Assembly: GCF_037042905.1 (NCBI RefSeq)
Contig: NC_087247.1
Coordinates: 25,048,001-25,112,000 of the forward strand
Length of the DNA: 64,000 nt
From: Lytechinus pictus
Lineage: Eukaryota
Reading direction: 5' to 3'
In this document: positions 1-64,000 of the stretch, piece after piece
Layout of the letters: each line of letters opens with the position of its first letter
Position numbering within the stretch: the stretch's first letter is position 1
The notes under the pieces: model-generated
Database searches by the model: none
The model's input: the letters and a program-made list of their open reading frames with translations, nothing else
What the model was told of the DNA's origin: nothing
Program-made: the position numbers and the translations under genes

Positions 1-101
1 ATTCATGATCATAATTCTTTGTACTTTTTATAGGGAAATGATCTATGATGACCCTTTTGTTGGAGGAGGGGGCATTGACTATATATATATATAAAACTTA
101 C

Positions 102-323
102 CGTTTTCATAGCACCAGTCGATCTCTTTCACGCATCCCATGCATTGCTTGTAAAGTGGCATAGCACTTTCGCACTTTCTGCTCCTGTGACGGCGCCCTT
201 TGTGGCTACATGAAGACCATTTACTCCACTCCTTCCAGCCAAGGTTGGTATCTATGGCCCCACCTGCTACCCCAGATGGGTCACGCTGACCGGTTCTTAC
301 TGATATACCTGGCCAGTTGGGTA
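102..323 (-). CDS. Sema5: Sema5 exon, linker + last (short) TSP1 repeat (222 nt, phase 1-1): (L)PNWPGISVRTGQRDPSGVAGGAIDTNLGWKEWSKWSSCSHKGRRHRSRKCESAMPLYKQCMGCVKEIDWCYEN
   Basis: CTCTCTCTTTTCAG acceptor, G|GTAAGT donor; WxxWxxWxxC short TSR; in ORF 79..366. Confidence 0.92.
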
Positions 324-3300
324 CTGAAAAGAGAGAGAGAAAAACACACAGTTTAATAAGAATCAAGCATAATTTTACCTTTATTTTTAAGTTTGTTTTT
401 TTATTATACAGTGGAGCATTTTTAACTCTTATTGCTTCTCATGAGATTGGCTAGAACTGCTCTGAATAGTGACCACTTTTCTGTTTATTAATCTTTTAAG
501 TATAGAAAGGTACAAATTTACAAAAAGGTATTTCTTCTGAATAGCAAGTTTCTTGATTTGATACTTTAAAAATCTGAAAACTACAACCACAAGTAGAAAA
601 TAACATGCAGATTGTCACATTCTGTTGAAAATAAACTACTACTCGGCTTTTCTGTAGAACTCGGTCAAAATCACTGATTCATGTCCACTAATTTGTAAAT
701 ATAATGAAGTTGTATTCATCCATCATTTCAAGCAGCAGATTCAAGAACCATTTGGGATCTTGGTTATGAGAGATTACTGGAAGAATTCATCCATAGATAA
801 GAACACTGTAGACGATAGGGCGACACCACAGAGGTGAATAAGGATAAAATAAGCCCTCTATGGGTGACAAATTACAAGTGCATCATAAAGTCAACTCACA
901 TTCATATTTTTAACTTAATTATCAATTCCTACTAAGGTACATTTGACTACATATATTAGAAATCGATAAATCTAGAATATGGAACAGAAGAGGTGAACTT
1001 GATAAGATTGACTCACATTCGAATACATCTGTTTTGGGACAGTCCACCCCATCACAGGGTACTTCCTCCATGTTACTCCCCGTACATTCCATTCCATCGT
1101 TGAGTGGGAGAGGGTGTGTACACTCACGGTAACGCTGCTTGATACCCTTGCCGCAGCTTGCCGAACATTCACTCCATTCTCCCCAACAAGCCCAACCTCC
1201 ATTTACTGTCAACAAAATGGGTGACACGTTGGAAATTAGAGATTATTTCTAAATTTCAGTGTGACGTAAATATGAATATGTACACTCAAATAAAGCATAC
1301 TAAATATATATATTCTGGCTCTATGAACATCTTTAGAGACAACATGCATTATATCTGAAAAAATGAAAATGCAGGATCAAATCATTTCAGAAGACCCCAC
1401 TTCATTTAACATGTATCAACATCAAAGAAATCTCAGAAATAAAAATTGAATAAATTGTTGATTAGTACACGACTTGTGTTCATTCACATATAGATTTTCC
1501 TAAAGTTGCAAGGATTTATTGAAATTTTGCATCTCTTTTCTTATACAAAACGTTTTCTTGCATTGATTTACTTTAGTTTTCCCCTTCTATTGGGTCTTGC
1601 AAATCTATGCTACCACATAATTCTACAATTCTATAGTAACACTAAACTAAGTTTGTGCATACAGATTTATCCTACTTACTACATTTCACGATCTATTTCT
1701 ACGAGATAAATACCTCCTACAACATCTAAAGAAAAATCTGTCACAAGTGCTCTACAGAATCTCGAAAAATCTAACCAACAGAAATGCCTATCCAATGGGA
1801 GCATAACAAAATAAATTTGATTGCAAAACGTGGTTAATCTTTCAATCATCACATATGAGCGTCGTACAAAATGGTTACTTTTACGGCGAAGCTTAGAGGT
1901 AAGAGGAGCGAAAGCAACACACACACATGCACAGACTGGACTGATAAAAACAACAATAACAGTTAGTCCAATTACCTGGGCAGGGAACATAGGTCAAGCA
2001 ATCTCGTTTTTCGTAGTACTGCCCGTTACAATCAGCGTTATCAGGGAAACAAGCGCGGTGCCTGACCTGAACACCTTGGCCACATGATGAGCTGCATGGT
2101 AACCATGGAGACCACATGGTCCACCCACCAAAACTCTCTGATGAAGGGAAGGAAGGGAGGATTAGAGAGAGAGATGGACAGATAGAGGGATTAGTCAAAA
2201 ATGATATGCCTAAAGTGTTATCCATATATCGTATTGCATTTTTTCGTTATTTTATTTTTTTATATAAAATGCATTGCAATATCCTGTTGTTTTTACTTGA
2301 TTACAAAATATGAAATACAATGCAAAGTCATAAATCTATTTGATTTTTTGTTGTGATAAAATATCTGGAAATATTTATTGCTTTTAAATGTTTCTTACAT
2401 GTGCAAGTGTTTCATTGTATTTAAAAGTGTGCTAGTATTTGATGGGTATCGCTTCATTACTTTCCTTATCTTCTACAGTTTAACAGTTAAAATCTCTTAA
2501 TATGTTAATTTCACACCTTTTCTAGTTTTATTTTTGCTATTTATTTTATCATGTCAAGCATCCTTTATATTTACTTTCCCTTCTTTTTGTTGTTAGGCAA
2601 TCAGAGCAGTTAGAATTTTTAATTTTTGCAATAACCCATTTTTAGATGAATTTCATCCAATTAGTGCAGCCAAATTTGAAAATGAAAGTCATAAGTTTCA
2701 TGCAGAGTTTAATGAAATAAAAAAAAATCAAATCAAATTTGGAAAGAAAATAATTTAAAAATTAATAATATCAGTAATTAAGTTTGTTTTTTCCAACAAG
2801 TATGAAATCAATTTCCAGAATTCTCACAAATATGCCAAAATTTACTGACAGAATATACATTTACTTTTTACGACCTAACAATAATTGTTCCTTTTTATAA
2901 CAGGAATATTTATTTTTCATTCCATCTCGGCTTAGATTAAACTATCTTAATGTAATATGTTTGTTGTGAGGAAAAAAAAAGTTCAAGAAAGCATGTTGAA
3001 AAGTTTGCATGTTATGGGAACATGATGTACGCACCAATAAAACATATATTACATGTTAAAAGCAAAAAAGGACATTAAATCTCTGTAAAGGTTCTTGGAG
3101 CAATCGTTTAGCTGACTTTCTGTATTTCAAATTACAGGATTGAAAATCCTTGAATATATTAACGTCATAACCATTTGTAGAACTGAAGCCACGGTTTGAT
3201 TCCAAATCTTTATCAAATCCACATTACACTTATGATCTTCCAAATGTTGATTTATTGACATTTGTAAGACATTGGAAGACCAATCATAAGCATGTTAAAT

Positions 3301-6300
3301 GAGAAAAGCTAGAATAAAAAAAAAACTCAGTCCAGAAATAGGTACAAGGTCATCAGACAGTGAAACATACAAAATTTGGAATGAAAAGAATAAAAAAATA
3401 GCCCTCTTCAAAAAAATATTACCCCTCCCTCTTTTTTGAATCATTGTTCATTTGATTATGAAAAATCACAGTCACGTTTTTGTTCATTCAATGAGAATTA
3501 AGTCAGCTGGGAATCAAAATGAAATAAAAACAATAATTGACTTAAGAAAAGCAATACCGGTACTGAAATTACAAGATTATTATATCTTTAATAGAAAAAG
3601 AAACACATGAGAAATTAATGAATTCATTCAAAACTGGAAGGAGTGACTCTGTATTTGTCAGAAATATGTAGCTGTAAAAAGATAAGCTTTACTTACCACT
3701 ATCACCCCAGCACCTTTTATTTGTACTGCTGAAAGGACAGAACTTAAACTGTCCCTTCATCCTACCGACAGACACCATATCCCTCGCTGGCACCTGAGCT
3801 CTGCAGATGTACTTGAAGCGTTGCATAAGAAGACCATCTTCAGACACATTATGAACCAACCAAGGAGTCCAGTCAGTTGGTCTACGAACCTCTGTAACGC
3901 AACAGGTAGAGTGGTTGTAATCATTTGCTTGAAAATTGCAAGATATTTGATTATTTTAAAAAAGGAACATAATCTTGGAGATCTCGACTGTTGTATCAAA
4001 TGTGATCAATACCAGTTGATGGAATTTAATGATAAATTTGAACTTGACCAATCCGATTCCACCATTATTAAATTAGCTTATAAGTTACCATTGATAACAA
4101 TGATTATTAAAATAGTGCCCTAATAGGGCACCTAATTATATTATTTTCTCTAACTTCCAATAAATACCTGTGGATCTATTATTTGTTATCTTGCAGAGAT
4201 CTTACCACAGCAGGTAACATGTTAAACAAATTTATTTAAAATTCCATATTCATTATCTTTTACTTATAATTACTTAAACTCATAAGTGTCAGACCATTAG
4301 AGCTGTCTGATAAAGTGTGAAAGTAAAAATACAACTGATTCAGAAGATTTCATTGATTGAAGACTAGTACTCACCTGAGCATGCTTGTTTATTACATTCT
4401 CTCGTTTGAGTTGAATCACCGATGCAGGCCTGTCCATTAACACAGTCTCTAACACGAGATTGAATTCCACCATTACACAGAGCAGAGCACTCTGTCCATA
4501 AACTCCATTCACCCCAGAATCCTAACAAATACAAATCAAGAATTAATTACAACAATTAAAAATGCTTTCAATATTATTAATAGTCGTAACATTGAAAAAT
4601 ATTTTGGAACATTTATGTATTTATTCTTAATTCAGGAACAATGACAGAATTCCATGAAACACCTTTTGAGTGGTTTTCACCAAGCAATTTTCTTTCCAAT
4701 GAGATGCCAGAATTTCAGTAGCTTATAACAATTGATATTCATACCAAATAACTTCATGAAATGCTTCCCAAGTGGGTCTCATACAGAATCTTTTTTTAGA
4801 TTTACAGGAGCTTATGGTAAAAGCTTTTGTCAATCTCAATACAAGAATGACAAATTTATTACAATAGAAAAGAACAAATTTTTGAAGCACATGATAAACA
4901 AAATTTGTTACATCCACCAGAACGTTCATGATTATGCATAGACATGATACCATGATATGATACAATGATTGATGGATGCAAAATAATAGAGCAAATTTCT
5001 TTCAAAAGTAAGCACATTCTCAACAGATCATAGGTATTTGTATTTCATATGATGCAACCTTTGCTGTTTGTCATGCATATATCGTAAGTATTTTCACAGT
5101 TGGAAGATTCCATATAATTCTTAGTTTCATGGACTCGTTGCTTATGGGTCATGCTTTAATGCAATTTTTACTTCAAATAATATAAATCATAAATTAAATT
5201 GAAAGAAAAATTTAAGACAGAATTGAGAGATATACATATTTAACTCATATGAACAAGAAAGTTTTGTCTCTGAAGAAGCGACGATGCAGATAATCTGATT
5301 CATGCATGATAATAAAGACATGAACATGTATTATACATCTATTCTCACTTATTGATGATTTGGTCCCATGGTGTTCTTGTGAAGTAAAACAAAACCAATA
5401 AAGGTTGGACATCACCATTAAATATCAATGAGAAAAAGCTAAAGAGCTCATCATGTACAGAATAATGGCCAAAACAGATTGTATTCATGGAAGGCAGGTT
5501 AATTTTATCAAATATGTTCCTCTTTTTAATGTGCTATCAGAGGTAGATATGGAAGTATCATATAATGTTAAAGTCTTAATAAAGGCTGAAAGGCATGTCT
5601 TAAAATACCAATAATAAATGAAGGTAACATATTTTATTTCCAATTGAGGTATCTTCCTGTATTTTTGGTGGCAGCGGTGGGATTAATGAATATGAATGTG
5701 TATCATAACACCATCCCATTCAGGATTATGTAAATAATACAATTGTCTTGACCCAAACTTGCAAACTTGTGATAAGAGGATTTGACAATATATTTGCTGT
5801 TAAAGAATGCTAAAACCTTGAAAACAGGAAAGAAAGAAGGATGAAATGACAAAATGCACAACATGCACTCAAGTACCTGGCCTGTAATTATCAATTGCCG
5901 TGCCTGGACCGCTGTGGCCACTAGGTCTACCTGTACAGTTGACGACCTGCTGATACTCTCCTATACATGTAGTGCCCCCGCACTTGGGTGCCGGCGAGTC
6001 ACAGTCCCGGTAGCGGCACATACAGGCTTCAAGTCCTAGGGGGTCGGAGCACTGGGTCCAGTTGGACCACTCACCAAATTTGCCATCAACTGAGGAATTA
6101 AACAACAAATGTAATCATGAAAATATGTTTTCCACTGATTTGTGATTACATTCTCATACTAGGCATATTGTTTCAATGGAGCAAAGTTCGCTATTCAGTA
6201 TGCATGATAACACAATAACATTACAGAGTATTTAGGTATGAACTTGTTACTGTATATTCGATATCTGTAGGTACTGGCCTAACAATAACAAATTTCAAAT

Positions 6301-9300
6301 AAGGCACAATATAGTCATCCTATTCACAGCAATTACCGTACTTTCTTTAAAGCTTGCTACGGTGGTTTGATTTCTTGAGAAGCAAACATGAAGAGTATCC
6401 TACCTGTATTGTCCATGATAGGGCATCCTGTGATATCTTGTATCCAAACCTCAACCTCTAAAGGACTACAGGGGGGAAATAAAAGACAAAGAGATTTATT
6501 AATTAATTTTCTTTCCTCAATTCATCTTGTTTTTACTCTTATCCTCTGTTAAGCAATGAGATTCATATTTGTAATCAAATTATAAAGTCACTGATCAATA
6601 TCAATGTAAATAAGAGACACTTAACAATAGACATGAATAGATACATACAGATAATAATGGTCATTTTGCCTCCGACGAAGATTCTGCTAGGATCGAAAGC
6701 TTAGGCCCCTTTTTGACTTTCTAATACAGATAATATGAAAGAAGTTCATTTTATCTTCATCACTATACACATAGGTTTCTTTTTACAATCTGTTTGGAAA
6801 TGTCAATGCCTGGTTAGAGAGAAATTTCAACTGTCATGATGTTAAAAAAAATACAACACTTTTTTACTTCTATTTTATCATACTTTCTTTCTTAGAAAAA
6901 GAAACCATTGAAGAATAAAATCTCTCTTATGTTTACATGTCTCACATTGGTTAAGTCTGGAGAAGAAAGACTATCGGACAGCCATCATCCCCATGTATGT
7001 AACCAATGCCCTTTAGGCTTAGCCGGCAAACTCCCTCTGGAAAATGCTTCACAGACCTTAATCAAAACTTGATTTTGAGGCGACATCTTATCTCTGGGGT
7101 GAGGTCAGACAAAGTTCACTTGCAACATAGACCTACTTCATTCTCAAACACTTTGAAATTACAGATGGGACTCAAATTGAATGTTCCTTTTCCATTTTCT
7201 GATGTAACATTTCCGCTTTATCTTTCAAGCGCAGTGCCCTTTAGATTTTGTGAAGTAATGCTGTCAAGAAGTCATTAGAAGATGGAGGGAAGAATAATGG
7301 ATGGATTGTTTGCTGAATCGCTTCAAGTACTTCAGAAATGTACTTCGTCTTGTCTAGATCTTACATCGGGTCACATACTACAACTGCAAAAGGGAAATGA
7401 CTTATTCTCTTTTTTTATTTTTTAGAAGAGCTATTTACTTCATAAAAGATGCATTAAAAGGAAATATCTGTTTTCAAAATTGAGTGACCTCAAACCCTAA
7501 GAATAATAGTACTGAAATGTGGAAAAATATGACAAAATAGTTTAATCAGGAATATACACAGGAAGTCCCGTTACATGCCGATACACAAGCGAATGTCACA
7601 TTAATGCCTCTTGAATTGCTCCTACTAAAAGAAATATTGGAATTAGCGAATGATCTCTGCCAGTGACGTACCGCAGTGATTCAATGTCTGCTGAATCTAA
7701 ATAAATACCAAAAGGCTAGATTTGTTTCCCCATTTCAATTCTTGTCTGGATGAAAATTAGCCGAGTATTACTGGGATTGTGAACAACCCATTCATGTCAC
7801 ATCAAACAGCATTCTTCACACCAATATAATCTGACATGGATTATGATACATCCGGTCCATTCTCTACTCATACAAGCACCCCTGGAGACTATGCTCATAC
7901 TACATTCTCTTCAAACTAGCAGACTTTGGAGTCAATGTATCAGTTTGACAACATTCAGCCGATGTGATATGTGTAAGTGAATTGTAAAGTATGCTGTATG
8001 CAAACTTATAGCAAAAATATAGTAGGCATTATTATAATCTAAAAACAACCTAATTTGAATGAAAAGCCTGAGGTTTATAGTGCACCAAGTCAAACCATGA
8101 CAGAACTATACGTAACCATACAAGACAACTTGGTCTGGCTGTTATGAGATAACAATACTGGAAAATTATTTTTTACACCATTTGCTATTGGCTAAAAGTT
8201 AAGCTTATTTTTTTTGTAAAAATCTTTTACAAAGGCTTTAATGGCCATGTAAACTCTATGAAATATAACTTAATTAGGAAGGCATTAGGTCATGCCTTCT
8301 GTGAATGACCTCTAAGATATGTTGTCACCCATATACAGATGTTTGCAACAGGTTTTTATGATTTCCACCCTTCCGCTGAATGTCTTCATTATTTGCAAGT
8401 CTTGAGGACTACATTACAGACATCATATTCATGTAATATATCATGAATAATAAACAACTATATCAAGAAAGGAATTGCTGTGCATATCAGCATCAGTATG
8501 TCATCACAATGGCAGACTAGCATAGACTTGGCATATATAATATACACATATTGATATCTTTTATTTACCATACTTTGAAGTGAAACTGAATATTACAACA
8601 TTGTTTTGGAGTATAGTTTACATGCAGATATATGTGAAAAATGTCATCCTCGGTGGTCCACCATTCACTTCATTGGATGACCATTTATTACAAAGTTAAC
8701 ATCAGCCATTTGGAAAGAGTTTGTTGTCCGATTGTTTCCAAACAGCATAGGAGGGTCTTTATTGCTGCTGACATATAGAGATATCAAATGATATATGGTC
8801 TAATCTCCCTGGTGTGGTATATTATATATTATTTGATCCCTGTGATGATAGTATTGTTAGACAGCACCACAGGACAAGAGTATAAAAACATGGAACATCA
8901 CCAAATTATTCCCAGTTGGGAAAAAATATACAGATATACACAACTTCATTGTCCAAAATCGTGTAATAGTTTCACTTTTGCAAATTAAAATTTTCATGCA
9001 TATTCGTTTATGGATAGGCCTACATCTCTCTTCATTTATTTATTCTTTGGTATATCTCTTTTATTTCTTGATATGTTGTCCCCTTTTTCATTATCCATTG
9101 ATATGGACATCATTGAAGTACCTATTAACGTTAATAGCTTAGTAGGCCTATACATAAAGGGTGAGATTTTTGCTAATGAATTAAGAATGAATCTAAAAAA
9201 TCCAAATTGTGTTGTGGAGGTTAATAGGTTGTCTTTAAATCTTTCATCTCATAGATCATAATGGAATATTTAAAGCAAGCTACATAGAATGGATAAAGAT

Positions 9301-11148
9301 TACTTACTCCTCAGGATATGTTGTGCATTCTAATCTAAGCTGATGCCATCCGCAATATGGGTCTCGAGCATTCAGACACTCACTGTTGAAAAAAAATATA
9401 GAATTGAATGTTAAACAATTTTTACAATACACATATTTGTTCTAAAATAATCACAATTAGGATTAGAAGAAGACGATGTATCAGATTCTTATGCATGCTT
9501 TTACAAGTCTAGAAGGGAGGTTAAATCTTGAATGTGAATTGGGGTGACTGAAATTGTCAAATTTTGAAGAAAAAAAATAGTAAAAGAGAACCACATGGTT
9601 CTGAGATGGTCATTCAACCTCCATACTGTAGACTATAATAATGCATTAAAGTGACCTATTTAGCCAGTATTTAGAGATGAATTAAACAACCCACGCATTG
9701 CCATGTTAGTTGACATCTTCTTACTTTCAGAGTCGTTTCAGCCACAAAACGTGACCCAGTTTCATATGATTGTAACTTATCAGGCACATAAGAATAAAAA
9801 TCCTTGAAGAAATAAGTCAATGAGTTGTAGAACACACAGAGAACAAAACAAATCCAACATCTTGATGCCATACACCCATACACCGGCTCCCACTCACTCT
9901 TAGACTTTCTTTATGAATGGATGTAAATCGTGTTGGGGTTCAAAAATATTCAATTCTGATGGATCCGATTTGTGACAGGACCTGAACAGAATGACCTGAA
10001 AACTGGGCTAATGTGTGTGTCTTAGAACCGAAAGGCCTCTGCAGTTATATACTTATAATGACCCTTACTAAGAAGTTCTCCATGGAAGGAAACTGAACCC
10101 AAATAACCCACTTCAGTCACTTTCAGGTTAAACAACCATCATCAGGCCTACTTTCACTTCTTCTTTTTCCCTTTTAATTTCTTATATATTTCTATGTCTA
10201 CAAATGCTTTATGATATTACTTTTATATTCACAGTAACATCCTGTAGATTGAATGAATACATCACAATGGAAGCTCCTCCTGAAAATTGTTGTTGAGAGT
10301 AGGGAGGATATTGAATTGTTTAATGATACACATTCTAATGCCCTTCTGGCCCTAATTCAATTGTTTAGTCTTACGTTTGGGTGGTGAATTGATGACATCT
10401 TTCAACAGGTACTTTGACGATAGCCTCTGGTAGTCCGACATAGAGGGCATTCTGGATAAAAAACACAGAAGGGAATAATAGAAGATCACACATGATGGAT
10501 AATCTAATAATATGAAAAATACAACTACTCGGAGCCAGACAAATATTAATGCTGCATTATCGAATGAATAATAAATCAAATTTATTTTTTCTACCATTTG
10601 TTTGAAGAACAAACATATTTCCCCCTTATAAATACAGTTGGGTGTTTTCAAGTCTCACAGAATTTCTTTCCTTGCTGGGAAAGTGGGTTTTTAAAAGAAG
10701 TTTGCTCCTCCTATTCTCCAGGGATATATTCACTTCATGGCATAAGCTCATTACGAACAGCTCAACTCAAGGAGCCAGCGAAATAATGTTTCCAATTTCC
10801 TGAGAGTACGATCATCTTCATTAGAAAGAAAAACAATCCCATCAGTGATGTGTCCATCGATATTAATGTCTTTGATATACCTGGGGAATGGCCAAGTTTA
10901 GAACTTATCTTGAATATTTGTTGGGTTGGGGTGTGAAGTAGTTTACGATCAAGAAGATAATTTCTAAGATACCTATTGATGAGACATGAAGGAAAAAACA
11001 GGATGCACGGTATGCAATCAACTTAAGTTTTTCATTAAAATGTCATGTAGTTCTAACACCGCCATGCAATCACAATCTAGAATTGCAAAACTATATCAGA
11101 AATGTTTTGACAGATATATAGACATTTATTTATATATATATAGACATA

Positions 11149-11183
<35 letters not shown>

Positions 11184-14100
11184 CATATAAAGATGAAATT
11201 CATATAAAAAGTTTTTGTATAGATGAATGAATATAAAAATACAATGTAGTCTGGTAAAATTTTAGCTTGACCATTTTTTATTCATTTTTATTTGAGTAGA
11301 AAGTCATATATTTCCAATTTCTATCAAACTGAAGAAAAGTGATATTCAAGGTCCAAAGAATTACTGAAAAAAATACTTTTATCATATTTTATTTTCCAAA
11401 GGTATATTTGAAAGAGAATAAAGCTGAGCAGAACCACTGCTGTTTTTAATGCTTATAAGCTAGTTTTTCTTTTCATGCTCACATTCTTGAGAGCTAACAC
11501 AAGACAGAAGAACGATTCTCAATTAAACAGGATTGAACCAAACCAGAATGTCGGCCCTTCAAATCCGGGGCTAACAGGGGTGTGAAACTTAACCCTCTCT
11601 CACACCTTGCTCTCGTTATGAACTCATATTGAGAGTTCAGGAGAGATGGTAGTAAGAAAAAATATTATATAGAAGACAGAAAGAGACCAACACTTGTTTT
11701 GAAAGAAAGAATGAGACAGACTGACCAAGAAAAAGTAATAAAATGATTCATCTAAAAAGGAGTGTTAGAAAGGTTCGTCTAGAATAATTTTGTCATAAAA
11801 ATTTGGGGAAAACATAATGTAATATTATATGAGTAGGATACAATACATAACACTTATCATTAAAAGCAATTTTAGTAATTTAAATGAGAACGGCGTACAT
11901 AATCAAGAAATAGACTGGAAAAGAATTAACAGCATTGACAGAAAGAAATACTTATAAGTCCTTTTCTCAATTCTGAAAGTCCCCCCCAAAAAAGATGTAG
12001 TAATCATAAGAGAATCAAATTTATAAGTAAGACATCACCAAAGGATGATGATGTAGAATTTGACTGGCAAAAGGATGAGGATGGATGTTTTCTCATTCAA
12101 AATATAAGAAATATTTTGACCTAGAAATGTGCTTCTATGTCTAGCTGAGCTCCTTTGCCTCTGCTTCTCATTTAGAATGGACTTAGTCTACAAGGAACAG
12201 ATGGCATGAGAGCAAATATAAGGTGGTGAGAGAGAGAAAGAGAGAGATAGGAGGAAATGGTTTGGATACAATCAAACCCTAATCAGAATGAAATGTTTCC
12301 GTTTATCAGTCTGGAAAGATATACTCTTCTCTAGGAGCCGATGTTCTTTATCATGCAGTTATACAGATCATTAAATGTATTATTAGATCCTGCAACTTTG
12401 AAATTCTAGTCTGAAAAGGCTTGAAAGAAACAATCTCAATGATACTTTTTCTGGTATTCTGTATTTAGCTATTGCATTGATTTATTACCTAAATATCTAG
12501 GTCATGAATAATGTACATTACAAAACTGAAAATAAGAACTATATATTTTCTTATGTACATACACTATTATGTTAAAATAGAGAATGGTTTATCATATTCT
12601 TTATACACAAACACTACAAAAATCTTTACTGGTGTCAAATGAAAGCAAATCGCTCTGAAAAAACTGCTTTAATCTAGTTACTCCAAAGCTATCTACAAAA
12701 TTACATCACTCTTATTGAATTTTGCCTTCATTTATATATCTATCATAGTTATCTCATCGTGAAACTTTGGACTGAGACTCCATATTAATTTTTATTCTTA
12801 CATTCAGACAATAGAAAAATCTTAATTATCAAAACAAACTAAATGAAAGAAAAAACAATGGCTTTGCTTCAAGGAAATACAGTACATTGCCATAACAGTC
12901 TGCCAACATGCAATCATAAAATCTTCCCCCGGAGACCACTGCCTCATCCAAATCTCAAAATGTTTTTCATTTGGAATTTCCGCTCTGTACCCCCCCATCA
13001 GAGCGAATGGTTTAGAATGAGTCAGTCTAACCCTCGCCCTTCTCCCGTCCCAAACCAGACATTATTTCACGCACCATTAGTGCACCTCGACCGACGCACC
13101 TGGGATGCGGGATGAGAAAATGAGCATCTCCCGCATCATCATCTTCCAGAACCCATCCATTCTGGGATTAGCATGCACTTTTTGGTAGCGGTAAGGGGTG
13201 TTATCGTTAGAAGACAGATTGATGTAGCTGCTAGACAGTGTATTGGAATCCTTTTAACTTTATCCTACCTAGATAACTGTTTGCTCTCTATCATCTTTGA
13301 TGCCTTATTCTATATCTCCATATACGCCCTCTTCATCTCCTCCTCCATATTTCTCCTAAATCCCTTACAAATACAGAATAATAAACTCCCAGACAGTTAA
13401 ATGTGTGCCCTTTCCTTGTCTAAAATTATTCTATATTCCACCTCACAAGGCAGTGGTAGTATATTCCCTCCCTCTTTGTCTCCTTTCTCACTTCAACTAT
13501 CTATCCATCTTTGTTTTCTATCGCACCATCTGTCTATCCTTTCCTCGGTCTATGATTGGAGACTGTATTTCTCACCTCTGATAAATTGGATTATATTTTA
13601 CTAGAATTCATCATGGACACACTGCTTTGTGTAGCGAGTTACATTTCCACGGTGGCAATGATGTGCATCTCTTCAATATGATTTTCTCTCATCTCATCTT
13701 TGGGGAATCAGTCAAGTCTGTGCCCAAACACCTTGACCTAACGTTATGCCAGTAAATGAATATTGAAGTTTCCTTATCTTTCTCTTGGGAAATATTTCCA
13801 TTCTTGTTGTTCGATCTGTTTTCAATAGGTAGCGAAATGATTGCAATTCAGAAGATATTTCTCTTACAAACAGATAATACAGCTATACAGGAATAAAGGA
13901 TACAAATAACATTGTGTAGAGCTACCCCTCTATCTCCTGTCTTGACCATTTTGTCTTACCACTATTGTGAATTAAGTTATTTGTTTGTGAAAAAAATGAA
14001 CCCAATACAGTATAATAATAAAGGAAACAGAAAAACATAAGGAATAATCAAAAGTAAACTCAATAGTTTTACATCAACATTCAAGAAAAATATAAAGGAT

Positions 14101-17100
14101 AGGATTTAAGGGGTAGACGAAATAAAAGGAAATAGAATACAGTACAGCAAATATGCACTTTGATATGCCCAGAATGAAGATGGATACTTATTTTATTTGT
14201 GTAGAAGTAAGAAGATGGGACTTGAGAAGAAAAAGAAGATGTAAACTGCCATGTCCAGTAAAAGATGGCATTCATCTTGGTTTTATCCTACAAATGAAAG
14301 GGACCTTGTCCTTTTTTTCTGTATTATACTGCACTGTATCCCGAGGTACACCCCCTTCATCAAAACACACAAAATTGGCTATATACTTCAATTTGTAGCT
14401 TACTGAGCACAATTTGTTGTTTTGGATGGACACAAACACTTCTTTTCATTCAATCAAAATAGAGTAAAAGAACACCATGGTAGTCATGAAGCGTCTTAAA
14501 CACAGTATCTGGATATAGCCATATGAGTGAAAATGCCTGTAATGGTCTTAACATTCATGTCACATGCATAAACCCACACAGCATGTAGCGGCTTAATGTA
14601 TCTCACGCCTGGTGACAAATTGGAGAGCGACAATGGACTGCTTTCACTGCCTTGGAAATGGAATCATGGGATCTTTTCCGAGGGATGCGGATGGCGGATA
14701 TATGAAATCGATGGGAAAGAGATAAAGCACCAGGTTTTACACCTGAGCTCATAATATACATCAGAAATATTCCACGCAAATCTAGCCTGATTAATATTGC
14801 CTGGGATACAGGTTAGCATACCTAGGTGAAAGCAGCTAGGGATTAAGACTTGATTGGAATACCTCACATGCAGTCTCCTTTTCTACAAATTTACATCATA
14901 TTCAATCATTTGAAGTAATTTGAGAGTGACTCTTACCTTCTTTTTGCTGATTTTCAATGTCCTGAGTGGATCACACTTGTGCATCTGAGGAAAGAGGAAA
15001 TGAAACAGAGGAAATATCATTAACTAATTCTGATCCATAATCTATATCATAATTCATAATTATAATCCATTCAACATAGAATGATTTATCATAAATGATA
15101 AAATAGCATTTAACCTAGAGCAGAAGTCAAAAAATAGAAAGGAGAAAGGTTGAAAAAGATAAAAGAAGAGGAAAAAAGAAGAAGGACAGAGAAATTGAGA
15201 TGCAGAGGGGTAGCAGATAGAGAAAGAGAGAGTGGGAGAAGGGCCAAGAGAAAGAGTGAGGAGAGAGAGAGGACAAAGAAAAAGAAAGTAAGAGATTTGA
15301 AAGTGAGTCAGAATAGTGTTTAACATTCACAAATTAAATTGATTCCCATGTTTTCAACATCAACCTCCCATTCCTCGACATGCCAACATCCTACAGCATG
15401 AATCATGATACAGTTGTTTTTCTCAATTTTCAAACGAAATTAAAGGTGCAGATTTTCACCAAAACAGCACAATGATACATCATGGGGTGACTTCGCTAAA
15501 GGTAAAAGAGTAAGAAGCAATATGACAAGATACACATGCTAATTGTAAAATGAAAATAAACATATAATGAGGTCTTATAAGGCATAATCTAGTCACTAAA
15601 AATCGATAAAACTATTTTATTTTCTTACTGTGGGAAAATTAACAATTGATTTCAATCAGCACTTTAAACCCGATTTTTCTTGAGAGCAAGTAGAGGAAGT
15701 TTACTGGTAGAATGACTCACATGTCATCGTTTCTGGGTCTTTGACTACCAAACTTTCCTAAAAACAACTATTGCCTTAAATGCCCCTGCCACTGGGAAAA
15801 AACAAAGTCATCATAAACCAATTGATGGCGATGATTTGAAATAAATACTGACATTTTTATAGTATTGTCTGGGTTTTGGACCTCTATGACTGACAATGTT
15901 TGGACATAATTCTTAAAAATATTTATCTATTCATTTCAAGCACTTGTTGCATGTGTTTATCTCAAGCAGAAATTAAATGAAAAATAAATTCCTTCTTAAA
16001 TGATTTGATTTTCACCCACAGGTATTTAAAGGTTATTTTTCTTGCAAAAGAAGTGTCATTTGAGGTCTAGTTTTGGAGTGTTACAAAACCAACTGATTCA
16101 TCTCATTTATTCAAACAATACCCCCTCCCCTAAAGAAATGGGATTAAATAATAGAATGAAATTTCACCTCAATTGTCTTAATCATTAAATGTTACACCAA
16201 TAGCGAAATTCAAAATTAATTCATAAATCAGTTACTATTTTGCTCAAAATATCACTCATCTAATCATTCATCTTGAAGTCTTGACCCATACTTTTGGGTG
16301 GATATAACACTTGGTAAACAATACAAAGAAATTGAAAGGGGCGAGAGCACAATCTTTTCAGAAAGAGAACTATATGCTTGAGAACTAGTAGTGATTTGAG
16401 GTTCTATATAGGGAAGGGGTTAGTAACCTCCAGCCCTCTCTACAATGCATCCATATAAAGGTATATGGTGAGTGGGCAAAGATGAACATAGGTTGACCTT
16501 TGATGACCTCAATCAAGACAGTTTGTCACCAGATCACATCTTCTAACATCGTTTTGAAGAGTGACATACTGATTGGTTACACTGCCCACAGGATTGCTCA
16601 CATCAAAACCATTAAGATTCAGGAGTTTGACAGACAAGCAGATGCCATCAAGATTCTTAAAATTAAGATACAATATTTACCATTTCTTACTGCAGGTGGG
16701 AGTTTTCCTCCTCTCATGTCACAAATACCCGCCAATGAAAAGAACAATTCTTTAAGCTATCGAAAGGTGCATCGATGCTCATCTGTTTTGGCCCAGAGGA
16801 GGCGCTTTGAAATACGCTTAGTTCAAAAGAATATCTCACTAAGAAATGCATCTCTATGATGTTTCTATTGGCAGTAAATGAGTGCCACCTGCAAGTACAA
16901 TTTGGGCCGACTCAATTTCTAGCCTTGGTAGACAGGTTTCCTCATCAAGAAAGTAAAAGATAAGCATAAACAGTCATTCCCATAAATTACTTATGTTATT
17001 TGTGATTACCATATGCATTTCAAAATGCTTCTTCTGCTCTTAAAGAGTAAACAAGAATTCAACACATCCTTACAGAATGGGTAGTTTCATATTGCTCTTC

Positions 17101-20100
17101 CCTTTAGGAAGAACCGCTATAAATAAATAATGGAAGAATCTGATAAAACTCTTGAAAGAAGTGAGAGGACTGTACTATTACTACTGCGGGGAGGTTTTAT
17201 GTTGACACTTACAGGCGTAACACAGAGCTCTTCAACAATGCAAGCATTGTCCAAGCCATCAAGGTTAACTAGCTTCTTGATCTTCCCATCCTCTGAAAAA
17301 AGAGAGAAAATACAGACTGGTGTGAGAAAAAAAGTTTGCAAAGTTAGGAGGAAAAAGCAAAACCAAACAAAAATACACTTTACTTTGTTTGTATATTTCC
17401 AATAGCACTAAATATATTTTTCAGCCAAAACTTCAAAAACTGCAGGCTTGAGAATATTTACCCTAATAAAAAAGGTTTTCAACCTTTACCAGTTTAGATT
17501 GAAACATGAGAAATGTCGTTTTCCAAGGAATCAACATTCTTATATTTACCATGGCACAGTTTAATTCCAAGAACTTTGTATGTACAATTGTTGTCTTTCT
17601 TCTGGAAAAACCCATTTGAGTGTATGATTTGGCAGATGTGTATATTTGGGACATTTCCAATAAAAACATTTTATCAGTTAGGACACAACTCAACTGTGTG
17701 GGTCTGAACAACAACTAAAATGAACATTATTCCAAGGGTTGGGAGTTCTTACCAGTTCCAACGAAGATGACATTGTAGACCTTATCCCTTCCCTGCACAG
17801 TATCCACGACAATCCTATCCAATCTGAAAAGAAATGAGAGAACATCTTTACTTCTATTGTATCTATTAAAGGAAGTTACATAAATGTAATAAGGACATTG
17901 CTAGAATTTGATAAAAAGAATTACTCCCACAATAATTTCCTCTCTTGTTGTGCAGTCATCCTCCTTTCTAACAAGAGCAGCCCATCTTCATCATGGTTAG
18001 ATAACAGAAAGTATAAATGACAATAGTTGGGCTGTGCTTTACAAATGTGAAGTAAATTCAAATACATGAGAAATACCTGTGAAAATCTTAAAGTAAATTT
18101 TCATGTGGAGAAACATTATGGAAAATTAAGTTCACAGACTACAGTATAAAAAAGTTCTCACATTGTTTTCTCAAATGTTTTGTGCTCAATTATCACAGCA
18201 AACCAATGTTTCTCCGAATAAAAAACATAGTCGAAAGATTAAGGTGAAGTATACTTGATCAGTTCTGATTATCATATGATTGCCAAGGAGCACAAGTAAT
18301 TTTAGGATCTGAATTCCCTTTCTTAAATTGTATTACTAGTAAAAAAAAAGACAATTTTCTGTCTCCTGAAACATGGTAGAAATGGTATGATCAGGATTAC
18401 ATTTTAGAGAGGTTATCTGTGTGAGATTCATAACAGGAAGAGACGGTTCACTGAGAGGACAAGACTTGCAGCATAATTCAGGGGGATGGAGAAATGAAAC
18501 AAGCCAGTAACTTTGAGATTTTCAGGTGATGATAACATTCCACTGCAAGAAACAAGTGTTGATGTAAACTGAGAAGTCTAGAACTCTTTAACACGATAGA
18601 AAATTTAAACTTGACTTTCTTTGGTGGGAATCTGTGACTTCACAACACTAGGAGTTAAAGTAAAGAGAATTAAAAATAAGGAGAGCATCACATCTTCAAA
18701 TTTGTACACTCCATAAAGTTGAATATCAGAACAATATTTAGTTAATTTTGATACCAGAAACAAATAAGCTTACAACAGATACAGGGAAACATTTTGACAG
18801 CTAGCTTTTTAGATGTCACATCACTACTTCAGACAAGCCTTTCCTTATTGAAACTAATTATGGAGCCTAAGTGGATTGAGTTGAGAGTTTAGACTCAGGA
18901 GCAACCTCTGGGAAAAGCAAAATCAAAAGTCTGAAATGTGTAGTTCTGGTCAAGATTTGTACAGTCATGAGGTTGCATTCGATTAGTGTAGACTTAAACC
19001 CCCCATGTTGTTTCAATTTGAATTGTAATAGAAAAGGCCACACAATATTAGCATCCATATTTCATCAGGAACACAAAACCTCTTTCAGCAAGTTGAAAAT
19101 CCAACAAAAAAAGGTTTGAAATAAAATGAAATTGAATATAAAACTGCTGCCCCAATCAATAAAAGAGAAGGAGAAAGAGAATAAATAAATTAAAAACGTG
19201 TATTCCTAGATATTTCTTTTATTTTTTCATATAGCGTTTTCACGAGTTCACTCCAGGTCAGTGTCACGTTCTTCAATTCCTCAATTGATTCTAAAAACAT
19301 TGTTGGGAAATGTAGAGACAAAACAAAAACACAAAGTTCCCACCTTAAACTTGGTCACTAATGTCTGTTTTTACAACAGACTGCTTCAAGAAAGTGGAAC
19401 GCTTAACAAAGCGTGAAACAATTTGCAACAGGGGTGAAATGCGATATGTCAAAATCTGAAGACTTTTCAGGGGAATGAAATATGAATGCTATATCATTCT
19501 TAACTGCTTCCAGGTGCACGGGCAAGTTATGAACTACTTTCTCGCTCTCTCTTTTTTTTTGGGGGGGGGGGTGCTGTGGTATTGCCCCCACTCAAAATTC
19601 TCTGGGGCAGTGTGGGTTGGATATTTGGTTAGGGTGGTTAAAGGAGACGAAACTTTAAGAAAAACAGGTGATGGATTTCATGTACAATGCAGTATGAGAG
19701 TAGTAGATAGAAATTGAGTGTGTGGGTTGGATGGCATATGGCCACAGAAGTTGGGTTTAGCAAAAATATATGGTAAAAACTAAATCTGAAACAGGTGGAT
19801 ATGTGCCCTTCATGTTTTCACCCCAGTTAAGGGAAGGGCACATATATCAATACTTTGGAATGATCATCTAGAGACTTCTAATTTTAGCAATAGCTATCAT
19901 TAATAGAGACTACAACTGTAATATAACTCTGATATGAGTGGGAAAATTTGAATGATCTTTGGAGACACATCAATCACAAACACGGGTCAAACTTCTAAGA
20001 CCAGGCGAATAAAGAGATGAAAATTTAAGACTTTCCAGATATGCTGTATTTTGTGGTCGTTCCACAATGCATAATACCAATAATATCATTTTAATAACTA

Positions 20101-23100
20101 AGAATACCACAATGGCAGAACAATGACTCATTCTTATACCATAGGGTGAAAGAAAAAAACAGATTCACTAAAACTTAATAGAGTTAGGGTTTGAGTTGTA
20201 GCACTCCCACACTTTCAAAACTAACAAAGTAACTTTCTGTTATAACATTTCACAGGTTTCTAACTAAAAAAAAAGCACATAAAAGAAAGCATCATTCATC
20301 AATGTGTGATGACTAATGGTTTAATGCGTGGGGCACAAGAGTCTGATTGGTATACAGGGGTGTGGTGGGGGGCTTGGTAGTAGGGGCTCAGTGGTTGGGT
20401 CAAAAGGTGTCATTTCTAGGGTGACAGGGTTCAAATGTCACACTGAGATGTTAAACTGGGTAAGTCATTTCAACAAAAGGGTATTTCAATTTTGGAATTC
20501 CTGTGAATTATAGCTAGTTTCCCAAAATAGATGTAAAATGGACAGAATTTTATTGTAAATGTAAATGATATTATTTGGTACAGAAATCGCACAGAATGTG
20601 AGTGGTCTACTATTTCAAATAATTTTTAAATGATGTAGCATTAATATTCTACCATTGTAAATAGGAATTCATATGAAAAGGGGTCAATGTTCATTCAGGA
20701 AACAAATATTATGTATTCTCTACAGTATGAATGAAAAAAAGAACTCTAAAATTTTTTCGATTTTGCCTTGGGATGTTACGATTTAAACATTTGCTGTTCC
20801 TTAAGAATCAACCATCTGTTTATCGAAAATAAGAAAGTGGAAAGAACTTGTCAATCATACCAGATTGAATATACTTAGAAATGGGAAATTTCCTTGAGAC
20901 TGGCAGGGTTTTCTTTTGTTGGATAACATTCTGCCTTTCTCTCCTTCCCTAAGAATCGACAGTGAGCTACACTGCTTGAGTCATTTTAAGAATAAGAACT
21001 TTTGTTGCCAAAAACAACATGCAAAGAGCGAGCATAAATATTCTTCTATATCTCTTCACAGTATGAATTTGCTAGTGCAGATCACTGGTGGTGGAAGTGT
21101 TTTAAGACCAAACACCTCCGACAGAGCTCCTCATTACTTGATGAAAGACCAGGAAGTTTTAGGATCCAGAAAAGAATATTGGTATAATATTTCATGGTAT
21201 TTTTGAAAGGATAAAGTCAAGAGAACAGTGTATGACAGGCTTTTCTGCTGTGTTGAATAGAGGGGGGCTTGTTACTGAATTCCGGAAAACTTTCCGTGTG
21301 TGAGGTGAAACTAATTGGAACATGGCCCCCACCATGTTAGGCATGTCATTGGATAATGAAATCTTCACCTGAATTTGAAAAGAAGCCAGGTTTTATCATG
21401 AGAATCTTAGCATGACATACAGATAGAATATCTTGATCATATACTCTTTTCCCCCCAATTGGATTCATGCATTACACGATTTAAATTGTAATCTGTCTAT
21501 GTATCATTTCAGAAAAAAAAAATTGTACCCAACTCTCTTTTGGTAAAATGAATTTCATCATTTAAATAAAAATATGTACTATGGACTGTTTGAAAGTTTT
21601 ATGATGTAACAACTAAAAGGAGGGGAAGTCCTTGTTTCCTCGTACTTCATAGTTTAAACAGCTACCTGCCAACTTGATATATTGTTGCAAACCTTCAATC
21701 CTTCTGCCGTATTGAAATGACATTTGAATATATAATATCCTAAAGCGATGTATGAATTTATGAAAGTTATGACTTTGGAACCATGAGGCGGATGTTTGGG
21801 CAGAGAAGATGGGGGTGTGTTTGAGGGTGGTTTACATTTCATTAAAACTAGTAAAACAGCCTGCAGGATTCTTGATAGGAAAAATAAAAGTGGGAGAGTG
21901 AGAGAGAGAATGAGGGAGAAAAGAGCAAAAAAAAGGGAAAGAGGGAGAGGAAGACAGACAGAAAGAAAGAAAAACAGAGAAAGACCAAAAGGAGAACGAA
22001 GGAGTCACCAAAAAACAATTATCATTAAAATGGTCCAAAGGTGATAAAGATGGTGTTGAGAGGATCATAAAACTACCATAGAGAAAATTGATAAAATATG
22101 GTAATTCAGAAAGGAAATGAAGAAACTTTTCTTCCATCAATGAATGGGCTAAGATGGCGGTTCTTGAAAAATACCTATAAACTTCCACCTTGTCAAGGTT
22201 GATCAGAACAAAGTTCCCCCAAAAATGTTCAAAAATAAAAAAGATTTTCTCAGAGGTAACATGATGCCTAATAGCTTCTAGTGTTTTGGAGATGGTATTA
22301 TTATTAGGTTAATTGGGAGAAAATCCAAACATTTCTTTAAGGAGTCTACAGCCCCTATTGAAACTGGATAGAAATTCATGTGTGGCTTGTCATATTCGAT
22401 TTCAGGCTAAATTTGGAGCTGTTTTCTTAGGAGTTGAAAACATCTGATGGGGCAGGCAACAAGTTTAATTGGGGTACAATGAGAAAAGGATAGGGTGAAC
22501 ATGAAGGGAAATCTCTCAAGAGTTCAAAACTTGTGAGGAACAAGTGAAATAAAAAGGATATTTAGTTTCAAAGATAACAGAGTTCTGTGAACTACACTAC
22601 AATTCACCTAGATATCATTTCATACCAAAGGCTCATCTTAAGTTATACATTAAATAGGCCTAAATGCATAGAATGATTCCAAAAAGATGTCCATGAGTTC
22701 CTTTTGAACATTATTGTAAATTTCACACCTGTTTCATTGAAAAAAAATGCCAGGTGTTATCTACAATTCAAGTAGGTAATCAATAGCAAAATTGAACTTG
22801 GAATGGAACTAACCATTACATACTACTTCATGGGTTGATCGTGTATTTCAAAGAGCATGTTGGTTTTACTCCAACTTTCCAATGAAGCAAATAATTGGAG
22901 CTGAACTGTAAATGCCCCCAAGATGAGACTAACCCTATGAAAACTATCAAAAAGAGGGATAAAATGAGACCAACCCACCCAATTGTGAAATCAATCCTGA
23001 GCAAACACCTGAAGAAAAATACTATCAAATTAAATTCTGTCAACTCTCATAAAAGCCATTCTTGACAAGAAATGAAATCATACGAGTTTCTTGCTCAAAT

Positions 23101-26100
23101 TCTCAATATTCCTTAGTCCTTTATTCATTTCATTTTTGTCCTTTTAAGGTTAATACAACCTAATTTATTCAGTTTTCAAAAGGCATTCCAGTTTTGAAAA
23201 GGGAAGCAAGTGTTTTGAAGACAAAGGGGAAAGGGAAGACAAATATCAATCTATTTTAGATATTAAACAACTCGTGGCAACATCTTTCTTTCACCTAATG
23301 CGAAATCTCATACCATTGCACTCATGTCTATTCGCTATTTGTATACTATGTTAGAGTAAGCAAAAGACAAATATCAGTCTATTTCAGATATCAAACAACT
23401 CGTGGCAACTCCATTCTTTATGTTTCTGTGAATTTCACACATAATCAATTCTATTGAAGACCATTTTATAAGAAGCTTTTTCATTCCAAGTATTGACCCA
23501 ACCACACAACTGTCTGATGGATTAATTAATTGTCTCCTTGTCTCAGTTAGTTGTCTAGTTTCTCAATCAGAGCCTTATTTTTCATCATCTCTACACCTTT
23601 CTGACATGCCTTCCGGTCGAATAACAAATGCTTAATTTCACAATTTTTTTTACTGTCATATTAAAAGTTCTTCATTTGGTGAAAATTGTCTGATTTTTCT
23701 GTTTGGCCTATCCATCAAAAAATATTGAATACCACTTCAGTAAAATGGTTCTAAAATAAACAAGAATATTCAATTTTCAATCACAATGCTATTAACAAAA
23801 GTAAACTGTCTCAATGCAAAAGTAGCAACCATTTTCTTGCTAAAAGATGTAAACAGATATTGCAGATTCTGATGGCCAGTGACCTTCAAGCTGAACTTCA
23901 GCTATACCACAACTTTTCTGACCCAAAGAAACACTGGATTGAAATTGAGAAGTTGATCTGATGTATTACTCTGATAGCACGGAGATCTCCCTGATCTATC
24001 ATAGTCATTTCGAACCACACTAAATGACATACATTGCATAAAATAGGATTCACCTTGGAAAAAGATCAAATAAACAATATTAAAAATGCTCTATAAGTCA
24101 TAAGAAAGATGGGAGGATGAAGAGAGAATATCTGATGAATTAAACCCGAAAAGACCAACAAAATATGAAGTTGAAAATGAAAGAGAGCAAGAGGAGAGAA
24201 AGTGGGAATGAATAATAGACTAACATAAATTAGAGAGAGACAGAAGGTGGTTTCAAACCGCCTCGATCACAAGAATCCCCGTTAAATTACGAGAACTTTT
24301 TTAGGCTGAAAAATACCCATTAATTATTCCTGTATTCACACCGCCCTGAAACATACCCTTCGGGATAAGTTCCTGAAGTTACGAGCATGCGCAGTATGGT
24401 CTGATAAGCAGCAAGGCGCGAAATTCAAAATCACTAGCCCAGCAGCAACCCATGCACGGCGCCGCACCCAACGACACGCTGGGCTAAAAGTTCCTGTAAT
24501 TTGCTTTCAGACCGCCAAAATACCCACGACCTTGGAAAAATCCCCGCGAAAGTTCTCGTAATTTCGCCAAGTACCTACTATTTATCGGGTATTTTCTTTC
24601 GGGGATATTACGCGTAGTTTGCTTTCACACCGCCAAAATACCTGGTATTTTCTGATCGGGGTAAATTTCCCGATCAGAGAATACCTGGAACTTCGAGGCG
24701 GTCTGAAACCACCTAGAGAGAGAGAGAGAGGGGGGGGGGGGGCAGGGTCTTATGACCTTGGCAAATCAAGCAGCTGAACTTGAAAATGACAGCTGTTTGT
24801 TCCAGGAACCAAAACAGTGAGTTTAAAGGGAGACAAAACAACTTTGATCATTGACAATAACTCTCACTCAGGTATACAAGTTACGGTTATCCCTTCTATG
24901 AAAATCTTCACCACTTTCTTTCCTTCTCTAGCTTCTCTCCCTCCTTTTGCAAAAACAATATATTGTCATGACAACAGCTGGGTATACAATAGTCGAAGAA
25001 ACAAGGAAATTCTGAGCTTTGTCCCCTTTTTTCTATGAAAATCACCACCACCTTCCTTTCTTTCTCAAGCCCCCCCCCCCTTTAACACCCCATCTCATCA
25101 CCATGACAACAGCTGGCTACACAATAGTTGTTGGAGCAAGCTTCAAATTTTGGATCTGTCGGTAGGGTCTGGATGGAAAGGAAGTCCAAGATTTGTAGCC
25201 CAAAGCCTCTCTGCCAGGGTCCAGCACCCTAGCTGATGATGGACTATCTCGGGGTTTGGTGCCAACATTTTGGGTGAACAGCCTTGATTTTAGCAGTGCT
25301 TCTGTAGATTAGATGCGATTAGAGGTGGGTAGGGAATGGCAGGGGCTTTATAATGCTTTCTTGATCAAAAGTTCTGCATAAGAATACCCTTACCCCATCT
25401 CACTTCTAAAGTAATACCAGAGAAGGGTTGGAGAACAGACTTTTGAAAAATACTTGAAAAGTGATATTGCACCGAGAAAGGAAGAATAATTTATATCATG
25501 ATTTACAAATTCATGGATGGCAAGAGCTTCAAACCACATTGTATTCTTCTAAGCTATCAATTTTAAAGAAGTTTAATCAAGTGGTAAATTATCAAAAGGA
25601 AGCAAAACTTTACTTTCAAAATGGTCTCATTTGCTCAAGTTGAATGTCCGCAAATGTTCCGCAATAACTTTGATGTAAATTGAACAATATTTTCCATAAG
25701 AATACTACACTGACCTTCATTTTTTTATAATTATGCCAACGCTTCAACAAAAAGTACAATAGAACACCCAAGGGGTAGATTGTGTGGCAGGTTTAATTCT
25801 TGATCCAGCATCTAGGGCATTGATATCATCTGTACTCTGCACATATCATTCGCACCAAAACAAATGCTAAAACATGGTTTTTATTTCATAGAAAATATGA
25901 TATGAACTATAAAAATCTGTGCACCTGGTTCTGTAATTCCCCATGCTACCTTGTTCTGTTTTTAAGGCAATATGCTTCCTTTTTACCTTACTGCACATCA
26001 TAAAACACCATTACGTTTTATTGTGTTTAAAGATTTTTTAAATTCATCATTCTTATTTCAGATGAATGCGTGTGAAATGATTGGCAGTGGTTACTGGAAA

Positions 26101-29100
26101 TCATCACATACATTGCTTTATATGAATGTAAAATTATGAAAGAAAATCCTACCTAACACTCACCCCTTTCCTCTAAAAAATGGAAGCATGAAAAGCAATT
26201 GGTATGAAATTGAACCACACATGAAGATGTGTGTGAGGGTGTGAATGTAAGGAAATCTAAGATTTGTGTTTAAATCTCTCTGCAAATGCACAGCTTCATA
26301 ATGATGAAAGGATTCTTGCATGAATTTCATGAAAATAAAAGTATTGACAAAACAAAAAATCCCTGCCTTTGTTACTTGTTTTCTCACATGTCCTTCTGTT
26401 CCTGCAATTACCAAATCCTTTAAGTCTATTGAAATGCTTATGTGATCGCACACTTTCATAATGCAGCTATCTCTATTTATGAATTTCTACTTTACTACTG
26501 GCTCGGATATGAATTTTTAGCAGAAATGAAAAATAGTAGGAATTTTTTCTTTCATAATTCATGAGGGGATATCAAACATTATCTCCTTAAAGTTTAAAGA
26601 ATTCTACAACCACAAATAATGATTAGTTTGTCCAATTGATAAATCAGAGACTATCAAATACACCATCAATACAAGATAACTCTTTTAGAGAGAGAAATGT
26701 ATCAAAATACTGTTACATTGCAGGCAATGTATTCTAAGGAAGTTAAATCCATGTTTGAATATTCCATGCACTTGATCATGTGTTAGTGAGCAAGCATTTC
26801 ATTTTGGTATCATCACCTGATCTTGGATTAACAAAGCCTCTCTAATTACCCCCATGATCCAGCCACGTAGCTATGCTGTGAATCACTTGCACTAGTCACA
26901 CACAATGTCTTAGTCAAAGCTTTCCCCAGGTACTCCATTTGACATACTCTCGCCTCGTGACATGCCCAACTTATTAACAAACGAAGAACAAATTGAAAAG
27001 TTTGAAAAGAAATTGTGTAGAGCATGTGTGATGAAAAATTCTACCCACAAATAAGAATACCAACTTTTTAAATCCATGAGAGACAATTAAGATATCACTT
27101 TTGATACATCACTTTTGATCCTTCAGAAGTTCAGATACATCAAACAATTCTTTAATTGCATGGCACTTAGATGCTACAAAACCCAGGGGCAAATGTTTTC
27201 TAAAAGCACCATAACATTTTTCCACTTTAATCCCCTCAGCATTTTCTCATTGGTTGTGTATTTCTATGGTTATTTTGTTAACTATCAAAAACTTTTATTG
27301 TTTAAGCTAATGAATATTTATCACGAAAACTACATTAACAAAACCTGTTATGAATTCAGGACTCCGCATAATTTCATTTTATTACTTCAGAAATTTGGCA
27401 GCAGAACTTTCCCAGGCTCACCTGGCACTGGTTCTCCATGGAGATCCAAGAAGTACAAGTGAGAAGTGAAGGCAAAGAAGATCCAGAAAAGATAAATAGA
27501 TGGAGGTGTGATAGGAAGGGGACAGGACAGGTGCGTCCCGCCAAAGAATCAGCCCACGAGGGGTAATGACTCACACCCATCTGTGAAGACATAAGAGCCA
27601 AGGAATGACATTGCATCAACACCAGGGACTTATAGTAGGTCCCAAGAATGTTGGAGAATCTTAAGGACACCGAAAGAGATTAATTAAATCACTTGCAATA
27701 AAGATTACTAGCGGCAGCTTGGAGACAAGCACAGAAGATTCAAAACAAGATTACCTTGGATTGGATAAAGAGTTTTGGCAGATGAATTCAAGATAACTAC
27801 AAAGAAATGCATCTCTGCAAGTCTCTAGGGACAGAATGATAAGAAGGCCTATTCATTGCACCTTCAAAAGGTACAGTGGGATAACCAATTGACTATGAAG
27901 TCCTTAAATTTCTGGTTCATGTCGTCAATTGATAGGTTTGAAACTTTTCAAAGATGTTAGAGTACCGAATTTTTAACAAAAGAAGCCGTTTTTTTTTTTA
28001 ATGACCACTGGAATAAAGTCCGACCGGAAAGATCCGAAGAAATGGGTGTTGGTAAGCAATGAAATTATACTAGTTTATCCAATGTTTTGAGTGACAAACC
28101 AATCAATAATATCGACATCAACAAAGAGGCAAGTGGGGTGGAAGAGGGCCAAGGGGAAAGGGGCAACAGGTGGAAGAACACTCCAAGAGGTTCCACCTGG
28201 GGTGCTGAATCACACCCAATCACCAGAGTTAACCAGAGTAGGGGGTATTTTTCAAGACAAGATAGTGGTTGGGTGGGGAAGAGAGGGGCAGATTCAGGGG
28301 TAGCATCTGTTAGAGTTGCTCCATTATGACAGGGGTAACACAGTTGAAGGGTGCTGGGGATGATAATGCAAAATGAGGATGGCATAGAATTTCAGCCAAA
28401 GTTCAAATATGAATGCTAATACATAGGACCTTCATCATCTCAGGAATTGTAACCCCACTAATAGTGCAATCAACTAATAATCTTTGAATGTAAAACATAA
28501 TGTATCCTTGTACCATTTTCTGTTAATAGTTTTACAATTAAATTTTGGGGCAGATATAGGCCTACACTTACTTTATCTTCAATTTTGCCTGATATTAGGC
28601 CTATATTCTCATCAAAATAACTTACTCTGTCAAGAAGTATAAAGTGTCCGCAGAAAGTTAGGTATAAAGATTAACTTCAAGGTCAATGTTATTATGAATG
28701 TCAAAAGGTGAGAACAAACAAGAGGGCTTAACCGCATGACAACAAACTAATTTTGCTTAACCAAAGGACAACACAATTTCTATTGAACACAAAGAACAGT
28801 AGGCCTGCTGAGATACCACTGATTACAAATAATTCATCTTGACTCATCAAGGCGAGAGGGCAAATGACAACAGGTATTATACCTTTGAAGGAATAAACTT
28901 GACACAAGGTTTTGTAGAAGAGCCAACAGGTTAGCACACAACTGTCACAACAACAAGCTTTATCTGATGTGAAATTTACAGGTCAGCTGGGACCAACTAA
29001 GTCATGACAAAGCTTTTCAACTTGTCATGTATCTAACCTCTCTAAATTTCACAAAAATCTAGTATTAGCACTGTGTAATGATTTTACTACATATTCTACT

Positions 29101-32100
29101 GTTAAGGAGAACATTTTAATAGGGACAGGCCAGGCTTTCAACATTATTGAAACTTGGCTTTTGTCAACAGGAAATTTAAAAATTAGTTAGTTTTATTTTC
29201 TTATTCTTTTCAAACACATACCACTTCTCTATCTACTACATCTATATATATTTTTTTTTCTTCAAATCTTTGGTATACTTTAATATCATAATATGTTTTA
29301 CTAGTCTGCAGGCACAGACCCTGATTGAAACTTTGATCAACAAGTGTGTCTCCACGCAAAGACTAGCACATGGAAGAACTTGCTGTTTCAATTCTGAGCG
29401 AGAGGGCCTTCAGTACACAAGGCATGAGTAGGCTGCACATTCAGACCTTTAACTCGAGTGAAGGGTTTGCACAGCGAACTAATGTATTACCATCACTTAA
29501 ATAAACAATAAAAGTCCAATTTGAGAAAACTTATTTGAGACATGATAGCTGGCTTGTTTAAGCAGTGGTTTTGTTATACAGTTTCAGGGTTCCAAACCAA
29601 GACGATGACTTGTGCACCATGGTGAGGCGGCAGTCCTCAACCCTGGGTCCCATGGGGATCTAAACTTAAAGCTTGTCTTCTGTAGGCTTACTTACACACA
29701 TTTATGGTTTCTCAGTACCAAGATATGACTGATTTCATAAACCCTATATCTAAAGAACTGGGGGGTCTTCTGATCTTACAAGCCATTGAATGTGTCTAGT
29801 TTTCCTACCTTTTCGTCTTTCCCTGGACAAAGAGTGGTCTTCCGCTGACAGGTTCCACTGATTTGTACATAAGCTGATATCTCTGGGCATCTACAAGGTA
29901 TCTATCGATCTGTCCTGGTCTGATCAGGCTGCTCTGTACTTCGCTGCAACCCTGCAAAATAAGGGAAACATTCACATAAAATTCATCAATTTTTAGATCT
30001 GATTTACAGAGAAATACATGTATTGCAATATGTTGCCAGCAGCTATTTTCACCAATAAAAAATGCTTCCTATTTTAGCAATAAATTTTGCTTAGATTATG
30101 TCATCTTTTACTCTTATCAGAAGAGTTAACCTCAATTTAGAAAAAACCTTTTACAATCATTGCTCGCTGTAACGTCCTGTGCTGACTTGCAGAAAATAAT
30201 AATGCACCATTTGATCACTGTTATACAATGTGATGCATGGCTGCTTAATGGAAGTTGACATAACTGTGACTACTAGAACCATAAAAATATCTCAATTATC
30301 TCATAAACAACTGTTGAAAACTCCAATAAATTTTTGGGTGCCATAAGTTGAAGGAAGTTTTAAAACATTCAAGACTTTGTAGAGACGAGCCCAATTATCA
30401 TAAATTTGTGACAGTACTACAGGAAGAACATATGCAACAAGAAGAACAGAAGGTCAACTCTTTCCTTTCAAACAATACAGCCAGGACAGCAATGATCAAC
30501 ATGGCATATTTCAAATGTAAGATTTGTCCATTTACAAATTAACAAACCAATTTTACTATGCCAAATATTTTTAGTACTGTTTACAATACATGTTTTAGTG
30601 AGCAAGCATTCCACTAATATAAAAAGCAATACATTGCTTCTTGCGTTAAGCAATATTATTTGTTAACGACCATATTTCCAGAAGTTGCTAGACTCCTTTA
30701 AAAGTACTAACATGTAAGAATAAGACAATTTTGTTTTACAATTGTATGTTATTTTACAAAGTAATTCCAACAACTAGATATTGGTGTAATGGAGGAAAAT
30801 CCCCATAGTAATGGTATCATGCACCGAAAAATATCAATCCCTAAGTTCTTGTAAAAAACCTCTAAAAGAAGAAATAATTATGTTGGTTGGGACCTATCAT
30901 AGCATAAGACATTTACCAGAGTGGAGACTCCTCTGAGAGATTGCATGATCAGTAATAAATTTTATAAATTGATGTTGCAAAGAAAAAGGCTAGCAATGTC
31001 AAAGTGATAAATACATCAAGAAATAAGCCCATTGTAATAAAAAAACATAAAGCTGTCATCAGCATAACTCCTTCCAATCTCATAATTACTTTTGTCTGGA
31101 TAGAATGTAAGTTTAACAGGCCTCAGCCAATATGCCTCAACAGTCAAGTATATTAGCTGGTCCTACTTATGCTACCACTAAATTACTTCGCTTTCTCCCT
31201 GAAATGCCAATAAACTAAATCAAATAAGGACAAATTGTGTCCTTGAATGTAACAAACTTACCAGAATGGTCAAATTTGTGGAAATAAAGTTTATAGGTAC
31301 ACAAAATATTTTGGCACCTGAAGAAATAAAGGTAAGTGATACCATGTGAGCAGAACTATTAAAACATTTATGAGCAGGCAGCCTAGTATTTTCTTGTAAT
31401 GCTCCATGTCACATTTTTGGCACAAATCCCATATGAAGGTAAGAAATACCGCCCCCTCTGACATTGGGTGGCCTACTCCATGGAGTGATAGTATGAGGTG
31501 AAGAAATTCAGCATGGAATGAGACACCACCACTACACAAGGGGTAAACAGAACACAGTGTGAGTTGATTGTGGGTGTGTGGGGGTGCGTGTGTGGGGGTG
31601 TGTGTGTTTGTGGGTAATCATAAGCAGGAAGACAACATTTGATGTGATCTTTATCATCACATCAGGGTATTCTTAGAATTTTGAATGAAATAGTCATACC
31701 CTTCATTCTAAGGGGGGGGGGGGGTTTGTTTTGTAAGGGCACATCTCCCTGATGTAGCCGAATGAGGGTCTCCTCCTAAACCAAACTTTTCCCTGAAATA
31801 ACCCTTTGCCAAAGTCATCAAATAACACACCATTGTTTAGGTTTACATGGTGGGCACATACAAGAGCTTTGCTAAGACATAGAGATAATAGTATGACAGA
31901 TGGGCTGAGATACGCTTAGGGTGAATGAGAGGGCATCTTAAGTGAATTGCTAGTCCCACTTTGCAATAACCATTAGCAGCATGATAAGATGGTGTGTTTT
32001 GCTAAAGAGGCCCAGACAAAAGGAAGATAATATTAATAGGAAACACATGAATATCATGCATATGACATCTTCCTATCTCATAGGAATAGGGCCTATTTGT

Positions 32101-35100
32101 TTCTTACTTTAATTCAACATCTATTGAGGATTTTTTTCTGATAATCCATATGAATTGAATATTACAACATGCTAAAAACTTACAAATCAATTGCCACTTA
32201 AATGAAATGAGCTAAGAACATGCTCTTTCCTCTTTTATAAACCCCCCTGATATTTTACAGTATCGTAAGATAAAGAAAACCTGCTGAACTTTAAAACGTA
32301 CACAGAGCTCATCAACTAGGCATTGTCACGTCATGAGGCTTGACTTCATGTTATATCAAGCATTAGAAGCATCACCCTCCCAACCAAACAAAATGTTCTA
32401 AAACCCACATCACATCAGCCTTAAAACCAAATTTGCAACCTAATTGGGCTGCTGATTGATGGCAGTGCTCTGATCGAATCCCAACACCCCAGCTACCAAG
32501 GGAGCGCCGGAGAGAGATGCGTTGGTATGGCCTCCTCGTTTGATCCGCTAGATCCTTCCACACAAATGATGACACGTGTGGTGCACATTAGCACCCTGTT
32601 TGTATGCAGTAAGGCTCTATCTGCACAAACGCGACAAAATCCATTAGATAATCATTTCGCTGCCCTTATTTTTCCCCGACCCTTTTTGGAGTCATTTCCC
32701 ACTAAGCTCCTCTAGAGCAACATTTGCGTTGTTAGACGTCGGTTTCGCTACGGTCACTAGGGATCATCAGAGGAGAATGGCTGAGGCTTGTTTCTAGCCG
32801 ATGTTCGACTTCTTAAGACCCCTATTTTTCATCACTTTATCCAAGTTTCAAATCCATTCATCCCCCACCCCTTTCGTACTCCCCCTCCCCTCCCGTCCAT
32901 CCATCTGATCACTTTACTTGCAGTTTAAAATGTCCCAGTCAGTATCTAGGTCATGATGAGAGGTGCCTGTTTCAGGGCTAAAACATCATGCCATACAAGG
33001 TCATGTCAGATCCTTTCACATCCTTGTTTCTTCTTTTAGTATATCAAGATGATGGAGGAAAGAGGAACAAGTCTGCAAAATACTTCCCAATCAGGTGTGC
33101 ATTAAGCAGGCCATAAAAATAGCCAAAGAAGCAGCAAGATTTATTTCAACTTCAAGATTTAGCATTCAAGTTACAGTTAACATACTGTAACCTATCCGCA
33201 GGTTCTTACCTTCTAGACGCAATATCTTTCTTGATATATTTATTTCAGTAGACCTTCATTCAAAGAAAGGTCTGATACTTAAAAATAATCCACTTTAATT
33301 TCTTCAATCAATCTGACATGGAAAATATGTACTACATAGCTGTAATGAATAATAGTTCAGCAGGGGGAGTAGGTGCTGACATAAAGCTATTCAACAAGAC
33401 CCCGGCCCCTACAAATTTGTGAAATTTGAGGATCTTTGATTTTGTCCATAGCAAAGGAAGGAGATACTCCCAGAGACATTATATGGCGTCCGATGCATGG
33501 GACAAGACATAAATGGGCCAGACCTATGACAAAATGTAACCTTACTCAGGCACTACTACAATTCCTCTTATTCAATCCATCTTTTCTTTGGCCCATATAT
33601 TTTGTTTGAGAATCTAGAATAAGTTGATAGAATGTATTAACAAGGTAATGATTGAGTAGATTCTCAGAAGAACCATGGTAGAAGTGGATCAAGGCAATGA
33701 CAAGATGAAATCCTAGACAATAGCATTCATTTTACAATTCCCAATATAAATGCATACTGCCATTCGGAAATATATGAATTCTATAAAGCTGCAAAGAAAT
33801 TCCTCAAATGAACCAGGAGTGTGTCTTTTGAAACAAGGAGGTATTGATGGGTTTCTTATTTCCTTTCCTTTAAATATGAAAGCTTGCAACGTTTTCCAAT
33901 GTTATAAGTACTGTAAAATGTAACCACAGTACAGCAATTGATTTTTAGCAACTTTCTCTCTAATTTATTTCCCTTCTTGAAAAGACTGTTCATAAAAATG
34001 GGTCTTTATTCACACAGCTTGTCATTAATAACAAATGATATGATTCTTAATCAAGTTTGCACACAGCCATCAGGTTGCATTGTATTAGTAGTTCATATAA
34101 AGATTGATACTTGTTATGCCATCAGTGTATATGAACAGGGATTGGGGATACCGTAATCAGTACAGTCATGTATTTACAGCTGATTTCAACATTTTCATTT
34201 TCTTCATAGTTTTTGCTTGCATAAGACTTAACTCTATGCTGAATTGATTGAACAATTTTTTTGTGTCTTGTATGTTATAGTGCCAAGATGAGATGGAAGT
34301 GGAACAAGGCAATGATTGGTGAAACCCAACCCGGCCAGGTTTCAATTTCGATCCACCCAATATATCTGACCAGATAGATTCATTTGAGGAAATTGCAAGA
34401 TGAAACATTAGGATCTACAAGAGTGATTGGTAGCAAAGGATTTTTTTGTTATCAATGTTAAGATGTCATCTAAGAATGATGCATAGAACCTAAACTACAG
34501 AATCATATTCAGACATTTGTACAACTAGGATTAGTATCCAAGATGTCAACTTCAAATTGTTTAAAGGATTTATTTAGTTGATAGAAGACCTCAAGTGGAA
34601 AATATAAAAAAATGTTCAAATTGATTGGTGCTATTATTTGTCTAAAGTTCCTCAAATTATATCTTATGGAAACTGATGAGACTAAGTGTAATTGTAACAT
34701 TGGATTTTTAATGAAGGAGTTGACAGGTGGACTTCTCTGGATAAATGCATTTATCTAAGCATGCGATCTGGTTTTTGGAAGAAAAATGATAATAAAATCC
34801 ATCAAACAGAAAACCTCTTCAAATGTGAGTGTGTCTTTGAAATATGATTGTCATATTTTCCTTTGAAATTTCTGAAAGTTTCTTTACATTAGATAAACAA
34901 TGAAAAATCAAATAAATTTGAGAAATTGATATGAAACTCAGTCATTCCCAACTGAACAATTTCATTGACTTCAGGAAATGAAACTGTTTAGCTCTATTTA
35001 CAAAAACAGAAGAAAAGTATTCAGCCATAAACAGTGTACATAATAAACCACACTTTCCCCACAAGATTTGCAAAATGCAGGGGCAAATGATAAGATCAGG

Positions 35101-38100
35101 GGAGCGATTAAAATCACAGTTTTTTTGCTACTTCTAGGAATGGAAGATTGTAAATCAAGAGTCAGGGAAAAACCTTATCACAGGAAGGTCATGCATCATT
35201 TACAAGGTTAAACTCATGTACATTCAAGGGTAAACATGGACATTTTGCAGTGAGTGTAATAAAAGGGAGGGTTTAGAATTGTGCCTTTTCATGTCATGTA
35301 TGTAGAGAGGGGAAGGGGTGTAGGTTTAAAGAAAAATGAAAAAAAAAAAATACTGCTACTGTAAGTATGAGGGCAACAAGAAATGTCAGATAGGAAGGCC
35401 TGTCCCATCCAGGATACACCTGTAAAGAACTGTAGAGAAAGAAGCCCCCCTAACAAAAATGAAAAGCAACAACAAAAATCAATTAAAACAGGACTTAAAT
35501 AGGTAGGACCTTCATTTACAGATCTACAAAAAAAAATTAAGAAAGCTTATACAAATGTGAATATTAAGATTGAGACAAAATCTGATAGACAGACAGACAG
35601 GCTGATTATCAGTAGGTTAGACCACACCTTTTGTATATTTTAGCTATTTTGGAGAGGGTCAAGCAATCACTGACCAAGCAGTTATGTCCATCACAAACAA
35701 CCATACTGAACAAACCTTCGGCCCACCCTTCAAACCGAACACATTTATAGGCATAAGCAATAAACATGATCAAGGATTTATCTCTACACAGATGCACAGA
35801 CACGTGTTATTAGATAATGGGATTCCTTTCTGATCAGGAGGGAATCTTCCTTTTATGGAGAAGCCGACAAGGGATTGTGTGTATAAACAATAATATATTA
35901 GCTCCTGATATTTTTTCATGATCTGTTTGGGTTAGAGAGCTTTCAAAACATTTCAAGGAGGGAGTGCAGGCATAAAAAGTGAGATTTGGAACAAGAAAAA
36001 AATGGATTGATGATGGATGGAACATCATCAGTCGAATCCTGATTTCGTTATCGTTCACTTGTGCAAGGAAATAAAATGTGGGTAAATGCACACCCAGGAT
36101 AAATTTTAAAACTGAATTCCGATATAAGTCCAATAGAAATCATTTTATCTCATTGGCTATTAGTGAAATTGTCCGAATTTTTTTTCACTGGCACAGTTCT
36201 TCAAGAAATGCCCTCTTGCACACATGTACCAAAGCAAAGATCAAGAAGTGTTAACTGACATAGGTCATATTCAAGCAACAACTTTCAAAGTTTGTGTTGA
36301 TAAGCTCAGATTTCTAAGAAAAATCAAACAGAATGGTTGAAAGAAAGTGTACAGAAGTATAAAGGAGGAAAGTATATAAACTGTAAAGGCACGTACAATA
36401 CAGAGAGGTAGACAGGCAGATGTACAGGGGTATATAGGCCAGAATTTAAAAAAGGGAGGAAATTTTTTTAAGGAAAGGAAGGGTGGAGAGGGTAAGATCA
36501 GAAGGAAGGATCTAGAAGAATTAGACCAAGCTAATCCTGTAACCTGTAGACATCTTAAGTATATGCTTCAACTAACTTCAGACTGAGTAAGAACTGTGAC
36601 CTTAAACTGCAAATAATATTAGTCTAGAGATCTCTCCGCTTTCCAAACAACTTCAGTTTGACAGTCTGACCTCAAAAAGTGATACCTTTAGTGGCATTGG
36701 ATTTCCATGACAACTTGCTTTTTCCAAAGCACTTGACTCACTTAACATGGAAGAAAGGGAGGTGGGGGGGGGGGGGTAAAATAGGTCAACATTTCTTGTG
36801 CATCGTAACTTGAACAAGCTGCCCTTTGCAAATGTAAAATCATGCTCTTTCTGGTAAGCAAAGCTTCTTCATTTGGGTATTTCAGTAGTTTGACAGGATT
36901 GTTAGAATTGTATGATGAAGGAGTTAAGTGTAAAAATATATCATGATCACACATCTACAAGAACAGTCTAAGTGTCCCCCTTCTTCTCTATCTGCCTCCC
37001 CCATTTACATATCCACTATATTCATATTATTGACATATTTTGTATAAAAACACTCACCACTTATTAAATGGAACATATTTTTCTTTTGATGAACTAGACT
37101 ATGTCAACATTCATTCAGTTGAAGAAATGTTTTACAGCAATCTTTAAGAAAACATTTTAACCCAAGCTTTGAAAGAAAGTGCAAATAAATAAAATTAAAG
37201 GTAAAAATCTAAAGGGATTTGGAAAATCAGGGGACCTGACTTTGAATGAAATGTTTGATTGACAGAAATATCAAAATGATAACATAACCAAAGAAATTAT
37301 TCAACAAGGGAAACAAGATTGACAGTCAACAATACAAAGCACTTTTCTGGAAAGGCGACTAATGTCACAGCTTTTTCTAACCCGTCTATTTTTTCCCTTC
37401 ATTCCAAATAGAAGTTTCCTTTAGATTCATCCCAGTTTGAATAGCATTCAGGAAGAGAAACGATATCTACTGATCTCATAAAATTCCACCCAAATCTGAG
37501 CAATAAAGCATTTCATACAATGTAGACCAAACAAGCAATCTGTCTATTACTTTATCTATGTTTAAATCCATGAATTATGTAAAGAGAACAATAGAAAAAA
37601 ATAATTCAAGGATCTATTGAAGATTACAGAAGAAAACTTGTCATATTTATCACATTTAAGTATTTCTTAACAAATTTCTCTTCTTGAAGCTTTCAAATTG
37701 GCTTCATGTCATCTACAAACAACTGATTTTGAAGGGATTGTCTGCTTTGAACATAATCCCATAAAAGTTAAAATCCTTGTGGTGTTTTATAATCTCCTCC
37801 TTTCTTTTTGATATTGATGACAGAAAGGACAGATCATGTCTGAAATCTTCCACTTTTTCTTGTTGCTTTTTGAAACCGATGAATACCCCTCCATCTTGAG
37901 GAATAGACACCTTTCTTCACATTTCCATGCAGCTCCTCCCTACATCCTCATTACATTTTAATCCCTTTTCATTCCAAATCTCTTCTATCATCTCATTTTG
38001 AGTTTTCAAGGATATGTCACTCTCATTTGATGTGGAATAAAGCATTACCGAATATAGCATCTGACAACTTAAAATGTACTTTGCAAAAACATATTATTAT

Positions 38101-41100
38101 GATAAACTAGGAGATTAAGTGAGAGCATTATCAGTGTTTATTCTCTAGAAAGGAAATGTTGGATACTATCAGAGTCAGACTTGGGGAAGTGAAATGAAAA
38201 AATAAAGGATAGAGATGTTTAGGGCGGGTGAAAAGTTCCTCAAATACTCAAACTTTGAAGAAGAAAAATGAAATAGGATACCTGTTCCAATAATTGATAA
38301 TACTTTAAAGACAATGATTTTTCTCTCCATGATTTAGAAAATTCTTAAGATTTTAATGATGAAGTGTTATAATCTAGGTTGGTTCCATTTCTATGAGGGA
38401 AACTAATATAAAAGATAAAAAAGACTTAGCAAATACTTCCTTCACTTTCTGAAAAAAATGATATACTATTACCTTTAAAAAAGGAATTTAATTTTGTTGC
38501 AAACTTTGAATCACTGAAGGGTATTTTCTTCGATAAACTAAGCAACAGCAAACTTTTGAACTAATCATGAAAGGGAATGTTTTACCAGTATATAATTTCT
38601 TTTCTATAATCTTATGCCCATTGCACTCTAGACAAGCAAAACAATATTTACAATCAGAAATTTGTCCATATATTTCCAAGCACTTAAATAAATCCACTGA
38701 GACATTTCTCATCTAAATATCACAAAAACGAAAAATGAAATATTGTAAGAACAAATCTAATTTCTATGTTGAGATATAAAGCTTAGGTAGGAGTGAGTCT
38801 CGATGGAGAATTAGGGCAATGACCGGACGGACGAACCTCTTCTCGTTCAGAATTTATCCTTTCTTTTTCTGAGTTCAAGTTTCTCCTTCAAGCAGGGATT
38901 TCAACCAAAGTTTCTTTCTGCATTTCCAACAATACAAACTGTAATAAGATAAAAGCCGGTGCATTTTTGTTTGTTCCTTTAGAGCATTTCAAAAGGCAGA
39001 ATTATAAAACACAGTAATTGACCACCTACGGAAGATTTTCGAGCACTTTCCAGATGGCTTACAATTTGAAATATCACTTTCGTCATAATTGGGGCAGTTC
39101 TTTCATAAACAGTTCCTTTCTCTTCAAATTATATTAAGATGGGTGGTCTGCATAATACTCCCACTTGCCCACTAATATGCTCAAAAACATAATTTGCTCT
39201 TTTGTGATATTAACCAGCTTGCAAATATCATCCGATTGTATGAATAATTTCATCAAACTTTCATTGTGACCGCAATATATTTTTTGGCCTTTCCACTTAA
39301 GAATTTATATTCTTGTTCATATTTAATTTAAAATGTCTTTTTACCAAAATAAGAATGATTCCAGTAAACACACTAATTTCACCTTATACCCATATTGTAA
39401 CCCTTAAGCATTTAGTAACATTCAACAATTAAGAACTATCTCACAATTGGTAATAATTCAGCATCATTATTAGCATTTCAAGATACCTGCACCTTTCAAT
39501 AAGAATGCATTTCTTAATGATCCTCATTATGAATGCATCAAATCCTGCGATTATCATCCAGAATCCACCATCACTCATCGAAAACGAATTCATTCCGAGA
39601 TAAGAGTAAAGCAAAATAAAAGACCGGATCTAGGGTGCTTTATGGAAACACTTTTTCTCCGGGGAATGACAGATGCACAGATCCAGATGTGTTATTGATG
39701 ATGAGAATTTTAAAATCATTATGGACTTCACTATTTGAGTAAAAAGAAAATATGACAGAGATAAAAGAGGCTGGATTACCCACCCCCTCACATCCCCTTC
39801 ATATTCCCATTTGGAAGTTGGAATTGATAGTTTGGGATTGCATTAAGCAGTTTATGTTATTGTCAGCAATAATATTGTATTTCTTCTATTCAATCTAATA
39901 TTACTCAAAAAATTCATTATTATATCACTATATACAAGTGGGTGACATTTTTTTTTTGGTTTAGATATGACTCTAATGATAAAAAGAAGGTGTGCATATT
40001 GGTTTGAATTCACCCAGCTTTATATTACTTTACTTCTCTCGAAAACAGAAATAACGTATTATGAACTTTCGGCTAAAGACCAGTTACCATAAACATGAAT
40101 TCAATTCACTCCTGAGCTTTCTAATTCTGGTTAATACTGGGGTTACTAGATTCCAGGAATCAATGGGTTTATATGTATATTTCTTGCCAGCCTCTATAAC
40201 GTGAATTTGGCATGTCAATCAATCGTACAGTTCATGTGCCATTCATGTATGCTGGTTTTCAGTTGGTTATACCTGGGGCGAGAATGGTGCTTGAACATGA
40301 TGCTTCTTGCTAAAACAAGAAATGAAAAAGGGAAAGAATGCAACAGGGAGGGGTTAAGATAAGGGCCATGCAGGGACAGGAAGATGAAATAAGCTAGGGG
40401 AAAGAAAGGATGAGGGAAGGGGATAGTATGTTAAGGAATGGATAGGGGGAGATATCAAAACAAAAATAAGGAAGGGGGAAAGAGTATTAGAGGGAAGCGA
40501 AAGAAAGGAGAAGGAAGAAATCGGAAGGGAAAGAAGATAAGGAGTAGGGAGGGGAGAAGGAAGGAATAACAAAAAGGGAAAGAAGGACAAAGGACTGACA
40601 GGCAAGAGGTATGGAGAGAGAGAAGGAGATGAAGGAGAAGATTAAAGAAGATAGAAGCAGTGTAGGAAGGAGGTAGGGACAGATCAAAGGGAAAGTGAGT
40701 GAGAAGAAAAGTGAAAAGGGGATTGGAAGGTTGAGAGAAGGTAAGGAAGGGATGGGGTAAAAGAGGAGATAATGTAGGAACAAAGATTTACTGCATGGGA
40801 GGGAGAGCAGAAGAAAAATAGGAGAAAAGAAGAAAAATATCAGGGAATTAAAAAAAAAAAATTATGTTGAGCTTGAGCTTACCTCTGGGCTTGAGTTTGG
40901 TTTGGTGATCCACGCTGATGCTGCATTGGGCTGAAAGGTGAATGGACCTGAGAAGGCTTCGTTTATTGCCTCCAAGGTGAATGCACAGACAGCTGAGCCA
41001 TGGATGCTGTTGCTATAGTAACAGAAGGGAAATAAAGGGCATCATCATCTCTGTCGTGTGTCTGTTTACAGCAATTGTTGGATATGGTGGAAGTAAATTT

Positions 41101-44100
41101 CTTTTAAAATGTTTTTCTTGAAGTCATATGTATTACTGATGGAATTCAAATCATTCCCATGGAAATTTCTTCTTGCTTTTACATTACAAACAGTTTTTAC
41201 TCCTCTATTTAGTCTAATTCACTTCTGATGTAGATTCAAACCCATGTAAGCGACGGCTATCAATGTGATTACATAGGTATAGATATATAAGGTATTTATG
41301 ATATTGATCCAGGAGAATTTTCTTACCTTGGGGTTGAGAAAACTGTGTATATTGTTCCAGTCTCATTGTCATAGTAGGTGCTTTCTGTAGAGAATAATAG
41401 GGAATATCGACAAGAATGCTCTTCAGAAAGTTATAAAACATATCACAATTTTGTGCATGGTTCTTTTTCCCCCTGAAAAAAGGGGAAAATTGTAAACTTG
41501 TAAAAGAAAATACAAAATGGTCAAACAACATAGTAAGTTTCAAGCTCTCACCATAATGATATGAAGTTATGATACACAGGAAGATTAATTATTAAAAAAA
41601 ACCTTGAAAATACACAAAAATACATCTACATAAAATACTCCATTCATATAAACCAATTGTATAAGCTATTGACTTTTTTCTTATATTTGAAAGATATTGT
41701 CAAATTTCTACGGGTACTTGCATCTTGGAAAGAAAATCCTGTTCTATAACTAACGAAGTGGAGAAAAATCAATAGCCAATTTGGTTATTGAAGCGTAATC
41801 TGGTCGATATGGCTCTGTGGGGATCAGATTGAGCACTTAAAAGGACAGAACCAAGAAAAAAAAAAGTTGGGTTCATATGAAAAAAAAGGTTGACTTTTCA
41901 GGTAGGTCAAGAATTTGAAGAAAATTGTACTAAGCGACTACACAGATGCAGTTGTGCCTGTATCATTTCATAGGATGATATCTGAATACTCTAAGAATAC
42001 TACTAATTTGTAGCTATAGGTTTGAAAGTGGGACACCAAAATCATATTGATATAGCAAATGGGCAAGAGAAACTCAGTCTTTAGCAGGACATCTAAGCAG
42101 GGAATGCTGACGCCATGGGCATGGGGACAGGGATCACTTTTTATGGGGATCACTTCACATCCATTTAATCACTTTTAAAAATGATTTTTAATAGATTTTC
42201 TTTAATTCAAACTACAATACTATATGGTTCATCACATATAAATCCTGTAGTTATTGATAACTTACTACAAAATCTTTGATTAAAACTATCCTAGTCTCAT
42301 GTGAACATGGCTACCTGAGATTGCCAGACTGATTTCATGTCTGCATAAACAACGTCAGCGCATAAACCAGCTAAATTTAGCCCAAAATAACAAGATGTAA
42401 GACACTGATCTTACATGCATTTAAAAAATGATGCTTGTTGGAGAAAGATATTGGTGGTATATAGGAAGGAGGCGAGATTTCAAGAGAGGGAGAGGAGCGA
42501 GCTATAAATATAGTTTAGGATTTCCTGGTGGTCTTGTATGTCATAGAGATGGTCAGGTGGCTATGGACATTTATAGAGAATACCACTTGCTGGGCCATCT
42601 TTTCATGAACTAGACAGTGGTCATTAAAATGGTCGACTTCTTTCTTGTTGATAATGAGCCACAAATTATTCAGTCTTATTCATACATAGAATAGGAGATA
42701 TTGAGACATTTTTTTAGCATTGAATCAATCCAACATGAAATCGGGAATGTACATACCTATCTCATTGAATGAGAATGGAATCTGGCCAGGGATAGAGCAG
42801 TTGAGACGAGCCTTGCGGAAGGTTGTCCAGTTTTCCTCCAACAAGAAGTTTCCTCCATTATCACTCTGAAAGACATAAAAATACATGGAATATTCATTAC
42901 ACATAATATTTGATTTTAGAATAGATGGCATCATTTTTATTGATCTTCGGTCAGTTTTCTGTCTGTTCTCATTTTGATCATAGGGAAGAAATTTCACTAA
43001 GATCTGTTAAAATGCCCTTAGAAGATTAAATGAGCATGACTGAATAAAATCTAAAGGTGTAAGGCCATTTCTCCTCTCTATTTCTCAGCCAACAAAGAAA
43101 CAAACTGTAACATTATGTGTACTTTGGACCCAATGTTTCAATGGATAATCAGATCAATTCAGATTTGGAAAGTTCCTAGAAATGCAAGGACTGTCAAATG
43201 AATACAGATTTGATGCTTTCCCTGAAGGAGAGTTGGAAAGCGTACATTGTTAGTTCTGTTTATTTTCACATGATCCCATCATAAGAGTAAGGAATGGTTC
43301 TCTCTCAATCATACCGATCATCAAGGTCCCACTGCCAGTCTTTGCCAACATTTCACTCCAGATCCAATCTAAACAAATCTTTAATATTAATTGCATTACG
43401 AAGCCTTACATCTGTCATTCATAAGGCAGATTTAATGCAGGGGTATTTGTCCTTTGTATAAACAAACGTCATTGGTTTTGTTATCGTTACAACATTGATG
43501 TGTATGCTATGTTACATGTATGTGGAATATGTGCCAAAGAATAAGCAAACAATATGGAAATACTGAAGTGCAATCAGTGCTGTTGGCAGATTGAGAAATA
43601 CACAGTGACTAGAAAAGACAGAAAGATAGTGAGATAAAAACGAGAGGTGGGAATGAAAGGATGAAATGAAGGAGCTAGGATAGTTAGACAAAANNNNNNN
43701 NNNNNNNNNNNNNNNNNNNNNNNNNNNNNNNNNNNNNNNNNNNNNNNNNNNNNNNNNNNNNNNNNNNNNNNNNNNNNNNNNNNNNNNNNNNNNNNNNNNN
43801 NNNNNNNNNNNNNNNNNNNNNNNNNNNNNNNNNNNNNNNNNNNNNNNNNNNNNNNNNNNNNNNNNAAAAAAAGAACGAAAGAAAAAACGAAAGAAAAAAA
43901 AACGAAAGAGAGAGAAAAGTAGAAAAAAGAGATAGAAAGAAACAGAAATGACAGAGAGAGGGGCAAGAAGAGAGATAGAGATTAGGATTTAAAATACAAT
44001 ACATGTACCAAAAGGAATAATCAATTAAACAAACATTTTTCTTTCCAAGAAGAAATATACCTTCAGCACATTCTTTGCTTCAGTATCTTGCCTTACACAC

Positions 44101-47100
44101 AACACAAAAGAAACCTTGATCATAATTCATCATCTGTATCCACAACATTTGCTCCAATGAAAAATCTACAGTGAAACCAAACTCAAATAAACCCAGACCC
44201 AACGTGTAAACCCTTACCTTACCCTGAAAATTGTTCTGAACCAAAAACCCTTTAACAACCCTTATACCCTAACATTACATCTTTGGAGATATAAGAATGA
44301 ATTCAGAAGCAAGTGTTGCAAACAGAGTATTGGATCAACTCAACTGAAACCAGTAAAGGGTCTCACAGGAGCCATTAATCTATGGACTGAATGTTAATAG
44401 GCCTATGTAATAATTATAAGGAAGGATTTCCTCAGAGCGGAACTTTGTATTTGACATTGGGGGCGAGATTTAGCGGTTTTCAAAACCTTGTCTCCCCTAA
44501 TGGAATGCGATTTACTTTGAAAGCAAATGTTGATATTTTCTCACATCATAAACATCTGTTGAGAACCCATTTTTATTTTGTAGCATATTCTACCTACTAG
44601 TATTCATTGTAGGACCCACCCCCCCCAAAAAAAAATCATTCCAACACATGCATCAATAGATATTTACTCCATACATGTATGTGACCATTTAATGTCAACG
44701 ATATAATCAAAATGCTTTAAAAATGACTCTTTATGTCAATGACATAGGGGTCGCTTACAAAATAGCATGTCCATGGATAATAAGGATTATTATTTTTCAA
44801 TCAAACATGCTTTTACAATTTACAAGATGGTAATGTGGCGTAAATATAAGAAAATTGGCTACACGAAGAGCAGCAGCTACTCTGATCAAGATCTGAATGG
44901 TTGATTTAGTTTGAGAGCCCCATGTCTCACTTCTACTTTAACACAGAGTATTTTTCTTCAACATGAACTTGATTTTCCTTTCTTTTTTTCCTCTCCTATC
45001 ATGATGTTAGTGACACAATGTACTTTCACAAAAGGGGTAAATGGCAACCTAAGGATAATGCACTTCAGTTTCCATGCTTTTAAAGGTTTATTGGATTGTA
45101 AACAAAATTTGTATTTCATCTTCCTTTGCATTATCTATGGATTGATGAAGTTACTTCACAAATATGACGAGACTACTCAGTAAATTGATATAGTGGTTCC
45201 ATGGAAACACATTTAGTAAACATTTTCCATTAAAAATAAGTGCATCATGGTGTAAAATTTGTCTGCTTCCATTCTTTCCCACTTTTCCTCTTTCAAATAC
45301 ATTTTTATGCCTTATACAAATTGCATGCTCAAAATATAGAATATTTTTTCCCTAGGCATTGAAAATTGGAAAAAAAGAAATGCAGCATAATAAAGTGCTT
45401 CTATGCAGATCTCTTCCGCAATCAGTAACACTTTTTTAAGCTAACAATTTCGCTCAACTACTTTTATTCCTCTTTGAAAAGATGCTTAATTTCAGCAAGA
45501 TTTAATCTACTAAACAACGAGAAGGGATAAAATACACATTCTTGTAGTGCTTCTGCATATTTATTCCCCCAAAAAATTAAAGATGAACATTTGAAACATA
45601 ATGAAAAGGTAAAGTGTACTTCTTTTACGTAGCGATTTACCGGGTATTCTTTTAAAGCTTCATGGATGTTTAACCCGAAGCCATGTCTGAGAAGGCCAAA
45701 AAAGGAAACCATTGAGATAATTCAATGTAGCAATGAAAATGCAGCAAATTTGCCATTTAATGTCGTGTCTGCCATGTCCTTAATGGAAAACTGAGTAAGG
45801 ATTAAGTTTGTTATTCCATCACTTAAAAAGCTAAAGATGTCATTATGCCAAAGAAATGTGAGATTTTCTCCATGAGATAATCTTTTGAGAACCAAAAGGG
45901 CGTCACTTCCGAGCATGGATTTCACACCTCTCTGCATCTGAAGAGACATTTGGGAAGCTTCTTACAAGCTTGTAACAATGGATCCTACCTGCTAATGGGG
46001 ATCTAAAATACAGGGTGTATTCTTTAAATTTCCAATAAATGACAAAACAAACTCAATAGAGCTTTCATCTAACCAGACAGAACAGAGATGATATAGGGTA
46101 GCAGAGCAGAGATGATTTGTTAATAATGTCATTGGATGATGATAATCGCCAAAAAAAGTTTGAGCGGATTTCAGACACCAGAAAGACTCAAGAATTCTAT
46201 TTCCACGTGATAGATTATTCAAAGCCTGTCTAAAGCTTTGGTAAAAGGATCAATAGTGTGAATTATACTTGAGTACCATCTAATGTTCCAATCTCAAGGA
46301 AGTTGAACATTCTTCAACCAATTTTTCTTTGTTAAAATTTGATTTTTTTGGCACAGGATAAACCTGATATCCATTCCCCCTAGACACAAACCTCTCATTT
46401 ATGTAACAATTTATCATTTTATCACTACTTCAAATTTTTTTTTTCAAATATAGAATTCGATTGTAATCATTTTTTTATCGGTCCAAGCAAACTGTTACTC
46501 ATTTGCAGCTCAGTTTGGCTGTAAATGTGTCTGAATCTTTCAACATCCATTTACTTTCTGATTAAATCTTCAAATAGGTCTACCCCATGAAATCAATGAA
46601 ACATGTTCTTCAAATTCACGTGTGCCAAGATCTGGATTCTTCGTCAGTCTGCATGCCTTCCCTGAATTGACCCTCAAACATCGAGGCAAATTTGGTCTAT
46701 TTGCTTTGAACTTGGAGAGTGACAGTTGCAGTTACGTTGCAGCGTAACCTACTACCCAAGCTTGTTTTGTATGTTCCGCGACTTAACCCCACCGCATCTG
46801 GAAAAGAAATTGGTCCTCAAATTTGCTCCCTTGTTTGCGTTCCCACCACTTATACCAACATAAATCGCTGTAAGTGGGACCCACGATAATGAGCGATGAA
46901 AGAATGACAGTTTGCCCACCCCAATCAAGTGATGAAAAACATGAACTATTCATATTTTGATTACATCTCTCTTCTCCTAACACTGCGGGAGGTGGTGTTT
47001 ACTACCAAAGTCAAATACACCATGCAAACAAAAAAATGATAAAATAAGGGGTGCAATTTTCACCCCTAGTCCTCATCATTTTGCCCTTAATCTTGATAAT

Positions 47101-47635
47101 GACTAAACCAGTAGGAAACTTTCTATTCATTTTGTCAAGGCAAATTAGGGGAGTTTGTCAATTGTCAGGCTTTTGTAAAATGTTGAGAGAATATTTCAAT
47201 TTGAAGTACATTGTAATTGGTCAGGGGATTTCAATGGTAAAGACAGGTGGAGAAACACAAGCAAGCATGAAGAGAGATGCAAAAGGCTACAGACTATTAA
47301 ATTCTATGTTTATAATAATTGGAAGGAAATGTTTACTAAAAGTATGATTAGTCATGCAGTTGCACTTTCCTTTTCCCATCAGAGAATGGTGAGAAAATGA
47401 GATACACTGAATTTAAGAGTGTTTATATTTATTGTTTAAAGTGGAAGAAATTTGCTTCAGCATTATTATGACCCCCAAATATGATCACCCTCAAGTTATA
47501 TCCTAAATGACGTAGATTTATTCAAAGAGGTTGCCATGGAAACAAGAATGGAAATTATGTTTGTTTTCTGAAAAGCGATTTAAAATAGAATTGTCATCTT
47601 ACCTTGCATACTCTAGCAACTCTTGAGTAGATGAT
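102..47635 (-). CDS. Sema5: Semaphorin-5 (class 5 semaphorin: Sema + PSI + TSP1 repeats), partial spliced CDS of 17 exons: 47603-47635, 42757-42865, 41327-41384, 40883-41012, 29809-29951, 17753-17823, 17213-17292, 14937-14984, 10375-10451, 9308-9382, 6404-6465, 5931(or 5877)-6089, 4375-4521, 3697-3891, 1976-2137, 1017-1205, 102-323. The gene is open at both window ends
   Basis: Manual splicing: every exon is bounded by AG/GT on the minus strand, phases chain without frameshift or stop, total 1960 nt. The translation contains Sema motifs (SRVARVCKSDNGG, WTTFRKARLNCSIPG, GSAVCAF), a PSI motif (CLNARDPYCGW) and WxxWxxW/C TSP1 repeats. Sema+PSI+TSP1 architecture defines class 5 semaphorins. Confidence 0.95.
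1017..1205 (-). CDS. Sema5: Sema5 exon, TSP1 repeat (189 nt, phase 1-1): (V)NGGWACWGEWSECSASCGKGIKQRYRECTHPLPLNDGMECTGSNMEEVPCDGVDCPKTDVFE
   Basis: TTGACAG acceptor, T|GTGAGT donor; WxCW extra Cys as in the penultimate vertebrate Sema5 TSR; in ORF 922..1227. Confidence 0.94.
1976..2137 (-). CDS. Sema5: Sema5 exon, TSP1 repeat (162 nt, phase 1-1): (E)SFGGWTMWSPWLPCSSSCGQGVQVRHRACFPDNADCNGQYYEKRDCLTYVPCP
   Basis: Long pyrimidine tract + CATCAG acceptor, CAG|GTAAT donor; canonical 6-Cys TSR; in ORF 1893..2225. Confidence 0.94.
3697..3891 (-). CDS. Sema5: Sema5 exon, atypical TSP1-like repeat (195 nt, phase 1-1): (E)VRRPTDWTPWLVHNVSEDGLLMQRFKYICRAQVPARDMVSVGRMKGQFKFCPFSSTNKRCWGDS
   Basis: TTACAG acceptor, G|GTAAGT donor; WTPW...QRF.Y.C.A........VGR.....C pattern of the degenerate TSR4 that is diagnostic of Sema5. 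Confidence 0.93.
4375..4521 (-). CDS. Sema5: Sema5 exon, TSP1 repeat (147 nt, phase 1-1): (G)FWGEWSLWTECSALCNGGIQSRVRDCVNGQACIGDSTQTRECNKQACS
   Basis: TTGTTAG acceptor, CAG|GTGAG donor; WxxWxxW, C.GGIQ.R.R.C.NG..C pattern like vertebrate Sema5 TSR3. Not in the ORF track in this frame. Confidence 0.94.
5931..6089 (-). CDS. Sema5: Sema5 exon, first TSP1 repeat (159 nt, phase 1-1): (V)DGKFGEWSNWTQCSDPLGLEACMCRYRDCDSPAPKCGGTTCIGEYQQVVNCT; may extend to 5877 via a second donor
   Basis: CCTCAG acceptor; donor CAG|GTAGAC after 5931 or CAG|GTACTT after 5877, both phase 1; CxCRxRxCDSPAP.CGG is characteristic of Sema5 TSR1. Confidence 0.93.
6404..6465 (-). CDS. Sema5: Sema5 exon (62 nt, phase 2-1): PLEVEVWIQDITGCPIMDNT; end of PSI
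   Basis: CCCCCCTGTAG acceptor, CAG|GTAGG donor; W.QDI..CP motif closes the PSI domain. Confidence 0.92.
6657..6723 (+). mobile_element. 67-bp insertion flanked by a 12-bp target-site duplication; probable Penelope-like-element/retrozyme remnant
   Basis: Perfect direct repeat ATACAGATAATA at 6645-6656 and 6724-6735. The insert is more GC/CpG-rich than its flanks and contains a hammerhead-like core. Confidence 0.7.
6668..6706 (+). ncRNA. Minimal type I hammerhead-ribozyme-like motif (variant core CCGACGA...GAAA)
   Basis: GCCT(stem I, 6668-71) CCGACGA(6672-78) A GATTCT-GCT-AGGATC(stem II, 6680-94) GAAA(6695-98) GC TT AGGC(stem I', 6703-06). Stem III is reduced to the palindrome AGCT. The core differs from canonical CUGANGA at U4. 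Confidence 0.55.
9308..9382 (-). CDS. Sema5: Sema5 exon (75 nt, phase 2-2): ECLNARDPYCGWHQLRLECTTYPE(D); PSI domain
   Basis: TTCAACAG acceptor, GA|GTAAGT donor; C..ARDPYCGW......C PSI signature. Confidence 0.95.
10375..10451 (-). CDS. Sema5: Sema5 exon (77 nt, phase 0-2): NALYVGLPEAIVKVPVERCHQFTTQ(T); end of Sema domain / start of PSI
   Basis: TTTTATCCAG acceptor, AC|GTAAG donor; LYVG....VKVP..RC motif. Confidence 0.93.
11128..11183. repeat. Interrupted (TA)n microsatellite
   Basis: TATATATATA runs interrupted by GACATATATTTATT. Confidence 0.9.
14937..14984 (-). CDS. Sema5: Sema5 exon (48 nt, phase 0-0): MHKCDPLRTLKISKKK
   Basis: TTTCCTCAG acceptor, AAG|GTAAG donor; supplies the expected P.R.L.I strand between EE..V.P and LYVG. 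Confidence 0.85.
15120..15300 (+). repeat. GA-rich polypurine tract
   Basis: (GA)n/GAAA-rich run; source of spurious ORFs 15060..15326 and 15127..15330. Confidence 0.85.
17213..17292 (-). CDS. Sema5: Sema5 exon (80 nt, phase 1-0): (E)DGKIKKLVNLDGLDNACIVEELCVTP
   Basis: TTTTTTCAG acceptor, CCT|GTAAGT donor; GT-xxG.IKK...C..EE motif; part of ORF 17117..17341. Confidence 0.92.
17753..17823 (-). CDS. Sema5: Sema5 exon (71 nt, phase 2-1): LDRIVVDTVQGRDKVYNVIFVGT
   Basis: TTTTCAG acceptor, G|GTAAG donor; I.VD.V.G......V.F.GT Sema motif. Confidence 0.93.
21880..22005 (+). repeat. GA-rich polypurine tract
   Basis: GAGAGAGAGAATGAGGGAGAAAAGAG... low complexity. Confidence 0.85.
23236..23409. repeat. 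46-bp direct repeat, two copies (23236-23281, 23364-23409), 3 mismatches
   Basis: AAGACAAATATCA(A/G)TCTATTT(T/C)AGATAT(T/C)AAACAACTCGTGGCAAC read directly in both positions. Confidence 0.9.
24245..24714. mobile_element. Non-autonomous DNA transposon (MITE), 470 bp, 22-bp TIRs; possibly PIF/Harbinger-related
   Basis: Left AGGTGGTTTCAAACCGCCTCGA versus reverse complement of right end AGGTGGTTTCAGACCGCCTCGA (1 mismatch); AGA on both flanks (possible 3-bp TSD, but inside an (AG)n tract); CpG-rich interior with no ORF; internal copies of the TIR motif. Confidence 0.88.
24894..25135. repeat. Diverged tandem duplication, period about 135-137 bp
   Basis: TTCTATGAAAATC at 24894 and 25031; CATGACAACAGCTGG.TA.ACAATAGT at 24967 and 25102. 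Confidence 0.75.
29809..29951 (-). CDS. Sema5: Sema5 exon (143 nt, phase 0-2): GCSEVQSSLIRPGQIDRYLVDAQRYQLMYKSVEPVSGRPLFVQGKTK(R)
   Basis: TTTTGCAG acceptor, AAG|GTAGG donor; L.DAQ...LM...V.P....PL pattern typical of Sema5; phase-compatible on both sides. Confidence 0.92.
31568..31612. repeat. Imperfect (GT)n / GGGGGT repeat
   Basis: GTGGGTGTGTGGGGGTGCGTGTGTGGGGGTGTGTGTGTTTGTG. Confidence 0.8.
40320..40861 (+). repeat. Long GA-rich polypurine low-complexity tract
   Basis: About 540 bp strongly dominated by A/G, ending in A12 just before the donor of exon 40883-41012; produces the spurious F/L/S/P-rich ORFs 40354..40605 and 40487..40783. Confidence 0.9.
40883..41012 (-). CDS. Sema5: Sema5 exon (130 nt, phase 2-0): NSIHGSAVCAFTLEAINEAFSGPFTFQPNAASAWITKPNSSPE
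   Basis: TATAG acceptor, GAG|GTAAG donor; NSIxGSAVCAF...F.GPF..Q....SAW Sema motif. Confidence 0.95.
41327..41384 (-). CDS. Sema5: Sema5 exon (58 nt, phase 1-2): (E)STYYDNETGTIYTVFSTP(S)
   Basis: CTACAG acceptor, AG|GTAAG donor; phases bridge the flanking exons exactly; matches the Sema IYxVFxTP strand. Confidence 0.9.
42757..42865 (-). CDS. Sema5: Sema5 exon (109 nt, phase 0-1): SDNGGNFLLEENWTTFRKARLNCSIPGQIPFSFNEI
   Basis: TTCAG acceptor, G|GTATG donor; highly conserved Sema core WTTFxKARLNCSxPG; visible in ORF 42725..42997. Confidence 0.96.
43694..43865. other. Assembly gap (172 N) inside a GA-rich low-complexity tract
   Basis: N run flanked by purine-rich sequence. No Sema5 coding sequence is needed here because exons 47603-47635 and 42757-42865 join as VCK-SDNGG. 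Confidence 0.98.
44141..44320. mobile_element. Degenerate short TIR-type repeat with AACCCT-like internal repeats
   Basis: CACAACATTTGCTCC (44141-44155) is an imperfect inverted match to GAAGCAAGTGTTGCA (44306-44320); the interior has several AACCC/ACCCT units. Confidence 0.4.
47603..47635 (-). CDS. Sema5: Sema5 exon (33-nt micro-exon, phase 0-0): IIYSRVARVCK
   Basis: Pyrimidine tract + TTCAG acceptor, AAG|GTAAG donor; the classic semaphorin SRVARVCK motif; joins in frame to SDNGG. Confidence 0.93.
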
Positions 47636-50600
47636 CTGAAGAAAAGAAAAAAAGAGAAACGTTAATTTCTTATTTTGTTTGTGCCATACACGCAAATTGC
47701 AAAGCATTAAAAAATAAATGCATAATTTTAATATTATTATACATTATACATGTATATTACGTGTAAAATACATTACACCGGGAAGCATCATATTTTACAT
47801 GACTTTCAAAACATGAACTTTCCATGGATATGAGTCTTTTACATAAGACTTATTTCTGATGTCATCAAACTATCAAAAGTGCAGTGAAATGGAACACCGA
47901 GGCACATTTTTTTTCATCTCATCATCCAAACCGATGTAACCTCAATGTGCGTAAAGCCCGTCTTCCCACAATCCTCTAGTACAACTCTTGTGGTTAATGA
48001 CGAGGAAACAATGCATCATCACCTAACGTGCAGACTTGGCAGTTGCTTCTTTTAATCTGCATTCATGGAACCGAATTCAATAAATATTATAGTAAATTAT
48101 CATGGGCTTTATACTGCATGACATTATAGGATTATATATTTGAGGTCATGATACATCACTTAATAATCAATTAGAGTATTCTCCATAGTTGTCATGTTTT
48201 GTAGTATAAGGTCAACATTCGATCTTACTGGAGAATAAACTGACGGTGAAAATTCACACAAGACAGTAAGACACTTACAATGTGTGTACATTGTTATACA
48301 AATACGCAGTATCATTTTTTATAACCATAATGCATTCATTAATGATTATTTTTATTTTGTCAGATAATCTGCAATTGGTGATATGCATATTTGGATGGTG
48401 CAGGGATTTTATGCAAAATGAACACAAGAAAACAATAAATTGGTTTACGACATGAGTTCTATCCAAAACGTATTTTGCTTTGGTGCAATTATATTTTCAT
48501 ATGCATTAAGCATAAAATCAGTTTTCCACAAATCTTGACGGTAGCATAAATTTTTTAACGACATAGTCAACATTTTACAATGTATGGCACAAGGATTTCA
48601 TGAATTAAGCATAAGAACCGGTCCGCGCATATCTTGATGGCAATGAAGAGGTTAATGACATTGGTAATATCTAATATGCGTACATGCCGCGCGACAAGGG
48701 ATTTGCTATTCCCAACTGATCCTCAGGTAAACCTCTCGTCTTCCTCTCATCTTTCCTCCCTTCTTTCCTTCTCTTCCTTCCTTTAGTATCACATTCCACC
48801 CTCCAATAATCCTGAACCTAAATAATCTAGAAATATCAATGAATGTCATTCATTTACACCAGTCCTATCACAACCGCTCTAAATCAGGAAATGGCAACAC
48901 CGTAATATGACGTAATCACTGCAATACAGTACTCAAGAAACCTTCGGAAAATGATTCTTGCATATCTTCACATCAAGAACAATGTGTGTGCCAAGTCTCA
49001 TTAACATTGGGTCAAACTTGAGGAGCATACATGTAGCTTGCTCCACAATTTAGACACAAGGCATCGTTCTTGTTTATTAAATCGCACGTCTGACAAATTG
49101 TCTGTTCAGTGCCAGATAGTATTTTTTTCAACATCGAGTTACAAGACTTTTTTGGGGGGAGAGGCTTTCAACACTAGGACAACATGCAAACACCCTAAAG
49201 GAACGGTATCATTTAGTGAAATCATACTGAAGAATTGCAAGTTCCTTTACAGGAATGACTTTTAATGATAGATGCTATGAAAGAGATGGATAGACAAGAT
49301 GGAAGTGAACATAATGAGAAAGTGTATCATGAAAGAAATGTCTGGTCTGATATATTTCATGCAAAGGGGATTATTAAGTATTTCTAATGTCTCTCGACTT
49401 GTTTGGTGAGAATCTGTGTGATTACACAAAATAAATAGCCCAATTTTGTGGCCTAATGACAAACCTTGTCTGTTCAAAGAGCCACACTTACATGAAGGGG
49501 ATTCCATTTTCAGCTCCAGAAGGCTTGAAAGCCAGCCACATAATGGAACATTACAATGACTTCCTATTCTAAATTACCTCTCTTTATTTACTTTTAATCT
49601 TATGATGATAGTTTACACCAAAAATGTTGTTTTTTAAGGGGTGTAATTACACAACATTAAATGGAATATTTATTCTAGCCAGCTATGTGATTTCTCAAAT
49701 GGTACTAATCCCTTTGACAGGCATGGGTAAGGTATACTATAAGAAAATGGCTGATAATAATCCTTTATAATGATGTGATGAAGACTTTCCAAGCAAAAAC
49801 AAACCTCCAACATATTTTCACAATGTCAGTGAAATGAAAGATTATGTTTAGCTTCTATCAATGCCATTTGAATATCAGAATATACTTTGAAGAAGTGCCC
49901 TTATCGTCCTTTTCTGACAAATTTGAAAAGCAGACATCATCCTCAGGAAAGATGATTTTAAACTTCATAGTTCAGGATGAGTACTTTACATGAGTTTCCT
50001 TACTGTTTGAAACAGTCTAGAAACAGGCACCCATCTAAGAACCAAAAGTTGGAATGTCCTACATTGTTGTTGTTTTCTTAAAAGTTATATATACAATACT
50101 ATTCATCGTTGAATCCATTATTGGGGTTCTGATTATTCCCCTTGTTCTTAATAATTCTCTGTAATCATGATCAGTGTCTGGTAGGGGTAGAAAAAATCTG
50201 GTCCCAATCTTGAAGCAGACTCCCTGAGGTAAACCTAATCAAGAGCCACATCATAATTGATTCATCTATCTACACCACTGACCATCGAATAACGAGGGGG
50301 GGGGTTCAAAGGTCACTACAGGTCAAGGGTCAATTGAAGGATAGTTGAATGAGGGCATTGCAACCCAAAGTCTAATCAAGTCTTTCCCATTCTAATATAC
50401 ATATCCTACATAATATGTCTGTCTGTCCTTCTCTCTGTCTCTCTTTTGCTCTCTCCTACTCTATTCTCCTTTCCCCCTATCTTCTTTGCCCCCTCTCCGT
50501 TCTTGCTGTTCAGCTCACTGATTTGCTTGACCCCTCTCAGCAGCTGGACAATGGTGCCAGGCAAACAAGCATGCATCTCTTGGGGACCTGCTGCCTAATT

Positions 50601-51550
50601 GCAAAAGGTACACAATTTATACCAATTTCACAGTTGCTATAATGGACAAGGGTTGACCATCAGATAAGAGCTCCCTTTTTGAGAGAGAGATATTTCATCA
50701 AGAAAGCTCAAAACAAGACCTAGTTCTAATCCCCTAAAGAAGGGTTTTTGTGGTCAAGGTGGTAGTGGTTTGAGGTTTGCTAGAGGCACTTCCTTGCTTG
50801 GACATGATGAAAGAAATCAAACTATTCACCCAAGTTCAATATGTGTTCTTAACATTAAGGCACTCTTTTAATCTCCGGGCAAGATAACAGAATTATTTTA
50901 TCCATCACTTTGGTCAGATTCTTTCACTCCTGGTTCTCCCCTTGCATCTTCATATGATGCTAATATAGATATAGCTAGCAATGACATTGTTTGTTTATTT
51001 GAGCGACTCTGACAAGTACTTTTGGTCTGTTAAACTTTAACCTCTTCTTTGCCTGAAGCTCAAGTCGGAGCACCCATTTCCAAGTTTATTTTGGCCGAGA
51101 ATCCTGAATAAACACACTGAGTGGATGTAGTCGGCATATTTAGCCTGATATTGGTTGATTTTATCAGTCAGCCAGAAAAATATTGCTTTGCCAGTTCTGA
51201 CCGGAACTTCACTGACCCCCTGATCTGGGCTCCTATTCTCATCAAAATTAGAAGTTATTAGTTGCTACGACTGGAGCTGTCACAGCTTAATCCAGGATGA
51301 ATCTTTTTCTGAATGTGTGTGGTTAATTTTCATATTTATCAGTTTATCTTCTATTAACCAATTTGAATATTGAGTGAAGCATATACCATTAGCCATATCC
51401 AAATTGAGAACCGTTATCTGATGTAGATGTGGAACAATTACATTTTCTTATCTCACATTTTATTTTCAATAATCATACGGAACATATACTTGATTGAGCA
51501 AATTTATCAATTTTGGATATCAGAGCTACCTGCCAACTTTATACAAGTCC

Positions 51551-51745
51551 GAAATATTTCAATATGTGAATGCAAGCCAAAAAAATGATAATATTAGTCT
51601 GATTCTTATTTTGATTAATCTCATTTCACAAAGTGGGCAACTTTTTTTAAAAATCTGAAATATTATAATATGTGAATGCAAGCAAAAAGTGATGATCTTA
51701 TCCTGATTCTTACTTTATATTAATCTCATTTCAAAAAGTGGGCAA
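51551..51745. repeat. Diverged tandem duplication, about 90-bp unit, period about 106 bp
   Basis: AATATGTGAATGCAAGC...CTGATTCTTA...ATTAATCTCATTTCA.AAAGTGGGCAA occurs at 51551-51640 and 51657-51745. Confidence 0.88.
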
Positions 51746-54700
51746 TGAAATTGTTTATGAACTGTTTATGGTAGGGTTGGGGAATGGATGTCTATAAAGT
51801 TGAACAGCGTGAGAAATAAGATACAGTTTTTTAAAAGGGTGATGAATTATGATTATGAAGGACATAAGATTAACAGAAAATAATCGGTGAGATCAAGAAA
51901 TATGTAGTTATATTGTCTGACCCTGGTATGAAAATAAATAGTGTTGAGTCAATTGGTTCACATGGGGGATATGTGGTTGGAATAAGCTATCAAATATACA
52001 CATTAATATCAGACTATATCAGAAGTGATGGTGCTTGAGAAAGGGGTAACAGGTGCTTGATTGGTCCTCTCTTTGGTCAATGCCATAGCACCCTTCACTT
52101 CACCAGGAGGGGGTCCAATAATATTCAGGAAAGATCAGGGGCGGTCCTTAACCCAAGTGATGAAGGAATTCAATCTGTAATCTACTGAAAGTACAAACGA
52201 GGAAATAAAAAGTGTCCAATTTGCGATTGCATCAATTGAAGTGATGGCGGATATCAAGTGTTGGAGATACTGGTGATTTCTGAGAGCACAAAGTGTACTG
52301 GAGTATGGACCCTCCTTGACTGTACTCCACAAGAAATTTACAGGACTTCTTGACACCCTATGAATTCTCTACAGCAGATGTCAGTGAGACTGGTCATTGC
52401 TTAAGGCTAGAGTTTAAGTGACTTCTTTCAGATTAAAGGTAGAGTCTGTGGACTGACACAAAGGAAAACACACAAGGGTACTATTGAGACAACTTTAGGA
52501 CACTCCTTTATCAGGCCAACATTTGTACACAACTGGGCATACAAATTAGATTTTGAACGTTTTTAAGGTCACATGTCTATCTTTCACAAAGTTTTACTTC
52601 AGATTTATCCCAAGCGATTTTGAAGAAATTCTTTGAGAACATTTAAATTACTCTCTATTGTCCTTGCACTGATTCCCCAACATGATAAATGACTTGTTTT
52701 TATACTGTTCAATAATACACCTTTAATTTTCCATGTAGCAAAAATAAATCAGTTCAAATTAGTTCTAATTAGAAGTTCCCAATTTAAAAAAAAGGGGCAT
52801 TTCAATGTGAATAAATGTGAATTTGCTGCTTGCTGTATAGGACCAAACTAACCATTTGGTCAAACTTTTCACTTTAAGCATGCGGTCAGTTGCAATCGGA
52901 TGATGGCCTACTGTGAAGATGAAATCATATCTCGTGCAAATATCTGATGGTTCTAATAATAATCCAATTTTAGTCATAACAAGCCTATCCCTGGGGTGTC
53001 CCATACCTGAAACTGTTGCAAGTTTTATTGTTCCGACACTATGAAGGAACTAAAGTGTGTCTGCAAGTCTTCATCCAGGCTTTACATACAAATTATTAGA
53101 TCATCACAGAATTGCCACAGTATTACTTCATAATGCATTATAAATAAAAGACTTGATTCTTTTTCAATCAAATCTCAGTTTTAAGAAGAAGGAACTTGCT
53201 CCTTGAATTTTGACATGGTTTAAGATATTTGCTATATTTAATAATAAACATTAGACAAATAGTATTCTAATGAAGTATACAAAGAGTTTTATCTAGTAAT
53301 GAAAATAGTAAATCAATTTCAGATGATTTTTAGGTGAAATGATACATTCCAGAATATATCATTTAAAATAAAGTTTATCACTTTTCATACCTCTATGTTT
53401 CTTTAGAAAAATACACTTTGAAAAAGACTATAATGTTTAATATTAGATGTTGTTTAAAATTGAATCTTGTTCAAGGAAACCTACAACTCAATGGATTCAA
53501 GGCTAAGGGTGGTCCGAAAAGTTTCCAAATTGTATATGTTTTCAATTAATCAATTACAGAATAAATTGATTAATCATGAAACAAACTTATTACCTCACCA
53601 CAGGGTAGCCAGAGTTGAAACAGTTGCAAATTACTGAGATTACAAAGAATCTCATGTTGTGAGAACGGACAGCTTCTAATAAAAGGCAACGGTGAGCCCA
53701 GTTGGAAAGGTGATAGATAGACAAATTTCTTCAAGCCCTGCTTTTGAAACTGTTGCAAAAAAAATTGTGGGATAACAGGAAGGAGTATATAAAAGCCTCA
53801 TACAATGTGGCTACATTGATTGTGATTATAGCTAGCATCTCGGAACAGCATGGCCGGTGATATCTGACACGGAAATCGATGTCCTACGATGAAACCGCTC
53901 AAAATTGTTTCGAGGAAAAGCGAGGTGTACCACGACGCGTCCAGGTTGAGCCTTCTCATCGATCACAGCTCTCTCTCTCTGTATACAATGCATGCCGTCA
54001 AAAAGTATAAATTACCCATAATTTATGAATTATTTCATGGAAGACAAGCCCTGCACAATGGAATAAGTGCCAATAATTAGATGAAAAGATGTGACTGGGA
54101 ATAATTACGCTTGGTAAAGATGCTTAAGTGGAATGAATTCTGTTTGGAAACCTCTTCAGAGTTTTGTTAAAAGCGTCTAGGATTTCTGAAATTCGATTAA
54201 TAACAAGCTGTGAGCAAAATATCTGAGAAAAAAACCAAGCTCTGATGGAGAGTGAGAGACAAAATGAAAGGACTAATCATCACCAAAAACAAAAGTAATG
54301 CCCATTCTTCAAGCAAAAACATTGTGCAATTGATTTTTCTCTTTGAAAATAATTTCCCTCTTCAAAACATACTTTAACAGAAAAAAAAAATTTGTGGAAA
54401 GTAAATTGTAAAATTGCAAATTTGATAAAAGAGAGAAGCTCAGGTTTCTATCATGTAATCAAATTTGTATCTTCTCCGGACATGAAGAGTAATTTCAATT
54501 TGTATTTAATGAAGTTTCAACAAAATAACTCAATAACACATACTTGATTTAGACATTGAAAACCATGGATCAATATTGCTTCAAGATATATATCATTTAA
54601 TCTCACATTTGGGTATAGCATAATACAAAGGGATTTTCTTTTTGCTTTTTGAACCATAACCAGAATAATAACATTGCTTTCAATTATACTATAGATAATT

Positions 54701-57700
54701 TCATCTTAATCTATGGAAGCAGGAAATTCAAAACCTCCACATCAGTCCTAAAACATAAAGCTACATTGTGCTTCTTTAACTAACTCAATTTAATTGAATT
54801 TTGATTAAATTATAACTTTCTTCTCCAAGTAACATTGGGAACCTATTGAATAATTAAACCGAAGGCCTAACTCAACTCATATATCTGTGGAAACGTATGG
54901 TTAGGAACAACTGGAAAACAATTGCAATGAAATCCAACTCCTAATAATTCTTTAGTTACAAAAGTTTTCTTCTATAACTGATAACTAAATAATGAATACA
55001 GCTATCAGTTCTCGAATGAAGAAACCTCAAAGCTAGCTAATGGCTCTAGCACCCCCCTTCCTCCTCCTCCTCTGTCAGAATTTTATAGAAACTAAATAGA
55101 TGTCCATGCAATGTAAACCCTCTGGGTGTTTTCAAAAAGTATTCAGTGATCAGTAACAGAGTATTGAATTAAAACTATTTAAGTGAAAACCCATAACACT
55201 TTGGCCCTTTACTTTCTTCATTTAAGCCATGATTTAAGGAATATATAACAAAGAACACTTCTTCAGGAAATATGAATTCTCCAGGGGTTTATGGCTCAAA
55301 GAATATCTGGTTTAGACAATTATGACAGGTTTTTTTGTAATGAAAGCTTGGGAAGAATGAGAGAATAGATTGTTTGGATTGGAAGAAGAATTATATATTC
55401 CAGACATTGAGTGAAAGAAAGCATGTAAACATGAATTACCCTAGGGATTGAACATTCATCATTTTATTCCATAAAATAAAGCTTATGTTTTGCAACAAAA
55501 AGAAGATGCACAATAGAATGGGATTCAAGCAGGATGTTTTTCTTAAAAATTGAATGGTTGAAAAAGTCTAATAATCTCCAGTTCAGGAAGGTAATCATAT
55601 TTGTAGGTAACCAAACAATGTTTTCTGCAAAATAGCTCCAGGACTGAATGTATGGAAGTAAAAAGATCTCAGCGTTTCACAGTGGACAGTACCGGCCACC
55701 CTGTTCCACCTTTCCGTTGGTCTGGTTACTACTTGTTGCATTTTAAGGTTTCCATTGGAAGAGCAGAAATGGCCAAAACAAAGAAGAAAGTCACGCATAA
55801 ACTATCTATTTCTCCGTAGTCCTAAGATTCATGGGCGAAAGATGCAAAGAGAAAAACAGATACTCGATGGGCCTTGCAAAAACTCATGCTGTATGAAAAA
55901 GTTGGCAGCTATGGGAACAGAGATGCACTGCATATTTTGGCAGTGCCACACGCGATAGTGGGCTAATATCTTTAACTATAAATGTAAAGAAAAAAAGATG
56001 CAAAAGGAGATTGAGAGGTCGAACATGACATTTTGGATTACACAGCAAGCTAAACAGGAAATATATTTTAATCTAATCACAGGCAAAGTCATTGTCAATT
56101 CAAGGACTTGTCGCCAACATTTCCCACGTAATGAAGAATCCACCACAGAATGATCATAATATTGACAACATGCCAACCACAGCTAATAAACAAGCACAAC
56201 ATCAACGATAATTGAATATGTTAGAATATTACCATTCACACATGACCCCCTTGATGATTTAATTCCATATTTTACAAGTCTCGCAAATACATTACATACT
56301 ACAGCAGAACCATAACAAAACCAGAAAACTTTCCATCCAAAGAAGAGTTTTGTTTACCATGCCAACATAAAATAATTGGCATTTTATTGCCAGCTTTTAG
56401 GAAGAATATCAAACTGTGGATGTCCTCTATCATATTGAAAACGAATATCTCTATAATCTCTCTGACTGAATACTATAAACCCTCAGGGACAATCAAACAT
56501 TCAAGAAAAAGAGAAAATTTATCAAAAAGATTTGATATTTTTTGGCTAGACATCACCAATGAGAGCAATGACCCACTACATCATGAAGAATGTGAGTTGG
56601 CAAAGCAAGGCTTGGGTATTTTTCTGGCTCTAAAGTGTTTTCAGAGGTCTTCCAGTTTTATAAAGTTTTATCGAGTCTTTCAATTATCTAAGAAAACAAA
56701 AAATGCTTTTAAATGTTTAGGAAATGATGTAATTTGAAAAAACTAAGACACAGATAAAATTATCTTTCAATGTGTAAACAAAATTATCCCTAGTGAAAAT
56801 GGAAAAACACAAAAGCATTTATACCTTTTCATTAGCAATTCACGCCACAGTAAGGGTAAAAAATGGAATCTAAACTATAATACTGAAATGATACAAGTAG
56901 GAATCTGTCTGAAAAAGTGACCTAAAATACCCTTGTAAATAGAAATGTAGCAATACAAAATTATCAGTATTTAGAGGGTCATTTGAGTGATCTCCGACAG
57001 TATCAATTACAACTGAAATTCTCCAGGATCCCAACATGTAATTCCTTTCAACTCTCCCAGAGTACCAAGTGATCAGTAACCATGGCTACAACAAAGCTAG
57101 GTAAACAGGCAAACCAGATTGAAAAAAAATCCCGAAAGACAAATTGCTGGAGACACTACAAAGCCTTGGATGACCTCAGAAGATGTATCTTAAGATGGGG
57201 CAAACAAACCCATCTTTCATGGTCTGGGGTGAGATTGAATTCTTGCTGTAATCGCGGCTAGAATTCAGAGAATTTGCGGCAAATCCGTAAACCTGGGCAG
57301 CACCATGCTGACCTGCATGTGACTCTGCATTATAGAGCTAAATACCCTGCCAGCGCATTACTAAAATGATATCTTGATTTTATCACATGCAAAGAGACAT
57401 AGAATGGGGGGGGGGGGGGGTAGAGATCGGTAGAGATTACATTTTCAAAGAGATCTTCAATAAATTCCATGACAACATTACCTATCATGACAAGCCATAT
57501 CCAAATGACCGATCCATTTTGTATCTAAACATTGCATCACTCTTAACAATTCAAGTCCAAGTACATCACCCATATCATTTTGTCCTTTCTCCAGGAAAGT
57601 CTTGACCCGTTGAATACCATTCCAGCCAGAGTAAAATTTTAGAAAAGCTAGTTTACAGTCACATTGCATTCAAGCTACTACCAAGACAGGACAATATATC

Positions 57701-60700
57701 AATTTACCAATTGGCAGATAAGTTTGGACTTGTGTAAACATGAGATTGAGAAAGTTTTGACTTTGTCATGGATATGAAAGGTTACATATGCATCAAGGCC
57801 AACAACTGTCATGTTATACATGTCTGGATTCCTGGATTCTCTGAATTCGTATTAGCAAGGTCTTTGCCAAGATCTCTAGATAACCATGAATCATTTTTAA
57901 TGATAACCTGCATATGCCACAACAGGAAGATAAACAATGACTTTTTTATGTCTGAGACAACAAACATCATGATTCATGCATGATATCCTGAAACTAAGAG
58001 ATGCTGCAGACGTATAGAGATCCAATGTTACCGATTAGCCATGTAAACTTAAAACAAACATCTCTTTGAACTCCACTCTGGCCTTTTATCTTCCTGCTTC
58101 TAACATCTGATAACCGACAATGACAGTGCAACCATTTCCCACGTGCAATAAAGGCAACAGTTCTTTGCCAAATGGTGGAACTCAAAAAGATGGCAAAAAG
58201 AAAGAGGAGTTGGAGCACAGAGAGAATGACAATGCAAGCATTTCCCCATGTGCATGCAAGTCTAGTTCTTCACAAAGTGTTGGAATTCCAGATGAAGACA
58301 ATGAAGAAGGAGGGGGTGGATGGAGCTAACCTGTTAACAACTAAACATCACACCCCATTAAGAGAGGAAACTTAGTCATTGATATATCAGATAGTAAATC
58401 AACCAGGACTAAAACACAATGGATAAACGTAAACCTCGGAGACGCATCATCTGCTTCGTATCAAGGATTCAAGATGCAGTATTTGGCACAAATTACACTT
58501 TCGATTCCTAGAGCATAAATTTAGTCATGATGACTGAAAAGCTCCCATGTGTTACATAAAATAGAAGTAGGGGGATGAAAAGAGTGATGAAACTGAGGCA
58601 AGGATAAGATACCAAAATGGGAAATTGCTATCTACTAAGGTGCATGGTTAATTCCTTGTGGAAAAAAAAACAAGGTGACTGTATAAATGCATCATCAGAT
58701 TATCTGTGACATCTTTGATGATGTTGATTGTGATGATAAAGACAATGATAATAGTAATGATTGATGATGATTTGAGAGGTTTTTTTTTTCCTTTTCATTG
58801 CTACTGTATTCTCCTTTTTTTTTTTTTTTTTTTAGAAAAAGACACCTTTTTTCAGGAACCAATGGGTTTTGGAAGCAATATCATAATTTTCTCTAAATTT
58901 TCTATTTTTTTTGTCTCTCCCCACCTGGATATTTCCATTAGGTGTAATAGGCTAATTTTACCAAGTATCTTTCTTTATGAATCAAAACAGGACCCTGGAC
59001 TTTATAGCAATACTGTTTTCATAAAAGTGCACTGGATTCATCACACTGATGTTATAGGTTTTGATAGTTGAGTCAGGTTTTAGTCATGACAAGTGATTGA
59101 CTCAACAGAACTTAGAGATGAAATATTGACCGACAGAACACTGGGTGGCTAAGTCACAGAAAGGGGGAATGTTAGGTCCCCATATTTCAGCAAGTAGCCT
59201 GATATGATTAAAGGAAACACCGACTGGATACTCATAATTTTTGCGTTAGTCATGACAAAAAAATGATCTTAAAGATCAAAGGATATGGACAATCCAACCT
59301 CTAGGCAGTTTCAATGGTCATTTTCAAACCTCATTATCTTTTCAAAAGGACCTTTACAAATGTGACTATGACAATATAAATAGCTTGGCTCAATTGGAAA
59401 AATCTGCTTTGTAATGATAGTGATAAGGTTACAAAGACAATCACCAAATCAGTACTGACAATTGTATTTCCAATAAAAAAGCTTTTACCTTCATATCTTT
59501 GCTAATCTGATGAAGTCGAGATCTAAAGACTTTGCTGATCTTCAGAGATACGTAACTTTAAAACAGCAAATCTATACTGCACATAGCACCTTATGATTTG
59601 CACACATCTGTTGAGAGCACGGAAAGCAAAACATTTATCATGAAAGTGGACAATGCCTTTCTGGTCCTCAACAGAAGATAGAGTTAAGAACCAGAAGGAC
59701 AACACAAAATACATGCAGAGGGTACACACGTTAGTTAGCATCCTCCCAACTAGGAAACTTAAATGGACCTGACATGGTTAAAAAGGGATATAGCTCTTCT
59801 GATGCCTGACATACTTACATCAGTCGAAGCTTACTGATTCGAGTTTCATCACTCCGTCCTTTCATAGTGCAGTTCTTAAAATGTCATAGGAGATGTAGGT
59901 TATATTAAGAGGTGCTAGATAGATTGATGGAACAGATATATTCAGCTATTCTTACTAACCTGAAATGACCAGTGGATCGGTCTCCAGCCATTAGAGTTTA
60001 CCAGGGTATGATGACTTATCTATTTTACATCAAGCATGACTTGATATGATCCATTACGACATAACCCTTACACGAGCCATAGACAGGTATGCAAGCCAAT
60101 TGAACTGATCATCAATTCAACTGGCCACAACTATTAAATTCAAATGTTAAGTTTAATCATTCACAGTTTGCATATCACTACCTTATTACGTCACTGATAA
60201 AAAAAGGAAATTGGAGTACCTTAGGCTAATATCTCAATTAGGCTGTCTCATCCTCTAAGGTCAATTAATCAGGACAGTAGATGTATTGTTGATATTGACA
60301 TAAATATTACTTTAAAATATCAAAATGAATCTGTTTCAGGTATATCTAAAACAAAATGAAAATAATTTTTTTTAAGAGCTGGAAGTGGAAAGACGAAAAT
60401 TCCCTTAGTAAGAAAAAAGTAGGATGCACTTAAGACTATTTTATTCTTGTTGAATTCTCGCATTATGTATTTCATGGAGAGCGAGGTGACATAGGATGAA
60501 GAATGAACATGATATCTAGGAAGAGAAATGTTCATGCCAAACATCTGGACTATGGTCGTTATTTACATCTCAGTGAGAGTCAAGCAAAGCAAACATGCCA
60601 GGAATGGTCGTTAATTTGCAACTGAGAATAGTGGTAGGTTTCAGTACTGGCACTCTCAACTTAAACATTCAAAATCAGAACTGGTTAAAGGCTTTTCTTT

Positions 60701-61720
60701 CTCCTTATGGAATCTTCTAATTTCATTGAAAAAAATTGAGATACTCACTACCTGATTTACATAGGAGATTATTTTATTACCGAATTCAATTATCATTTTC
60801 AAAAGAATAATATGACTCAAACAACAGTGATGATTCTTTCATTAGGGTACCATTTTTACCATTTATCTTCTTTAAAAAATGTAAATCACTTTTTTTTAAT
60901 TACAATTATAGAAACTTCAAACTGATTTTTTTTAAAGAGAAATTAACAGGGTTCTTTTAAGATACTAAATATATGAAATTTTAGTCATTTCAAACCCCTT
61001 CAAAATATAAAATATTTACTTTAAAGTAGTAAATTATAAATGAAATTAGGCAATAACTGATTAGGCAACCAAAATGTATGAAAATGATTACCATAACTAA
61101 TAGCAAGCACCAGCTGGCAACCTTTATATCATTTTTAAAAGGACAGAGCAATAAATTTCACCCTCAATTTGGCTGGAAGATGCACCCTTTTATCTGCACC
61201 ATTTGACTTGATATATGACCAGCCGTGACGAGAGAAATGGTTCCAGATCAGTTTTATCACCCAACAGTCTGGCATGCTTGGTTAAACAGAAGCTGATTTA
61301 AAGGAATTATAAAGCATTTAAGAGGGTACGATGGGACAAAAGTATACTGAGAGACTGTTTCAAATGATTATGTGCAAATAAACACCATTCCACATTTTTG
61401 TTTGAAAATGTCTACTCATTGATGATATACTTTCTGCCAGGTCAGGCACAGTTTATAGCTAAGTAAGCAACATTTCCTTCATAAGTCAATTATATTTATT
61501 GCAAATGTCAAAACAGGTATTTCTAGTCTCAAATCTACAGTAGATGTGGACTTAATATTTCTTCCAGAGACTCCAGTGAAAAAAAATCCACTTACTTGAC
61601 TTTTTGAAATAAATTATTTATATAAAATTGTGATTTAGTATGGAAGTTTAAGCCATGCTAACACTTTTTAAAGATATAATGATCATAAAATGAATTATGA
61701 GAATAATCCAGAATCATGTA

Positions 61721-61910
61721 GAGCGTTGTGGCCCAGTGGATTAGTCTTCGGACTTTGATGTGCTGCACTCAACCCAGGTGAGGTGAATGGGTACCTGGCA
61801 GGATTATTTCCTTGAATGCATGAGCGCTGAAAGGCAGCTCGAGCTAAGGCCGGGGTAATAATAATAACGCGCCTCGGTATAGAATATTTTCTAGATAGAT
61901 GACGCTATAT
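61721..61910 (+). mobile_element. tRNA-derived SINE copy with internal deletion (box A present, box B absent)
   Basis: Starts GAGCGTTGTGGCCCAGTGGATTAGTC with a Pol III box A match TGGCCCAGTGG (61729-61739); no GTTCGA box B; followed by CTCAACCCAGGTGAGGTGAATGGGTACC, a central block I recognise from marine-invertebrate SINEs; ends near ...GACGCTATAT. Confidence 0.75.
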
Positions 61911-63467
61911 CCACCAAAATTACTACAAAGTATTGGTACACAGAAATTAATATAAATTCAAAATTGATCTTGTAGTGTAATAAATGAGTAAATGCCCAGT
62001 AATTTAGATAAATAGGCAATGAATTGTGTCAGTAGACAGGTCCTTTCTTGAACTAATGTGTAATCAATGTCTGTACCTGCCTGTGATTTTCTGTGTTTAC
62101 AATTTTTTCCATGAAGTGCTTTCATTTAATTTTCATCATTTAAAGCATGTCAGAACTACCATTGTTCATTGCTATTTCTAAAATTTTGCTCGAATGGCTT
62201 CAATGACATTAATTCAATGATACAATTAGGTGAGTTCAGACAAAATTAGCTCCAAGAAACAAGTCAAGTCCTCCATTTGATTTTAAAGCATATGTGTGTA
62301 TATAACATAATAACCTTATTCAAACTTCCCACCAGAAGTTCAAAAAGTGTAAAAACTACTTCTTGTCCTAAACATCACACTACTGACTCAGATCCTGTAT
62401 GGCCACAGCAAGTCATGCTCATAAATAAGGGAGAGGTGTAACATTGCCCCCCCTATTCAGTGTAATAGGGTACATCCATTACCCCTGTAAACCCTCCTCT
62501 GGGGTATTTACTTGGTATACTATCTTACTTAGGTACAGGTTAGAGGGTTCTTTTAGGAACAGGATGGATGCCCCTGAACATAAATATCCATGTGTTTGGG
62601 TTGACAGTGTTTTGAGTAGAGTTCATTGATCATCATATCATATGATCATCTACATGCTCAGAGCAAGAAGGTTGTTAATATCCATTATTCACAAGATTAT
62701 CATAGTCCTTTTGTCTCTTTTTACACAAAAAGCCAGCAGATTTTTGACAAGCACTCGCTTCAACATTGTTTTATTTTACTTCCCTTTCTGTTGACTCATT
62801 ACATAGGTCTATACATAACAATTAAAAGTGACTGATGCTATTCATTAAAAGGTTGAATCTAACCAAATCGATCTAACTTTATACCAATGCCTAATATACC
62901 ATGCTGGAATTGTTAATCTAACGGGATGAGAAATTGTACTTCCTGGCCTTTTAAGTTGTGATTTTACATCATACTTCAAGAAGCAGGCTGAAATTTAATT
63001 GATGCCAATCATAAATACAAGAATTATCAGAACTGGCCATTTTTATTTGCCAATAAACAAAGGATCACATCACATCACATCTCCTATGCATGTACTTCTT
63101 CTTCAACATCTCTGAGTACAATTTGGTTACAAATTCAGCGGCCACATGCGAAGTAAAACATCAACTTCAGAAGAGCTAATCCCAGAGATGTCACTGAATG
63201 GCATGGCTGTTCAATGCAAGAACCTGGATGAAGCTCCCACAGGGAACCAATGCAGGGAACTCTTGACATGTGCGGTAAATTGGACAAATTATGAGAAATG
63301 AGAGAAACGAAATGTAGAAAATGTAATTGGGCAAGTGGCCTAATTGTGCCCCCTACCGGGCGATTTCTGTTTGGAAATAAGAGAGAGGGGGTAAGCGTAT
63401 TACAGGGAGACATGACTGAAAAGGGCTTGAACATCTTCAAGACATCTGTCAATAAAATTCAATATGA

Positions 63468-63625
63468 AGAGGAATAACAGAGAGAGAGAGTGTTATGAAA
63501 AGGGCAGTGAAGGTAAGAAAAGAGGAAGTTGGGGAAAAGAGATATAAGGATACAGTGGATATAAAGAGAAGAGAAGGAAGAAGAAAAACAGGAGGAAAAG
63601 AAACAGAAGAGGATCAGGTGAGAAG
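63468..63625 (+). repeat. GA-rich polypurine tract
   Basis: GAAGAGAAGGAAGAAGAAAAACAGGAGG... low complexity. Confidence 0.8.
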
Positions 63626-64000
63626 ATAATCTCTGAATGACTTGATTTCAAAAGAATACATACTAAACCCATCGTTTGGAGAGAGGAGCTTTGTAAAGCC
63701 TCAGTGAAATTATTAACAACCTTTAACATTCATGAATACTTAAATAGCTTAAGTTGAAATACCGGTATGCAGTCAATGACTAATATTGTCAATGTGAATA
63801 CACATTTCGAGTGCAAGTATATATTCTATCATGCACAGCTCTTAAAAATAGAAATATTTGGCCCTCAATAATTGGCACTTCTATTCCAGTTGTTCATAAA
63901 ATTGATCCTAACTGTACAACTAGCTTTATGAAACACCTATTGTGGTCCCTGTATTAAACCTGTTGGAATGACATAAATCAGTTGTAAACTCCCTTAAAGT

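What the first reader, a model, noticed from the sequence alone, without database searches (positions are those of the whole stretch)
6645..6735. 67-bp insertion with 12-bp TSD built around a minimal hammerhead-ribozyme-like fold
Seen: the perfect direct repeat ATACAGATAATA (6645-6656, 6724-6735) brackets 67 bp that contain a type I hammerhead topology: stem I GCCT/AGGC, core CCGACGA(A), stem II GATTCT/AGGATC with one G-U pair, GAAA, stem III collapsed to the palindrome AGCT, and a predicted cleavage triplet CUU (cut after 6702). Established: Penelope-like elements and retrozymes carry minimal type I hammerheads with a short palindromic stem III, thought to cleave as dimers, and they insert with variable-length TSDs. 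Unusual here: the U4-to-C core variant and an insert reduced to little more than the ribozyme. It is on the + strand, antisense to the Sema5 pre-mRNA, so it would not cut the host transcript. Inference: an ultra-short ribozyme-bearing retro-element or a severely truncated PLE terminal repeat, probably one of a large family.
Basis: partly seen in the sequence, partly recalled or inferred. Interest (0 to 1): 0.8.

Follow-up and report, generated by a model that had tools for sequence, protein, structure and literature searches.

The report
Solo hammerhead tail of Penelope retrotransposon
The 67-bp insert is a very short retrocopy holding only the hammerhead-ribozyme module of a young, high-copy Penelope-like jumping gene; this kind of element is already known, and the new details are an unusual core base and a sharply defined copy class.

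Summary
A perfect 12-bp duplication brackets 67 bp that match the known "minimal hammerhead" of Penelope-like elements (PLEs) in every feature except C in place of U4.

The insert is not an independent micro-element. It is the terminal module of an autonomous PLE of about 4.2 kb, laid out as hammerhead unit, optional 61-nt tail, 5'UTR, a 909-aa RT/GIY-YIG ORF, 3'UTR, then hammerhead unit.

- The 39-nt core occurs 1,236 times exactly in this genome.
- One family insertion still shows its empty site in RNA reads.
- About a third of units are solo copies or head-to-head pairs.
- Solo copies start within about 7 nt of GTCA, 30 nt downstream of a TATA box in the 3'UTR. They end at one of two fixed sites.

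My inference is that the PLE reverse transcriptase starts internally just after the hammerhead on short promoter read-out transcripts.

Helices I, II and the helix III palindrome covary across seven hammerheads from several PLE families. A close homologue, probably from a sea cucumber, has the canonical U4, so C4 is derived here.

Only 3 copies begin at the predicted cleavage site. RNA reads show no cleavage signal and Rfam gives no hit, so self-cleavage remains unproven.

Other windows of this scan had already noted PLE hammerheads in this genome.

The parts
6645..6656 (.). Left copy of the target-site duplication, ATACAGATAATA
   Evidence: Perfect direct repeat of 6724-6735. Other solo copies of the family carry unrelated duplications of 7-26 bp.
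6657..6659 (+). Junction nucleotides ATG at the 5' end. They are either filler or part of an imperfect 14-nt duplication (ATACAGATAATA[A]TG). The G may be a non-templated, cap-type addition.
   Evidence: In the 3'UTR context the unit is preceded by TTT, not ATG. An extra G before GTCA is also seen inside head-to-head junctions, where it cannot come from target DNA.
6660..6723 (+). The 64-nt templated retrocopy: the complete hammerhead module of the PLE, from the predicted transcript start (GTCA) to reverse-transcription start site 1 (CTTTCTA)
   Evidence: 100% identical to many other copies. The same stretch ends the PLE 3'UTR in L037-L045.
6660..6663 (+). GTCA: hot spot for 5' ends (inferred transcription start / Inr-like TCA). 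It is also the outer strand of helix I, pairing with TGAC at 6714-6717.
   Evidence: 12 of 41 unbiased units start within about 7 nt of this point. The outer helix appears in the minimum-free-energy fold. GTCA is kept at the same spacing in L091 and L086.
6668..6671 (+). Helix I, 5' strand (GCCT)
   Evidence: Pairs with 6703-6706. All 4 pairs show changes on both sides across families.
6672..6679 (+). Catalytic box CCGACGA (C3-A9, with C instead of U at position 4, base 6673) plus the unpaired A between positions 9 and 10.1
   Evidence: C4 is specific to this family in the genome. The unpaired nucleotide is a defining min-HHR trait (PMC4209133).
6680..6694 (+). Helix II hairpin: GATTCT, loop GCT, AGGATC (G10.1-C11.1 closing pair, one G-U pair)
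   Evidence: Fold. 4 of 6 pairs change on both sides; G10.1-C11.1 is invariant in 7/7 sequences.
6695..6702 (+). GAAA box, palindromic helix III remnant AGCT (15.1-16.1) and H17 = U. Predicted cleavage lies between 6702 and 6703.
   Evidence: The 15.2/16.2 pair is GC, CG or AU in relatives and always complementary.
6703..6706 (+). Helix I, 3' strand (AGGC)
6718..6723 (+). Reverse-transcription start site 1: family copies end at GACTTT, GACTTTC, GACTTTCT or GACTTTCTA
   Evidence: 3' junctions of 40+ copies. The alternative site 2 lies 61 nt further on, at the end of the optional tail, which this copy lacks.
6724..6735 (.). Right copy of the target-site duplication

Best explanation
SHOWN. The insert is a 64-nt retrocopy consisting only of the hammerhead module of a very young autonomous Penelope-like retrotransposon of about 4.2 kb. 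The layout is unit(64) - optional tail(61) - 5'UTR - 909-aa RT/Zn-linker/GIY-YIG ORF - about 0.93-kb 3'UTR - unit. Copies carry variable duplications, scattered 5' truncations, two alternative 3' ends and head-to-head pairs. About a third of all units are solo units or inverted pairs whose 5' ends fall within about 7 nt of GTCA. The motif is a homologue of PLE minimal type I hammerheads; helices I, II and the helix III palindrome covary, and U4C is derived.

INFERRED.
- A TATA box 30-33 nt upstream of GTCA, in the end of the 3'UTR, drives transcripts that begin with the hammerhead and read out into flanking DNA.
- The PLE reverse transcriptase, acting in trans, starts internally just 3' of the hammerhead (site 1) or after the tail (site 2). 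It copies to the capped 5' end and leaves 64- or 125-nt insertions.
- Priming from both nicked target strands gives the head-to-head pairs.
- The solo copy lacks the promoter and a partner hammerhead, and it is antisense in the Sema5-like intron. It is therefore inert at this locus.
- Self-cleavage by this C4 minimal hammerhead is probably weak or needs a dimer or protein. It is not needed to make these copies.

The confidence of 0.8 is for identity as a PLE hammerhead-module retrocopy. For the promoter read-out / internal-initiation mechanism alone I put about 0.55.
For: Family and PLE link:
- Copy number.
- ORF with GIY-YIG upstream of the 3'UTR and unit in L041, L042, L044 and L045.
- More than 100 ORF copies at 94-100% identity, many with 909-aa open frames.
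- Full-length relatives with RVT_1 + GIY-YIG.
- 5'UTR places next to ORF places, and a tandem-type copy at C2:55541094-55545287.

Census of 41 units taken in positional order on C1:
- 9 extend more than 1.3 kb upstream.
- 17 are truncated at scattered points over about 1,300 nt.
- 12 start at the unit edge.
- 2 are head-to-head pairs.
- Genome-wide, 789 of 1,317 units are preceded by the 3'UTR end.

Duplications of 7-26 bp and two clusters of 3' ends. This matches the two internal RT start sites and the optional tail shown in vitro for a PLE, which also extends both target strands (PMC11167929).

Head-to-head pairs are enclosed by a single 14-15-bp duplication, join at GTCA and carry an extra G there.

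TATA at -33..-27, the TCA, and the whole unit are 100% identical across subfamilies whose UTRs differ by 15-25%.

Hammerhead homology:
- Match to the min-HHR definition.
- 1,496 canonical min-HHRs in this genome against 23 for the control.
- Covariation: 93.7% of cells paired against 66% in shuffles, and 9 of 12 pairs changed on both sides.
- The L091 homologue reads GTCATTTAGCCT-CTGAAGA-A-GATCCTGCTAGGATC-GAAACGTC-AGGC.

Recent activity: RNA reads span the empty site of the L003 insertion.
Against: - There is no direct mapping of the transcript start. Raw RNA-seq showed no pile-up of read starts at GTCA and roughly equal coverage of both strands over the unit.
- The L091 homologue has no TATA box at the same place, and in L086 the TATA-to-TCA spacing points 12 nt upstream of its GTCA.
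- In the unbiased sample the 5' ends are ragged (GGTCA, TCA, CA, TTTT), and the extra G is a minority.
- Rfam hammerhead models give no hit even at E <= 10.
- The fold is no more stable than shuffles.
- U4 is normally conserved, and U4C lowers activity in vitro (PMC3088659).
Confidence: 0.8

Rival explanations
1. Solo units are ordinary 5'-truncated copies. The hot spot at the unit edge is a reverse-transcriptase pause or template-switch point on long PLE RNA, caused by the folded hammerhead or a bound protein, and not the RNA's 5' end.
For: 5' truncation is pervasive in the family: 17 scattered ends in 41 units. No read-start pile-up at GTCA in RNA-seq. Ragged 5' ends.
Against: - The pause would have to fall after the enzyme has already unwound the whole hammerhead.
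- Full-length-type copies (L003, L046) begin at the same point.
- Head-to-head pairs join there with an extra G that neither template nor target supplies.
- A TATA box sits at the canonical distance and is conserved between subfamilies.
Confidence: 0.25
2. Solo units are 'solo pseudo-LTRs' left by recombination between the two 64-nt direct repeats of a complete insertion, as with solo LTRs.
For: L003 shows unit...unit flanked by one 9-bp duplication. Recombination between the two units would leave exactly a solo unit with its duplication.
Against: - Copies carrying the 5' unit/5'UTR are few, about 67 candidates, against roughly 400-500 solo or inverted units.
- The family is 98-100% identical and still polymorphic, which leaves little time for recombination.
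- 64 bp is a poor recombination substrate.
- Recombination does not explain head-to-head pairs with a single duplication.
Confidence: 0.05
3. The C4 hammerhead is an active ribozyme that cleaves in vivo as a dimer or with PLE protein help and processes PLE transcripts. U4C is a tolerated or selected tuning of activity.
For: - Every change relative to the L091 homologue except U4C obeys hammerhead rules.
- The core and helices are unchanged between subfamilies with diverged UTRs.
- A second, unrelated PLE (L086) also carries CCGACGA with compensated helices.
- A viroid U4C variant stays viable in vivo (PMC3088659).
- Another PLE hammerhead cleaves only with its protein present (PMC11167929).
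Against: - Only 3 copies in the genome begin at the predicted cleavage site.
- RNA reads show no begin/end signal.
- Minimal PLE hammerheads cleave poorly even with a canonical core.
- Catalytic mutants of another PLE hammerhead insert normally in vitro.
- The conservation could equally serve RT recognition or promoter-proximal function.
Confidence: 0.3
4. It is an independent non-autonomous element (animal retrozyme, SINE or MITE) that merely resembles a PLE end.
For: Very short; occurs dispersed. Inverted pairs could look like MITE terminal repeats.
Against: - The sequence is identical to the terminal 64 nt of ORF-bearing copies.
- There are no tandem monomer arrays among 100 listed places.
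- Duplication length varies from 7 to 26 bp, unlike a DNA transposon.
- The unit carries no promoter of its own; the TATA box lies upstream in the 3'UTR.
Confidence: 0.03

Closest known systems
Minimal type I hammerheads (min-HHR) of metazoan Penelope-like elements (Cervera & De la Pena 2014, PMC4209133)
   Same: - No helix III loop, with palindromic 15.2-16.2.
- Unpaired nucleotide between A9 and G10.1.
- G10.1-C11.1 closing pair.
- Long helix II (6 bp) and short helix I (4 bp).
- Located in the terminal repeat of a PLE.
- Mostly found as single dispersed motifs or inverted pairs.
   Different: - Core position 4 is C instead of U. It is fixed in about 97% of this family's copies, while the other min-HHR families of the same genome keep U4.
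- Copies are nearly identical rather than highly variable, as in the D. virilis reinvasion case described in that paper.
PAc (Poseidon, Anolis carolinensis) PLE, internal initiation of reverse transcription (Frangieh et al. 2024, PMC11167929)
   Same: - Two adjacent RT start sites downstream of the hammerhead, giving an optional 'tail'.
- Both target strands are used as primers.
- AT-rich targets.
- Hammerhead cleavage is dispensable for insertion.
   Different: - Here the tail is 61 nt rather than 30-40 nt.
- Site 1 is only 14-20 nt past the predicted cut.
- The hammerhead lies about 0.5 kb upstream of the ORF rather than overlapping its start.
- The evidence here is genomic footprints, not biochemistry.
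Homologous PLE in assembly GCA_002754855.1 (locus L091; to my knowledge the sea cucumber Apostichopus japonicus, not checked with a tool)
   Same: - ORF end 73% identical in protein.
- The hammerhead module is alignable base by base, including GTCATTT, GCCT/AGGC and the GCU loop.
- Present as an inverted pair.
   Different: - Canonical U4.
- Perfect helix II (C-G where the urchin has U-G).
- CG instead of GC at 15.2/16.2.
- H17 = C.
Animal non-LTR retrozymes (Cervera & De la Pena 2020, PMC7229834; bioRxiv 10.64898/2026.07.22.740005)
   Same: Short ORF-less sequences with type I hammerheads, thought to be mobilised by PLE enzymes.
   Different: Retrozymes are tandem arrays of monomers that give circular RNAs. 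Here the units are single, dispersed, 64 or 125 nt long, and show no sign of tandem or circular forms.
Viroid hammerhead with natural U4C (cited in Perreault et al. 2011, PMC3088659)
   Same: The same core substitution occurs in a replicating natural RNA.
   Different: Different hammerhead architecture (viroid, not PLE minimal type) and a different biological setting.

Membership tests
Hammerhead ribozyme, PLE minimal type I (min-HHR) | Catalytic box C3-U4-G5-A6-N7-G8-A9 | tested here: not met
   The window reads CCGACGA: 6 of 7 positions fit, with U4 replaced by C. C4 is fixed in this family, about 81 C4 against 2 U4 copies on contig C1.
Hammerhead ribozyme, PLE minimal type I (min-HHR) | Box G12-A13-A14, then A15.1...U16.1 with complementary (palindromic) 15.2/16.2 and H17 not G | tested here: met
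   GAAA-GC-U-U at 6695-6702. The 15.2/16.2 pair is complementary in 7/7 aligned relatives, as GC, CG or AU.
Hammerhead ribozyme, PLE minimal type I (min-HHR) | Helix II closed by G10.1-C11.1, 6-8 bp, with an unpaired nucleotide between A9 and G10.1 | tested here: met
   A6679 is unpaired. GATTCT/AGGATC forms 6 bp. G10.1-C11.1 is invariant, and 4 of 6 pairs covary.
Hammerhead ribozyme, PLE minimal type I (min-HHR) | Helix I of 4-5 bp flanking the core, open-ended (type I) | tested here: met
   GCCT/AGGC. All 4 pairs show changes on both sides across families.
Hammerhead ribozyme, PLE minimal type I (min-HHR) | Self-cleavage 3' of H17 | not testable with these tools
   Indirect evidence is negative: only 3 genomic copies begin at the site, and no read ends pile up there in RNA-seq.
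Hammerhead ribozyme (Rfam models) | Match to a curated hammerhead covariance model | tested here: not met
   No hammerhead hit at E <= 10 in 6500-6900, and none at the gathering score anywhere in the window. From my own knowledge, not tested here: the Rfam models expect a helix III hairpin, which minimal PLE hammerheads lack.
Penelope-like element (EN+ PLE) | [quoted passage not shown] | tested here: met
   RYIDDIFF, CX4CxxC and GIY-YIG in L042:3-1139. 909-aa open frames. Full-length relatives with RVT_1 + GIY-YIG.
Penelope-like element (EN+ PLE) | Pseudo-LTRs from partial tandems, frequent 5' truncation, and inverted 5' copies | tested here: met
   - Unit at both ends of L003.
- Tandem-type junction at C2:55541094 followed by 5'UTR and ORF.
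- 17 scattered truncations in 41 units.
- Head-to-head pairs with one duplication.
Penelope-like element (EN+ PLE) | Optional 'tail' extension, i.e. two alternative 3' ends | tested here: met
   Copies end at CTTTCTA or 61 nt later at GCC(AT). The tail is longer than the 30-40 bp reported in the literature.
Penelope-like element (EN+ PLE) | Hammerhead motif in the terminal repeat, in sense orientation | tested here: met
   The unit lies at the 3' end of the 3'UTR on the ORF strand in L041, L042, L044 and L045.
Animal non-LTR retrozyme | Tandem arrays of hammerhead-bearing monomers and circular RNA products | tested here: not met
   No direct tandem neighbours among the 100 listed unit places. 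The 'goes back' RNA joints are explained by 3'UTR-unit-tail copies.

The most novel reading that the evidence does not exclude
The solo units and head-to-head pairs are in vivo footprints of the whole PLE integration pathway acting on a minimal substrate. A capped read-out transcript begins at the hammerhead. Reverse transcription starts internally at either of two sites just 3' of it, and both target strands prime. Under this reading the hammerhead module, with its lineage-fixed U4C core, is the self-contained RNA signal that the PLE enzyme recognises. Its sequence would then be conserved for that role, or for protein-assisted cleavage, rather than for fast self-cleavage.
Probability: 0.4. 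Interest if true: 0.55.

Novelty: new member of a known kind. Interest (0 to 1): 0.38.

Why it matters
For this locus it matters little. The insert is a neutral, promoter-less, antisense intronic insertion.

For mobile-element biology the family is a clean natural dataset. It offers hundreds of near-identical 64/125-nt retrocopies with exact ends, duplications and inverted-pair junctions, from an element that is still polymorphic.

These footprints independently match three in vitro claims made for a lizard PLE in 2024: internal initiation at two sites, an optional tail, and priming from both target strands. They also suggest where PLE transcripts start.

The family further shows that a hammerhead with a normally forbidden U4C core can sit in the most successful PLE of a genome. 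This bears on the open question of whether PLE hammerheads act as ribozymes at all.

Tried and rejected
- **Rfam**: no hammerhead hit, only noise-level snoRNA and other matches.
- **Thermodynamic support:** z = -0.59, so stability alone says nothing.
- **A ~126-bp, then a ~630-bp, then a 1.07-kb (L003) non-autonomous element:** I read the family each of these ways in turn and rejected each once the ORF was found upstream of the '565-bp body'. L003 is an ORF-deleted derivative.
- **'GGTCA' as the element start:** partly an artefact, because my first search ranked copies by likeness to the window's own junction (against 24, 61).
- **MITE or DNA-transposon reading of the inverted pairs:** rejected because of variable duplications and 5' truncation.
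- **Retrozyme or circular-RNA reading:** no tandem arrays, and the RNA 'goes back' joints are trivial.
- **Hammerhead-cleaved RNA as template:** rejected; only 3 copies fit.
- **RNA-seq for transcript start or cleavage**: no begin/end pile-ups, coverage on both strands, bins too coarse. Inconclusive.
- **Empty-site test of the window copy itself:** not done.
- **The look-up of encoding contigs:** L087, L089 and L090 had flanks too short to show a hammerhead.
- **Earlier scan notes by sequence:** blank.
Full report
**Observation**

The window carries ATACAGATAATA at 6645-6656 and again at 6724-6735, with 67 bp between.
- helix I GCCT/AGGC
- core CCGACGA
- an unpaired A
- helix II GATTCT/AGGATC with one G-U pair
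- GAAA
- the palindrome AGCT
- U at position 17, giving a predicted cut after 6702

The minimum-free-energy fold reproduces helices I and II and adds an outer helix GUCA/UGAC. It is no more stable than shuffled sequence (z = -0.59). Rfam finds no hammerhead even at E <= 10.

The host gene is on the minus strand, with a Sema exon at 40865-41041 and TSP1 exons at or below 6114. The insert is therefore intronic and antisense.

**Family size and forms**

The 67-mer has dozens of 100% matches in the same genome. The 39-nt core occurs 1,236 times exactly, against 0 for the reversed control.

Reading the flanks of the copies shows several forms:
- The unit alone, 64 nt, ending CTTTCTA.
- The unit plus a 61-nt tail ending GCC(AT).
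- 3'UTR plus unit, with or without the tail.
- Head-to-head pairs.
- A 1.07-kb copy (L003) with a unit at both ends and a 9-bp duplication.

I first took these for small non-autonomous elements. That was wrong.

**Link to a Penelope-like element**

Loci found through the sequence upstream of the unit carry a long open frame on the same strand, about 360 nt further upstream. It holds the RT motif RYIDDIFF, a CX4CxxC linker and a GIY-YIG domain.
- The genome holds more than 100 copies of this ORF end at 94-100% identity. Many lie in 909-aa open frames.
- Full-length relatives elsewhere have RVT_1 plus GIY-YIG.
- The segment that follows unit and tail in L003 lies just upstream of the ORF in other copies (places).
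- At C2:55541094 a 3'UTR-linked unit is followed by tail, 5'UTR, ORF, 3'UTR and a second unit 4,160 nt later.

The element is therefore a canonical EN+ PLE of about 4.2 kb, and L003 is an ORF-deleted copy. RNA reads span the empty site of L003 (joint 493->1573 with 9 shared letters). The family is still polymorphic.

**Census**

I took 41 units in positional order along contig C1, so they were not ranked by similarity.

| Class | Units |
|---|---|
| Extend more than 1.3 kb upstream | 9 |
| Truncated at scattered points over about 1,300 nt | 17 |
| Start within about 7 nt of the unit's 5' edge | 12 |
| Head-to-head pairs | 2 |

The scattered truncations predict about 0.1 ends in a 7-nt window, so the edge is a roughly 100-fold hot spot. 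Genome-wide, 789 of 1,317 units are preceded by the 3'UTR end. That leaves about 40% solo, inverted or mutated at the junction.

Solo copies have duplications of 7-26 bp. Their 5' ends fall at G, T, C or A of GTCATTTT. Their 3' ends fall at GACTTT(C)(T)(A) or at GCC(A)(T). The 'GGTCA' start I first inferred was partly a bias of my similarity-ranked search.

**Mechanism (inference)**

Published in vitro work on a lizard PLE shows three things (PMC11167929):
- Reverse transcription starts internally at two adjacent sites, which explains an optional tail.
- Both target strands are cleaved and extended.
- Hammerhead mutants insert normally.

The footprints here match each point. There are two clusters of 3' ends. 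Head-to-head pairs are enclosed by one 14-15-bp duplication, each arm running from an RT start site to GTCA.

In the 3'UTR context a TATATTA box lies 33-27 nt upstream of the A of GTCA. This stretch and the unit are 100% identical in subfamilies whose UTRs otherwise differ by 15-25%. Inside inverted junctions the full arm ends GGTCA. That extra G is supplied by neither template nor target, as expected from copying a cap.

I therefore infer that transcripts start at GTCA. Any copy that keeps the 3'UTR end produces read-out RNA beginning with the hammerhead. The PLE enzyme copies just the first 64 or 125 nt of it.

This also explains why a single full copy, which begins at GTCA without the promoter, cannot renew itself. 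Cervera & De la Pena (PMC4209133) cite the known PLE need for more-than-unit copies.

The weak points are these:
- RNA-seq gave no start pile-up and showed both strands.
- Relatives do not keep the TATA position.
- The 5' ends are ragged.

**Is it a hammerhead?**

The motif meets the published min-HHR definition for PLEs: no helix III loop, palindromic 15.2/16.2, an unpaired base after A9, G10.1-C11.1, a long helix II and a short helix I. The one exception is U4.

The genome holds 1,496 canonical-core min-HHRs of at least eight families, against 23 for the reversed control. The C4 form gives 1,562 matches against 13, and almost all are this one family.

A related PLE in GCA_002754855.1 (73% protein identity over the ORF end) carries a base-by-base homologue with U4. 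Compared with that homologue, the urchin copy has:
- C in place of U4
- a U-G pair where the homologue has C-G in helix II
- GC in place of CG at 15.2/16.2
- U in place of C at H17

Across seven sequences from several families and sources, 93.7% of cells pair, against 66% in shuffles and 26-42% in slid controls. Nine of 12 pairs change on both sides. None of the search patterns required helix I pairing, or helix II pairing beyond G10.1-C11.1.

C4 is therefore a derived state. It predates the subfamily split within this genome. It also recurs in an unrelated PLE with different, compensated helices (L086).

**Does it cleave?**

This is unknown.
- Only 3 copies genome-wide begin at the predicted cut.
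- RNA reads show no ends there.
- U4C lowers activity in vitro but is viable in a viroid (PMC3088659).
- Minimal PLE hammerheads cleave poorly in any case.

I put appreciable in vivo cleavage at about 30%. In this solo, antisense, promoter-less copy the question is moot.

**Verdict**

The kind has been known since 2014.

Three details are added here: the fixed U4C core in the genome's most prolific PLE, the sharply defined 64/125-nt copy class, and in vivo footprints that agree with the 2024 biochemistry.

Other windows of this scan had already noted PLE hammerheads in this genome. I used those notes only as leads.

Noticed in passing
L039:2163-2212 (+), about 40 nt downstream of this family's unit; also L015:863-912: A second PLE min-HHR family, GCTT-CTGACGA-A-GTCT...AGAC-GAAAGCTA-AAGC, sits right next to a unit of the family studied here. 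This suggests PLE insertions land beside or into one another.
   Followed up: partly
L003:493-1573 (own genome C18, about 7.37 Mb): RNA reads from other individuals join the two flanks across the 1.07-kb ORF-deleted PLE copy with 9 shared letters. That is an empty-site allele, so this insertion is polymorphic.
   Followed up: partly
L003:516-824 (family 3'UTR): Stranded RNA-seq shows about 2.7-fold more pairs with the first mate on the minus strand over the 3'UTR, but near parity over unit plus tail. If the library is the usual dUTP type, this would mean mostly antisense RNA over the 3'UTR. Unexplained.
   Followed up: no
L091:2559-2616 (-) and 3859-3916 (+), assembly GCA_002754855.1: The homologous U4 hammerhead occurs as an inverted pair flanking the ORF fragment. 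The two arms share 60 nt upstream and diverge right after helix I (AGGC).
   Followed up: partly
L086:3140-3227 (ENA assembly ERZ27293352): A distant PLE (46% protein identity) carries a second C4 hammerhead, CCGACGA-A-GGAC...GTCC-GAAAGCTC, with a TATAAA box about 53 nt upstream of C3 and a GGTCA 7 nt before the core.
   Followed up: partly
Own genome, one search places (e.g. C12:20573502-20573976): The PLE 5'UTR carries a roughly 120-nt segment repeated about 37 nt downstream in most copies. The start of the 909-aa frame falls in the second repeat. L003 has only one copy of the segment.
   Followed up: no
L031:4314-7226 (-): An intact-looking 971-aa LINE ORF (Exo_endo_phos + RVT_1) lies a few kb from a solo unit. 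It is unrelated to the PLE.
   Followed up: no
L004:1517-1640 and L079, L055: Some junctions are complex. L004 has a duplicated GGAGGCAAAATGACC segment between inverted arms. L079 and L055 have partial internal duplications or fold-backs within the unit. These look like template-switch products.
   Followed up: no
runs X5-X14 (organism B): Runs of a second organism hold 16-21% of the sampled words of the L003 element. Near-identical pieces of this PLE therefore exist in a related species.
   Followed up: no
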